A DNA stretch of 64,000 nt, from NCBI GenBank assembly GCA_951406725.2, contig OX597816.1, forward strand, positions 124,620,001 to 124,684,000, in the 5' to 3' direction. Source of the stretch: Octopus vulgaris. Lineage: Eukaryota. Both the position numbers and the translations under genes were made by a program. The stretch's first letter is position 1; each line of letters opens with the position of its first letter. The notes under the pieces are model-generated. The model made no database searches and was not told the origin of the DNA. It worked only from the letters and a program-made list of their open reading frames with translations. Positions 1 through 64,000 of this stretch are shown here, one piece after another.

Positions 1-804
1 AAAGAAAATGTTAATATTTCAGACAGACACTATAGTGTAAAAAGTTGACCGATGAAGTAGAGCAGAAAATTAAATATACTAGAGTTTAATTTCCTCTTTC
101 CCAGCTCTTAATTCAATTTTTTGTTGCATTATTTTTCCCTTCAAAAAGTACAATAGAAATCTGTATTAAATTAAAATCTAGGTTATCGACTACAGCTTTT
201 TAAAAACTGAAATTATCAAAACAAAGAAGGAAACGAAAAAGAAATCGAGAAACAATATTTCAAACTACCTTAGTACGAGAAGCAAATTATACATTTACTA
301 TCAGTACCCATGGACATTTAACGGTTTCTTTGAAAACTATAAAGTGTCTCAAGGTTTATAGGTATGAAATGCACTTCTTTTGAGATTGTATTTAGTTTGA
401 AACATTTGACTTTTGCAATGGTGTACAGTCCACATAGCCAGAAATGAAGATTATGTCTTCGGAGAGACCTGTTTGAAAATTATATTTTTGTAATAGTTTT
501 GCACATCCCTTTTTTTCCTTGTAAGTTGCTATGCATTACTTTTATCATTGCATCAAAATATTAACTCTAGAATGACTTCCATAAAATAGCTGATAAGATA
601 ATACTACTGTATTTCTCTTTGCTGTATTCCTATGACTGTCAAATTGAAATTTTTGAAAGTTCGTTTAAATAATAATAATAGATATTGCAAATACTTAACT
701 CCGGGAGCAAAATTGATAACATAATCTAGTATAGTATTCGGTTAAAGTACGATTGCGTTACTAACGCTTTAAGAAATCTTAATACGCTATGTCCATATCA
801 CATA

Positions 805-1021
805 CGAGGGTGTGTTGAAAACTTCTTGACTTTAGATAAAAGAAAATAGAGAAGGATCAGTTAATTATGATTTTATTCATCATATTCTAGTCTCAGATTC
901 ATACACTTATTGCTGTAGTCCTTCAGTTTTGCTAAGCTCTGCAAAAGAAATCGGAAGATTGGGTCTCCAAAGAGGCCTTTCATGATACCCTTAAAGCCGG
1001 GTATATTTCAGCACTCCCTCG
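805..1021. mobile_element. Mariner-derived MITE (~217 bp)
   Basis: Ends TA|CGAGGGTGTGTTGAAA and TTTCAGCACTCCCTCG|TA are imperfect TIRs of the mariner CGAGGG type. TA target duplication at 803-804 and 1022-1023. No coding capacity. Confidence 0.8.
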
Positions 1022-2668
1022 TAAATGTGCATTTGGCTGAACTTGAACACGCAATGCCAATAACTAAAATTGTACCTGTCATACTGAACTTGTTTATTCT
1101 AAAAAAATTGCATAAATGTGCATCATTAAGAAATGCATTTTACTTAAATTTCAAACATATATTTTCCATTCAATTGTCTTACGAGTTATACAAGTAATAT
1201 AACTGTTACGTCTTTAATAAATTGTCTTTGAATTTTTTACATAGTGAATCAATTATTACAGGAATAATATGAATGCAGTGTGCATCATTGAGTATACCTT
1301 TGATTGCAGTCTAATCGGTATGCACGCTGAGTGCCTGGAACAATTATTATAAATAGTAAAAAAGTTGTAGTGCTATTTTCTCCTTCTGGCTTACCGAATA
1401 AAAGCATATGATTTTTCTGGTCAATTATATAAGCATAACTACAAGCAATAGGAGATATCTATGAATGATACAGGAAATTAACAGTTGAATTTCATAGATT
1501 AAATATCGCAGACTTGTTGTATAATAGCTTTGCATTAAAGCTCAAATTACGGAAAAAAATTGCAAACAGAAAACAAATAATTACTATAGACTTCAGGTTC
1601 AAATTCAATGCATTCATATAAATTTCATATTCGTGTAGCCAATATCAGCGGTCTCAGCGTGAAAATTATTAGATTACCAACAATAGCCAGTGCATAGACA
1701 CACACACACACACACAGATATGAATATGTTTGTGTATGTATATCTAAGCATGTGTTTATTGATATGTAGGCACTTATATGTATATATATATTGATAGGGT
1801 GCATTTAGGATCCTACATTTCATGCAGATTATATGCATTAAGCCATTTGAAGGGTTCCTTTCAACTCCGTAAGCGAAGGTAAGTTGTATATTCTTAGAGC
1901 TATAGAATTTACAGCTACATGTAAGCGTCATTACACGAGTTATTCTCTCGATTTTCAAAATCGCTCAGAGTTACAGAAAAGATATTAACTGTTCGTATGT
2001 TCCTGTTGCTCTGCAGGTTGCCATAGAGCTGACTCAGCCAATAAAACAGCGCTCTGGGTAATGTTAACAATTGGTTAAATAATGCGTTTATGATTTTGAA
2101 TCTTGTCAAATTGAGGTAACAACTCGTCAAGTATGATTTGAAAATGCGGTAAACTGATCTGGATCAGTGATTACATAAGTATGAAGAATGTAAATAATAG
2201 AGTTACTAACTACGTGCCATACCGTCAAAAAATTAATCCTTTGTTCAAATAGAATTGGATCACATCTTCACCGAGATTTTCATTTTTTTCTCATTTTCAT
2301 AAAGAAGCTTTTAACAAAAGAAAACTGAGAAACTAATTTTTCCAAACTACTTTATTATATCTGAGAATCTTCTGAGACATAACTGATTCAGTTAACCAGT
2401 TATCAATTCATGTCAACCTTAAAATTGATGTATGTCAGTAAGTACTGGCGTTGATGGTGTAGTGTCATTCCACTTAATATTTCCACTGAATTACTTCCTA
2501 ACGTCATAATGCATTCGACCATTCCCTCTCATTCATTCTCCCATCCACCTACACACATATACGTGCGCGCACATATAAATATATATATATATATATTTTT
2601 TTTATGTATGCATGTATATATGTGTATACACGCATACATACACACGCATACACACACACACACACACA

Positions 2669-2709
<41 letters not shown>

Positions 2710-2999
2710 TATTTTATCCTTGCAAGATATACTTCCATTACGGTTATGACTATACAAAAGTCCTTAACGCTAATATATATTGAAAGATTAACTACTTATA
2801 TAATAACTATTGGGCAACTATGTATTAACACAAAAAGAATCAATATTACCAGCCTTCAGATTCTTATGCACTTTTGTCACGTTTTTAATAACGATCAAGA
2901 TGTATACATTGCAATGAGAATCATTATAATCCTATGCTACGAAATAATCTTATATAGTTTAGTAATTTAATAAGATAGCGCCGGAGACACACCTTTTCC

Positions 3000-3035
<36 letters not shown>

Positions 3036-3068
3036 ATGTATCTGTATATGTATATGTATGTATGTATA

Positions 3069-3124
<56 letters not shown>

Positions 3125-3189
3125 TATATATATATGTATATATATACATGTATATTACATATATATGTATGTATGTATGTATATATGTA

Positions 3190-3255
<66 letters not shown>

Positions 3256-3260
3256 CATAA

Positions 3261-3322
<62 letters not shown>

Positions 3323-3341
3323 GTATACGTATACATATATA
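3000..3341. repeat. Compound (TA)n/(TG)n/(TATG)n microsatellite
   Basis: Directly visible; source of the YIYI ORFs. Confidence 0.95.
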
Positions 3342-3714
3342 TCGTCAGTTCTCACTTCACGCCGTTGAAAGGATCTTGAGAAGTGCACCTTTTAGGGAAA
3401 TGATAGAAAGCGAAATCAATTTTATCATAGGTTTAATGATATAAATAATAGTTACGTTCCCATCAGTATATTCCCACGGTATAATTCTTGTTTCCAACTC
3501 AGAAAAACATCAACAAACTCTGAAGTCTTCGAGCATTAAACATTGAAATGTGCGTAATGTATATACATTTACGAAAGATGAATACAAATGACTAAGCTAT
3601 TTATTTACTTAAAAGAAATTTCCAAGCATCTTTTTCGCCGATTATTATTTTTCTCTTCGTACAATTTCTTGTGGTATTTGTGCGAACTCATTATTAAACG
3701 ACATGAAATCCGTA

Positions 3715-3905
3715 AGCTGATGAAATTGTTAGCACACCGGTCAAACTAATTAGCAGCTGCTCGTCCGTTTTTACTTTCCGACTCCAAATTCCACCGAGGT
3801 CGACTTTGCATTTCATTGATAACATACGTACCAGTATATTACTGGTACGATGTGATCAACACTTCTCACTTCGCCATAAAATGCTCCTGGCCTTCTTTCA
3901 AAATT
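3715..3905 (+). mobile_element. Degenerate tRNA-derived SINE (Meta-domain-like family)
   Basis: GTTAGCACACCGG...CAAATTCCACCGAGGTCGACTTTGCATTTCAT...GTACCAG matches the better-preserved copy at 13481-13620. Confidence 0.7.
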
Positions 3906-4099
3906 TGAAATCATTTTTTAACCTATTTATTTTTTAACTTCTTTTTCTTGGAGTATCTTTTTATGTAAAAACACCCAACAACTGGAAACACTTCACGTTC
4001 AGCTTAAGCTTTAGAATATTTCATGGTTCCACATCCAAATATTTATCAGCTTCTTCATTATGATGTTTTCCTATGTTCATGAGGTTCTCAAATATTTCT

Positions 4100-4800
4100 T
4101 CACCCTGAGATTTAAGTATCTTGATTTATTTCTTTATATCCATCTCAATGTGCCATATCCGTAGTCTCCTCATAAATATTTTGTGTTGAAACTTCACTGG
4201 CCAGGACGTCTGCATTGCAGTTTGGATATGTTCGACACTAAAGAAGATACATTTAGATTGCTTTCATTTGTTGCGATACCTGTGTCAATGTTTCCCTAGG
4301 AAATCAGGCTAAAATTTAATCAATTCAAATTATCTTATACATGTGTCCGCTCACTGCACCTTGACTAGATCTCCGGTTGAAATATCTATATGCCGTTACT
4401 CTCTGCGAGAAAATAAATCCCAATCCCCTAGACGATTCTCCCGTTTTTTCGTAAACATCCGAGCCCTTTCCGATTTAGATCACATACATCATTCTTTATT
4501 CTCACGTAAGCCACATTTCCTGTTTCTCTCTACATCTAGCCTCAAATCTAACCTTTAATAGATTATAACCATCCCTGCGCATCTATCTAGAAGTCATGCG
4601 ACTACAGATTCGTCACAATTGTTTGACACACAGTCACATACAATGCAATATTCTCATTCATTCTGACTCAAAGCCACTTCAACTCAGGAATTCCGCCCGC
4701 CACTTTCATGCCATTTACTGCTAAAAGTTGACATGCTTTACTCCTGGCCTTTCAGAAGCTGCTAGACAGATGAATGAAACACTTCACATGTCTCAGTCAA
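4100..4800 (-). pseudogene. Highly decayed LINE reverse transcriptase C-terminal region (RTE-like)
   Basis: Broken minus-strand translations KCGLRENKE, YRYF and MRRLRIWHIEM resemble xGLKINKxK, FKYLG and RRLRWYGHVxRM in the expected order. Confidence 0.4.
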
Positions 4801-5067
4801 CGAAATACCCAATGGCTCAAGTCCCCCAAATTGTTGACTCTTCATTTGCATTCCTTCTCTCATAATTAATGCAATTATTTCTACTATGAAAATAATCTGT
4901 GGTAGTTTTTCCTCTCTTTTATTTTGGGGTGTTCAAATCTTGTTGATGCTAAATTTGCATTTCATGCCTTCTGGTCTGGTAAAATAGCCATCAGTTAAAT
5001 ACCTAGTCAATTACCAACCCGTTCTCCACAAAAATACTAACGTTGTGAATAATTTGGAAACAGTTCT

Positions 5068-5297
5068 ATATTTAAGAGATGAGGAATTATGTGCATTATT
5101 TACATTATTTACATTCAACGGATGTTTGTCCTCATCTTGCTTGTTGATAACAAAACGCTTCGGCTGATATACCCTCCAGCCTTCTTCAAGTGTCTTTGGT
5201 AAATTTCGAACCTGGGTTCACATTTCTAAGGTAAACGTTGTGTTAAGAACAATCAAGATGAGGACAAATACCCGTTGAATGTAAATAATGTAAATAA
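5068..5297 (-). mobile_element. PLE pseudo-LTR-like repeat with internal inversion and decayed hammerhead
   Basis: Same family as 54839-55032. Arms 5096-5160 and 5233-5297 are inverted. Minus strand reads GACAC-TTGAAGA-A-GGCTG...CAGCC-GAAG-CG-TT. Confidence 0.7.
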
Positions 5298-7557
5298 GTT
5301 GGGAACAGTGCAGCATTCTAACTCACACGGTATCTCTCTGATTTAAACCTTTTAACTTTTATCTATTTTCCCGACGCAGCATCGAAGAAATAATTACACA
5401 GGCTAACCACTTTGATAAGTGTAACCTTGATAGGACTCAGAGGATTGTTCGTATCGAGATAAAATGGCACATTTTTGGCTAGGTTAGTCCCGAGGGACTC
5501 TATGATAGCTGTTTTGAGACATTAACTGAATTATTAATTCCCTTCGAACAGGAAACTGACCATTGACAATGAAAATATTTGCATTAATAAGTTAACAAAG
5601 TTATCATACAGGATAAAAGTCGTTTATTACGAGGCACATGTATTTAAGTGGAATTAAATGTGGAGGTTAGAACACAATTTGTTATATGTAATTTGATGAT
5701 CTAGAATACAGTTAGATTTAGATGAAAATTTTCCTTTTTCGCTATTTATTACACCCACAACCGATTTAAAAACAACGCTGAAATACTGTGCTTAATCATG
5801 TTCTTCTTTAGTTTACCGTATAGTGACGTCGCGTAAATAAGTGTACGTGCTTAGAAATAAAGCAGTTTAAGGTGGTTTATAATTTACTGGAAACATACAA
5901 TAATTTTGGTAGGAGTGAAACTGAGGCGTTTAAAACAAAGCAGTTAATCACTTGTCTTAAAAGTGCTAAATCCTTTATCACCATAATGCAAAGCAACACA
6001 TTAATACATGCAACATGATATGATGATTCTAAATCTGATGCGAGGAGGTATTAGATAGGTGAGAGCATAAAGTTACTAATAGTTCCAGCGTATTCAGCTA
6101 CTAAACGTCCTTTGTAATTATCATTAATGATCATTTCTAATGATAGCGTGAGTTATTTAATTCAATATTGTCGGAGAGCATTTTTTACTTCCGATTGAAT
6201 GAATTGGCACCAGACGGTTCAAATTTTGTAATTAGACGTTTAATATCTGGCGACATAAATGGAAAAGACATTCCAGATTCGAGAACGAACCCCAAAATCT
6301 GATCGGGGGTCACCGAATCCTACTTTAAAAGAGAAATGCTTGTCCAGAAAGGTATACTATGAATAACTACTGCTCAGTAATCAAGCAGTACGAGTATTTG
6401 AAAATATGGACATACTTCTACTTTTAATTTTGTTACTCAGTAATTACTGACTGACATAGATAATTCATCTGTTTTCATACCTTGCATACACGTATAAACT
6501 TTAGCTGGCAACCTTACGTCATGCACAACTAATCAAATCATTCGAAACAATTCGTATCAACGAACCGTTGTAGAGAAGTTGCATGATCAGTCATCTCAAT
6601 GATGCACTTTTGAATGTAAATAGGCAAGTATCACAGAGAGTAGAAACGCTAACTACTTGAAAATCTGCATATCATGAAGCATAAACTTTTTTCCTGAAAG
6701 ATGAAACTGTATTTATGGTGTAAGTAAAATTCCTGCAGAAATAACAGTTTTAACTTTGACGAGTCGCAGCTTCAAGTGAGAAGCCCAGTGAAAAGAGGTC
6801 TGATTTTCTTCAGAATTCTAAATTTATTTTCTAGCAACTTCACTATCTAATCAGAGATCTGCGAATATTTTGTGCCTATTTCGAAAGCATGAATCTGATC
6901 TGTATCGAATTTAATGTTTTATTTTCCCATATTCTGGTTCCACAGCAGTCTAGAACATTTCATTTTGCATTAATCGTGAATATATTCCCCCTCTGCATAT
7001 ATCAGCTCTAATGCTTTCAGGGTTAATGATTATAAGGAATTTATTTAGACTTTTGGTATTCTTCTATGTGCCGTGCTGAATGATGGAGACAAGGAGTTTC
7101 TGTCATGTTGAGCAAGGAAAGGAGAAGAAAGTATTTTGAATCAGTTAAAGCATGATTGGAGGTAGTCTAATGAGATATAATTTAGAAGTTATCTGAGGAA
7201 ACGCAGTTCGTTTAGAGCTACAAATAATATTAGCTTTTCATTTGAATGTCACTACATGCTGTGTAAAATCAAATAGCTATTGCACAAAGCTCCTGGAAGT
7301 TACAAAAGCTACTGGTAGTGCAGCGATATTTTCAGGTTGTCTTCCATGTTGAGAATACTGTATTAGAAATTCCTGTGTGAGAAACAAAACAAAATCAGGT
7401 TTGAATTTACTAAAAGTTCAACTAACGACAATTTACTGAGTGTAGAGATAATACATTACAAGTATGTTTATAGCAGCCGTTGAAGATTGTAATTGAAGCT
7501 TCACGTGCAGATTCAGTAATTCCTATTGGCATATGATTAAATTTATATTAATTACGC

Positions 7558-7642
<85 letters not shown>

Positions 7643-7672
7643 CCTACCTACCTATCTATCTGTCTGTCTGTC
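7558..7672. repeat. (TCTA)n microsatellite
   Basis: Directly visible. Confidence 0.95.
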
Positions 7673-8084
7673 TTTTTGCCGTTCTACCTCCCATACAACT
7701 ACCTAAATATCCATCCATCTCTGTCAATTTATCTGTCAATATGGTCAATTATTTAAGCCTAACTCAACAAGTCATTTAATGTCAATTAGTTTCTATATTG
7801 TCTATGTCATTTTCTTATAACATTCATGTACATCGGTTTCATATTACTACCATAGTAATTTAACACAGACATATACATACCAATATACATACATGCATGC
7901 AAGCATACATACATACATATATATAAACATACATGCACACGCACAAATGTACGTATATATTTGTATATATGATATTTAATTTCATCATATTCTAAGGTCT
8001 CTTATGGTCTTACAGGCTCATTAAACGGGAACTCGTTTTGTTTTTCGCTGCATATATGTAATCAAAAGGAACAGCGCTTTCTTT

Positions 8085-8225
8085 TGAACAGATGCCAATC
8101 TATCGCAAGGTTGGCCTCAAGCCTTCTGGTTGGAGTAGACAGGATGAACGTGACAGGAAGAGTTTCACTCAATAACAATGTCTAGGAATATAAACTACAA
8201 CCAAAATCCTAAGTACTAACCTAAG
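8085..8225 (-). mobile_element. Degenerate SINE fragment related to 56121-56352
   Basis: GAGTAGACAGGATGAACGTGACAGGAAGAGTTTCACTCAA resembles GAGTGGACAGGAGCAACGTGAAATGAAGTGTTTTGCTCAA. Confidence 0.45.
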
Positions 8226-8232
8226 CGTTGCA

Positions 8233-8269
<37 letters not shown>

Positions 8270-8345
8270 CATATACATTTATACATATATATATATATAT
8301 ATATATGTATGTATATGTGTATATATACCTATGTGTATGTATGTT

Positions 8346-8384
<39 letters not shown>

Positions 8385-11300
8385 GTATGTATATGTGCAT
8401 ATTGGTTAAAAAAATATTATTTAAGCAAAATTATTTAAGTCTGCATTTAACCCCATGGGGTTATTTTGGGAAAAAGTAGTATTTTAAAAATTAAATGATA
8501 TAAAATCAATCTTTAACAATACATTAGAATTCGCCTAATTCTTCATCCCTGGGAGAAAATTGAAAGTGACGAATTATGTGAAGTAATGAATCAGCCTCAG
8601 TCGAATTAGACTAATTATACTATATTAATGCTAACTAATCAATTTTACTTATGATTTATTTATCAGATTAATGTGGAAGAATTGTCTAAGCATATGGATA
8701 ATTTGAAACCATTTAATGACCATTATACTGCAATCAATTTTTTTTTTTGTAAAGGGATTTTGAAGTGAAAAAAATCTTTTGCGATATTATTTACAACTTC
8801 ATATTTTATTGTTTGAATTGATACAACTAAATAAAATGACTATTTTAATATCATATTTCAAAAAATATGTTTTAAAAAAGAATTTATTTATAATTATTTT
8901 TGTATTATGTTTTTAAAGATTTACTTGTTTTTTAGAATCTCATAATAAACAAAATAGATAATCTCAAATTTACTTAATATAATGTATCTTAATTTTTAAA
9001 ATGTTATTCTCGGCTGCAATATTTTAAGTACAGTAGAATTTTAATTTTAAGTACTTCTTACTTTCCCTTCGATGCACAAATTAGGAAAATTTTACTGTAG
9101 AAATCTGTAACTTTCCAAGTGCAATAGCTTAAGAATATGAACATGTATGCACCCACATTTCTAATTGTAATCCACTTTTTTTCCAGACAATGCAATAAAA
9201 TTAATTATTATTTTTCGTTAAAAGATATTTAAATTATTTTTCATTGTTGATGTTTGAATTAAAATAAGAATTTTATATTGTGTTCTTTTAATTTTCACAT
9301 AATTTTTCTTAAATTCTAAAAATAAGAAAAAGTTATCTGGACAGGGTTTCGTTGCACTGGCTGATATAACATTAATTTAAAAAATGCAAAAATGGTCAGT
9401 GCATCAATCGCAAGACACGATGATCCACCTGCCCTGTTTTCTGAACAGCATTACTAGAAACTTTCTGGTCTGCCCATTGAAAGAAATAAACAATAATATT
9501 ATTGTATCATCAAATTTTGAGGAATAAAATTTTTTATATGAAGTTTTACGTGTATGTTAAAATACTATATTATGATATTGAATTAATATTAATATTGAAT
9601 TATTATTGAATTAAAGTTTAAAAGCAAACAAAATGCTTATTAAAACTTCAGAAGTTCTTACAATTCGTCGTATGTTTTGCTTTCGCTTGTTTAATAAATA
9701 AAATTCCTCGTCGTATAATGATTTTGCTTTCATTTGTGCTAGACAGCTATCATGTAGAAAATGTGTATATAAGTATATATTCATACGTATATAATATATA
9801 TCTGATAATAAATTCACGGAATTTTTTAAAATTTTCGATATTCTTTCTTTTATTAAATTGCTTTAAACGTTGGTAGCCTTATACATAGCTATTTCATCCT
9901 ATTTTGGAACCTTTATCACTGAATAACTCGAGGCACAAATCAATTAGAATAAATTCAACAAAGTTAATTAAAAAGGAAAGAAGGGTGAAGTTAGTTCAGG
10001 TTAATAATTTTCCGACCGAATGTAACATCCTTTGACAGTTACAGGTTCAAACTAGACTTTATAAAGGCGATTATGCTTTAAGGGGAGTGTCGCCAAGTGA
10101 ACGGATGTGTTGTGTGGCATCTGTTTCGTAGGGTCTCCATAGAAATTGTGTGTAGGAAGGTACCGTTGATAATCTGATTACCTTTTGGTGTAATGGCGGC
10201 AGCAAATCGTGTGTGCTCATTAAAGTAAAGACCCGTGGCTTCTCAGGCTATTGGTTGAAATTAGAAAGTGAGATTCATTTATAGAATATGTGTTAGGATA
10301 TCGATTGATTAAGAGATCGGATCCAATCGGAGTTGAAATGTAGAAGTGCTCTGAGAAGCAGTTCATCTGTTCCATACATAGATCCCTACTGGTAATTAAT
10401 CATGGGCGAATATTCTTAACACAGAACAAAATGTAAATAGAAATGCAGATAAAATTATCTAGTTACCATATACCAAATAGTGAGATATTCATATTCATAT
10501 TTATACTTAAGTGGTGGCAATACATTTCTTTAGAAAAATCAACCTGAATGTATAGAAACATTAAGAAGGGAGGGACTAAGAACTGTCCAAAACGAACAGC
10601 GGGAACCAAGAGGTAAATATTTCAAAAACTGAAATTTAAAAAGCACCTTGGTGCGGTATAAGTGATGATCAACTTTGTCGGTCATAATTCAATGTATTAA
10701 AGCAATAAGAGAATACAAAATATTTCATAATATACACATCCAATATGTATATATACATATATATATATGTGTGTGTGTGTGTGTGCATAAACGAACAAGC
10801 AACATCCGACCCCTGAAACGAGTACGACGTGGTAACATTTTCCATGATATTACTAATTTTAACCTACTCGGCCATCCATAGTTCACCCAAAGAAACATCC
10901 ACAATGCTAACGTAGGTAGAAAAATAAGTAGTGTGTGTATATATATGCATATTTAAACAGTGGTTGCTCTTTCGTCAGCACCACGTTCATACCCATCAGC
11001 TATCTAAGCATTGCTTAAATACTCACTAAGTCTAGAGCTGTAACATTATTGGATAGACCAATTTACATATTAAGGATATTCCCGACAGCTGGTACGTAAA
11101 TATTAATTGCCAACAGATACACAGCATTTCGTTTTCCGAAATATACTACCACTTATAAAGGATTTACAAGTCAATATTGCGTCACACATCGTTGCTGAAC
11201 ACTCTTGTTCTGTACTCTACGTGCAGTAAGCCATCGACTAGCGCAACGAGTCATAGGTGTTAGAAGATATAACCACTCCGAAAGGATTGTTTAGAAAGAG

Positions 11301-11447
11301 TCTGTTTAGGAAGAGCTGCGAACGGAGATGTTCTTATTTTCTCCCTGACAAAATATAGTGAATGGGTTTCTTACGGATTCGATCATGCTTCAAGCATATG
11401 TTTGAACTGGTAGCAAGTTTGTGTGTGTACGTGAATTTATGTTTGTG

Positions 11448-11485
<38 letters not shown>

Positions 11486-11490
11486 CATAT

Positions 11491-11532
<42 letters not shown>

Positions 11533-11864
11533 TACATGTCAAGCATAATTATATATGTACGTTTATTTCACTGAATGTCACTGCGTGTGAGAGTAATGCG
11601 ATGATGTATCGCAAACAACATAAGGAAGAAGCCTCGAAGTCTAGTTATTTGTTAATTAATTTAAATGAAATTAAAAGAAATTAATTTAATTAACTATTGT
11701 TTGATTCTGTCATGCTATTTAATCTACCGACCTACACAACCATTACTTTATTTGCTTTTCTATAATTCTATCAGATACTTTCCTATCTATCGAAACATCG
11801 CTTATTTTACTACCGATCTCTCTCAATCATTCCTTCTAGTATTGACAGTTATCTACCTAGCTAT

Positions 11865-12170
<306 letters not shown>

Positions 12171-12639
12171 CTCATTTCTTGTTCTGTCTATCTGTCGACA
12201 TACCTATTGTCTAGCATGTGTAAATATTGCTGTATTCAATTATTTTGCCATCTATTTTCTATCAGTTTGTCTCACTATCTATTGGCCAAGCTGTTTATCT
12301 ACCTATCTGTCCCTCTCTGTGTAACCATCTCTCCATTTAACTATTTATTCATTTATCTTCCGATTCTTTTATTCCTCTTTACCTGTCCGTCTCTCTATCT
12401 GCATTTCTATCAGCCACTCGAATAACTGTCTAAATATTTATCGATCTCTGTCACTGTACCTCTCGATAAAACCGAACATTAAAGCTTGCGAAAACCACAA
12501 GGCCTCTATTATATATCATATAAATTTATGATCCTGGAAATTTTATTTTCCATATAATACTCTCACATTTTAGTCATATTACAACTGATGCGACAGGCCA
12601 CTCATTCAGCATCTTGAGTAACTGCATTCTACGGCTTTT

Positions 12640-12679
<40 letters not shown>

Positions 12680-12687
12680 CTATATAT

Positions 12688-12837
<150 letters not shown>

Positions 12838-12854
12838 TCTTTCATTCTTTTACA

Positions 12855-12904
12855 CTTTTATTTGTTTCAGTAATTTTGAATGCGGCCATGCTGGAGCTCC
12901 CTTT

Positions 12905-12905
<1 letters not shown>
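12855..12905 (-). mobile_element. 3' tip of OK-type SINE
   Basis: TTTTATTTGTTTCAGTAATTTTGAATGCGGCCATGCTGGAGC matches the ends of the copies at 19517, 20093 and 26100. Confidence 0.7.
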
Positions 12906-12940
<35 letters not shown>

Positions 12941-12941
<1 letters not shown>

Positions 12942-13480
12942 CATTTTATAAAGGGCTTAGTAAAATAACTTTGCCACATACTGAACTCATTAGAAATAGC
13001 AGCCAAAAAAAATTTCTCTAGCCGAATTCTAATACTTAAAGAAAATTTCTCTCAGATAGTGCTTACTCAGAATAGCCCACGAAGGTATGGGGGTAAAAAC
13101 ATTAAAAAATCACAAATGCAAAGGTTATTTGAGAACGTACGTTTCTAGATCAGCCAAATACAATTCGACATTTCTTTCGTCAGCCCAAAATTCCTTAATT
13201 CGGATTTGCAAACACTTAAAGTAGGAGCATACCCTTTTGGCGACTTTTCACCTCAGAAGATCCGTTCAGACTATCAGTGCCAACAAATTCAAAATATGCA
13301 AGCGAAGAATTTCTGCCCTCCCCTTTCCACCCACGTGGTCTAATCTAGCAAACACCATAATTTTATCGGTGAAAACCGAAGCATTAAACAGAGAGAAATG
13401 AATTATAATTTCAACAATTGAGGGTAAAATTAATTAATTATTAATCAATTTCACCAAGTATTCAGTATGTAAAGGGACCA
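12941..13480 (+). repeat. Non-coding ~540-bp interspersed repeat adjoining (TA)n and carrying the unassigned structured motif
   Basis: GGCT...GCC-ACATACTGAA-CTCA-TTAGAAATAG-CAGCC at 12954-13004 and the complementary TTCAGTATGT at 13461-13470. A homologous motif lies at 56926-57054. Confidence 0.5.
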
Positions 13481-13620
13481 TAACTGGTACTTAATTTATC
13501 GACCCCGAAAAGATGAAAGGCAATGTCGACCTCGGCGGAATTTGAACTCAGAACGTAATGGCAGACGAAATACGGCTACGCATTTCGCCGGCGTGCTAAC
13601 GTTTCTGCCAGCTCGCCGCC
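13481..13620 (-). mobile_element. tRNA-derived SINE with Meta-domain-like core, 3'-truncated
   Basis: Minus strand: GGCGGCGAGCTGGCAGAAACGTTAGCACGCC (A box), GAGTTCAAATTCC (B box), then GTCGACATTGCCTTTCATCTTTTCGGGGTCGATAAATTAAGTACCAG. Confidence 0.85.
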
Positions 13621-13629
13621 TTGAAAAGA

Positions 13630-14420
13630 TGCGTGTTTAAAGATGTGTGGTGGCATGATATCAGCCTCACCCAAAGACCATTGCAGTTTTGGCGAACTTG
13701 GTTTTTTCATGACACGTGGAACAACACGTGCATTTTAGGCAAACCACCCGATGTAAAACTTGCCTTCGCCGATCTTTATATCTGAGAAGTACCAGACCAC
13801 TCGGCTCAACAGGATACTTCAGCTTGTCCAGTAGCTACTTTCTTTCTAGCCTCCTAATTTTCTGTTACGCCACTTCTACATGTGGTAGCAAAGTTTCTCA
13901 TGCAGGCCTAGCTTCATGGTAGCTACTCCAACTCCCATCTCTCTCACTAAAGACAAGTTTCCTTTGCTCACATTTTACACCGGCTTGTCCTGCAGCTTTT
14001 GGATGAATTTTGGCGTTGGACGCAGTCAGAACACCTGTTGCGTCCCCTCCTGCTATGCACGGCCTCATAGTCTCCGTTGTAGTTGTCCATCTTACAGCCT
14101 TTAGGTGAGCAGCGGCCATGATGTCGGCATTTTGACACACGGTGCGAATGATTACTATGCAGGTAACTCTTTTCCAATATTCAGATGGTAAAAAACAAAA
14201 AAACTACCCATTGTCAGTTTTATACTGCATGACATGGTTTGTTCAGATATACCACGAAGGATACTGGAGAGCAAACTCAACACCAGATTCTCTACGGTGA
14301 CCATCGCCAGAAGATGGCATATCCATAACTAGTTCATTTATTTGATTCTCACTAGAGAGACGAGTTTCAGAGAGTGAGACTATATCAAGGGAATATTTTC
14401 TAAGCTCACGAAGATCAGAA
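13630..14420 (-). pseudogene. RTE-clade LINE APE endonuclease/linker remnant
   Basis: ELRKYSLDIVSLSETRLSSENQ...RRESGVEFAL matches RTE ELxRYxIDIAALSETR...RRExGVGFAI. A frameshifted HR-WFA*N resembles HQDWFDEN near 13735. Confidence 0.8.
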
Positions 14421-14426
14421 CTTAGC

Positions 14427-14589
14427 TGCAACTCTTGGTGGTCCAAATCGGATATGCAATCTATGTGAGTGTCTTTCCAAAACAATGTCTGGTTTAAAAA
14501 GTCTCATCAGACGCCACGATGAATCTGAATTTTAGATAAAAGAGGTTGTCAGACACTGCTTAAGGAGTAGACAACCATCATGTATGTAC

Positions 14590-14622
<33 letters not shown>

Positions 14623-14656
14623 TGTATGTATGTATGTATGTATGTATGTATGTATG
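14427..14656 (+). mobile_element. 3' end of an RTE-like LINE with (GTAT)n tail
   Basis: ICNLCECLSKTMSGLKSLIRRH is a C-terminal zinc-finger-like motif. It is followed by a short 3' UTR hairpin (GGTTGTC...GACAACC) and a (GTAT)n tail. Confidence 0.6.
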
Positions 14657-15849
14657 AACCATGAAAGCGGACATAAACGAATTTGTACTTAGTGAGTTAC
14701 ATATGACTTTTCTCTATAATACAAAAGCCCCCTTTTGGAGGTAAAACTCAAAACCGTCTACACTAAAACCTTGATGCAACCTGTGATTGATTATTTTGCC
14801 TTTCCCCCTTCTATATGACTCACCTTTGTTTATATAACTTGTATATGTCATACTCCCTTACAGAATACGTATAGCAATATATTTTCATTTGAACTATGAT
14901 ACAAAAAACATTTTTTCTGCAAAAGCCTGCGTTTATATTTTTATTTTTTGTACATATACACACATATAATAAAATTGTTCCCCTTGTTGAAAATCTAAAC
15001 TTGTTTCAATGACAGTATATAAGTGCACATGTTGCGCGGGTGTGTGTATTTGTGTAGTGTGTGAGTGTTCGTGAAGTGCGTGTGTAGGTACGTGTGTATG
15101 TATAAATATATATACATATACATACATGCATATATGTGTGTATATGAAGTAAACATAAATATTATATATAAAAGGCTGAGAGAGGGAAGAGTGAATAGGA
15201 AATAATCATATATCTAAAAAACCACGCTGCATTAGAATAATTTACAATTAAAATATTGACATATATTTATTAACCTGGTGTATTGTGTTGAGAGCTAGCT
15301 CACGTGTTCTTTACATACTTTTAGTATGCTGAAAATGTGAGGCAACAGTTTAGTTAGCACACTTGGGGTTTCTTAAGAATTTGAAGAAGAATTATCCCTG
15401 AGAGTCTGATCTAGCCCGTCAAAAGCAGGTCTGAGGGCCTTTGTGGACTGTTTCAAATTATTGAGAACTTTTGAGATTAGTTGTCATACTTGTATCTCTA
15501 TATTGAAAAATATTATGTTTAAAAGCCTAAATACAAGATCAAAAGTTCTTACACATAACAAATGTGTTGTACGCTTCTCTGAATACGCTAGATTAAGTGG
15601 CATTTACTAGTTTAAAAGATTCAAGTAAGGTAGGATCCTTGACGTGATACAGCAATAGGGTGCATATCAAAACATGAAGCTTTACTTCACATTCGGGTGT
15701 GTTTATAAAGACGAAATATTTGAATAGCCATGTTTATGAAAACATCTAGCTACTTTCTTCAACAGTAAATATCTTAGGAAAATAATTTAAAAAAGACAAC
15801 TTTCCATAGTTGAATGATAGTCCTGAACATATAGGTCTTTTCTTGGTGT

Positions 15850-16700
15850 ATCATTACGATCATCACCGTTTCGTGGGTCACAAATTTCAGAATTTTTTAC
15901 ATACCTTTACTCATGTTGATATATCATTTCTTCTGGTAGCCTATAATTCTAATCATGATGATTTGAGTTTGAATCTTTGAATTTGTTTTTCTTTTTAATG
16001 TGTTTGCAAATATACATGGTAGATTTGACTAAACTGTATAATCCAACATTGAGGAGTCCGTTAATAACTTTTGAAAGCAAAGATGGGTACGAAGCTTTCC
16101 GTTGAATAAATATTTTAGCTGTGACTATTCTTGTGTTGCTTGTACTTGTCATTACGTCTCCAACTAGGTTTTCTTTCAGACTGTATATTATCCTATCCGG
16201 ATTTTGGCATAACCAGAAAAAACGGTATGGATATCTCTTGGGATATACGTTACGTCATACAAAACGACTGCCTAGAAGCTCAAAGGGGCAATGAACAATA
16301 TACTTCATAATTTCAACACCTCTGAGAATATCAACTTTATCAGTTTCACGAACATTTCCCTATTCGAAAGCAATATACTAATCTGTAAAGTAGAAAGGAT
16401 AGCGAAATATTTCGAAATTTATCCATCCTATTTTCAAAGATACTAGCATTTGACCAAAGCATCAAAAATTCTTCCAAAGCAATGGCAAGATCCACCAGTC
16501 TCTAGATATCTAAATTATTTATCAAGAGATACTCTGAAGAGAATTTAATTACGTATTGAGGAAAACTCTTGCAATTATAATTTTCCGATACTTAAAATAT
16601 CGGCCAGGAAATGATTTCGTTCCTATTTCATCCCACCTTTGTTTGCTTGTGATGCGAGACGATTAAACGTTTTGGCACATCTAACAGCATTTTATGCGTA
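15850..16700 (-). pseudogene. Highly decayed Penelope-like RT/EN remnant
   Basis: Broken translations IGTKSFP, FRYLE, LEEFLM...NISLSFL and NYEVYCSLPL occur in the order of PLE motifs MGTKxAP, RYVDD, LxxFL...NSLPFL and YLNFxSxHP. Confidence 0.45.
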
Positions 16701-18063
16701 TTCAGTCATGCATCGTTGCTCTTACGTACACAGTGACGCCAAGATGACACTTGATCAAATTTTGCGGATTTCTATCCTTGTTGAAGACATCACTTAGTGC
16801 ATATATGTTTTTAACTTTCAGCTTAAACTGATTTACTCTTTTGAAGTTAAAGCTTTCTGACTCTATTTACATATAAATCTATAATGGAATAATTAAAGAG
16901 TTGGCGGAAGAGATGGTATCGATTTCTGTTTGATTTTACCCATAGGCGTAGATTTTTTTCTTCCCAGTAAACATTTGAAGACTAAACTTCAATTGATATT
17001 TACCTTCCCAAAATATTAAAGCATGTTCTCATGAATCTTATGGACGGCGTGTCGCTAACACTTCACGTTGATGCCGAACAATAGTTTTTGTATGAAACTT
17101 CTTACCAAGCATTAGCATAGCCACCTCTTTGCAAAAATGAGCATTGGGATAGCTTTCAAATTCTCTGGAGAGACTTTTATTTGTATGAATAATAAAATGC
17201 ATGTAAGTTTCATTTACATTTTCAAGAGGATATTTTAATGTACATAACAATTATTAAGTTGATGTAACACGTCGTGATTGCTAGCGACAACCTCCTCTGA
17301 AACACGGAAGAGCAATGGAATGTTGTCTTGTTACCACCACTTGTCACTCATGAGCTATATCCTACAAGTACTTCTGGTAAGCATCTGGATGTGGATAAAG
17401 TTACAAGTACAATGATAAATATGATACAGAAATTTGAACATAGGCATTTATTCTCTTAATCAACTTCGGTAGCTTAATAGTGTATCTTTTCCATTTGAAA
17501 AGGCAGGATATTATTTCATTGTTGTACTTCATTTTAACAATAAAGTGGCACTGGATGCATTGATACATTGATATGAAGTTATAGTCCAACTATTACAATT
17601 CAATAGCACATACGTAGGCTTATTTTGAAGTATTTGCACCGAATTCATACAAGTTACAAATATTTCCTTCATTGTGAAATTAAATTTTTAACCGTTTAAG
17701 CACAAACATTTTATTGCAATAAATATGGTAAGTAAATATTCTTAATGTTTACCAAATTTTTCAAATACTATATATACCCCAGTATGATTATTCAACATTT
17801 ATACTGAACGTAGAAATTAAATATTTCAAAACATTAACTAGCATACATCGAACAAATAACATATACATCTAAATATTTAGGTGATTATTCATATAATCAA
17901 CTGCCATTGAATTCAAGAGTTACTTGATTAGCTATGCAATGTATTCAGGCTGATGATCGATGAACGGATACTATGGATATCAACCATGAATGAAGAAATG
18001 AGCGAATCACCCACTCGAATTATCACTGAGAAATAATAAATGTCGTAGAAATGTAGTGAAAAC

Positions 18064-18064
<1 letters not shown>

Positions 18065-18161
<97 letters not shown>

Positions 18162-18171
18162 GTATCTAAAT

Positions 18172-18222
<51 letters not shown>
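18065..18222. repeat. (TCTA)n plus (TA)n microsatellite
   Basis: Directly visible. Confidence 0.95.
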
Positions 18223-18223
<1 letters not shown>

Positions 18224-18507
18224 CATAACAAAAAACATAGTACATACTGTATCGAAGGATTACAATCTAAAAAAAAATCTTTCCTATACACACACACAGG
18301 GAGTTATATAGGGGATAGACATGCATAGTGTAAACCAGTGGAATATAATTTCGTCAAAGGGAAACGTTTGATCACTAGATCACTGAAAGTACAGGATGAC
18401 TCAAGAAATGTGAGATATTGTGTATACTGTGTCTAAGACGCGGGCCGACTGAACGTCCATTTCGTTCACTATTCACCAGGTGAGCTCGCCCAAGCTTGCG
18501 AGAGAGA

Positions 18508-18548
<41 letters not shown>

Positions 18549-18744
18549 TACATATGATTCTTTTGAATTCTTTATGCATCATAATTTAGTGGTTCAAAAG
18601 TAGAGAATGCTATAGAAGTAAGTGCTACCTTGAAACAAGTACTGGGGCAAACATGATCACTTCCTTCCTATTAGGTGCCATATTCCTGCAGCAGTTTCAG
18701 GAAGAAATTAGAACCAGAATAGGTTTCATGCATGTATTACATAT

Positions 18745-18779
<35 letters not shown>

Positions 18780-18974
18780 TGTTTGTGTGTGTACACAAAT
18801 ATACATAGACACACACATAATCACACTATATATATATATGTATATATATGTATATATATATAATATATACATACAAAATAAACATATATACATATATACA
18901 GGCGTATATATGTATATATACAGACGTATATACATATATACATATATACAAGCGTACATATGTATGTATATACA

Positions 18975-19041
<67 letters not shown>

Positions 19042-19340
19042 AATGATATGTAATTGTAACGTCCAAAGATCTAAGTGTAGGAATTAATAAGCTTCAAGGA
19101 GTCCGTAGTAGGCTTTTTCCATGTTAAAGTTCGTTGATATGAAAACAATTTATCTATAGTTCATGGTTAGCAATTAGGGCTGCTATGAATGCGAATAAAA
19201 ATCCAAATTGCGGGAATGGAGCAGTTAAAATCCAGGCTACATATGTAGATAGCAAACCCCCGAAAGTAATGACTACGCAACAAGTTAACTTGGGATTCCA
19301 ACCTTAATAACCAGTGGAGTGCCCCTCTTTGAATATTTAT

Positions 19341-19380
19341 AAGTTCTGACGATCTGCTAGCTAGGAAACATATGTAACTT
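19341..19380 (+). ncRNA. Minimal type I hammerhead ribozyme-like motif
   Basis: AAGTT-CTGACGA-T-CT(GCTAGCT)AG-GAAA-CATATG-TA-ACTT. Core is canonical, stem III is palindromic, stem II is weak and stem I is bulged. Confidence 0.5.
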
Positions 19381-19452
19381 GGGTATTACCTGCTCTATTC
19401 TCTTAGTTTCGATACACACGCACACATACATATACACACGAACACATATATT

Positions 19453-19516
<64 letters not shown>

Positions 19517-19801
19517 CTTTTACTTTTTTACTTGTTTCAGTCATCTGACTGTGGCCATGGTGGAGCACCGCCTTTTAGTTGAGGAAATCGACCGATGGAC
19601 TTCTTTCTAAACCTGTTGCTTAATCTATCAATCTCTTCTGTCGAACCGCAAATTTATGGGGACATAAACACACCATCTGTAATCAAATGATGGTGGGGGA
19701 CAAACACAGGCACAAACACACATACATACGTACATACATATATACATACATACATACAGACAGACAGACAGACTGACAGACAAACAGACAGACAGACAGA
19801 C

Positions 19802-19866
<65 letters not shown>

Positions 19867-20037
19867 TAGTTATATATACGACGGGCTTCTTTCAGTTTCT
19901 GTCTGCCAAATCCACTCACAAAGCTTTGGTTGGCGCGAAGCCATGGTAGAAGACACTGAAGGTGGCACTCAGTAGTACTGAATAATTGGAACCATATGCT
20001 TGGGAAGTAAACTTCTCCCCGCACAACCACATCTGCG

Positions 20038-20039
<2 letters not shown>
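19517..20039 (-). mobile_element. tRNA-derived SINE (octopus OK-type) with expanded internal microsatellite
   Basis: tRNA-like head at ~19950-20039, conserved block CGACGGGCTTCTTTCAGTTTC...CAAATCCACTCACAA, and internal (CATA)/(CAGA)/(GATA)n. Paralogues at 20093 and 26100. Confidence 0.85.
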
Positions 20040-20092
<53 letters not shown>

Positions 20093-20094
<2 letters not shown>

Positions 20095-20278
20095 TTTTGT
20101 TTGTTTCAGTCATTTGACTGCGGCTATGTTGGAGCACAGTCTTTAATCGAAAGATTCGACCCCAGGACCTATTCTTTGTAAGCCTAGTACTTATTCAATC
20201 GTTCTGTTTTGCCGAAACGCAAAGTTAATGTGACCTAGACACGCCACCATCGGTTGTGAAGTAATGGTTGGGTGATAA

Positions 20279-20319
<41 letters not shown>

Positions 20320-20484
20320 CGACGGGCTTCTTTTACTTTCCGTCTACCAAATCCATTCACAATGTTTTGGTCGGCCCAAGGCTATAGTAGAGGACACTTG
20401 CCCAAGGTGCCACGCAATGGGACAGAACGCGGAACCATGTGGTTGGTAAGAAAACTACTTACCACATAGCCACTCCTGCGCCTA
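20093..20484 (-). mobile_element. tRNA-derived SINE (OK-type), tandem neighbour
   Basis: Minus strand head GGCGCAGGAGTGGCTATGTGGTAAG...GGTTCCGCGTTCTGTCCC; same body as 19517-20039. Confidence 0.9.
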
Positions 20485-20849
20485 ATTCGCTAAAAGGACT
20501 CAATGTCCTTTAAGTGATACTAGTTGTTTCATATTTTGGGAAATGTCTCAAACATATTCATCAAGCGCAAAACACATGTCTTAACGATGGAATACAGTTA
20601 ATAAGAGAAGAAACGCGAAAAAACTGTAAGGTTAGCATATAGAAATAGAGAATTTTTTTAAAAGAACGGAAAACGATAAATGGAAAACAAAAATACAAAA
20701 GTTAAAAAGTAAAAAGTAAGAGGTAAACATTTTAACGATCTTAAATTATAAGGCGGGAAAGATATCAGCAAGTTAATCAGGAATGGGAATTTTCAAATTC
20801 ATCAAAATATATTCATACATATGCTTGCAACCGTTGAACATTTCAGTCC

Positions 20850-21260
20850 TACTACAGATCTGAACAGGATCTGCGCCCTTCAAGCTAAACAAAGCCTACA
20901 TTTATTCGATCCATTAACATAAGTTATGGATTTCTCATTTGTTTTCCACTTAATCAAATGTAGGTTTTGTCATCTTTCCAAGTCCAAACGTAGCTAGCCA
21001 CTTTAGTAGCTTTACTTTTGTCTGTATGCTGGATGGTGGCGAAATGATTGGCATAGTGATTTTTTAATTCTTCTTCACATAATCCATTAGAGGTCTCCCT
21101 ATTTGTTGTATTATTAGTTAGGGTTGTATTGTACACATACATACATACATACATACATACATACATACATACATACATACATACATAATACATACATACA
21201 TAATACATACACGTACGCACACATACACAGTATACTAAGGTTTTATGCAATATACTTTAC
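20850..21260 (-). pseudogene. Penelope GIY-YIG endonuclease remnant split by a microsatellite
   Basis: KTLVY-[(TATG)n]-...TSNGLCEEELKNHYANH...KATKVASYVWTWKD resembles xIVY...YIGLTExxFKxRYANH...STxLSxYIWxLKD. Confidence 0.7.
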
Positions 21261-21529
21261 AAGCCGTTTTCGATAACATGTTCAATTTGGCAATATCTTC
21301 CAATGTTGCTGGCAAGAATATATTATAGAGACACTGTTATAAATGTGAGTCGAGTAAATTCAGTATATTCACCCACCAAATTGTAATAATTTGGATGCAT
21401 TCAATGCATAAGATTCGAGTAGCACTTGTAATATGTAAATATTCTAAACATGCTTTTTGCATACACTCAAATATCACAATTTGGTCTTGTTATTATTCCA
21501 CTACATATATACATGTAGTGGTTTGTGTT

Positions 21530-21532
<3 letters not shown>

Positions 21533-21603
<71 letters not shown>
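21533..21603. repeat. (GT)n microsatellite
   Basis: Directly visible. Confidence 0.95.
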
Positions 21604-21605
<2 letters not shown>

Positions 21606-21794
21606 CACACTGTGGATATCTATGTCTATAGCTATCTGTCTATCCATCTCTCTATCTATCGATTTATCTGTCTATCTATCTATCTATCTATCTATGGTTA
21701 ATTTATCAAGGTTTACCAAAATATTTAAATATTGAATGCTATCTATGTTTACAGGAAAATATAGCATCCGAGAACATATTTAATGATTTAATAA

Positions 21795-24250
21795 TCATAT
21801 CAACGGGGAATATTCATGGTCTTTCTAATACACAATTTACCCATACGCGTAATTGTATTGTATGGGGGTGCTTCTGCTATTACTGACCAAGACAATGAGT
21901 ATTGTATATATTTTAGTTTAAGTTCTTGTATATACAAGGCTAGCATTGCAGAAGATTTAAATCTTGCGTTAGTAAAAGGGGTCAAATGGACCCTATATTT
22001 ACGTTTAAAGTTTACAGTGCCTCCTATATAAATTTTTACTCTCTGTGTAGCAGGAATTTCTACAGAACAGCTATATACTATACTATTAGGTAAACAGGAA
22101 CCGGCTAACGGACACGCCTCCTTTATCTGACAATTACATGTCCCCCCACATCGGTATTAATTTTCCTGTTATTAGAGGTTAAGACACCCTCAACAGTGAG
22201 GGTTTGACCTGGCGTAATGTTTACACTAGAGCTATTGTCAGTTTTGGGGTTATAGAGTTCATTATAAAGATTAGTGTGGGTAGATTTCTTAAATCTGGGT
22301 TTAGATCTATTGATGGAAGCTATGGCCGAACCTAAATTCGGACTTGTTATGTACGACAATAACACAGATGATATATTAAAAATAGAATTATATTTATGAT
22401 TTTTAGGAAAATTTTCATTCATTATCTTAAAAACAATTTGGGTACAGATTTGACGTGAAGAGAAAATGGTGGGGCAAACCATAAAATCTCTCATTTCCTA
22501 GATTTTATCTTTTTGGTCGTATTAGACTGGTTGTGGATATCGGATTATATTTATGTAAATACTATGTTATTAATTCAAGCCTTATTACTAGATCGTGAGC
22601 CAGTTCTTTGGTCTGAAGAATTGTATCAGGGATGTAAAATATTTATTTTTTTAAAACGACTTAACTTTAAGGCTTGGCTTTAATATGGAGCGTGGGTGTT
22701 AAATATTTCCTCGTTCGCCGACAACTTTGAGAATCTAATTGAGATAGCCGTTACCATAACATCGAGGAGTGATCTAAGAGGATTATAAAGAGTTTGATTT
22801 GGTTTTCTATGTGGATAGAATAGATTAGTTTTAAGATGAAGTGTGACGGCTAAAAAATTAGCCATCTTAAGACATATTTTGAACAATATGTTTAAATTAT
22901 AATTTTTAAAGAATTTTATTAAATCTTTCTTAGTGCATTCAATCTCTGGACTGGATAAATTTTTAGTTGCCAAAATAGCATTCTTTATAGAAGCCCCCGG
23001 CGATTTTAGGGAGTTGTTGCTTAATTTTTGAGAGAAGAAATAGTCCCACAAAGTCTGTTCACGAGGATCACATTGTTATATCAAAAAGGTCAGAGTTAGT
23101 ATTACGGGTCCAATTTTTATCATTAAAGGTTATAAGGGTATTTCTAGCAGTCAGGATTAAGTCTATATGAGATGCAGAAATGGATGTACAGTTTTGGACA
23201 AACGCAGTAGTATAGGTGTTATTGAGGCGTAATTATCCCTAATATCACTAGGTAAACCAACTTACGTAGTCTGATCAATAAGCATCCGGACTGTTGACAT
23301 AGTAACGATGCTAAAGCACAAAGAGTAAAGCCGTTTGATACAGATTGACTTTGAAATCTGTTCTGCATGCACAAAAAGTTTTAACGATCTAACTCACTTC
23401 CGCTGTATACAACGGTGCTTGGAAGGAACGTGCGTAGCGTGTGATCGTTGCATTGATCATGACTGAGACAGTGGAGCAGAGAATCTGCTTCAAATTTTGC
23501 CAAGCGCTTGGCGAAACCTTCTCAGAGGCCTGCGCAATGTTTTCAAAAAGGTTTCATCGTTCTCAAAACAATCAAGGAGACCTTGTGCAACTGAAACCCG
23601 GGTGTCTTTTTGGTCAGCGGAAGCAGTTTTGGCACAGAGATTGCACATACTCGTCTCATACTCAAATCTTCGGTGATAATGGACTGATCTGACTGTAACT
23701 AATCTGCACATCCTCTGTTAAGTCACCGATGGTAATTCAACGATTTCCCCTCACAGCTGCACGCACATTTGCGATTTTATTCTCAGTTATGCTGGTTGCG
23801 ATTCTCCAAAGAGTTTTCGTCAATATCGACATTTTTCGGCCATCTTGGAAACGTATGAACCACTCGTACACTTGTGTGCGTCTCATTCATTCCTCTACAC
23901 ACACTTTCTGCAACTTTGCGTAGGCCTCTGAGCTGGTATTGCCATGACAATTTTTTGTCATGGTCAATGCACCGATCGCACGCTACACACCTTCCTTCCA
24001 AGCACTGCTTTAAATAGCAAAAATGAGTTAGAACATTAAAACTTAATATGCATGCATAGCACAGTTCATGGTCAATCTGTGTGAAGCGGCTTTACTCTAC
24101 GTGCGTTAGCTTCTTTACTATGACAACAGTGCGGATACTTATTGATCAGACCTCGTATAAAGACATTTTGTTTATGTTAATAATCTAACACCATATTTTA
24201 AACTGTTTTATTTAGAACTCTGATATTGGTTCGTTGATTTGAGGACGAAG
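21795..24250 (-). mobile_element. Decayed Penelope-like element (RT plus GIY-YIG), interrupted by a mariner derivative
   Basis: Fragments LFDITM, TKKDLIKFFKNYNLNI...NFLAVTLHL...YPHRKPN, WFAPPFS...NFPKNHKYNSIFN...LSY..PNL and LALYIQELK...SWSVIAEAPPYN are characteristic PLE RT, thumb, linker and EN motifs. The part beyond 24157 is weakly supported. Confidence 0.85.
23265..24155. mobile_element. Mariner derivative made of two opposed 5' ends
   Basis: TA|CGTAGTCTGATCAATAAG...CTTATTGATCAGACCTCG|TA. Both arms include the transposase start (MTETVEQRICFKFCQALGET on +; MTK...YAKLQKVC...RVSVAQGLLDCFENDETFL on -). Confidence 0.85.
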
Positions 24251-25210
24251 TAATGTACAATTGAACGAAGAAATGTACCCTCTGAAAAGGGTATGGCAGC
24301 GTACAGTAAATGCGTATGGATGTATAATGAATATAACAAAAGTTTACTGATGAGTAAATACTTTAATATGAGTAAACAACACACGGTTCAATAACCAAAA
24401 TGTTCATACTAAAAATAGTAAAAATTTATGCTGTCGAACCAAAGTATTTCAAATAATCAAACATTTATGCGTGTGAAAAATAGACATAAAAGTAGCAGGA
24501 GTTAGATTCCATTTCAAGTATTTGAAAAAAGAAAGTAGGCAGGTGGGTCTGGTTGTGAATATGTCCCATTTACTGACATAGAGTATGGCATCGCAACGAA
24601 GAGTTCTGTCAGGAAATAATTTCGTGTCTAAAACTTGAAACAAACTTCAAACATAATACGCGCTCCGAAAGCGGAACTTGCCTAAAGCAAATTGCGCCAA
24701 AATTAGTTGGTTATGAATGTGTTTTATTACTAGAAATAAATACATTTTAATGGAACATAAATTTTCTGATTTTTCCTATGGATTTCCTTAAATGAAGTAC
24801 AGTCAAAATATTTAGCAAAGATATTTCTGAATGAATGAGCTTCACAGAAGAATTATATTATTTCAAATTTTAGAACAGATTCTGCCCCAATGTATAGTTC
24901 GATTGTTATGTTGCAGAACAGGAAAACCAGTATGAAATCAAAGAACATAAACACGTATGTGTGGTGCGTGTGTTTGTGTTTGTTTGTTTGCGTGTATGTG
25001 TGTGTCTGTGTGTCTAATGAATATTATACATTAATTCTAGCGTTAAAATGCAGACATCTGACAATGCACGAATGTCAGCTGATCAATGTAAATTGAACAA
25101 TTCAACATCAGCTTCGTTTCATTCCAGTAATCTCCAACCAACTTCTACTATCCATCTTTTTAAAAGCAAAAAAATGAAAAGTAGTTAGGAATTGTGTTGC
25201 AATGCGTTGA

Positions 25211-25242
<32 letters not shown>

Positions 25243-25245
<3 letters not shown>

Positions 25246-25668
25246 TCTTCTCCCACTATTCTATCCTATTACTCTGACACTCTCTCCGTCAATCCTCCTC
25301 ACTTACTCACGTGGCTCCCACGTGACCATCGGCCATCTTTCTTTGTTTCTCTGCGTTATAGCTGGAACAAGGAAAATGTGTTCTTGTTTGTCTACTGTCC
25401 TACCTTGATTTACGCGTACGCCGCCACACCTTATTTAGGCTTAGCAAACCTTCCTGTTTGTTATTACTCTCCTGTTTGTATTACCTATTTTGACTCTCTG
25501 CAAAGTCGCAAATTTTATTTAATTTGCTTTACGGGAGCAACTATGTTATTGAAAGAGTAAATTGTTGTTAAATGCCCGAAATACGAGACTAGAAAACTGA
25601 TGAAGGGTCATTCTTTAAGTTGTTTGTTTTGTTTTTAATTTGTGCCTTTCGTTGTTCCAGATATGCTT
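25243..25668 (+). repeat. Non-coding repeat-like insert between (TA)n arrays, possibly a PLE pseudo-LTR
   Basis: Sharp (TA)n boundaries on both sides. Contains CCCGAAATAC and CTGATGAAGGG, but I cannot fold a convincing hammerhead. Confidence 0.35.
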
Positions 25669-26099
25669 ATATATATATATATGTATATATATATAATGAC
25701 CGGCCCGAGGCTTGCCTAAAGCTCCGTGCTGTTGGACTGAATCCGAAATCACAGTTAAATAGCGAACGTTCTAACCAAGCGGTGAGGCATTGAGACACAT
25801 CTATGCCTGCTCGTATACATTTTTTTCTTCAAACAGATTTTTAATGACTCGGCAATTCTAAACTAGAAAAAGCTTCTACAGTTAAACGATTTTTCCTTTC
25901 TTTCTGTTAGACAGAATTATAAAATCATTTAAAATAAAAATTCAAAATATCCTGTTTATCACACCCTAAGCAAGCGTCTCCTGTTTTAAACATTTTGGCC
26001 ATATATTGAGTGAAATTAACGTATGTTTAAAGTTTCCAAATATTTGTTTTGTGAAACAATAAAATGATAGAAATTCTGTAGAAAAGCAATGAATTGATT

Positions 26100-26502
26100 A
26101 CTCTTTTACTCTTTTACTTGTTTCAGTCATTTGACTGCCGCCATGCTGGAGCACCGTCTTTAGTCGAGAAAATCGACCCCGGGACTTATTCTTTGTAGGC
26201 CCAGTACTTATTCTATCGGTCTCTTTTGCCAAACTGCCAAGTGACGGGGACGTAAACACACCAGCATCGGTTGTCAAGCAATGCTAGGGGGACAAACACA
26301 GACACACAAACACACACACACACATATATATATACATACATATATACGACGGCCTTCTTTCAGTTTCCGTCTGCCAAATCCACTCACAAGGCATTGGTCG
26401 GCCTGGGGCTATAGTAGAATACACTTGCCCAAGGTGCTACGGCAGTGGGACTGAACCCGGAACCATGTGGTTGATTAGCAAGCTACTTACCACACAGTCA
26501 CT
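26100..26502 (-). mobile_element. tRNA-derived SINE (OK-type), well preserved
   Basis: Full body, B box GGTTCAGTCCC on the minus strand, and (CTTTTA)-like tail at ~26100. Confidence 0.9.
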
Positions 26503-26733
26503 TTTTTATGAAAATATAGCTCAAGCGAAAATATTGGAAATTTTTTATAAAATTTTATTCTCCGCCCACCGTTATCTGAATATATAATAATATTATTGTA
26601 ATTGACAGTTAAACAGAATTATTTTTGCTGATAAAATATTTATTGCAAATATACGAACAAAAAATTTGTTTTATTCTTTTAATCTTAATTGTTATTTCCA
26701 AAATTTGATTATTTCTATGAGCTCCGTGAAACT

Positions 26734-27340
26734 TAAAAAGAAATCAAATAATTTTTGTACATATCTAGCATTACTTGACATTAACCACAGTCGCAAAATT
26801 ACATAATACATTCATATACTGGATAATACTCTAATAAGAAAATTCCTTGTCAATTGCTTTGTCATGGGAAAAATCTCACACACTCATGGAGTTAATGTTA
26901 GGTGTTCTAACATTAACAGGAAGTAAAGATGGACGAAATGCTCAAGAAATTCTACCAGAACACCAACCTTCATCATTTGAACTATTAGTAAGAATTTCAT
27001 TGCTAAGATGTATTTCTTAGGGATTAAGCTGTCAGCTTCTGATTGTAAACTGGGAGGCTTGATTCCCGGTCCAGGAATCAAAACTTTGCATCGCAAAACT
27101 CGCAGGTCAATATTTAAAATGAAGTATCTAATTAATTAAACTATAATTAAACAATTAATACTATTTATCAATGAAAGCACCTAACATTAACTCCATATGT
27201 ATATGAGATTTTTCCCATGACCAAGTATTTGACAATGAATTTTCTTATTACAGTGTTATCCAGTATATGAATGTATCATGTAATTATAAGACTGCGGGTA
27301 ACGTCTAGTAATGTACAAAAGTTATTTTATTTCTTTTTGA
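26734..27340. repeat. Long inverted repeat (arms ~170 bp, spacer ~270 bp)
   Basis: 26734-26906 is the diverged reverse complement of 27177-27340 (e.g. ATACATTCATATACTGGATAA; CATGGGAAAAATCTCA; ATGGAGTTAATGTTAGGTG). Confidence 0.85.
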
Positions 27341-27944
27341 ATTCAAATTTCGTTATGTCCGTGAGCGCAGCATGTAATTCCATGCTATTTCGGTTTCCTC
27401 TGTTAAAAAAGAAGTTCCAACCGATAATATGAAACTCGTCAGCTGTCACATCTTCGATCTTCACTGGACCAGGGCGGGAGAACCCAGAGGTTGACTAAGT
27501 TTCCTTGCAAATGCTAAAATATATAGCGGAAGCCAATGTTTAAAACTAATGGAATAGTTTATCCAGTTTGTGCATTATATGTAAAGAAGGTTTTATTCTT
27601 GAAAATTAAACCATTTTATTGAAACACAAGAAATAAAATATTATTCAAGAATGGTAAATCTTATATTAAGCACTTACAGACTAAGTTACGAATGCATGAT
27701 TTTCTAAAGGGAAGACGTAAATTAATTTACACCACTATTCAGTGCTTACAATGTCTAAAATACAACGATATATTCTCGTGCATGCGCACACGCATACATA
27801 CACACAGACAGACATATGATGAATGAGCAATAAAGGGAATTTCTTTTTACGTCACAAGAGCATAAATAAAAAAAACGTTTCCCGTATATATAGTACAACC
27901 TATAACAACAATAGTGAAATTGCATATATCTGCAATAGTTCACC

Positions 27945-27992
27945 CCCACCCCATATTTCAGGCCTTGTACCTTTAGTAGAAAAATTATTATT

Positions 27993-28066
<74 letters not shown>

Positions 28067-28084
28067 TATTGTCATTATTATTAT
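27945..28084 (+). repeat. SINE 3' tail followed by (CAT)n expansion
   Basis: ATTTCAGGCCTTGTACCTTTAGTAGAAA matches the tail at 50932-50960, followed by (ATT)/(CAT)n. Confidence 0.75.
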
Positions 28085-28439
28085 ATAGAAACAGAGCCAC
28101 ATACAAACGATAAATATTCATTTTCGCATTCAGTTTTCTGCCGTTACAGCACAGTGGAACATCAAAATAACTATTCAATGTCAGATATCAAATGGCTGAA
28201 AAACTTATAGATGATATATGTAAACAACGCACTTGCTCCAAGGGATATTACTGAACTACGAGACACGGTTTTTCGGCGCGAATATCACCTGTTCAATAGT
28301 CTCGTAAACATCGCTCAGGCCATTGGAGCTAATAGAATCTGTAATTTCTATCTATAGAAAGCAACAAATGAAATGTTTGCTAGGGCGTACGATGGCTTGC
28401 CAAGCAGAAATCAAATGAAGATAGGCAAATTAAATGAAT

Positions 28440-28506
<67 letters not shown>

Positions 28507-28906
28507 AACTAAAGAAATAAATGAGAAAACAAATAGGGCAGACACAATGATGATATATATTTACACGCGCACACACACACAAGAAATTATAACGAAAGAA
28601 TAAGAAATCGATGTCCTGAAGTTCATAAAATTATCTTATTCTACTTCTGGGAGGGTGACCGTCCCCGTCCCGTCAAACACGTAAATTTATTGTTCCGTAC
28701 GTTTACGCTTCTTTGTTGGTGCTCTTTGTCTATCTGCGTATATATAAATGTACTTGCTTTCCCAAATAAAACTGCACTTTATGTTTGAAGCGCCGATGAA
28801 GCTTAGGGAAATACACAAACATTCAACGAACATCACATTGCATCATACAGGAGAAATAGATGTAAGCTAATGTATTTCATGAAGTACTTTGTTATTCCTT
28901 TGTCAT

Positions 28907-28907
<1 letters not shown>

Positions 28908-29004
<97 letters not shown>

Positions 29005-29016
29005 ATATTATATATA

Positions 29017-29095
<79 letters not shown>
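28908..29095. repeat. Compound (TCTA)/(TC)/(TA)n microsatellite
   Basis: Directly visible. Confidence 0.95.
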
Positions 29096-29096
<1 letters not shown>

Positions 29097-30352
29097 TTGT
29101 CTGTCTGCCTATCAATCTATATGTGTGTATGTGTGATTGTCTGTGTGTATGTGTGTGTATAAATATGTATGTATGAATGTATGTATGTATATAAATATAC
29201 ATATTCATTTACACCATCAGTACATAAATTTGACTACTTGGCGTCATTCCCATCACAGCGTAATTTATTAGGCATGCGAGACGAATGAATGAAAAGGTCA
29301 AAACTTAGTTTTGTGCAAATGATTATACATGTTTATATTCACAGCACTTTCACAATCATAAAGATAGATATATACATATACATATATATACGAGCAAAAC
29401 GCCCCCGTCCAAACATTTAAACTAAATTTTCTCAAAACAACTTGTCCGACTGTCCCATAGGCCTCCCCTTTGAGAAACACTGATTTAACCTAAATTTGAG
29501 ACACCAGTAAGAGAAGAAATAAAAATAGACTTATTTGTATTCCAAAGAAAAACGATTTTATTCACACAAATATGTAACCAAAGAGTTTAAAGTAGCAGTA
29601 ATGATAAGGCTGTTGACTCGGAGAACACAAACATGGTTTAAACAGTAAGCTTGGAAGGAAAGAAACGTGCCTTTAAGCAGCACAAAAACAACAAAAATGA
29701 AAGGTGCATTTATGTACAGGTTGGCGGAAGAAAAGCAGGTTAAAAACGGCTTTATCGATCGCATACTCACGCCCTTCCAATTACTATAGATCAGTAATGC
29801 ATATTACGGCTGTACCGGTCACCTGTATGGTGAGGAATCCTACACTGAGGTGTGGTAACGAATAGGGTAGGGTAGTTGACTGCTTATTGTGATCATTCGT
29901 CTTTTGGTTTCCTCTAGCTTTGCTTGCTTTTTCAAACCCAGTGGGCATTCATATATTTCCGATTTCAAAGAAATTTAAGCGATAGATATAAGACACAAGT
30001 TAAAAAAGATTCTCAACAATTCAACTTCTCTGATTGTCTTTAAGATCCCCACATATTAGGGGCCTTAACTCCCACATTTTAGATCTCCATATGCTCAATT
30101 TTTCAGGAGTAAAAACCGTTGAATAGGTTCTTTAAGACTTGGATTTTGAAATCTGGGCATAAAGATGAATACAATGGGATAAATATGTCATGATTAGAAT
30201 TTTTGTTACGATGCGTCAAGAGGGAAAGAAACCTCATTAAACTTCTTAATCTCCAATTTTGATGAAATTTGAATCATAGGTATTCCAGTTAACTAGAGAA
30301 AAATTATTCAACGCCAGGTATCTCTGCTAGTATATATATATATATATGTATG

Positions 30353-30427
<75 letters not shown>

Positions 30428-30428
<1 letters not shown>

Positions 30429-30650
30429 CGTTCTTTCAACATGTGATCTCTTGAGCACCACCACCAAAGAAATTTTTTTCCTCTGTGTTCCCTTCTCGGG
30501 ATCTTTCCTTCTCCTTTGTTTCCGACGAAAAGCTCCGCTCGAAACGTTAAACCCTCCTTCCCTTCTTTCCTGAGCGTCAAATAATACTTTAATTGTTCCA
30601 CGTCCTCGCGTTGCTGTGTTTTTTTCTGTGTTTTCTTGTTTGGATTAACT
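30428..30650 (+). mobile_element. PLE pseudo-LTR-like fragment in (TA)n
   Basis: Flanked by (TA)n on both sides and contains a hammerhead-like motif at 30518-30552. Confidence 0.6.
30518..30552 (+). ncRNA. Minimal hammerhead-like motif (U4C variant)
   Basis: GTTT-CCGACGA-A-AAGC(TCC)GCTC-GAAA-CG-TT-AAAC. Stem I GTTT/AAAC, stem II AGC/GCT, palindromic AACGTT. Confidence 0.6.
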
Positions 30651-30670
30651 ATATATATATATATATATAC

Positions 30671-30980
30671 ATTAGATCGTCAAGTAAGAAATTTGTAGAA
30701 AAGAAAAATAATTTGCTAATGTTTTATAAATACAAGGAATAGTTTTATCCATCAAAGTATGCACCCATATTGTCAACAATACAATTTTGTCATTTCAGGG
30801 GTAGCTTGTCCAGCAGGGAACTGTAAAATACTGGCAATCTAGAGTCAATAAAATCTTGGAAGGCCTGTTTTATAGCATCGTAGGAATTAAATATTTTTCT
30901 ATCAAAAATTTATCCAAATTCGGGAATAAGTGATAGTCAATGTGGGCAAGATCAGGTGAGTAAGGTGGATGATGGAGAAC
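30671..30980 (-). mobile_element. Mariner transposase 3' remnant with terminal repeat
   Basis: VLHHPPYSPDLAHIDYHLFPNLDKFL...FQDFIDSR...KLPLK*QNC...GAYFD contains the mariner YSPDLAPxD motif. TIR-like ATTAGATCGTC at 30671. Confidence 0.9.
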
Positions 30981-31477
30981 ATACACACACAGATATATAT
31001 GTGTGCATGTGTATCTTCTATTTTTGAATTATTATAAATCTTCCACTGAAGAGGGAGCTGGTTTCCAACAAAAATAAAAGGCTCCATCTTTAGGATGTAG
31101 TTAACACGGACAAATTCACATATAGAACTTGAAAAAAGTCTTATGTAGGTGGAATGTATTATTCCACCTACAGATTACATTCGTAATGTACGAACTAGCT
31201 GATAGATTTCTCTTTCTGAAAATACCAGTTTATTCAGTTTCTCCTTTGAGCATTTACTACCAAAACCTAGTGCTCCAATTATGAATGGATGCATATATAT
31301 ATACATATATATATATAAAATTACATATACATAGAGCACAACAATGCACTATAATACAAACAATGGGATCAACAGGTATATAGCCTATTGTTTGTATCAT
31401 AGTGCACTGTTGTACCATTCAAAACTTTTTATTCTTTACAAACAATACACAGTGCTTGAAGTGAACTGCAATACTCT

Positions 31478-31565
<88 letters not shown>

Positions 31566-32455
31566 AAGAGAAATAAAATACAACTCATAAAGTAGAGAAC
31601 ATGTCTAGCATTTCGTGGCGAAGCGCCTGTGTAATTGAATGAAATTTGAATGTTACATCATATTTATGGAAGAAACTGTACTTTAGAAAATACGCTTTAG
31701 CATTTCAAATGAACATTTGCATTTTTACAAGTAGTTATTTTTATTCTTATTAAATGCGAAATTCCTTGTTTTCATGTGACATATTTAACGAACGAATTTG
31801 ACCTCTATTAATTTTATGTAAATTTCAGACCATATCCTTTCTAACAAATATTCATCACGAAAATCTAATCGAGCCCTCGTTATCATGGTGGAAGAGATCT
31901 TTTCTACCTTGATGATAGAGGTTGGATTTATCGAATGTTGATTGCTTCCATTACAGTCACTTATTGTGATGGACTACATCTACTAGCATTATGATGGATC
32001 TCCGAGCCCCCAGAAACAGTTGTTGGTTTCATAGCACCTTCCCCTAACACACCTTTTATTTCCTCTCTCGTTTATACTCGGTGTAAGTTAAATCAATTAA
32101 TTTAAATATCTGTATGTTTATACTTAAATATTCATTGTCTGAAAGACTACTTTAGTTTTCGCTCATTTTGCATGTATCCATATATATATATTGTGGATTT
32201 CATACCCAAACAGTTACGTTTAATACATTTAATTTGTTTATCCTCACAGTTGCCTCCATATCTATTCAACTTGACCTCTCCCTCTTGTATCCATTCTTTA
32301 CCCCGTGAAATTGATTCCCTGATAATGACATCAGTGTCTAACTTTGAATTATTTGAGCACTACTTTCTTCTATACTGTTAATCTTGGATCTCATCCGTTA
32401 ACTACGCACAGACATATATACACATAGATACATACATACACATATATATATGCAT

Positions 32456-34879
32456 TAGAGTGACCCTTATTTTTCAACTTTCTATATTGTTCTAATTAAC
32501 CAAAAAAAAAGCAATCTATGCAACATTTTAGCTCAGTCGAACAACTGGAAGGCGACTATCGACCATGAAATTTCGAAGTTTTAGCACGGAAAGTAATTTT
32601 TTTCAGATAGAATTTTCTTATCTCTTATATAATTTTCTCTGAAATTAAAAACTTGTTCTGACTTATTCTTGGTAATAGAAAGATAAGTGACAATAAATAT
32701 AATGGTGAAGGCAACTTGCAAATCTGGGGACAGAGCGTAGTCATAGGGTAAACATTTATTTTTCGCCGTCATCCATTCGGCGGCTAGCTGTGAGCGAGTG
32801 AAGTTGTGAGTTGCGTTCGTCCATTGAAAAAATTTTACTGCCCCTAATGGCAGTGTTGAGAAATAACATAGGAAATATACGTCAGTGATAAACAGTGAAC
32901 TAATATGACTTGCCCGTGTTTGTAAATATAAGTTCATTTATTTCTAATAATTTGTAATCACTCATTAATTTTGGTGTGGCACATTATAATATTGATCTTC
33001 CCCTGTTGTGTTGGTAGCCCTCACAAAGTTGTAATACCATGTTTATAACCTTTCCGTTTTTATAATGTTATGTGCTTTGTATACTTATTATCAATGCCTT
33101 AGAACAAAATTTAGAGAAGCGAGACAGAAATACAGCACAAATTTAATCTAAACTACTGTCAAGGCATTGAAAAGGTTGATAGACTGGCAATAATAGTAAC
33201 TTTTCAAGGCAAGGAGCAACTGTTAGCAGTCCCTGAAATTCCAACATGTCCAGGATAACAGCAAACCACGGCTGTTTACCGAGCGGTGGAAGTACTTACC
33301 TGTGATACAACAGAAAGCAGCAGAGTTCAAGTGAATGGTGCCAGTACAAATCTAGAAAAGTTGTTCAATCACGACCTGTTGCGTTCCCTTGCCGTCAACA
33401 CATTTCTAATTTAGTCTTTAGGAGCTGTTTTGAGTCACTGATGGGTGCAAATTCTGGTCCAGACATGTAGTATTTCAAGAGATTTAGAGAAACCTGGACG
33501 GAACTCAACAAGGTTTACATAACTAGTAGCAATGAAGTGTCTGATGATGTCCGCTCTACCATTCTTGATTTCTTGAATACCACCCTTCTAAGGAAAAACA
33601 ACAGCGAAATGATTACCTAAAATTGTTGGAGTAACGATGATCTGTGTTCGCAGCATATCGTTTCGTATACCAGGAATTGTAAATCATGATAGGTGGATGT
33701 CAAAAGCAAGTTATGCATTCAAGATGTACGTGTTTCAAGATCAGTTTCAGTTATCTCCTGAGGAGAAGAACTCTTTAAGAAGAATATACATTTTTCATGC
33801 TCAAGTGGTGTATGTTCAAGCCTGGTTTCTGTCATCAAAGCAATTAAAGCAACTTATCATGATTTCTAATTGATGTGTCATCTGACAAATTATCAGAATA
33901 TTGATCAAAATATCAGTAAGGCTGCTGCCAAAAAATCCCATTCATCTCTGGTACTTAGCTCAAGAAACTGTGCCACTATCCATATTTGATGACGATGATC
34001 CAAGATAAGTGAAGGCGAATATTGCTCAAATTATCCTGGAAGCAGACAAAGGTGAAGAAAAAGAAGAAAAAACGCAACTGAAGAGGTACATTCTGCACCA
34101 AAAATACTTTTTTCTTTCTTTTCAAACATTGAGTATCCGTCTTTTGTAACTCCTGGTACAAAAATGTTCTTCACGAGGTTTTCTACCAACATCGATTTCC
34201 TCGACCAAACCCTTCAACATGGAAGGATGATCCTAGTTACAAAAGTGGACTTGAAAAACTTGAAAAGACAGTTGTTGTGAATGATGTTGCAGAAAGAGGT
34301 GTCAAACTCATTCAGGGTTATAATAACATTCCTACAAAAGATGAAATTGATCGTTACCGAACAACTTAAAACTTTCCAAACTGCCACTAAATCCTCTCTT
34401 ATGCAAAAATAATGTTCAATATTCAGTGTCCAGTGTTATCATTATGTTTTTGGTTGTATAGAAATTATTGCTGCAAATAAAAATGCGTTTCTCTTATAGA
34501 AGTTGCCTGTTTTATTAAGAAAACCTAATATTCATACGTTTTCTATCTTATTTCAGGATATTTTCGAATTAGTTATTGGTTAATTTGATTCAGAACTTTT
34601 TTAAACATCTGTTGGAGTTGTCTGGATGTGTCCACATAAATTTCTCTAAGAATAAAAAAGAAAATGATGGAGAAAGGGAAGAGTATACCGCTTTTGAAAA
34701 CAATTAATCGTTGCGTACACTATTTTCCAACTTCATAGCGTTTGAGGGTCACCTAGAAGTTGTCTGATTAAGGTGAAATTTTGCACACCCAGTTATTTTG
34801 TTCATTGGAACAAGATTAGTGGGTGGGGGCATCAAAACTGTAACTTTCGAAATATCACCTATTGGTAAGGGCCACTCTA
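32456..34879 (+). mobile_element. Full-length decayed hAT (hATm-type) DNA transposon
   Basis: TIRs TAGAGTGACCCTTA / TAAGGGCCACTCTA. 8-bp TSD ATATGCAT vs ATATACAT (7/8). Transposase motifs PCRQH, PGIVNHDRWMSKASYAFKMY, HLWYL and VVNDVAERGVKLIQ, with stops and frameshifts. Confidence 0.85.
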
Positions 34880-37115
34880 ATATACATTCATATATATATA
34901 TATATGTGTGTGTATGTATGTGTGTATATATAGTTGGTTTGGTGCTCGTGTGCGTGTGTGTATATGTGTGTGAGATTATGTGCATGTGTTTGAACGCAAG
35001 ATAATAAATGCATGCTTGTTTACGATTTTGAAATCTATATATGCATACATTTCGTTTGTGTTTAACTTTTAATGCTGTTATTATTTTGTAAGGAATATTA
35101 TGTAACACAAAGTTATGTCACATTCTCTTGCAGCAGACCTCTATCTCCTATGCTAGCAATCGACTTGTTTGAAAGCAAATGTATTTTTCAACAAAATGTT
35201 TATTAGATTAGAGTTCTTTTCCGAAATATTAAAACGATAGACTTGCATTATTCTAAGAGAATATCGGCGCATCGTAGTGCAATTAAGCATCATGTTGACA
35301 TTGAAGTATATTTCATAGGTGATTTATTCATGAATTCTGTCGTGATATTCTTGCTACATATATTCATAAATATGACAAAAAGAAAATGTGAATAGATGTT
35401 TCACTTATATAAGCAATTGCTCTTCTTTTGTTGTTAGAATTAATTTTATGCTGTGTGATATCTCTCGCAAAACAGTCATTGCAGACTTCTTATTGTTATA
35501 GAATATTGTTACCAGTAGGTTACAGACAAATAGACTGAGAATTACAAATAAGATTTATATTTAAATAACGTTGCCTATTTATTCCCCGATGATATTAAAA
35601 TATATATCCTTACTATCATTACTACATTTTGGACAGTTATATTGAATGCGAAAACAAAGGCATGTGTGTAAGCAAATAAACATTGAATGAATTCTGGTTA
35701 TTTTTTTCCAGTTAGATTAAGTTTGAGAGTAGACAGAAATGACCAATACATGCTGCAAATATGCCATTAATACCGAATAAATGAATAGTTGATATTAGCC
35801 AATTTGAACTAAAATCTAGTAAACACTACTATAGATAACAGAACGTAAAGGTATATGTTTACTTTTTATCTGTGGTATCACGTTAGAAAAAGATATTAAA
35901 GTCTACGTGAACGCCTAAGTAAAGAAAAGCACTCTTAAACTTATAGTTGGTATTTGTTAGTTGGCAAGTGAGAAATTTTCCTTAGAAACCACATACCATT
36001 TTCCCCATGTCTAACACATTAGTAATACAAAGTATTTTATCTTTGCATAATTTGGAATATAATCACTTGGATTAAGCATTGATATGGTAGGGTTTATATT
36101 CTGCAGTTGCATTATGTTTCATATTTCAAAAGAATGATAAATACTTGCTAAATGTGTGCTTTGACATTAAGTTGCTTTCTGAAAATGTCACAAGAGATAA
36201 TATGTGTTAAAAATGAGATAATAGAAAATCTTTTTTATAATTGGTTCTATTACGTATGATTTGAGTGATAGTGAAAAGCAAAGTTTATTATTGAAAAATG
36301 TTTATTGGATTTCACATCGGTGGTATTTCTATAAAAATCAGAAAACAAGGCAAAAAGATACTGAAGCTATATATATTTATATGCGTAAAGAAAAGAAGAT
36401 GAATGATAATTTGGTACTCTTTCAGAATAAAATACAATAGTATTGGAGTTGTTATTTCTATCTGTATTTTACACAATATACAGACATAGCTATCGTATTT
36501 GTCATTCATAGCGATATTTTGATAACTGAAATGGGAATTCTGATCCATGTAAACTTTCAAAATATAGCTCTATGTTACTCATTTTCATATGCATTAATAT
36601 TAGCCTTATCATTTACATTGTTAAACCTACTATTGGTTCTCAGGAAAACATTGGTCGCCCATTGAACATTCTATAATCTCATTCGCCCCTATTTTTCGAT
36701 TCAAAACGGAATTGTAAGCAGTAATGTTCTACCAACTAACTCATTGCCCTTTCACATTTAACTCTATAATACTTTTAATTCGGTTCGATTTAATTCGTTC
36801 TTGGATTTATCGTTCTACCATGACCAATAGTATAATGTTTAAAATCGATGAATAAAGTAAATATGAAAGTTGCTTCAGATGTGAGATACGCCAAACAGAA
36901 AACAACTTACGCATACACACTCAGTCTCAATTGAAAGAGGAGTGCGTCAGGTTATAACATTGCGCTATTGGTTCCCTGGTTACAGATCGTTTATCAAATT
37001 ATGTAAATTCTACAGTTTGTCTTGCTTGTTTATTATTCACCCACAAAAACAATCCATGCTGTTCTGAAACTTTCGGTATTATACGTCATTATCTAAATCT
37101 GCTCAAGGTAGCTAC

Positions 37116-37297
37116 CTGGCAGAAATGAATCGAATGCTTAGCGGCATTTCTTCCAGATTTACTTTCCAAGTTCAAATTCCGCCCAGGTCGACTTTACTTT
37201 TCCTCTGTTCGTGATCAGTAAAATAAGTATCACTTCAGAATTAGGATCGGTGTAATCAACTTTCACACCCCTCAAAATTTCTGACCGTGTGACAAAA
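37116..37297 (+). mobile_element. Degenerate Meta-like SINE
   Basis: AGTTCAAATTCCGCCCAGGTCGACTTTACTTTTC...AAAATAAGTA...TGTAATCAAC. Confidence 0.7.
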
Positions 37298-38672
37298 CAA
37301 TAAAAATGATTTAGTCAAATCAACATTTACATTACTCCAATTTACTGTCTCCATAAAATTAAACAAATATACCCCTGGAATTAAGAAGTAAGACTACATT
37401 TTAGATTATTTTCCTGTTAATTACGTAACGTATTTCACTTCTAGTATTAAATATACCATTCCTTTACATTCTAAATCCTTTGAAACCCATTTTCACTTTA
37501 AATAATTTCTGATTAAAAAATTAATTATTCTAGTATTGTGGTCAAGTAGATTTACTATACACTAACCTAAACTCAATGGTTTGTGACTGATAAAAAATGA
37601 TATTAAATATAAGTCATCGTAAACAAAATACTCTGTATAATTTCGTTACCGAAAATATTTTTTTCCAGTTTAAATGTCACCTTCTTCTAACCTTCCTTTC
37701 ATTTTTTAGGTGTCAACAAAATTATATCAAGTAATTGCTGGTGTCAATTTAACTGACCGTACACTTCCCTTACATAGGTAGCTCTTTATCAGCGCTATAT
37801 ATCAGAATTACACATATCTGTATTAAATAAATCGGTTTTAACTTTGAAACAAAAGATAGTAAGTAGAATACTGGACTAAAATCTCTGGGTAAACTTCAGC
37901 TTTTCTCCATCCAAAGAAATGCTTAACATAATCTTCTATGTGCTATCATTTATAGCGTTATCTTCTTCAAGTTCACAGCCACAAAGGTTTATTTCACATC
38001 TCGCGAGGTTTCTAAATTTGTATCGTATAAGCATCATACAATTGTTGCTGTTTCGAAATGGCTTCTCAAATGGATAGAGAAAATTTGAAGTGTTACTTGA
38101 TAAAATGTTAGTACATTTCTTGTATACAGAAGATGTGGGCACGTGTCTCGAGTTCCACTGTTATAAATAACTTATTTCATATCTCTCGATAGTACCAGTT
38201 TCTTTTGCTGTAAACAACATGTCTATATTATCTTAAAGTAGAAATTACTTCATATTATATAGTCTAGAATCTTTGTTTGAAAAGAAGAACAACATATTTT
38301 ACTGTAATTCATTAGCGATTAAGCAAATTTATTTTCTACTGTTTGATGGTTCCAATGAGGATATATGTTCAGCCGGTAATTTTGCAAAATTTAAGGCCGC
38401 TTAATAAAATTTTGCTTCATAAGTATTGTGTTGTTTTACTAAACAATTCCGATTGGTTATTTCATGTTCCTATATGTCAAAATGTTTAACCATTGTCACC
38501 TTTGCTTATGTTTGTTTTCTTTTTATAGCGCTAAAGTTGGAGTTTGACATTATCAGCTTTGTAGAGTTCAAGAGATCGCAGTTTCTTGAATTGCACAAAA
38601 GTAATGACATTCAGCAAAAAGAAAAACAAGTGACATAAAAAATATTTTTAATGTAGTTATTCCATTTTATTG

Positions 38673-38736
<64 letters not shown>

Positions 38737-41700
38737 CATGAGATGTTGTTTATCAGAACTACTACTCTCTCCGATTCATTTCCTTTCTGTTTTTTAATGC
38801 AATATTTAAGCTTTTCCCGTGGAGTAAAGTTGTATGCATCTATTAATATTTTAAAAGTTTTAGTTGGAAACTATTATCTTTCGAATTGTTGCAATAGAAA
38901 TGTTTATGGTAAAAAAAGCTCTTACCGGAATTCATCTCTTTAAATTCTGTTTCATAATTGAAATTTGGAAGAAAATTATAACGTAGAAGATGTATGAATT
39001 CAAAAACAAAACATAAAAGAAAGCATAATTGTCAACAAATAGAATATTCCCTTTAGGGAAAATGTGTAACCAAATAAAAAATATCTCGATTTGAAAAGGA
39101 AATTAACATTCTGCAGGAAATCAGCCTCTGTCATCTGACACTTTAAAAAATGCAAAGACATAAAGCTTTCAGTTAAAAATATTCAGTAGAAGTTACATTG
39201 ATGCTCAGGTTGACCGATACCGTATCAATAATCAAATATTAAATAGTTATATAAAAATGTACGAACATAAATATATATTAACAAAAATGGGAATACAATA
39301 TTTATGCATTCAAAAATGCAAATATTTTCTATAAAGTTAATCTTCATAAATTTAGCCTTGATGAATTTCCTGCAGACTATGCTTTAAATTCGTAATTGCG
39401 AACAAATGCAGATTTCTGTTCAAACTTTATATGAAATTCAATTTCATGAATCAGCAAAGAGTTTATCTGTGGACAAGACTTTTCTCGTAATTCTGTTAGT
39501 TTCTTCTGCATCTTATGCTGCAAACAGAAACATGTGCTATCATTTCTTTCAGGAATCAGTTTATTTCGCTTAGTAAAAATAAAAAGCCCAAATTATCAGG
39601 CAAACCAAATGCAATTTTTAACTGTAATTTTAAAAGCTCCATCATGTTGTTTTTTCCTTGCTGCTTAGCGTTATAACAGATGCATGATCAAAAATATTTC
39701 AGCAGTGACCTTCCTATCTTTTTATTATATCCAATGTATTTATAATGTACACTGCTACTTCACTGAGATCTGTAAGCTTTTTCTTCTGAGCCAGGTAACT
39801 GCATCCTGCTGCAGCACGTTTTTAAAGTTTATTTGTGATGGAACTTGCTCAGTAACTATCAATACATTCTTAGTGTTTGCACTGCTTCTAACAATAAGCA
39901 GTTCCAGCCCTTGGTCGCTGCTTTCAGACATGTAAATCAAGAGTTAAGTGTTGTAATTACATATAAGGTGTGGCACATGTAACAGTATACACATCTGTGA
40001 TACTGGTTCTCAATTGTTTTCTAGTACTCTACAGACTTAAACACACGCTTCTCTGTAGCGTATATGAATCAAAATATTTCCAGTGTGTGTGAGAATACAT
40101 GTGTAGGTCGAGGTTTGTGTATAAGGATGTAGTATTGTGTGGGTATGTATTAGTGCGTGTGTATGTGTGTGTGTGTGTGCAGAAATAAACAGTTAGATGA
40201 CACTATGTAATTAGTCTAAAACTGAACCTCCGTGTATTTAGGGGCATTTGTATGTGTGTGCGCATGTATGCGAGTGCTTCTGTGTGAATATATGTGTGTG
40301 TGCATGTGTGTGTGTGTAGATGTGCGTGCTCGCAGTCTTTACTGCATGTGACAGTTCAAATATTCTCAACCTGAACATACAGCAAAGACGTAGACGCATA
40401 TACACAACCACTCGTGAAAACAATTGCTTCCGTCTCCATAAACTCCATTGAAAGAACTTCGACCTATTGTGATCGATGTTCCTAACTCTGCTGCAAATAA
40501 TCACCTAAATAGATATTGATTTCTTACAGCAAAAATATATATTGATTTCTTACCTAAGCACAAGGCAATACATTTCTTGAAGAACTTCACTTCTGTGCTA
40601 ATCATGATTTCATGGAAGTAGAGCAACCAAATTAAAATAAACAAAAGATGTAACCCGAGTCGCTTATGGACTTCTCTAGTCCGAATACATTACACAAATT
40701 CCCTGTTTATTCAGCTTTTATCATTAGCGTCCCAAGTTACATACTAAAGTTTTCCTAAATGTTGCCCTAGCATTTTAGTTATTCGGTGAGCAATTAAAGT
40801 CTACTAAGTAACATTTGATTAAGAAAAAACTGAGCGGAAATCTATTAGTCAACATTATTGTTTTGGGACAGTAGATACTCTCCCACTTGGCTTATCACCA
40901 ACAATTTAAATGTGAGTTTCTTCAACAGAGCCGGCTCTTTTGCAAACACTCCAGCTATGGTTCAAACCTGAAGTTGATTACCTTCAACTAGTCTCTGAAA
41001 TTCTCCATAGTGGTTATTTTCGTTGCTCTTCGACGTTTAACTTAGCCATGAAAAACATTTTTCCTCTCTCAACAAGTTACATTTATCAAAAGATTAATCA
41101 TATCACTTATTCATTTTTTTTTATCAATAACAAAGTTCCTTTTAATGGTGTTTATTGCTGCTTGGAAAAAAAGAGGCTATGTGGGGAAGAAATCTGCTTT
41201 GATGTTGATGGCATTCCTAAGAATATTAGTGTCATAAGCAATATGTAAAGCGTGCTTCAAATGCGAATCAGAACAGCATAGCAGACAAAAATCACCTAGA
41301 ATATAGTTATTGGTTTAGAATTATCAATAACTTCCTCTTTTAGTGCAATACTATATTTGAAATAGGGAAAATGTTCGTTATATGTTTCGCATAATAGTTA
41401 TATGTTTACTAAAGCCTAAATAACAAAACTCCTACGTAAAAATATAATTTAAAACCGTTTACGAAATATATTAAATACTGCACATCTAACACATTTCGAA
41501 TGTTATAACGTAACTAAGGCATTTAGATGTAGGTACGATTTCTTTTGACTGAAAACAATATTAATTTTAAAGAGGTGTTATAGTGAATTAACTTGAATTG
41601 CAATTTATTGCACTTACTTATTTTAATGACCTTGGACTGAATTCAGCTCATTCAAATGGATCTAAATTCACAATACTTACAGATGAAACCATAATAAAAT

Positions 41701-41949
41701 ATTTGCTCAAAAGTTCTTCCAACCCAGTTTTATTACCTCCCAAGTTCGATATAAAACCGGTTCAGTTTGGCACTGCAGTGCAAAAGGGTAATTTTCTAAA
41801 GCATGCACAAATCTAGTGAATTGACAACAATGCTATGAAGTACAAAATCAGCTCAGAAATTATGACGATTCAAAGAAAAGCGAAGAAATTTCATGTGAGT
41901 ATGAAAGGAATGATTTTAAAGCAAATGTTTCCATAATCGATTGTGAAAT

Positions 41950-42620
41950 TCTTAAAAATAAAATTGCTTTAAGGAAATAAGTAAGTTATGTCTTTATCAG
42001 AAATAGGTGAAACCGCATTTTTTAACTAAAAAGCGGCATTGAGAATTATTTCAAAGAAAAGAGAGCCAATAATCCCTAATAATTTAGGCCTAGAGTAAAT
42101 AATTCCCGACTGAGATTTAAGCAACAGTTAACTGAAAAGATTTCGTAATCAAGTGTAACCGTAAACATTTTCTTTTGGACCACAACTCTCTTTAATCACT
42201 CTTTTAAACTCCAAAATCGAACTCTCATTAAAGACTATAAAAATTTTAATTGAGCACTTAGCACAACATTTTACAGATCTGATCCACCCATTTTAGTTCA
42301 TGATAAAAAAAATATACGCTGACGTGCCCAGCAAGAACTCATTCAGAAATTGGATTCCTTGGTAAGGAGAAAGTTATTACTGCCATTAGAATGCTCAGCA
42401 CACACAAGGCTCTGTGAAAGAGGACGTTTTACATAAGGGAGGTGAAGTAATTATCATTGCTTCGCATCTTATAAATGTTGATGGTTGAAATATTACTTCA
42501 ATTTTAGGAGACTGAATTCTCATTCATAAAGACGAAGCATGAATGTCATAATTATAGATGCATTTCTTTTTGTCTATTGTACATAAATATCTTCGCACGA
42601 ATTAGACTTGCTTGTTCAAC
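41950..42620 (+). pseudogene. Decayed CR1/Jockey-like LINE RT remnant
   Basis: ADVPSK/LIQKLDSLVRRKLLLPLE resembles FDxVPHxRLIxKLxxxGIxGKLLxWLE. Neighbouring motifs are weak. Confidence 0.45.
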
Positions 42621-42659
42621 ATATCATGTATGTCTAAAAGGAAAAACTGCATTACGACT

Positions 42660-43200
42660 CACGTATGTTCTTGAATCGCAATACGGTTTTTCTTTTAGAG
42701 TTTTGTTTTAGATTACAAATTACATGATATTGTATTGAACAACGCCCATGTCTATTGATCTAAGAAAGTCATTCGATACAGGATTATAATGCTCACCATG
42801 ACTTGTCAATTTATTTGTATAGTTACATTGTGATACAAAAGGTCAATATATTTTCTGAGGATAATTTTCACCCACTTTTATAGTCAACAGTGGTGTTAAT
42901 AGGCGATATATTCTAGCTCCAACATTTTTCTCTATCTTACTTCAGTAATGCTGAATGCTTTTCAAAAATATCATGTCGATATCTCTTTAATATACATAAC
43001 CTTAGGTGAAATTCTGAACTTGCCAAGATGAAAGCACAATCCAAGACATTTATGGTTGGCATCTGTTATACACCAATGATTATGTTATTGTGGCACATTT
43101 ATAAATTGAAATAGTGATATGCGAAATTGTGTGCTTTTCGTTACTAAATAATGTACGGCGTTCAGCCTAACCATTAGCACATGTAAAGCAACACTATTGT
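42660..43200 (+). pseudogene. Decayed RTE LINE RT remnant
   Basis: FIVNSGVNRRYILAPTFFSI, LLYTNDYVIVAH and AFSLTISTCKA correspond to GVKQGCVLAPTLFSI, LLYADDxALVAH and AFGLTISLKKT. Confidence 0.75.
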
Positions 43201-43489
43201 ACATTCGTCTGCTAACAGTTCCTGACGTGTAGTGCAATATTTATATCTTATGTTATAAATAAGAACTAGATTATTCTCGAAAATATGTGGTTTCTATTTC
43301 TTGGGACAAAATGTTGAGATTCATTCAAAATAGAAACGTATTCTAGTATAAGTAATACAGCTCTGGATTCTAGAATAGGTGGACAAACGAGACTGCTAGA
43401 TCGACATTCGAAGCATGTTCTATTTACTGGAGAAGTGTGTTGATATCAGTTCGAAACTTAGACACTACATTATTGCTTTAAAATTTTAG

Positions 43490-43685
43490 TACGAAGCCAA
43501 TAATTTTGGGAGTGGGGAAAATTCGATCATATCGACACCAGTACTCGACTGCTACTTACTTTATCAATTTCGAAAAGATGAAAGCGAAAGTCAGCCAATG
43601 CAGAATTAGAACTAAGAACGTAAAATCGAACAAAATACCATTAAGCATGGTGCTCGGGGTATTAACCATTCTGCCATCGAGCCGC
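43490..43685 (-). mobile_element. Degenerate Meta-like SINE
   Basis: TCGACACCAGTACTCGACTGCTACTTACTTTATCAATTTCGAAAAGATGAAAG...CCATTCTGCCA aligns with 13481-13620. Confidence 0.7.
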
Positions 43686-45057
43686 TTTATACACACCAGA
43701 TTGTTACTACTGAAATTAGTCAGTAGCACGTAACCCTGTTAGTGTTATGACTGAAACACTGTACAAAAATACTTCAAGCAAATAAGCATTAATCTCAAAA
43801 ACTCTTAAGGAAATGCAAGAATCAGAATTAAATAGGAGGAATATTAAAGACGCAGTGTTTTGGAAATTTGCTTATAAGAGTACATATGCAGAATTTACAT
43901 AAGAGAGATTGTTGATAGTTTATCAGAGCTTGAATTTGAATGCTCAGTCAGGGAAATAATTCTATATTAGATGACTCTGCTGGTAAATCACCGAAAAACT
44001 TCTTGCAAACGATCTTTCTCCTGACCATATATAATCTACTTAAAACATTATTGCTACCTATATGTGCACACTCATACAGCATGGTGTATATGAATATACA
44101 GCGTAATCTTCATAAATAACGCATTATTTCACCGACATTCTGCAGCCCCCAAACCATTACCAGATAACACAATAAACCTCTGCATGTTTCACCGCACTGC
44201 TGCACATGTCACTCCTACGGAATTACAAACTGTACACTGCAAACCTCTAAACCTCTCGTATTGATTCATTTCATTCCTTTTGTCATCATTAGGATGTCTC
44301 AACGTTAAACAGCTCCAATTACTTTGCTAGACTTCATATAATTATAAACAAAATGAATATTATCGCGAATGCTATCATAATTTACAATACTACAATGTTA
44401 TAATGTTTTATGAAACTCAAAACGTGATTTGAAATTCTCTTTTACAAGATTTTTTTTTTTTACTTTTTTCAATAAGACTAAATACTGATTTTCTATACAT
44501 GGATGAGGTTTGAATGTCATTCACATTAAAATATGCTAATAACTATTCTGCATTTGTATGCAGATTAGTCTAGTCGTATTATGCGTAATTACCAATTAAA
44601 TATATTAGAAGCAATAAACTGCTCTAGAAAACTTTCAAATCCAAGAAATATTTATGAACAACGCAATGGACAGTTCGTGATCACTGGAAAGTACAATGCT
44701 AATTAGATCCGTATTTTCGAATTTAGTTATTCCTTGCACAGTTTCTTGTGAAATAAGTGTGCTTGCTCACACTTAATTAGTTGATAATCTACTGCAATTT
44801 GCATAACAGATATAGTCATCTTACTGACGTAAATGTTCTGCAGAAACATCATTAAATTATACTCCATTTCCCCACATAAACGAGTTACTTTTATCCGACA
44901 ATACGAATATGAAATTGTGAAATGTCTCCCGTGTTAAAATCAATCAAATATATCAAATGGAAAATATCTTTTCTATAATGTCATTACTATTATTATTGTT
45001 GTTGTTGTTATTATTATTGTTATAATAATAATTACTATTATTATCATTATCATTTAT

Positions 45058-45330
45058 TGTCTTTGCACAGCTTCTAACGCTGGAGATGAAATATGGTACT
45101 AGCTGTTCACTATCAGTGAACTAAGGTAAAATTCCTTATTTTTTGAACACCATGCGGAGCATTCGATCGGTTCAAAGTAGTACTGTTTTCTGCAGCCCCT
45201 ATTTGTTCCATGAATTTCTCAAGATTCTTACTCATTGTTCCCAGGGCTCAGACAATTATTGCTATTACTATCACCTTTTTCAGCGATCACAACGGCTTAA
45301 CATCCCAACCTAACCTGTCATATCTATCTA
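45058..45330 (-). mobile_element. R4/Dong LINE 3' end in a (TAA)n-rich site
   Basis: VIAIIV*ALGTMSKNLEKFMEQIGLQKTVLL*TDRMLRMV matches the REL C-terminus VVGALGT...LQKTALLGTARILR. Flanked by TTA repeats. Confidence 0.8.
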
Positions 45331-45419
45331 CTTTTCTTTGTTGTTGTTGTTGTTGTTGTTATTGTTGTTATTATTATGATGATTATTATTATTATGATTA
45401 TTATTATTATTATTATTAT

Positions 45420-45735
45420 TGAGTGAGAGAGCAGTTCATGCCATCAAAGTGACATTGGGGTAAAATATACGAAGCCCAATATACCCATCATGACTACCCG
45501 TCTGATAAGGGTACACCAGGTACATGCATCACAACCATATGTGCGCGACATGGTGATCTCATATCAAGATAAGCAGCACATGACCTTGCAGGTGGGGCCC
45601 AGTTAGAATTTTCTTCAGGTTGAGTCGCCCATCCCGCTCAAAAGGTCCCTGAATAAGGGTTGTTTAAGGATGTTGAAAGAACCACCCATGCTTCCAGAGG
45701 TGAATTATTCAAACCCCAAAGAATCCCTCTCAACA

Positions 45736-45736
<1 letters not shown>
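45420..45736 (-). repeat. Non-coding insert between (TTA)n arrays, probably an R4/Dong 3' UTR
   Basis: Sharp (TTA)n boundaries on both sides within the R4 cluster; family assignment is inferred from context. Confidence 0.4.
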
Positions 45737-45797
<61 letters not shown>

Positions 45798-46051
45798 GTG
45801 CCGTCAGACGGCTAAGTCACACTGGACATTGGCTCCGTAATTTTTGTAAACAAATTGAGCATGACTCACGGGGAAATGCCGCATTCAGTTTCGCCATTTC
45901 TACCATCATGGAAGACGAATTGTTTGTTGCTGAGCAGTTACTTTGTTTGTGTGCGTTGTCTCCCATTTTAAGGTGGCAACTCGACAAAATTTTGCTTCTG
46001 TAACTTTTGTTTTCTCCCTCACAGAGAAATCACTTGATGAAACAATGAAGC

Positions 46052-47400
46052 GTGTGTCTATTCTGTATTTTGTGTAGTTTGTTCTTAGTCATAATCAGCC
46101 ATCTTTTTTCTCTGTCTTACTTATCTTCAAAATCACTAAGAAAAATTGTCCATGCATTATTTTCCTTACACAGCTATATTCAGTTTCATTCATTTTCAGT
46201 TGCTTGTACAGTAATTTATCTTTGCAATCATTCGTCCTACGCAAGCCTGACCTTCTTACTTCTCATAATAGCGGTTCTGTGGCATATTTTACATACCATT
46301 CTAAGTTGTTTTCTTCTGTAATAATGCTGTGTTTGCATCCATTAAGTCCTCTAACTCCTTTTTTTCTTGGTACATACGTTGTCTGTGTCACTTTTTGGGG
46401 TGGAGTGGCCCATATCTAGTCAACAACTTCTTTGCCTTTCCGTCTAAGCGGTTTAGTTTGTCTGCTGTCCATACGATTACCCCTGCTCCATTTCTAAGGA
46501 TTGAAACCGCCCAGGTGTTGATAGCTTCGATCTTATTCCGTCCGTTTAATTTCGACTTAAGATGAGTCTCAGTCTGCGCAAATACTCCACTTTAATTTTT
46601 TCTGAAATTTCTTTCTCCATCAATTTATCCATTGCCAATATCCCCAAGTACTTATAGCCCGTCTCTTCTCTCTGTTTCATAACCTCCCCCGATTGTATCG
46701 TTAGTTGATTTTGCCTCGCTTCAAGACTAGCACACCACACTTTCTCAGTCCGAACTCCATTCTGATATCAGCACTGAAATTATACACCGTATCAACGAGG
46801 GAACTGACTTGGGCCTCAACTTTACCATAAAGTTTGAGGTCATCCATGAATAGCATTTTGACATTTTGTTGGCGGCTTTTGAATACATACCATACCCAGC
46901 TTTTGCTTTCCTCAGAATCAGTGTTAGTGGCATGAATCATAGTACAAAGATCAGTGGGGACAGGTAGTTCCATTGGAAATGCCCCTCCTGATTTCTATTG
47001 TGCCTAAGCTTCTTCCGTATGCTGTCAGGTCCGTTTTCTAATTCGCCAGACATTTTCCAAGCATTCGCTCAACATTCGATGCAATACCAAATAGGTTCAT
47101 ACATTCCATAGTCCAAGGGTGTGGGATCATATCGTACGCCTTACAAATCCTTGACATGGCTAAGTTAGTTTTCCTCATCTTGCAGTCTCTAAGTACAGTT
47201 TTGTCTATCAAAGGTTGATCGTTGGTACCTCTGCAAGTACGCTTGCAACTTTTCTGCTCATGTAGCAGTACTCCGTTGTTTTTCAGATATCCGTACATTG
47301 ACTCTGCGAGTATTCCAGTCAATAACTTCCACATAAGTGGCAAACAGGATATCGGCCTGTAATTGTCTACCGTATTGCCTTTTTGCGATGTTTTTCAAGC
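46052..47400 (-). mobile_element. R4/Dong-clade LINE RT remnant
   Basis: [79 protein letters not shown] and MHGQF; frameshifted. Confidence 0.92.
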
Positions 47401-47799
47401 ACAGCACTGTCCTACACAATGTCAACGACTCTGACAGGGTTTTTCGAGAGACATATAAGGTGAAAAAGCTCGTTTCTTGTGCACGTGTTCAGTACGCGAG
47501 CACTGCTAACTTAGGAAGTTTGTTAAACCACTGTTCTCACGGGAAGGTTGCACTTTCAAGTCCATCGTAGTGATTGCTCTGCCATCTTAGCTCATTTCCT
47601 TCTGATTATTGGCCCTGATGCGGGAGATTGTGAAGCTGACACGCTTGGAAGACTGAGTTTAGACGTTTACCATCTTGGCCAACCTGTTCCAATTATTCAT
47701 GGAATGGAAGCTGTGACTCGAGAGAGATATAAATTTGCTGAAAGTTAAATGAGCATAACTCCAGTTAATGCATTCGGTATGCATCTTTAAGCTAGAGTA

Positions 47800-48450
47800 T
47801 GCAGTTGAGAACTACCCTTACTTCAGGATAATTTAAGATCTACCTGGTTCTTTTATTCGTCATAGACAGTTATATTCCTTGGGGAGCTTATCACATTGCA
47901 TACTGTTTATAACGCCTTCGTTTTACTCAATTATCTGAGTTTTGTGTAAACTGCTTCATCTTGTTATAACATGTCCCTGTCATATTCCCTTAACGTTTTA
48001 TGTAAGTGACGAGTATAAACAAATCATTTGTATTTTTATTCTTTTTCAGCAGCGAGATGATAAGTGTCTAATAAGTATGTAGGACTATGTTTGTATACTA
48101 CACCAGTTTCAAATTATTTGAGTATTTAAAAAAAAATTGCTTGTGTTATTCTAGTCTAGTGATTTTTTAATGCTTTTTCTTTTGTTTTAGAGTATGCACT
48201 ATGCGAATTGTGTTATTTTCTGAAGTGGCGTTTGAGTTTAGTATGTGCTGTGCGTTTGATGTTCTGTAGTATTGGATGGTATTCGAATAGAATATGTGGT
48301 TTGTAGTTTAATAGGCAGCTGCTATGTAAATGAAGATATATGACATATTGATGTTACCCTGTCGAGTGCTTATTGTGTATTTTACTGGATGCTGATCGTG
48401 TATATTATGTGTGTTGTATGTGGTTGTGTTTTATTAGGTAGTGGTTGTGG
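47800..48450 (-). pseudogene. Highly decayed Penelope thumb/GIY-YIG remnant
   Basis: TTTYNTHNIHDQHPVKY and EGVINSMQCDKLPKEY...RIKE resemble PTTTD...SxHP and GVVYxIxCxxCxxxYIG...RIKEH. Confidence 0.4.
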
Positions 48451-49074
48451 GATAAATGTATTGTGTCCAGGGAGAGATATAGAGGAAGAAAGGGGCGGGA
48501 GAGAGAGAGAAAAAAGCAAGAATATTAATTTTACTGTGATATTGAAATATATGTGTCTTCATTTAAATACGCTTTTCTTTCGGAAAAGAATTATAAACGC
48601 ATGTGATTTCCTAAACGTCTTTTCTTCTATAGTTTAAAGTGTCTTCTTTTTATTTATATCATACTCTTTCTCGTTCTTTAGGTTTTTATCTCTACACCTT
48701 AGATCCTTTCTTTTTCGTTTCCATTTCACTAAGTAAGGATAAGTCTTACCTTTAATCTCAATTGTATGTAGTAAACTTGATTTTCATTTTTGGCTGAATG
48801 TTTTCTGAGAGTTCAACTCTCATAGAAACAAATCAGATATCCTCCTGTACTATATCAGCCACTAAATATATCACATAATCTAGTCAGCTGATATTCAAGT
48901 AGTTTGTTTCAGTGGACAGATTTTCTTAGAAGGACTTGTTACATTGATTTATTCAAAGTTACGCGTCCGTCTGTAATAATGTCATAATGTCAGACAAGTG
49001 TTTATGTTGATTCATGTTAATCGATTTTATTATGAGTCCTTCAGTTTTCATTAGTGTTTCCGGTAGAAGACCAC

Positions 49075-49262
49075 AAGGTGGCTGAATCGTTAGCACAGCG
49101 GACAACGTGCTTAGTGGAATTTCGTTGGTCTTTATCCTCTGAGTTCAAAATCCTTTTACTGTCGAAGGTGTACTTGCTGCGCACTGGAGTCGATGCAATC
49201 GACTAGCTTCTTCAATCTACCACCACCTAAACATTTCAGACCTTGTGCCTATTGTAGAAAGG
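49075..49262 (+). mobile_element. Degenerate Meta-like SINE with internal deletion
   Basis: GAATCGTTAGCAC...GAGTTCAAA...GCACTGGAGTCGATGCAATCGACT...CCTTGTGCCTATTGTAGAAAGG. Confidence 0.7.
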
Positions 49263-49264
49263 TG

Positions 49265-50700
49265 GTTGAAGCTACCAACATTTGCCTTAGGACATTTGTC
49301 ATTGTCTTTCGGGTAGTGCGAACGAGTTGGTCAATCACCGCTTGTGTCCATTTCAGGATGGGTGCATTATAGCGGATAACAGCAACATTCCATATCTTGA
49401 TGGCAGTCACAGGGTTTTTGAGTTGAACTTTGATTTTAAGAGGAGTTTGAGGCACTCAAAATATGCAGTGATAAACATATCTTTTTTTTTTTCTGTGCAA
49501 GATATTGCCCAGCTCCAGGATCCCAAGATACTTGTACCTATCCTCATCCGGATCTTTCATTCTATCTCCGTTTGGCAATTCTATGTCCCTGTAATTTACT
49601 CTTTTCCCCCATTTCAAAGTAAGCACCGCACACATCGCGATTCCGAGTACCATTCCTATAATGCTTGCTGCACATTGGTACAGTCTCAACCAGCCTCTCC
49701 ATTTCAGGCTCTGTTTTTGCGATCAGTTTTAAATCATCCATGAAGAGAAGCTGATTGAAACGAAATTCATTCTTTCTCAGCTTATAGTGTGCATTGACTT
49801 TGCATAGGACTACAGAAAGTGGGTTCAAGGCTATAACAAATAACAGAGGTGAACAAGAGTCTCTTTGGAGGATATCTCTTTTGATTGTTACCTCGGCTAA
49901 GTGCATACACCTTCTCATCTATTCCACACATGTCGAGTGTTTCCAAAATCTACGAATACGGCAACATGTCGTAAGCTTTTTTGTATTCTACCCAGGCCAT
50001 GCATAAGGCTTTTTTGGTACCGTTTAGATTTCTTCATTATAACCTTGTCTATCACAAGGTGGTCCTCGGTGCTCTCGGATCATTTTCGGCATTCATTTTG
50101 TTCTACTGGCAGAAGATTGTTTTCCACAACGAACGTATATATTTTTCCTGCGAGGGTATCTGTTAATACGTTCCATATGAGGTTAAGACAAACAATGAGT
50201 TGGTAATTGCTAACCTCATTGCCCTTTAACCGATCTTTCATTAACAATGTTGTTCTTCCCTCTACCACCTATTCCGGAACTGTACTACTCTGTAGGCAAT
50301 TGTCTAATGGCAACGCAATTCTCTTGAGTATTGACTTAAACCACTTGAGCCGATGGCCTTGATTTTCGTCTGGTCTTGCTGCTTTCTAGTGCGGCAGTTT
50401 TCATATCTGTGCAATGACATCTTCTGTTGTTATGTGCACATGGCTCTGTCGTGAAGCCTCCGGGTGATGGAGGTCGGATCTCACTGAATGAATCCTCTCA
50501 GCACTGTCGTTCTGCGAAAAGTCTCGCCTCTAGATGTTATTGTAAAATTGGCGGGTTATCTCTGAATTCGGATATAATCTTCAGTATTTCTTCCTAAGCC
50601 CTTACAAAACTGCTTCTGGTTATTTGAGAATAACCGGTCTTGCTGGAACTGGAATATGCGATCAGTGTAGCGCTGCAACATTAATGTTTTAGCCCGCACA
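49265..50700 (-). mobile_element. Second R4/Dong-clade LINE remnant
   Basis: FQQDRLFSNNQKQF, VEGRTTLLMKD...NYQLIVCL, QRDSCSPLLFVIALNPLS, QLLFMDDLKL, YKYLGILEL and AVIRY. Abuts (TAA)n at 50706-50835. Confidence 0.92.
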
Positions 50701-50705
50701 CACAC

Positions 50706-50748
50706 ATTATTATTATTATTGTTGTTGTTGCTGTTACTATTATTATTA

Positions 50749-50815
<67 letters not shown>

Positions 50816-50835
50816 CAATATTATTATTATTTTTA
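50706..50835. repeat. (TTA)n/(TTG)n microsatellite
   Basis: Directly visible. Confidence 0.95.
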
Positions 50836-50836
50836 T

Positions 50837-50965
50837 GAGGTCGACCTTGCCTTTCATCCTTTCGGAGTCGATTAATTAAGTACCAGTGAAACACAGCGGT
50901 TGATGTAATCGACTAGTCCTCTCCCCACAAAATTTCAGGCCTTCTGCTTATAGTAGAAAGGAGTA
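50837..50965 (+). mobile_element. 3' half of Meta-like SINE
   Basis: GAGGTCGACCTTGCCTTTCATCCTTTCGGAGTCGATTAATTAAGTACCAG...TAGTAGAAAGGA. Confidence 0.85.
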
Positions 50966-51049
50966 ATAGTAGTAGCGCAATTAGTAGTAGTAGTAGTAGT
51001 AAGCAGCAGCAGCTGCAGCATAGTAGTATCACCATCATCATCATCATCA

Positions 51050-51700
51050 TTATGTTTCCAATACAGCTGTACAAAATCACTCACATGCCAATTTAATTAG
51101 CAAGTATGTTATTCCGTGGTTTGTTTGCAAGAAATCTCTTCAAATCTAATGAACCTTTCTTCAGATTGTTACGTACCTCAATTCCAATATCTTTCAGCCT
51201 TTCAGGGTTTCAGTTTTGTACAGTTTTCACCCATTCTGTGATATTGACAGAATTGTATAAAATAATGCCCCGGTCCCTAGCCGTGCTATTTGTTATATTT
51301 TGTGCGTATTTGTTAGTTTGGTTAGGCTCTTATCTGCGAGTATTTTAATCATTCCCAAGGCACCAGATATTACATAAATATACATCTGTATTCAGAATCC
51401 CACATTCTCGTTACCTCTATCCCATATCTTCACATTGTTACAGCTTCTCTAATAACTTAAACGCAGCATAATTGCCTACATAATTAAGGACGTAATTACT
51501 TTTCTGTTGATCGTTACCTACATGCTCCAGCTGATTAAACCTGATCAACTTAGAGATGATGGTTTGTATATTTTAGAATATAGTTGCTTTGTCATTCTTC
51601 GATAAATTTTCTCGTGTACATTTCTATCACATTTGTTTTGTCGGTATTTCCTAACGTAGCATAAAATCTCAAACTCTGTCATATCTGGACATATATTCTC
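51050..51700 (-). pseudogene. Old R4/Dong C-terminal remnant
   Basis: QIARLGTGALFYTILSI resembles QKIALLGTAHILRKTLS. Confidence 0.5.
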
Positions 51701-52539
51701 ACGTGGTAAGACTCAGCAGCAGAGAGAGGGGGAGAGGAGGGGAGGGAATGAAAGTGTGAGAAGACTGAGAGAATGTAATTATTTATTTCTTCCCAGTCTA
51801 TAAACACTCTACAGTGTCAATCTGTCATGTTTCATAGCATAATATTGATGGCTTCTGGTAAAAAAAAAAAACTCCCGTTCTTTTGTTTCACCAAAAAAAA
51901 AAATCATTCACTCTGTCCTCTTTCTGTTTTTACATTATGTCTAATTACCTCGTCCTTTCCACTGACAAAGGTTTGTCACTTAAGTCTACATTTTTTTTAT
52001 TTGCTGGTCTCTTTCAAAAACAGAAATATTTCTTTTTTTGTTCTGTTTTTTTTCTTTTGCTAGAGTGTTTTGGTAGTGTTGTTCCACAGTGTACAACTCA
52101 TAACATTGTTATTATTGTTTGGCAGTATCTAATGTTATTCATGCATGTCGTAGCTATACCACGATTTATCAGCTTTGTAGAAAGAAGCGATCTAATCAAT
52201 AATTAAAGAACGACAAAGGCTACAGAGACGATGTTATTACGATAATTCTCGATTACACGCGCGCTGATGTCTTTACTTGCACTTCAAATGATCCTATCAA
52301 CTAATATATAAATGCCTTGCTGAACACGTAAGAGATTATGAGATGAATCGGATTAACCTATAAATTTGCAGACTACAAATTATTACAGTATTTGTCAGTT
52401 TGTTTTACTGGATGATATATGTTCGTTAATGTTGCTATTGTTTTCGCTAAGACTATTACTTTATCTGTTCGCGTGATATGCTAAACTGAATAATGCATAA
52501 TACTGGTCTAATGATGCATTAATTATGTATTATTCTAAA

Positions 52540-53150
52540 CATTATAATGATAGCTTCTAGAGTTACGAATGATCAAATCAATATGGTGCTGATCAGCGAA
52601 CTGAGAACTGCACTAAACTCTGTCCATGGCTATGGCACTTTTTCAGTGTCAGTTCAGCTAATTCCAAATAAGTATCATAGTAAATTTATGAATCACACAC
52701 TAATTGACAAGTTTCGCCAAGCTTCAGCGTTACAATTCTCGAATGTCCGCAGAAAATGTGCTGGACGTCAACATTATTACTCTGCTCTGGCTAAAAGAAC
52801 CTAAATAAATTGATTAAACTTGTCATATATTGGCTTTCTTCTGCTTCTTATTCTGAATGCGCAAGTTGAATTAGTTTCAAGATTTCGCTGCGAACTAAAT
52901 AGACCTCATATGGAATTCCATTACCAGACAGGTTTCTTACCAAACTATGAAGGATTATACGCAGGCTAAAATATTAACTTTAAATTAGTTGAAGAATATG
53001 TTTTGTAATTCACACTCATTCCTCGCTGGTAATTGGAGTAAATGAAATGTTTCAAATAGGAACAAACCAAGAGCTCGTGGAATATATAATTAGAAACTTA
53101 ACAATGATTGAAATCACATAACGATATTTTGCGTCTGCGAAAATAAGAAC
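52540..53150 (+). pseudogene. Highly decayed RTE-like endonuclease C-terminus
   Basis: MNHTLIDKFRQAS...KCAGRQHYYSALAK resembles IDHILIDxRWxSS...GADxxSDHYLVVAK. Confidence 0.4.
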
Positions 53151-53349
53151 AAATTACGCATTCACACATCTCACCTGAAGTTATTCACTGCACAAATGCC
53201 ACATTAAAGGCAGAAGATCTCATAGAGTCTTTACTCAAAAACCTTCGGACATCCGTACAACATGGTAATTATAAATTGAATTATACTGTAAAATACATCA
53301 TAAGTATATTGCTCCGTAAGGCAAATATTGCAATTTATTTGTCAACACA

Positions 53350-54300
53350 GTCAGTATTATTTTCTGGTCTCCAATTTATCTTCCATCTTAGATGTTAAAG
53401 TTGATGTCACTGTGTGCGTAGCACATTGAGTAACTTTGGCTTTTAAGCAATTCTTCAGATTTCCTTATTGGTTCTGAGGCGCCGTTATTTTATTTGAATC
53501 ATCAGCTTTTAGTCAAGTAGCTACATATGCAAATGTGATCTATCGCTGAACTATGTAAGAAGGTTAATCAAGTTCTTGAAACCATCTTCCTAAGCATTCA
53601 TATGCACATCCTTCATGCAACCAAAGTCAAATCGCGAAATAATTTAACTGCAGGTGTGATACAACCTTATAATCTTAAAATAATTCATACGATACATAGA
53701 CGGAGGAATTTACGTATATAGAGCAACTAAATACCTTTAAAATAGACATGGTGTTGCTGGAAATTACCGCTAAGTCTGTTTCACAGAACACAAATGAAAC
53801 ATATTTGTCCTTGGGTTTCTCCGACAAAAACATGAACAACCATTTGCAATTCATCTTCATTACTAAACTGAAAGTAATGCGACACCAGCAAGATATTCGC
53901 CAAGGTCTGATATAAAAACCTCTTATATACATTATAGATCAATAAATTTCATTTTTTTATTTCTAAACCAAAATAATTTTGTTTGACTAAAACTCTTTAT
54001 GTTTGTACTGAAGCGCTGTCTATGAACTCACTATGTCAAATTTTGTGAAAAACAACGTTCAGTTATTCTTGCTATATTCCAAAGTAATGTCCCAACGTAG
54101 ATATTGTTCTTCACGCCTTCATAAACCAAAACTGAATTTTACTTGCCTCGTGACTGTTGACTCACACATAAGAGGAGAAATATGATCTAAATATCAGATG
54201 ATAAAGTAAAATCCCACAGGTCAACGAATATTAGGTATTACCCAATAAATTCAATGTATGCACTCCTACATTGGCTCTGTTTCTCAGAACTAGTCACCTT
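53350..54300 (-). pseudogene. Highly decayed LINE RT remnant
   Basis: FTKFDIVS*TAL...SNKIIL and a frameshifted C..SxLLFSLVM resemble KAFDSVxRxAL...PxKIIxL and GCxLSPLLF. Confidence 0.4.
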
Positions 54301-54838
54301 CACAGTCTTGCTTACTGAATATAACTTTATTTTCTGTTCCATCTACTCTCGTTTTCAATATCAGAGATACCGCACGAATACACCTGTAGCTCACTCGAAT
54401 TCACCTACAGTAAACTTCGACTGAAAGATGATTGAACTCAAAAATCAAGAGCTCTACATCACTAGTGTAGGGAAAAATTTCCGCTTCTCATTCATTAACT
54501 TATACATATGCGATACAAAATCTATATATATTACGACATGCTAAGACCAGTTTGCATATCCACTCACAATCTCACATACAAAACAATGAATACTCTAATC
54601 TCAGCACATTTAAAAATGATATACTTACACGTACACTCCTAAATGTGCATATATGTGTATACCACATACAGAAGGTGAGACGCGGGCACGCATTTGCATA
54701 ATACACTCCACACACACATATATATATGTATATACATATATGTATATGTGTGTGTGTGTGTATACGTATATATGTGTGTGTATGTATGTGTATATATATA
54801 TATATATGTGTGTGTGTGTATGTGTGTGTATATATATA

Positions 54839-55027
54839 GTTCGATCCACGCAGTGACCTGACTAATGATAATAATAATAATAATAATAACATGAAAAAAT
54901 ACTTTGGGAATGAGAACCCAGGTTTGAAATTTACCCAAGACACCTGATGAAGGCTGGAGGATATATCAAACGAAACGTTGTGTCAACAACAAACAAGATG
55001 AGGACAAATATCTGTCAAATGTAAATA

Positions 55028-55032
<5 letters not shown>
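54839..55032 (+). mobile_element. PLE pseudo-LTR-like repeat in (TA)n
   Basis: Paralogue of 5068-5297; contains a hammerhead motif. Confidence 0.7.
54939..54984 (+). ncRNA. Minimal type I hammerhead ribozyme motif
   Basis: GACAC-CTGATGA-A-GGCTG(10 nt)CAAAC-GAAA-CG-TT-GTGTC. Stem I is a perfect 5 bp and the core is canonical. Stem II is damaged here but intact (CAGCC) in the 5149-5194 copy. Confidence 0.7.
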
Positions 55033-55060
<28 letters not shown>

Positions 55061-55067
<7 letters not shown>

Positions 55068-55293
55068 AAAAAAGAAGTTTGAAAACGCCACTATATTAGA
55101 TAAATTTTAATTTTCTTAGAAATTTTACATGTTTCGGTTCTTGAAAAAACGAACCTTATCAAAAATATTTTTAAAAGTTAAGTGTAATAGAAAAGTTCAT
55201 AATTGTTTCTTCACGCTGATGAACCTTCATGTTCCAGATGTGTTATCAAATTTATCTAATATGATGGCGTTTTCAAACTTTTTTTTACAAATA
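55061..55293. repeat. Hairpin element (47-bp inverted arms) enclosing a hammerhead motif
   Basis: 55061-55107 is the near-perfect reverse complement of 55248-55293; flanked by TA repeats. Confidence 0.8.
55122..55167 (-). ncRNA. Minimal hammerhead motif with U3-A8 core
   Basis: Minus strand ATTT-TTGATAA-GGTTC(10 nt)GAACC-GAAA-CATG-TA-AAAT. Confidence 0.7.
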
Positions 55294-55325
55294 TATACCC
55301 ACTCGTATACGATCTACACTTATTA

Positions 55326-55426
<101 letters not shown>

Positions 55427-56120
55427 GTGTGTGTGTACATATATGTGTGTGTGTGTACATATATATGTGTGTGTGCATATATAACTGACCAGTTATATCG
55501 AAAGCTGGACTTAGGTCAATCCTATTACGTGCAATAGGTAGTAAGTCTTTACAGTATATCAGTAAGTAAATAACAATAATTAATTGATGGGCATTTCATT
55601 AGGATAAACTTTTAGTTAGTCCTATTAACATAATCTTAAGAATTATTATTTCTTCAAAACGCTATGACGCTATCTCTCCCTCTTTTTCTAGACCTATTGG
55701 CGTATCCCGTTATGGTAATTTTTTAATTTTACTTATTTAGTACCTATACACCTTGTTACCGTCATAGAAAAATTAACCCACCAATTAATATTTTAAATTC
55801 AGTCATTTACTCAACGACCTGAAGCGTCAGGTAAGCCTTTCATCTTCTCGAAGCTCTTCCTGTTTTCTTTCCTTTTCTTTCATGTATTTCACGCTGATGA
55901 ACCTTCATGTTCCAGATGTGTTATCAAATATGATGAATATTATTTTCAGAATTTTCAATGGCAATACCGGGGGACATTGGAAACAGAAACAGCTGTTAGA
56001 TGGAATACAATCTATTTGTATTAAAACGTAATAATTAATGTTAGTTAATTGTTGTTGACCAATATTTCTCCATTTTCTGTGTATTTTAAAGTTATATATA
56101 AGAAAACATACATCCGCCCT

Positions 56121-56352
56121 TTTTAAAGCTTAGCCAGGCTCATGAGCCCGGTTTCCCGGTTTCTATGACGTATGTATTCCCCAGTTGGACAGGATACTAG
56201 TCCATCGAAGCGTTACTCATTTTTGTCAGCTGAGTGGACAGGAGCAACGTGAAATGAAGTGTTTTGCTCAAGAACACAACGCGTCGCCCGGCCCAGGAAT
56301 CGAAACCACAATCTTACGATTACGCCCTAACCACTAAGCCACGCACCTCCAC
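56121..56352 (-). mobile_element. tRNA-derived SINE with CORE-like domain (OR-type)
   Basis: Minus strand GTGGAGGTGCGTGGCTTAGTGGTTAGGG (A box), GGTTTCGATTCC (B box), then TGTGTTCTTGAGCAAAACACTTCATTTCAC. Confidence 0.85.
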
Positions 56353-56357
56353 AAAAT

Positions 56358-56396
<39 letters not shown>

Positions 56397-56439
56397 TTGT
56401 ATATATATGTCTGTGTGTGTGTATGTGTGTGTGTGTATA

Positions 56440-56490
<51 letters not shown>

Positions 56491-56491
<1 letters not shown>

Positions 56492-58015
56492 GTCAAAGAC
56501 CGTTTTTTTCCATTTCTATAAGTAGAGATTCCAAAAACGAAGGCCCTTGCGGCTCACATACACAAAACCGGAGTGGCAAATACACGAATTCAGTCACTTA
56601 CCGTTAATAGCGAACACGGTGTTTCTGGATCACAAACATATAAAAAAAAGGGTGAGTTTGAATTCCTTCATCAGCGCTATATTCGTTAGCTTTATCAAAT
56701 GCCACCAGCCCTCACTTCTGACCCAGCGACATCAGATAGTGGGGGGAAATGCGCAGATGTTAAAACCAAGTAACGACTGGGAACGTAAATTTTCCCTCCA
56801 AAATTCTGCCATGCGCGCCTTCTGGGTAATCGTAATGGAATGAGGAATCCACATGGTAATACAATAAAAATGGTAAATAATTTTCCTGTGGTTTTTCATG
56901 TAACCAACAATTATTTACCGGTAAATTTCGGTATGTAAATACGACAAAATAATTGTCAAGACTTTTGTAAGGTTCAGTATATAGTAAAGAAAAATAAGTT
57001 GGCTAGCAGCAAGCTGTTTCGCCTCATACCGAAGGAATTAGAAATGGCAGTCAAAGACCGTTTTTTCCATTTCTATAAGTAGAGATTCCAAAAACGAAGG
57101 CCCTTGCGGCTCACATACACAAAACCGGAGTGGCAAATACACGATTTCAGTCACTTACCGTTAATAGCGAACACGGTGTTTCTGGATCACAAACATATTA
57201 AAAAAAGGGTGAGTTTGAATTTCTTCATCAGCGCTATATTCGTTAGCTTTATCAAATGTCACCAGCCCTCACTTCTGACCCAGCGACATCAGATAGTGGG
57301 GGGAAGTGCGCAGATGTTAAAACCAAGTAACGACTGGGAACGTAAATTTTCCCTCCAAAATTCTGCCATGCGCGCCTTCTGGGTAATCGTAATGGAATGA
57401 GGAATCCACATGGTAATACAATAAAAATGGTAAATAATTTTCCTGTGGTTTTTCATGTAAAGAAAAATAAGTTTCGCCTCATCGGTATGAGGCGAAACAG
57501 CTTGCTGCTAGCCAACTTATTTTTCTTTACTATATACTGAACCTTACAAAGGTCTTGACAATTATTTTGTCGTATTTACATACCGAAATTTACCGTAAAT
57601 AATTGTGGTTACATGAAAAACCACAGGAAAAATTTAATTGTTGGTTACATGAAATTGTTGGTTACTTGGTTTTAACATCTGCGCACTTCGCGCCCCCACT
57701 ATCTGATGTCGCTGGGTCAGAAGTGAGGGCTGGTGGCATTTGATAAAGCTAACGAATATAGCGCTGATGAAGGAATTCAAACTCACCCTTTTTTAATATG
57801 TTTGTGATCCAGAAACACCGTGTTCGCTATTAACGGTAAGTGACTGAATTCGTGTATTTGCCACTCCGGTTTTGTGTATGTGAGCCGCAAGGGCCTTCGT
57901 TTTTGGAATCTCTACTTATAGAAATGGAAAAAACGGTCTTTGACTGCCATTTCTAATTCCTTCGGTATGAGGCGAAACAGCTTGCTGCTAGCCAACTTAT
58001 TTTTCTTTACTATAT
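56491..58015. repeat. Young 558-bp unit in tandem plus inverted copies within (TA)n
   Basis: Unit 1 is 56491-57048 and unit 2 runs 57049-~57480 with deletions. An inverted copy spans 57483-58015. Copies are near-identical. Confidence 0.95.
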
Positions 58016-58022
58016 ATACATA

Positions 58023-58085
<63 letters not shown>

Positions 58086-58996
58086 TTCATCACTGTTTAG
58101 AATTATCTTTAAAAAATTTCAATACATTATATAAATGTAATTTTTGAACTTTGAATCCGAATTTGTTACTCCTTTATTCCAGAAAAATCTCGCAAAAATC
58201 TTACAAGTGATCAAAGTTTGATCATTTTCATAATTATCAGCCAATCAGAACATATCGCGTTCGCTGCCTCTTCAATCCTCAGGTGTGGGCAGCATCGGCA
58301 TATGAAAAGGTTCGAGTGCAAATGAAATATTTAAATGCTACTAGCAAACCAACTGGAGTTGCTAGAAATAACATTCAAAACGTTAAAATATACACGAACA
58401 TTTAGAGAGGAATATATAAACATACAAACTTACTCAAATATCTTTGTGTTACATCAAAGCACAAGAGAAAAATAGTTTTTATATTAACGAAACCATAACA
58501 TGCTTGACTAATAGACCCTGCCTTAGAAATAAAAGAGGAATTTCCCTAAATGACAACAGCAACAAACAAGATAGAATCAGCCTAAGTTTACCACCGACAT
58601 ACATTATTTTGTTAAAACAAATTTGACACTCCCATACTTAAACACTGGAATTTGAACTTTTGACCTTTATATTATCGAAGCAAGAAGCAACACAAATAAT
58701 GTCACTCTTTGTGCCTACTTATCAAAAGAGACGCACCTACAGGGTTGTTAACAAATTTCTATATGCATGAATAACTTCTAAACAATACGATAATCACAAA
58801 TTTAATCAAGAAAAACTTTTACAATTCTACTTCCACACTCAAATACACACACCCAAAGATATTTTTAACTCAAAGGAGTCAATATAAAGGCAAGATTAAT
58901 CGGATGCATCGCTGTCCGGCGATGGCTTAACTGTCCGAAAGAGTCCGATGTCATTGTCAAGAACATTCTAGTATAAAAATTATGTATGTATATATG

Positions 58997-59027
<31 letters not shown>

Positions 59028-59028
59028 G

Positions 59029-59097
<69 letters not shown>

Positions 59098-59098
59098 A

Positions 59099-59148
<50 letters not shown>

Positions 59149-59149
<1 letters not shown>

Positions 59150-59443
59150 GCGGAATGGCCCAGTGGTTAGGGCAGCGGACTCGCGGTCGCAGGATCGCAG
59201 TTTCGATTCCCAGACCGGGCGTTGTGAGTGTTTATTGAGAAAAAAACACCTAAAAGCTCTACGACGCTCCAGCAGGGGGTGGTGATCCCTGCTGTACTCT
59301 TTCACCACTCTTTCTCCCACCCTTTCTTCTGTTGGCCTGCTCACTTAGCCAGCGGGGTGGCGTCATTCGAGGGCTAAAACAATGCGAACGCATTGTGACC
59401 AGCGATGTGTAACAACATCTGATGGTCTGCTCGGTCACGTGAT

Positions 59444-59450
<7 letters not shown>
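59149..59450 (+). mobile_element. tRNA(Arg)-like SINE (OR-type), full length
   Basis: TGGCCCAGTGGTTAGGGCAGCGGACTCGCGG...GTTTCGATTCCC head, ending (CACGTGAT)2 into (TA)n. Paralogue at 62494-62795. Confidence 0.88.
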
Positions 59451-59474
<24 letters not shown>

Positions 59475-59622
59475 AGAAAATAGTAAAGTGTGAAAAAACG
59501 ACAGAAGGCTTAAATGTTAAAAAATATATATATTTGTGTCAAAATGTCTGGAGAATATTGGAAAAAAAATTTTTTTTTTTTTTTCCCTTTACTTAAAATG
59601 ACATAATTTTAAAATTTTTAAA

Positions 59623-59658
59623 GAAATTACCGGTTTCGCGTGTAGCTTTTCAAATTTC
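59623..59658 (-). ncRNA. Minimal hammerhead motif with U3-A8 core (inverted pLTR copy)
   Basis: Minus strand GAAAT-TTGAAAA-GC(TACAC)GC-GAAA-CCGG-TA-ATTTC. Confidence 0.75.
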
Positions 59659-60002
59659 TTGTGACGTTATGTTTATATTGCATGGAATTATCGTTGTTTT
59701 TATTTCCAGGAGATTTCTATATAAGGGGAGGTAGTGAGTGATTTTTTCCGGTGTAGGGGAAATAATCGCTTAAAAATTGTTTTTCCCTTTTCCTTGTTAA
59801 TTTCTCTGTGTCAGTATGTTCGGATGGTTGAGTCTGGGTTTGTACTTTTCAATGACGAATGTTTCCTTGTTCAGTCTCATTTGTGTTGATGATCCGAAAG
59901 CACATTGGTAAAATGGGAAGATTAAAAATTGTGGCAGTAGTTGCTTTGCGCATTTCTCAATGTGCTCACTAAAAGGTATCATTCTATATTCTGGGAATGC
60001 AA

Positions 60003-60863
60003 TCATGCCACCCAAGACACACTAAAACAAACATCCCCTTCAACCTTGCAAGAAGGATATGCACAATAGTGTCAGAACAAAATACCAGGAACTTTAGACT
60101 GCAAGAACTCAAAAACACCCTAATTGACAGACATTACCCAGCTCAACTCATAGAGGATGGGATCAGACGTGCAACAGAAATCAACATAGAAACTTTAAGA
60201 AAAGTTCAACACAACAACACACCTTCCCCGAAAATACTACCTTACATATCTACATACAACCCCAGAAACAAAGAAGCCTTCACCATCATCACCCAGAATT
60301 TACCAATACTTCATAAAAACCCAAAATTAAAGGAAATTCTAAACATACACCAAATCATTAAAAGCTACAAACAGCCTAAATCACTTAAAAAGATTCTCAC
60401 AAAGGCATAATTGTCTTCTAAAATTACGGATGCAAAAGTAAAAAAATGTGGTAGATCGAACTGTGCAACATGTCCTAACCTATTGGAAGGATCAGAATTC
60501 TTCTTTAAAGAGGGACAGAAATTTAAGATCAAATCTAACTTTACTTGTGCCTCTGAAAACATAATTTATGTTATTAAATGCTCGGGCTGCCACCAAGACT
60601 ACGTGGGTTCCACGGGACTATCACTCAGGCGCAGATGCACACTGCATCGACAACAGATTGCATTCCCAGAATATAGACTGATACCTTTTAGTGAGCACAT
60701 TGAGAAATGCGCAAAGCAACTACTGCCACAATTTTTAATCTTCCCATTTTACCAATGTGCTTTCGGATCATCAACACAAATGAGACTGAACAAGGAAACA
60801 TTCTTCATTGAAAAGTACAAACCCAGACTCAACCATCCGAACATACTGACACAGAGAAATTAA
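60003..60863 (+). pseudogene. PLE ORF C-terminal part: RT thumb, Zn-finger-like linker, GIY-YIG endonuclease
   Basis: SCHPRHTKTNIPFNLARRICTIVS...YNPRN...KQPKSLKKILTKA*...CGRSNCATC...NIIYVIKCSGCHQDYVGSTG...LHRQQI...KETFFIEKYKPRLN. One in-frame TAA at 60408-60410. Confidence 0.93.
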
Positions 60864-61001
60864 CAAGGAAAAGGGAAAAAAAATTTTTAAGCGATTATTT
60901 CCCCTACACCGGAAAAAATCACTCACTACCTCCCCTTATATAGAAATCTCCTGGAAATAAAAACAACGATAATTCCATGCAATATAAACATAACGTCACA
61001 A

Positions 61002-61037
61002 GAAATTTGAAAAGCTACACGCGAAACCGGTGATTTC
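61002..61037 (+). ncRNA. Minimal hammerhead motif with U3-A8 core and G at the cleavage position
   Basis: GAAAT-TTGAAAA-GC(TACAC)GC-GAAA-CCGG-TG-ATTTC. Confidence 0.7.
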
Positions 61038-61244
61038 AAAAATTTTAAAATTATGTCATTTTAAGTAAAGGGAAAAAAAAAATAATATTTTTTTTGGAAT
61101 ATTCTCCAGACATTTTGACACAAATATATATATTTTTTAACATTTAAGCCTTCTGTCGTTTTTTCACACTTTACTATTTTCTTATATATTCACCCACGTG
61201 CTTTACCAAACAAACTTTCTTATCTATATATATATATATATGAT

Positions 61245-61275
<31 letters not shown>

Positions 61276-61364
61276 TCTTTAGTATTTAGCAGGAGTAACA
61301 GAGTGACTCATATTTTGTGTTCCATTTATCCTGCTTGCATCAACATACATATTATATATATATA

Positions 61365-61397
<33 letters not shown>

Positions 61398-62156
61398 ATG
61401 TATGTATATATGTATGTATAGTATCATGAGGTTAAATCAATCTGTATTATTACAACGATACAGCAAACACATATGGCTTTATGTTCCAGATAAAGACAAA
61501 TGAAAGCAAAGATCATATAAGTTACAAGATGGAATAACACTGAACCCTGTAAGAAATAGTAAGAAAAGAACTTTGTAACATCTATAATGAAGCTGTGTCA
61601 GTGCCTATCTGAGCAACGAAAATTTGAAACCTCATGAAATAAATCCATTTTTATGTGCTATTAACTTATATGAATTGTTCTATATCTATGTTTATCTGTA
61701 TGTATACATTTGTGTGTATATGTCTGTGAATGTGATATCTGTGTATGTGTGCGTAACGACCAACTTCTTTCTGCTATTTTTCCGTCATTTTCCTCTTGCT
61801 ATATATATATGTAGTTATTCAAGAGATACCAAAAACTCATTAAAACAGACCCAATCACTGCTATCGTCCACAGGAGTCACCTGATCATTTAACATCCTAC
61901 TACTATCAACCCATCCTGTATTCCCTTATTCTCTCTTCTTCTCTTTCTTCTTCTTCTTCGTCTTCTTACTCTCCGCCACCTCCTTCCTACTTTACTACTA
62001 CTGCTGTTTAGAATAACACCTACGTAAATATTGTAAACAATACATTCAAAAGAGATATCTCAAGCATTCGATCACTACTACCATCATCAACATGTCACTT
62101 TCAGGGCACTTGACCATTTAACGTTCTAGTATTGACATATCACTCCCACATTCTTT

Positions 62157-62235
62157 TTCTCCTCCTCCTCCTCCTCCTCCTCCTCCTTCTTCTTCTTCTT
62201 CTTCTTCTTCTTCTTCTTCTTCTTCTTCTTCTTCT
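62157..62235. repeat. (CCT)n(CTT)n polypyrimidine microsatellite
   Basis: Directly visible. Confidence 0.95.
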
Positions 62236-62385
62236 CTGCCATGAATTCACAACCCACAAGAGTAAACAAGAGAGACAGAGATAGGCAGAAACAAGGAGAA
62301 TGCACCTTATATTTGAATACTATGCAAATATTCTTTCAAAAAAAATTTTCAATTAATTTTTCCAAAACTTAATTATTTTCCATAA

Positions 62386-62427
62386 TTACAGTTGAAAAAG
62401 TCTCAATGACCGAAACTGGTAGTGAAA
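62386..62427 (+). ncRNA. Decayed hammerhead motif with U3-A8 core in a pLTR-like fragment (~62270-62475)
   Basis: TTACAG-TTGAAAA-AGTC(TCAAT)GACC-GAAA-CTGG-TA-GTGAAA; stems I, II and III each carry mismatches. Confidence 0.55.
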
Positions 62428-62493
62428 TGTTTCTTATAAAATTATTTCACCATTTCCTACCTTGAATTTTTTCGATATATATATATATATTAC

Positions 62494-62795
62494 CGTGATC
62501 ACCATCACAGGCTATCAGATGTTGCTACACATCGCTGGTCAAAATGCGCTTCACATTGTTTTAGCCTTCAAATGATGCCGCACTGCTGGCTAAGCGAGCA
62601 GGCCAACAGAAGAAAGAGTGAGAGAAAGTTGTGGCGAAAGAGTACAGCAGGGATCTACCCCCCCCCTGCCGGAGCTTCGTGGAGCTTTAGGTGTGTTTCG
62701 CTCAATAAACACACACAAACTCAGTCTGGGAATCGAAACCCCAATCCTACGATCGCAAGTCCACTGCCCTAACCACTGGAACATTGTGCCTCCAC
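62494..62795 (-). mobile_element. tRNA(Arg)-like SINE (OR-type)
   Basis: Diverged reverse complement of 59149-59450 over its full length. Confidence 0.88.
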
Positions 62796-62914
62796 ATATA
62801 AATATATATATATGTGCGTGTGTGTGTGCGTTTGTGTGTGTCTGAGTCTCTGTGTGTGTATGTGTGGGGGTGTATACATATATATATATATATATATAGA
62901 CAGACAGAGATATG

Positions 62915-62980
<66 letters not shown>

Positions 62981-63024
62981 AGCACATGTTATATGTCTCT
63001 ACCTGTATAAAATGCGGAAGTATA

Positions 63025-63200
63025 AATAATCCTTTCTACTATATGCACGCACAGGGTTAGAAATTTCGATTACGTCGACCCATTATTCATCTGGTATTTA
63101 ATTTAGAGACACCGAAAGGACGAAAGGCAAAGTCGAGTTCAGAAGATTCTGAAAACGAATGAAATGCCAGTAAGCATTTTGCACGGCTTGAACGATTGTG
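63025..63200 (-). mobile_element. Degenerate Meta-like SINE
   Basis: AATCCTTTCTACTATA...GTCGACCC...CTGGTATTTAATTT...CCGAAAGGACGAAAGGCAAAGTCGA. Confidence 0.7.
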
Positions 63201-63257
63201 TTGATATAATTATATACATTTATATGATTATTTTCTTTCAATGTTGGTGCCAGTTAA

Positions 63258-63410
63258 GGAGGCGAACTTGGTAGAATCTTAAGCATGTTGGTCAAAATTC
63301 TTAGCTTCCTTTCGGAGTCGATAAAATAAGTACCAGTTAAACACTGTGATCGATGTAATCAAGTTCTCCCCCCCCCCTTAGTTTGCTAGCATTGTACAGG
63401 AATTTGAAGT
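63258..63410 (+). mobile_element. Meta-like SINE with internal deletion
   Basis: GGAGGCGAACTTGGTAGAATC...TCCTTTCGGAGTCGATAAAATAAGTACCAGTT...GATGTAATC. Confidence 0.75.
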
Positions 63411-64000
63411 TAATATTGGTGCTATGTAAAAGATAGTCCAGAACTGATTAAAGTCTGTCTTGTAATGTTAGTATTTTACTTGTAACTTTGTTTATTCAAT
63501 ACGAATAGAGTGTCAAATTGACCCGAAAGATATTCGGACTTAGTTTAGATATTTACGTAATTAGGAAAAGCAATTAATTTGACCCACTTATATCTATGGC
63601 TCAGCCAATTAGTTTTATGTATAAGATGAAAATGATGAGATTATGGAAGTAGTGAAATTATAACAATAATAAAGATTATATGGAATTTCATTAATGATCA
63701 TAGTTTCTGAAATCAAAATATTTTACGTTAGCTTTTTGATAAGTCTGTTTCGTGAAGAAGAGAGTTTACTAATTTGTAATCGATTAATTTTCTTTTCACA
63801 TGCGCAGAAGTCAAAGCTGAAAAATAAACTGGTTCAGAATAGTGCAGGCTGTGTAACTGCCTCAAGTATATCTGTCATCCTCATTCGCAAAACTTCTAAT
63901 AGCAAATATAGTTTATCAGTTATAAAATACACACACGAAGAGCTGCATGAATGCAAGCTAAATCGGAATATATAAAATAATAAAAAGCTATTAATAATTT

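What the first reader, a model, noticed from the sequence alone, without database searches (positions are those of the whole stretch)
56926..57054. Unassigned covarying pseudoknot plus GAAA-hairpin motif shared by two otherwise unrelated repeat families
Seen: the 558-bp unit has TTCGGTATGTAAA (56927)...TTGGCT-16nt-GCC-TCATACCGAA-GGAA-TTA-GAAA-TGG-C-AGTCAA. The repeat at 12941-13480 has GGGCT-15nt-GCC-ACATACTGAA-CTCA-TTA-GAAA-TAG-C-AGCC and TTCAGTATGTAAA. The 9-10 bp long-range helix covaries (G-C in one family, A-T in the other). GGCT/AGYC interleaves with it, giving a pseudoknot order. The GAAA tetraloop stem keeps pairing only through G-U wobbles on the + strand, which points to a sense-specific RNA fold. 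The rest of the two repeats shows no similarity by eye. Established: PLE and retrozyme repeats in tandem arrays normally carry hammerheads, and other retroelements carry HDV-like or twister ribozymes. Inference: no convincing hammerhead is present in either repeat, so this may be a different self-cleaving or RT-recruiting RNA. The helix order recalls HDV-like folds, but the P2, L3 and P1.1 details do not fit. The evidence is two families and one covarying pair.
Basis: partly seen in the sequence, partly recalled or inferred. Interest (0 to 1): 0.8.

Follow-up and report, generated by a model that had tools for sequence, protein, structure and literature searches.

The report
Retrozyme pair with hidden hammerhead ribozyme
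The shared motif is real, but it sits in two distantly related 550-base repeats whose opposite strand carries an unusual hammerhead-ribozyme sequence, so they are likely retrozymes (non-coding passengers of Penelope-like retrotransposons), and the motif is predicted to be an ordinary nested RNA fold that likely recruits the copying enzyme, not a new ribozyme.

Summary
The motif exists as described (12977+, 57025+, 57942-; 0 of 100 shuffles). The interpretation mostly fails. The two repeats are collinear distant homologues (interior z=3.4, 0 of 300 shuffles). Both carry, at the same place on the MINUS strand, a type I hammerhead: CUGANGA and GAAA, covarying helices I and II, a palindromic helix III, a GUU site and an unpaired A on each side of the stem II base. 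My post-hoc descriptor hit 0 and 3 of 3000 shuffles; Rfam misses it. Whole units fold better on that strand. There the motif is nested: the AGYC block pairs locally with a two-sided change, and the long helix closes a loop holding two hairpins. Family A is multicopy, tandem and inverted, and lands in (TA)n, the Penelope-like pattern. Insertion ends fall 121-193 nt past the hammerhead cut, inside this domain, as in a Penelope-like element whose reverse transcriptase starts internally. Best reading: non-LTR retrozymes, with the motif as the likely enzyme-recruiting domain. Cleavage, RNA circles and the autonomous partner are not shown. New variant of a known kind; interest 0.45.

The parts
56492..57049 (-). 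Family A unit 1 (558 bp); RNA sense inferred to be the minus strand; left end abuts (TA)n
57050..57481 (-). Family A unit 2, partial tandem copy ending in short deletion scars at the inversion point
57482..58016 (+). Family A inverted copy (about 1.1 units, internal deletion); right end abuts (TA)n
56600..56687 (-). Type I hammerhead variant, A unit 1: core CUGAUGA from 56674, predicted cut after 56613 (GUU); helix I 6 bp + internal loop + distal stem; helix II 3 bp + internal loop + 5 bp
57157..57244 (-). Hammerhead of A unit 2 (predicted cut after 57170); one substitution breaks a helix II pair, so the descriptor misses it
57751..57837 (+). Hammerhead of the inverted A copy (core 57764, predicted cut after 57824)
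57039..57075 (-). Stem-loop SL1 in A: the conserved AGYC/TTAGAAAT block pairs locally (5 bp + 9 bp)
56927..57033 (-). Long helix (57025-57033 with 56927-56935) closing a loop with hairpin 57001-57023, an open linker holding the insertion end 56978, and hairpin 56942-56958
56872..56919 (-). Hairpin directly 3' of the long helix; counterpart in B at 13423-13455
12941..13490 (-). Family B, about one unit long; RNA-sense 3' end at (AT)n (12908-12940), 5' end abuts a SINE-like fragment
13121..13196 (-). Type I hammerhead variant in B: core CUGACGA from 13183, predicted cut after 13134 (GUU)
12954..13034 (-). B: SL1 (12988-13034), one arm of the long helix (12976-12986) and the GGC/GCC hairpin (12954-12975)
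13460..13488 (-). B: other arm of the long helix (13460-13470) and a 4-bp hairpin (13477-13488) that overlaps the SINE junction

Best explanation
Steps: (1) a tandem array is transcribed in the hammerhead sense (inferred); (2) the hammerhead, probably as a dimer or with protein help, may cut it into 550-nt monomers or circles (inferred, not required); (3) a PLE protein binds the domain 95-300 nt past the cut (inferred by analogy); (4) its endonuclease nicks (TA)n and reverse transcription starts inside the domain, giving ends at +121 and +192/+193 (ends shown, cause inferred); (5) read-through and second-strand priming give partial tandems and an inverted arm (anatomy shown, cause inferred). 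Class assignment about 0.85; the enzyme-binding role about 0.5.
For: Homology. Hammerhead at the homologous place and strand in both families; descriptor hits in 0 of 3000 (A) and 3 of 3000 (B) shuffles. Helix I keeps 6 of 6 pairs in both with three changed positions; both distal stems and stem II change sequence but keep pairing; helix III is palindromic in B and near-palindromic in A. Contig variants change only tolerant positions among those shown: core N7, the nucleotide after A9, and a 3-nt deletion that leaves a palindromic helix III (tables 4 and 7). Whole-unit folding z is -4.0 (A) and -4.8 (B) on minus against -2.6 and -2.2 on plus (25 shuffles each). Sister families keep the hairpin after the TTCGGTATG arm with different stems, and keep the SL1 partner (table 7). 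Family A is multicopy in three coded organisms (625, 441, 572 and 10 contigs laid). All 5 ends seen abut TA runs; 4 of 5 lie 121-193 nt past the cut. Partial tandem plus inverted 5'-truncated copy in (TA)n is the PLE pattern (PMC8557442). The anole PLE starts reverse transcription internally in a stem-loop about 85-92 nt past its hammerhead cut and needs the first 172 nt of its ORF (PMC11167929).
Against: No cleavage, circle or binding is shown. The descriptor was loosened after I saw the motif. Rfam gives no hammerhead hit even at E up to 10. The core departs from canon: unpaired A between stem II and G12, GUU triplet, A-U first pair of stem II in B. In A the hammerhead helices are not dominant (helix I 0.43, helix II 0.28), and helix III forms in neither fold. 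Only 1 of 9 Xenopus retrozyme dimers cleaved in vitro. In A the local strand test does not discriminate (28 vs 33 of 1000), the 171-nt piece folds slightly better on plus (z -2.2 vs -1.6), and one hairpin has a G-U valid only on plus. Helices read off the minus-strand fold favour that strand by construction. No autonomous partner was found; the neighbouring PLE shares nothing past its hammerhead (z -1.8 to 0.0). One of 5 ends lies at +311, outside the loop, and the A and B ends are not at homologous positions. Only two full families plus 8-30-nt sister fragments support covariation.
Confidence: 0.6

Rival explanations
1. Same element class, but the motif is not the enzyme's handle: it is an internal promoter, an RNA-stability or circle-compaction fold, or simply the slowest-changing part of a shared ancestor.
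For: Retrozyme circles are generally highly self-paired (PMC7229834). PLE terminal repeats hold the promoter. Primary sequence, not only pairing, is kept (TTAGAAAT, CATAC). Ends also occur outside the loop.
Against: Conservation peaks exactly where 4 of 5 ends fall. Hairpin stems vary while pairing is kept, which a DNA promoter would not need.
Confidence: 0.25
2. The units are multimerised terminal repeats (pLTRs) of a coding PLE rather than a separate non-autonomous family.
For: Xenopus retrozymes are sisters of PLE pLTRs (10.64898/2026.07.22.740005). Loose ends at 56816, 56902 and 56941 lead into unseen sequence.
Against: No stop-free frame above 105 aa in either unit. Contigs cover the whole 557-nt ring. 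Both families are about 550 nt.
Confidence: 0.12
3. One reading: a plus-strand pseudoknot with a GAAA hairpin, a new or HDV-like self-cleaving RNA that replaces a hammerhead.
For: 4 G-U pairs in the proposed helices are valid only on plus. The folding program cannot model pseudoknots, so zero probability for that helix is not a test.
Against: A hammerhead exists. The helix is 4 bp in B and shares GGC with a hairpin 5-7 kcal/mol stronger. Variant T56999A (4-27% of depth in 3 of 4 runs) breaks its outer pair, and a sister family has GGCG for GGCT, which lengthens the hairpin instead. B lacks the GG after the long helix. The Y position has a two-sided partner on minus.
Confidence: 0.04
4. Non-autonomous Helentrons (HINE/DINE-1-like): the long helix is a pair of subterminal inverted repeats and GGC..GCC the 3' DNA hairpin. 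This was my first reading.
For: B read alone has that layout: one arm near each end and a hairpin next to one arm (definition in PMC4067079).
Against: Arms are 9-10 bp, not 11-15. The 45 nt that would be host DNA between copies are a high-depth, structurally conserved part of the family. Ends vary and lie in (TA)n, not in TT at fixed termini. A hammerhead is conserved inside.
Confidence: 0.03

Closest known systems
Animal non-LTR retrozymes (PMC7229834; bioRxiv 10.64898/2026.07.22.740005)
   Same: Non-coding, low-GC tandem units with one type I hammerhead each, predicted highly self-paired, found as monomers and multimers; known in a mollusc (mussel, 350-390 bp).
   Different: About 550 nt (above the 150-450 bp of the first paper, within the 51-972 bp of the second); hammerhead not matched by Rfam; a downstream domain conserved between two families at about 50-60% identity; circles and cleavage unshown.
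Hammerheads of PLE terminal repeats (PMC4209133)
   Same: [quoted passage not shown]
   Different: A further unpaired A before G12 (or an A-A mismatch at the base of stem II; axolotl HHR_Amex2 has U-U there), GUU site, internal loops in both helix I and helix II.
Internal reverse-transcription start of the anole Poseidon PLE (PMC11167929)
   Same: Starts lie internally, downstream of the hammerhead, at more than one site, with AT-rich targets.
   Different: Starts here would be 121 and 192-193 nt past the cut and 71 nt apart, against about 85-92 nt and a 30-40-nt tail; no sequence comparison was possible; here inferred from ends only.
Naiad/Chlamys PLEs and their non-autonomous partners (PMC8557442)
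   Same: (TA)n targets, partial tandems, inverted 5'-truncated copy.
   Different: Naiads lack canonical hammerheads and are only remnants in cephalopods; these units keep a full core.
Helentron-associated HINE/DINE-1 (PMC4067079, PMC7492417)
   Same: Short inverted repeat near both ends of a lone copy, hairpin beside one arm.
   Different: No fixed TT-flanked ends, shorter arms, conserved spacer and hammerhead.

Membership tests
Type I hammerhead | CUGANGA and GAAA core boxes, N free | tested here: met
   N is U, C or A across families and variants
Type I hammerhead | Helices I, II, III round the core | tested here: met
   helix III only 1-3 bp as monomer
Type I hammerhead | Pair 10.1-11.1 stacked directly on A9 and G12 | tested here: not met
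   an unpaired A on each side in both families; hence filed as a variant
Type I hammerhead | NUH cleavage triplet | tested here: met
   GUU in both; an uncommon H (recalled)
Type I hammerhead | Score against Rfam hammerhead models | tested here: not met
   no hit at E up to 10; the window's minimal PLE hammerhead is also missed at gathering score
Type I hammerhead | Site-specific self-cleavage | not testable with these tools
   needs in vitro assay
Non-LTR retrozyme | Short non-coding tandem unit with one type I hammerhead per unit | tested here: met
   A: three cores, two in tandem 557 nt apart, one with a helix II mismatch. B seen only as a monomer.
Non-LTR retrozyme | Dispersed, multicopy | tested here: met
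   A. B not tested outside the window.
Non-LTR retrozyme | Expressed as linear and circular monomer RNA | not testable with these tools
   only contigs were laid; they cannot show circles or strand
PLE-mobilised element | Partial tandem, inverted 5'-truncated arm, microsatellite target | tested here: met
   against PMC8557442
PLE-mobilised element | Shared terminal sequence with an autonomous PLE | tested here: inconclusive
   no similarity to the one PLE with a readable end in the window; no genome held
HDV-like ribozyme | G at position 1 and a GG/CC P1.1 after P1 in all members | tested here: not met
   helix begins U-A; B has CTCA where GG is needed
HDV-like ribozyme | Rfam match | tested here: not met
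Helentron HINE | 11-15-bp subterminal inverted repeats | tested here: not met
   9 and 10 bp
Helentron HINE | Fixed ends in TT | tested here: not met
   ends at 56978, 57050-equivalent, 56859 and 12941, all at TA runs

The most novel reading that the evidence does not exclude
The domain is the portable loading site of Penelope-type reverse transcriptases: a stem-loop followed by a long helix that encloses the single-stranded start region between two hairpins, the way telomerase RNA encloses its template (PLE enzymes are telomerase's sister group). Two diverged parasites would have kept it, defining by covariation what a PLE enzyme recognises, together with a hammerhead variant that current models miss.
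Probability: 0.2. Interest if true: 0.72.

Novelty: new variant of a known kind. Interest (0 to 1): 0.45.

Why it matters
How Penelope-like reverse transcriptases pick their RNA and start internally is barely known; one in vitro study maps a start site but no conserved fold. Non-autonomous passengers keep only what the enzyme needs, so a domain conserved between two diverged families, with insertion ends inside it, is a concrete candidate to mutate. The hammerhead variant also shows a form that Rfam and strict descriptors miss, so such elements are probably under-counted. It is not evidence for a new ribozyme class.

Tried and rejected
No whole genome is held, so no genome-wide alignment or R-scape test. 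Rfam: 0 hits at gathering over the window; at E up to 10 only low-scoring microsatellite, miRNA and snoRNA matches; a C/D snoRNA reading was rejected because A has no box D at the matching place and helix I plus GAAAC..GUU are conserved. No tRNA genes. My first hammerhead scan required a 10.1-11.1 pair and at most 40 nt, and missed both families. Motif pattern: 0 hits in metagenome and viral contigs. A shorter pattern gave 114 metagenome loci from 31 of 64 parts; none had the upstream arm, a partner helix over 6 bp or similarity beyond the pattern, so all were dropped as chance. Hammerhead pattern: 0 viral hits, 2 bacterial hits without helix I or GUU, dropped. No RNA holder listed among 24 runs. 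Protein search with the decayed endonuclease at 21803-22156: 0 of 41 candidates. Earlier findings by place and sequence: none. Helentron reading tested and rejected. Lunse et al. (PMC5785218) is not held, so its hammerhead variants were not compared.

Full report
Observation. Family A forms one array, 56492-58016: a full 558-bp unit, a partial second unit, short deletion scars, then an inverted copy of about 1.1 units, with (TA)n on both sides. Family B, 12941-13490, is single in the window, lies next to (AT)n, and has its TTCAGTATG arm at the far end, so its helix order equals A's only if the unit is closed into a ring. The genome is AT-rich and dense in microsatellites and SINE-like repeats; it looks like an octopus, which is a recalled resemblance and was not tested. 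No whole genome is held.

The families are related. With both motif blocks removed, the interiors align collinearly (global z=3.35, local z=3.51, 0 of 300 dinucleotide shuffles; reverse-complement controls z=0.41 and 0.51). The whole units share 310 identities in 506 aligned columns. One stretch, the 66 nt beside the TTCRGTATG arm, shows no sequence signal (z=-0.95), though both families fold a hairpin there.

A hammerhead is present. The best-kept interior block reads, on the minus strand, helix I - CUGANGA - A - helix II - A - GAAA - short helix III - GUU - helix I. Cores start at 56674(-), 57764(+) and 13183(-); unit 2 has the same core with one broken helix II pair. The loosened descriptor gave 6 hits in the window: these 3, 2 in a neighbouring PLE and 1 unexplained at 3376. 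It hit 0 of 3000 shuffles of A and 3 of 3000 of B; it was written after I saw the motif. Helix I keeps 6 pairs in both families with three positions changed; helices I and II each continue past a 3x3 internal loop into distal stems of different sequence. Among contig variants, N7 and the base after A9 vary, and a 3-nt deletion leaves a palindromic helix III (its tables are cut, so invariance elsewhere is not shown). The extra base after A9 and the palindromic helix III are PLE hallmarks (PMC4209133). The second extra A and the GUU site are atypical, Rfam finds nothing, and in A the active fold is not dominant (helix I 0.43, helix II 0.28). Activity is unknown.

Strand and fold. On the hammerhead strand both give the same nested plan: stem-loop SL1, then the long helix (0.96-0.97) enclosing the GGC/GCC hairpin, an open linker and a second hairpin, then a further hairpin. 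With the block fixed and its neighbour shuffled, minus beats all but 28 (A) and 14 (B) of 1000; plus gives 33 and 296, so A alone does not discriminate. The isolated 171-nt piece of A folds slightly better on plus.

Other copies. Twenty of 24 listed runs hold family A, from three coded organisms and nine studies; I laid 4 of them. All 29 bins are covered in all four, including the 45 nt between the arms, and a joint closes the ring. Loose ends show sister families that share 56902-56941 and then carry a hairpin with a different stem, one that keeps the SL1 partner, and one with GGCG in place of GGCT. Only the best-supported rows were shown (100 loose ends hidden). Two contig ends run into (TA)n, at 56978 and 56859; the contig ending at 56978 lacks the deletion of the window's inverted arm, so it is another copy. 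B's small hairpin overlaps the SINE junction and is weak evidence.

Mechanism. Partial tandems, an inverted 5'-truncated arm and (TA)n targets are the PLE pattern (PMC8557442). With 3' ends facing outward, as in the PLE at 59468-61189, the RNA sense is again the hammerhead strand. The five ends lie +121, +192, +192, +193 and +311 nt past the predicted cut. The anole PLE protein nicks AT-rich DNA, starts internally at two sites in a stem-loop downstream of its hammerhead, and does not need cleavage (PMC11167929). I therefore read the units as non-LTR retrozymes (about 0.85) and the motif as the likely enzyme-loading and start domain (about 0.5). Shown: sequence, homology, anatomy, ends. Inferred: strand, fold, cleavage, binding, partner.

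Literature seen. PMC4067079, PMC7492417, PMC8557442, PMC6765202: passages. PMC7229834: passages, part 2 of 6 and section 14. PMC11167929 and PMC4209133: parts 1-2 of 4. bioRxiv 10.64898/2026.07.22.740005: parts 1-3 of 5. PMC13282606: part 1 of 3 and the supplement list. Searches listed no paper on cephalopod retrozymes or on a conserved PLE start-site fold (listings only for the rest). No supplement was read; the anole paper's structure figure, the octopus repeat library, Repbase/Dfam and Lunse et al. could already hold these families or this variant.

Verdict. Observation partly confirmed; a new ribozyme is unlikely (0.04). New variant of a known kind, interest 0.45; 0.72 if the domain proves to be the PLE enzyme's loading site (probability 0.2 for the telomerase-like form).

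Noticed in passing
window 59468-61189: 5'-truncated GIY-YIG PLE with a 537-bp inverted arm in (AT)n; minimal type I hammerhead with the U3-A8 core change at 59653-59628(-); the copy at 61007(+) has G at the cleavage position. Missed by Rfam. Four protein relatives at 58-98% identity.
   Followed up: partly
window 21800-23075 (-): Decayed frames resembling a second PLE endonuclease and RT region (recalled resemblance); no Pfam or protein hit.
   Followed up: partly
window 13483-13622 (-): 5' half of a tRNA-like SINE joined directly to the RNA-sense 5' end of family B through a short shared stretch: possible template-switch chimera.
   Followed up: partly
window 56978, 58016, 12941: A and B ends lie 192-193 nt from the hammerhead cut although they are not homologous positions: coincidence or a ruler. 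Unexplained.
   Followed up: no
window 56919 and 13455 (-): GGTRAA directly 3' of the long helix in both families: 5' arm of a hairpin, and also like a splice donor (PLE terminal repeats can hold an intron start).
   Followed up: no
window 57457-57481: Two microhomology-bounded jumps at the inversion point of the array, suggesting template switching.
   Followed up: no
window 23263-24157: Element with 201-bp inverted arms at 82% identity; looks mariner-like (recalled).
   Followed up: no
window 47038-49918 (-): Decayed non-LTR reverse transcriptase fragments, weak RVT_1 hits.
   Followed up: no
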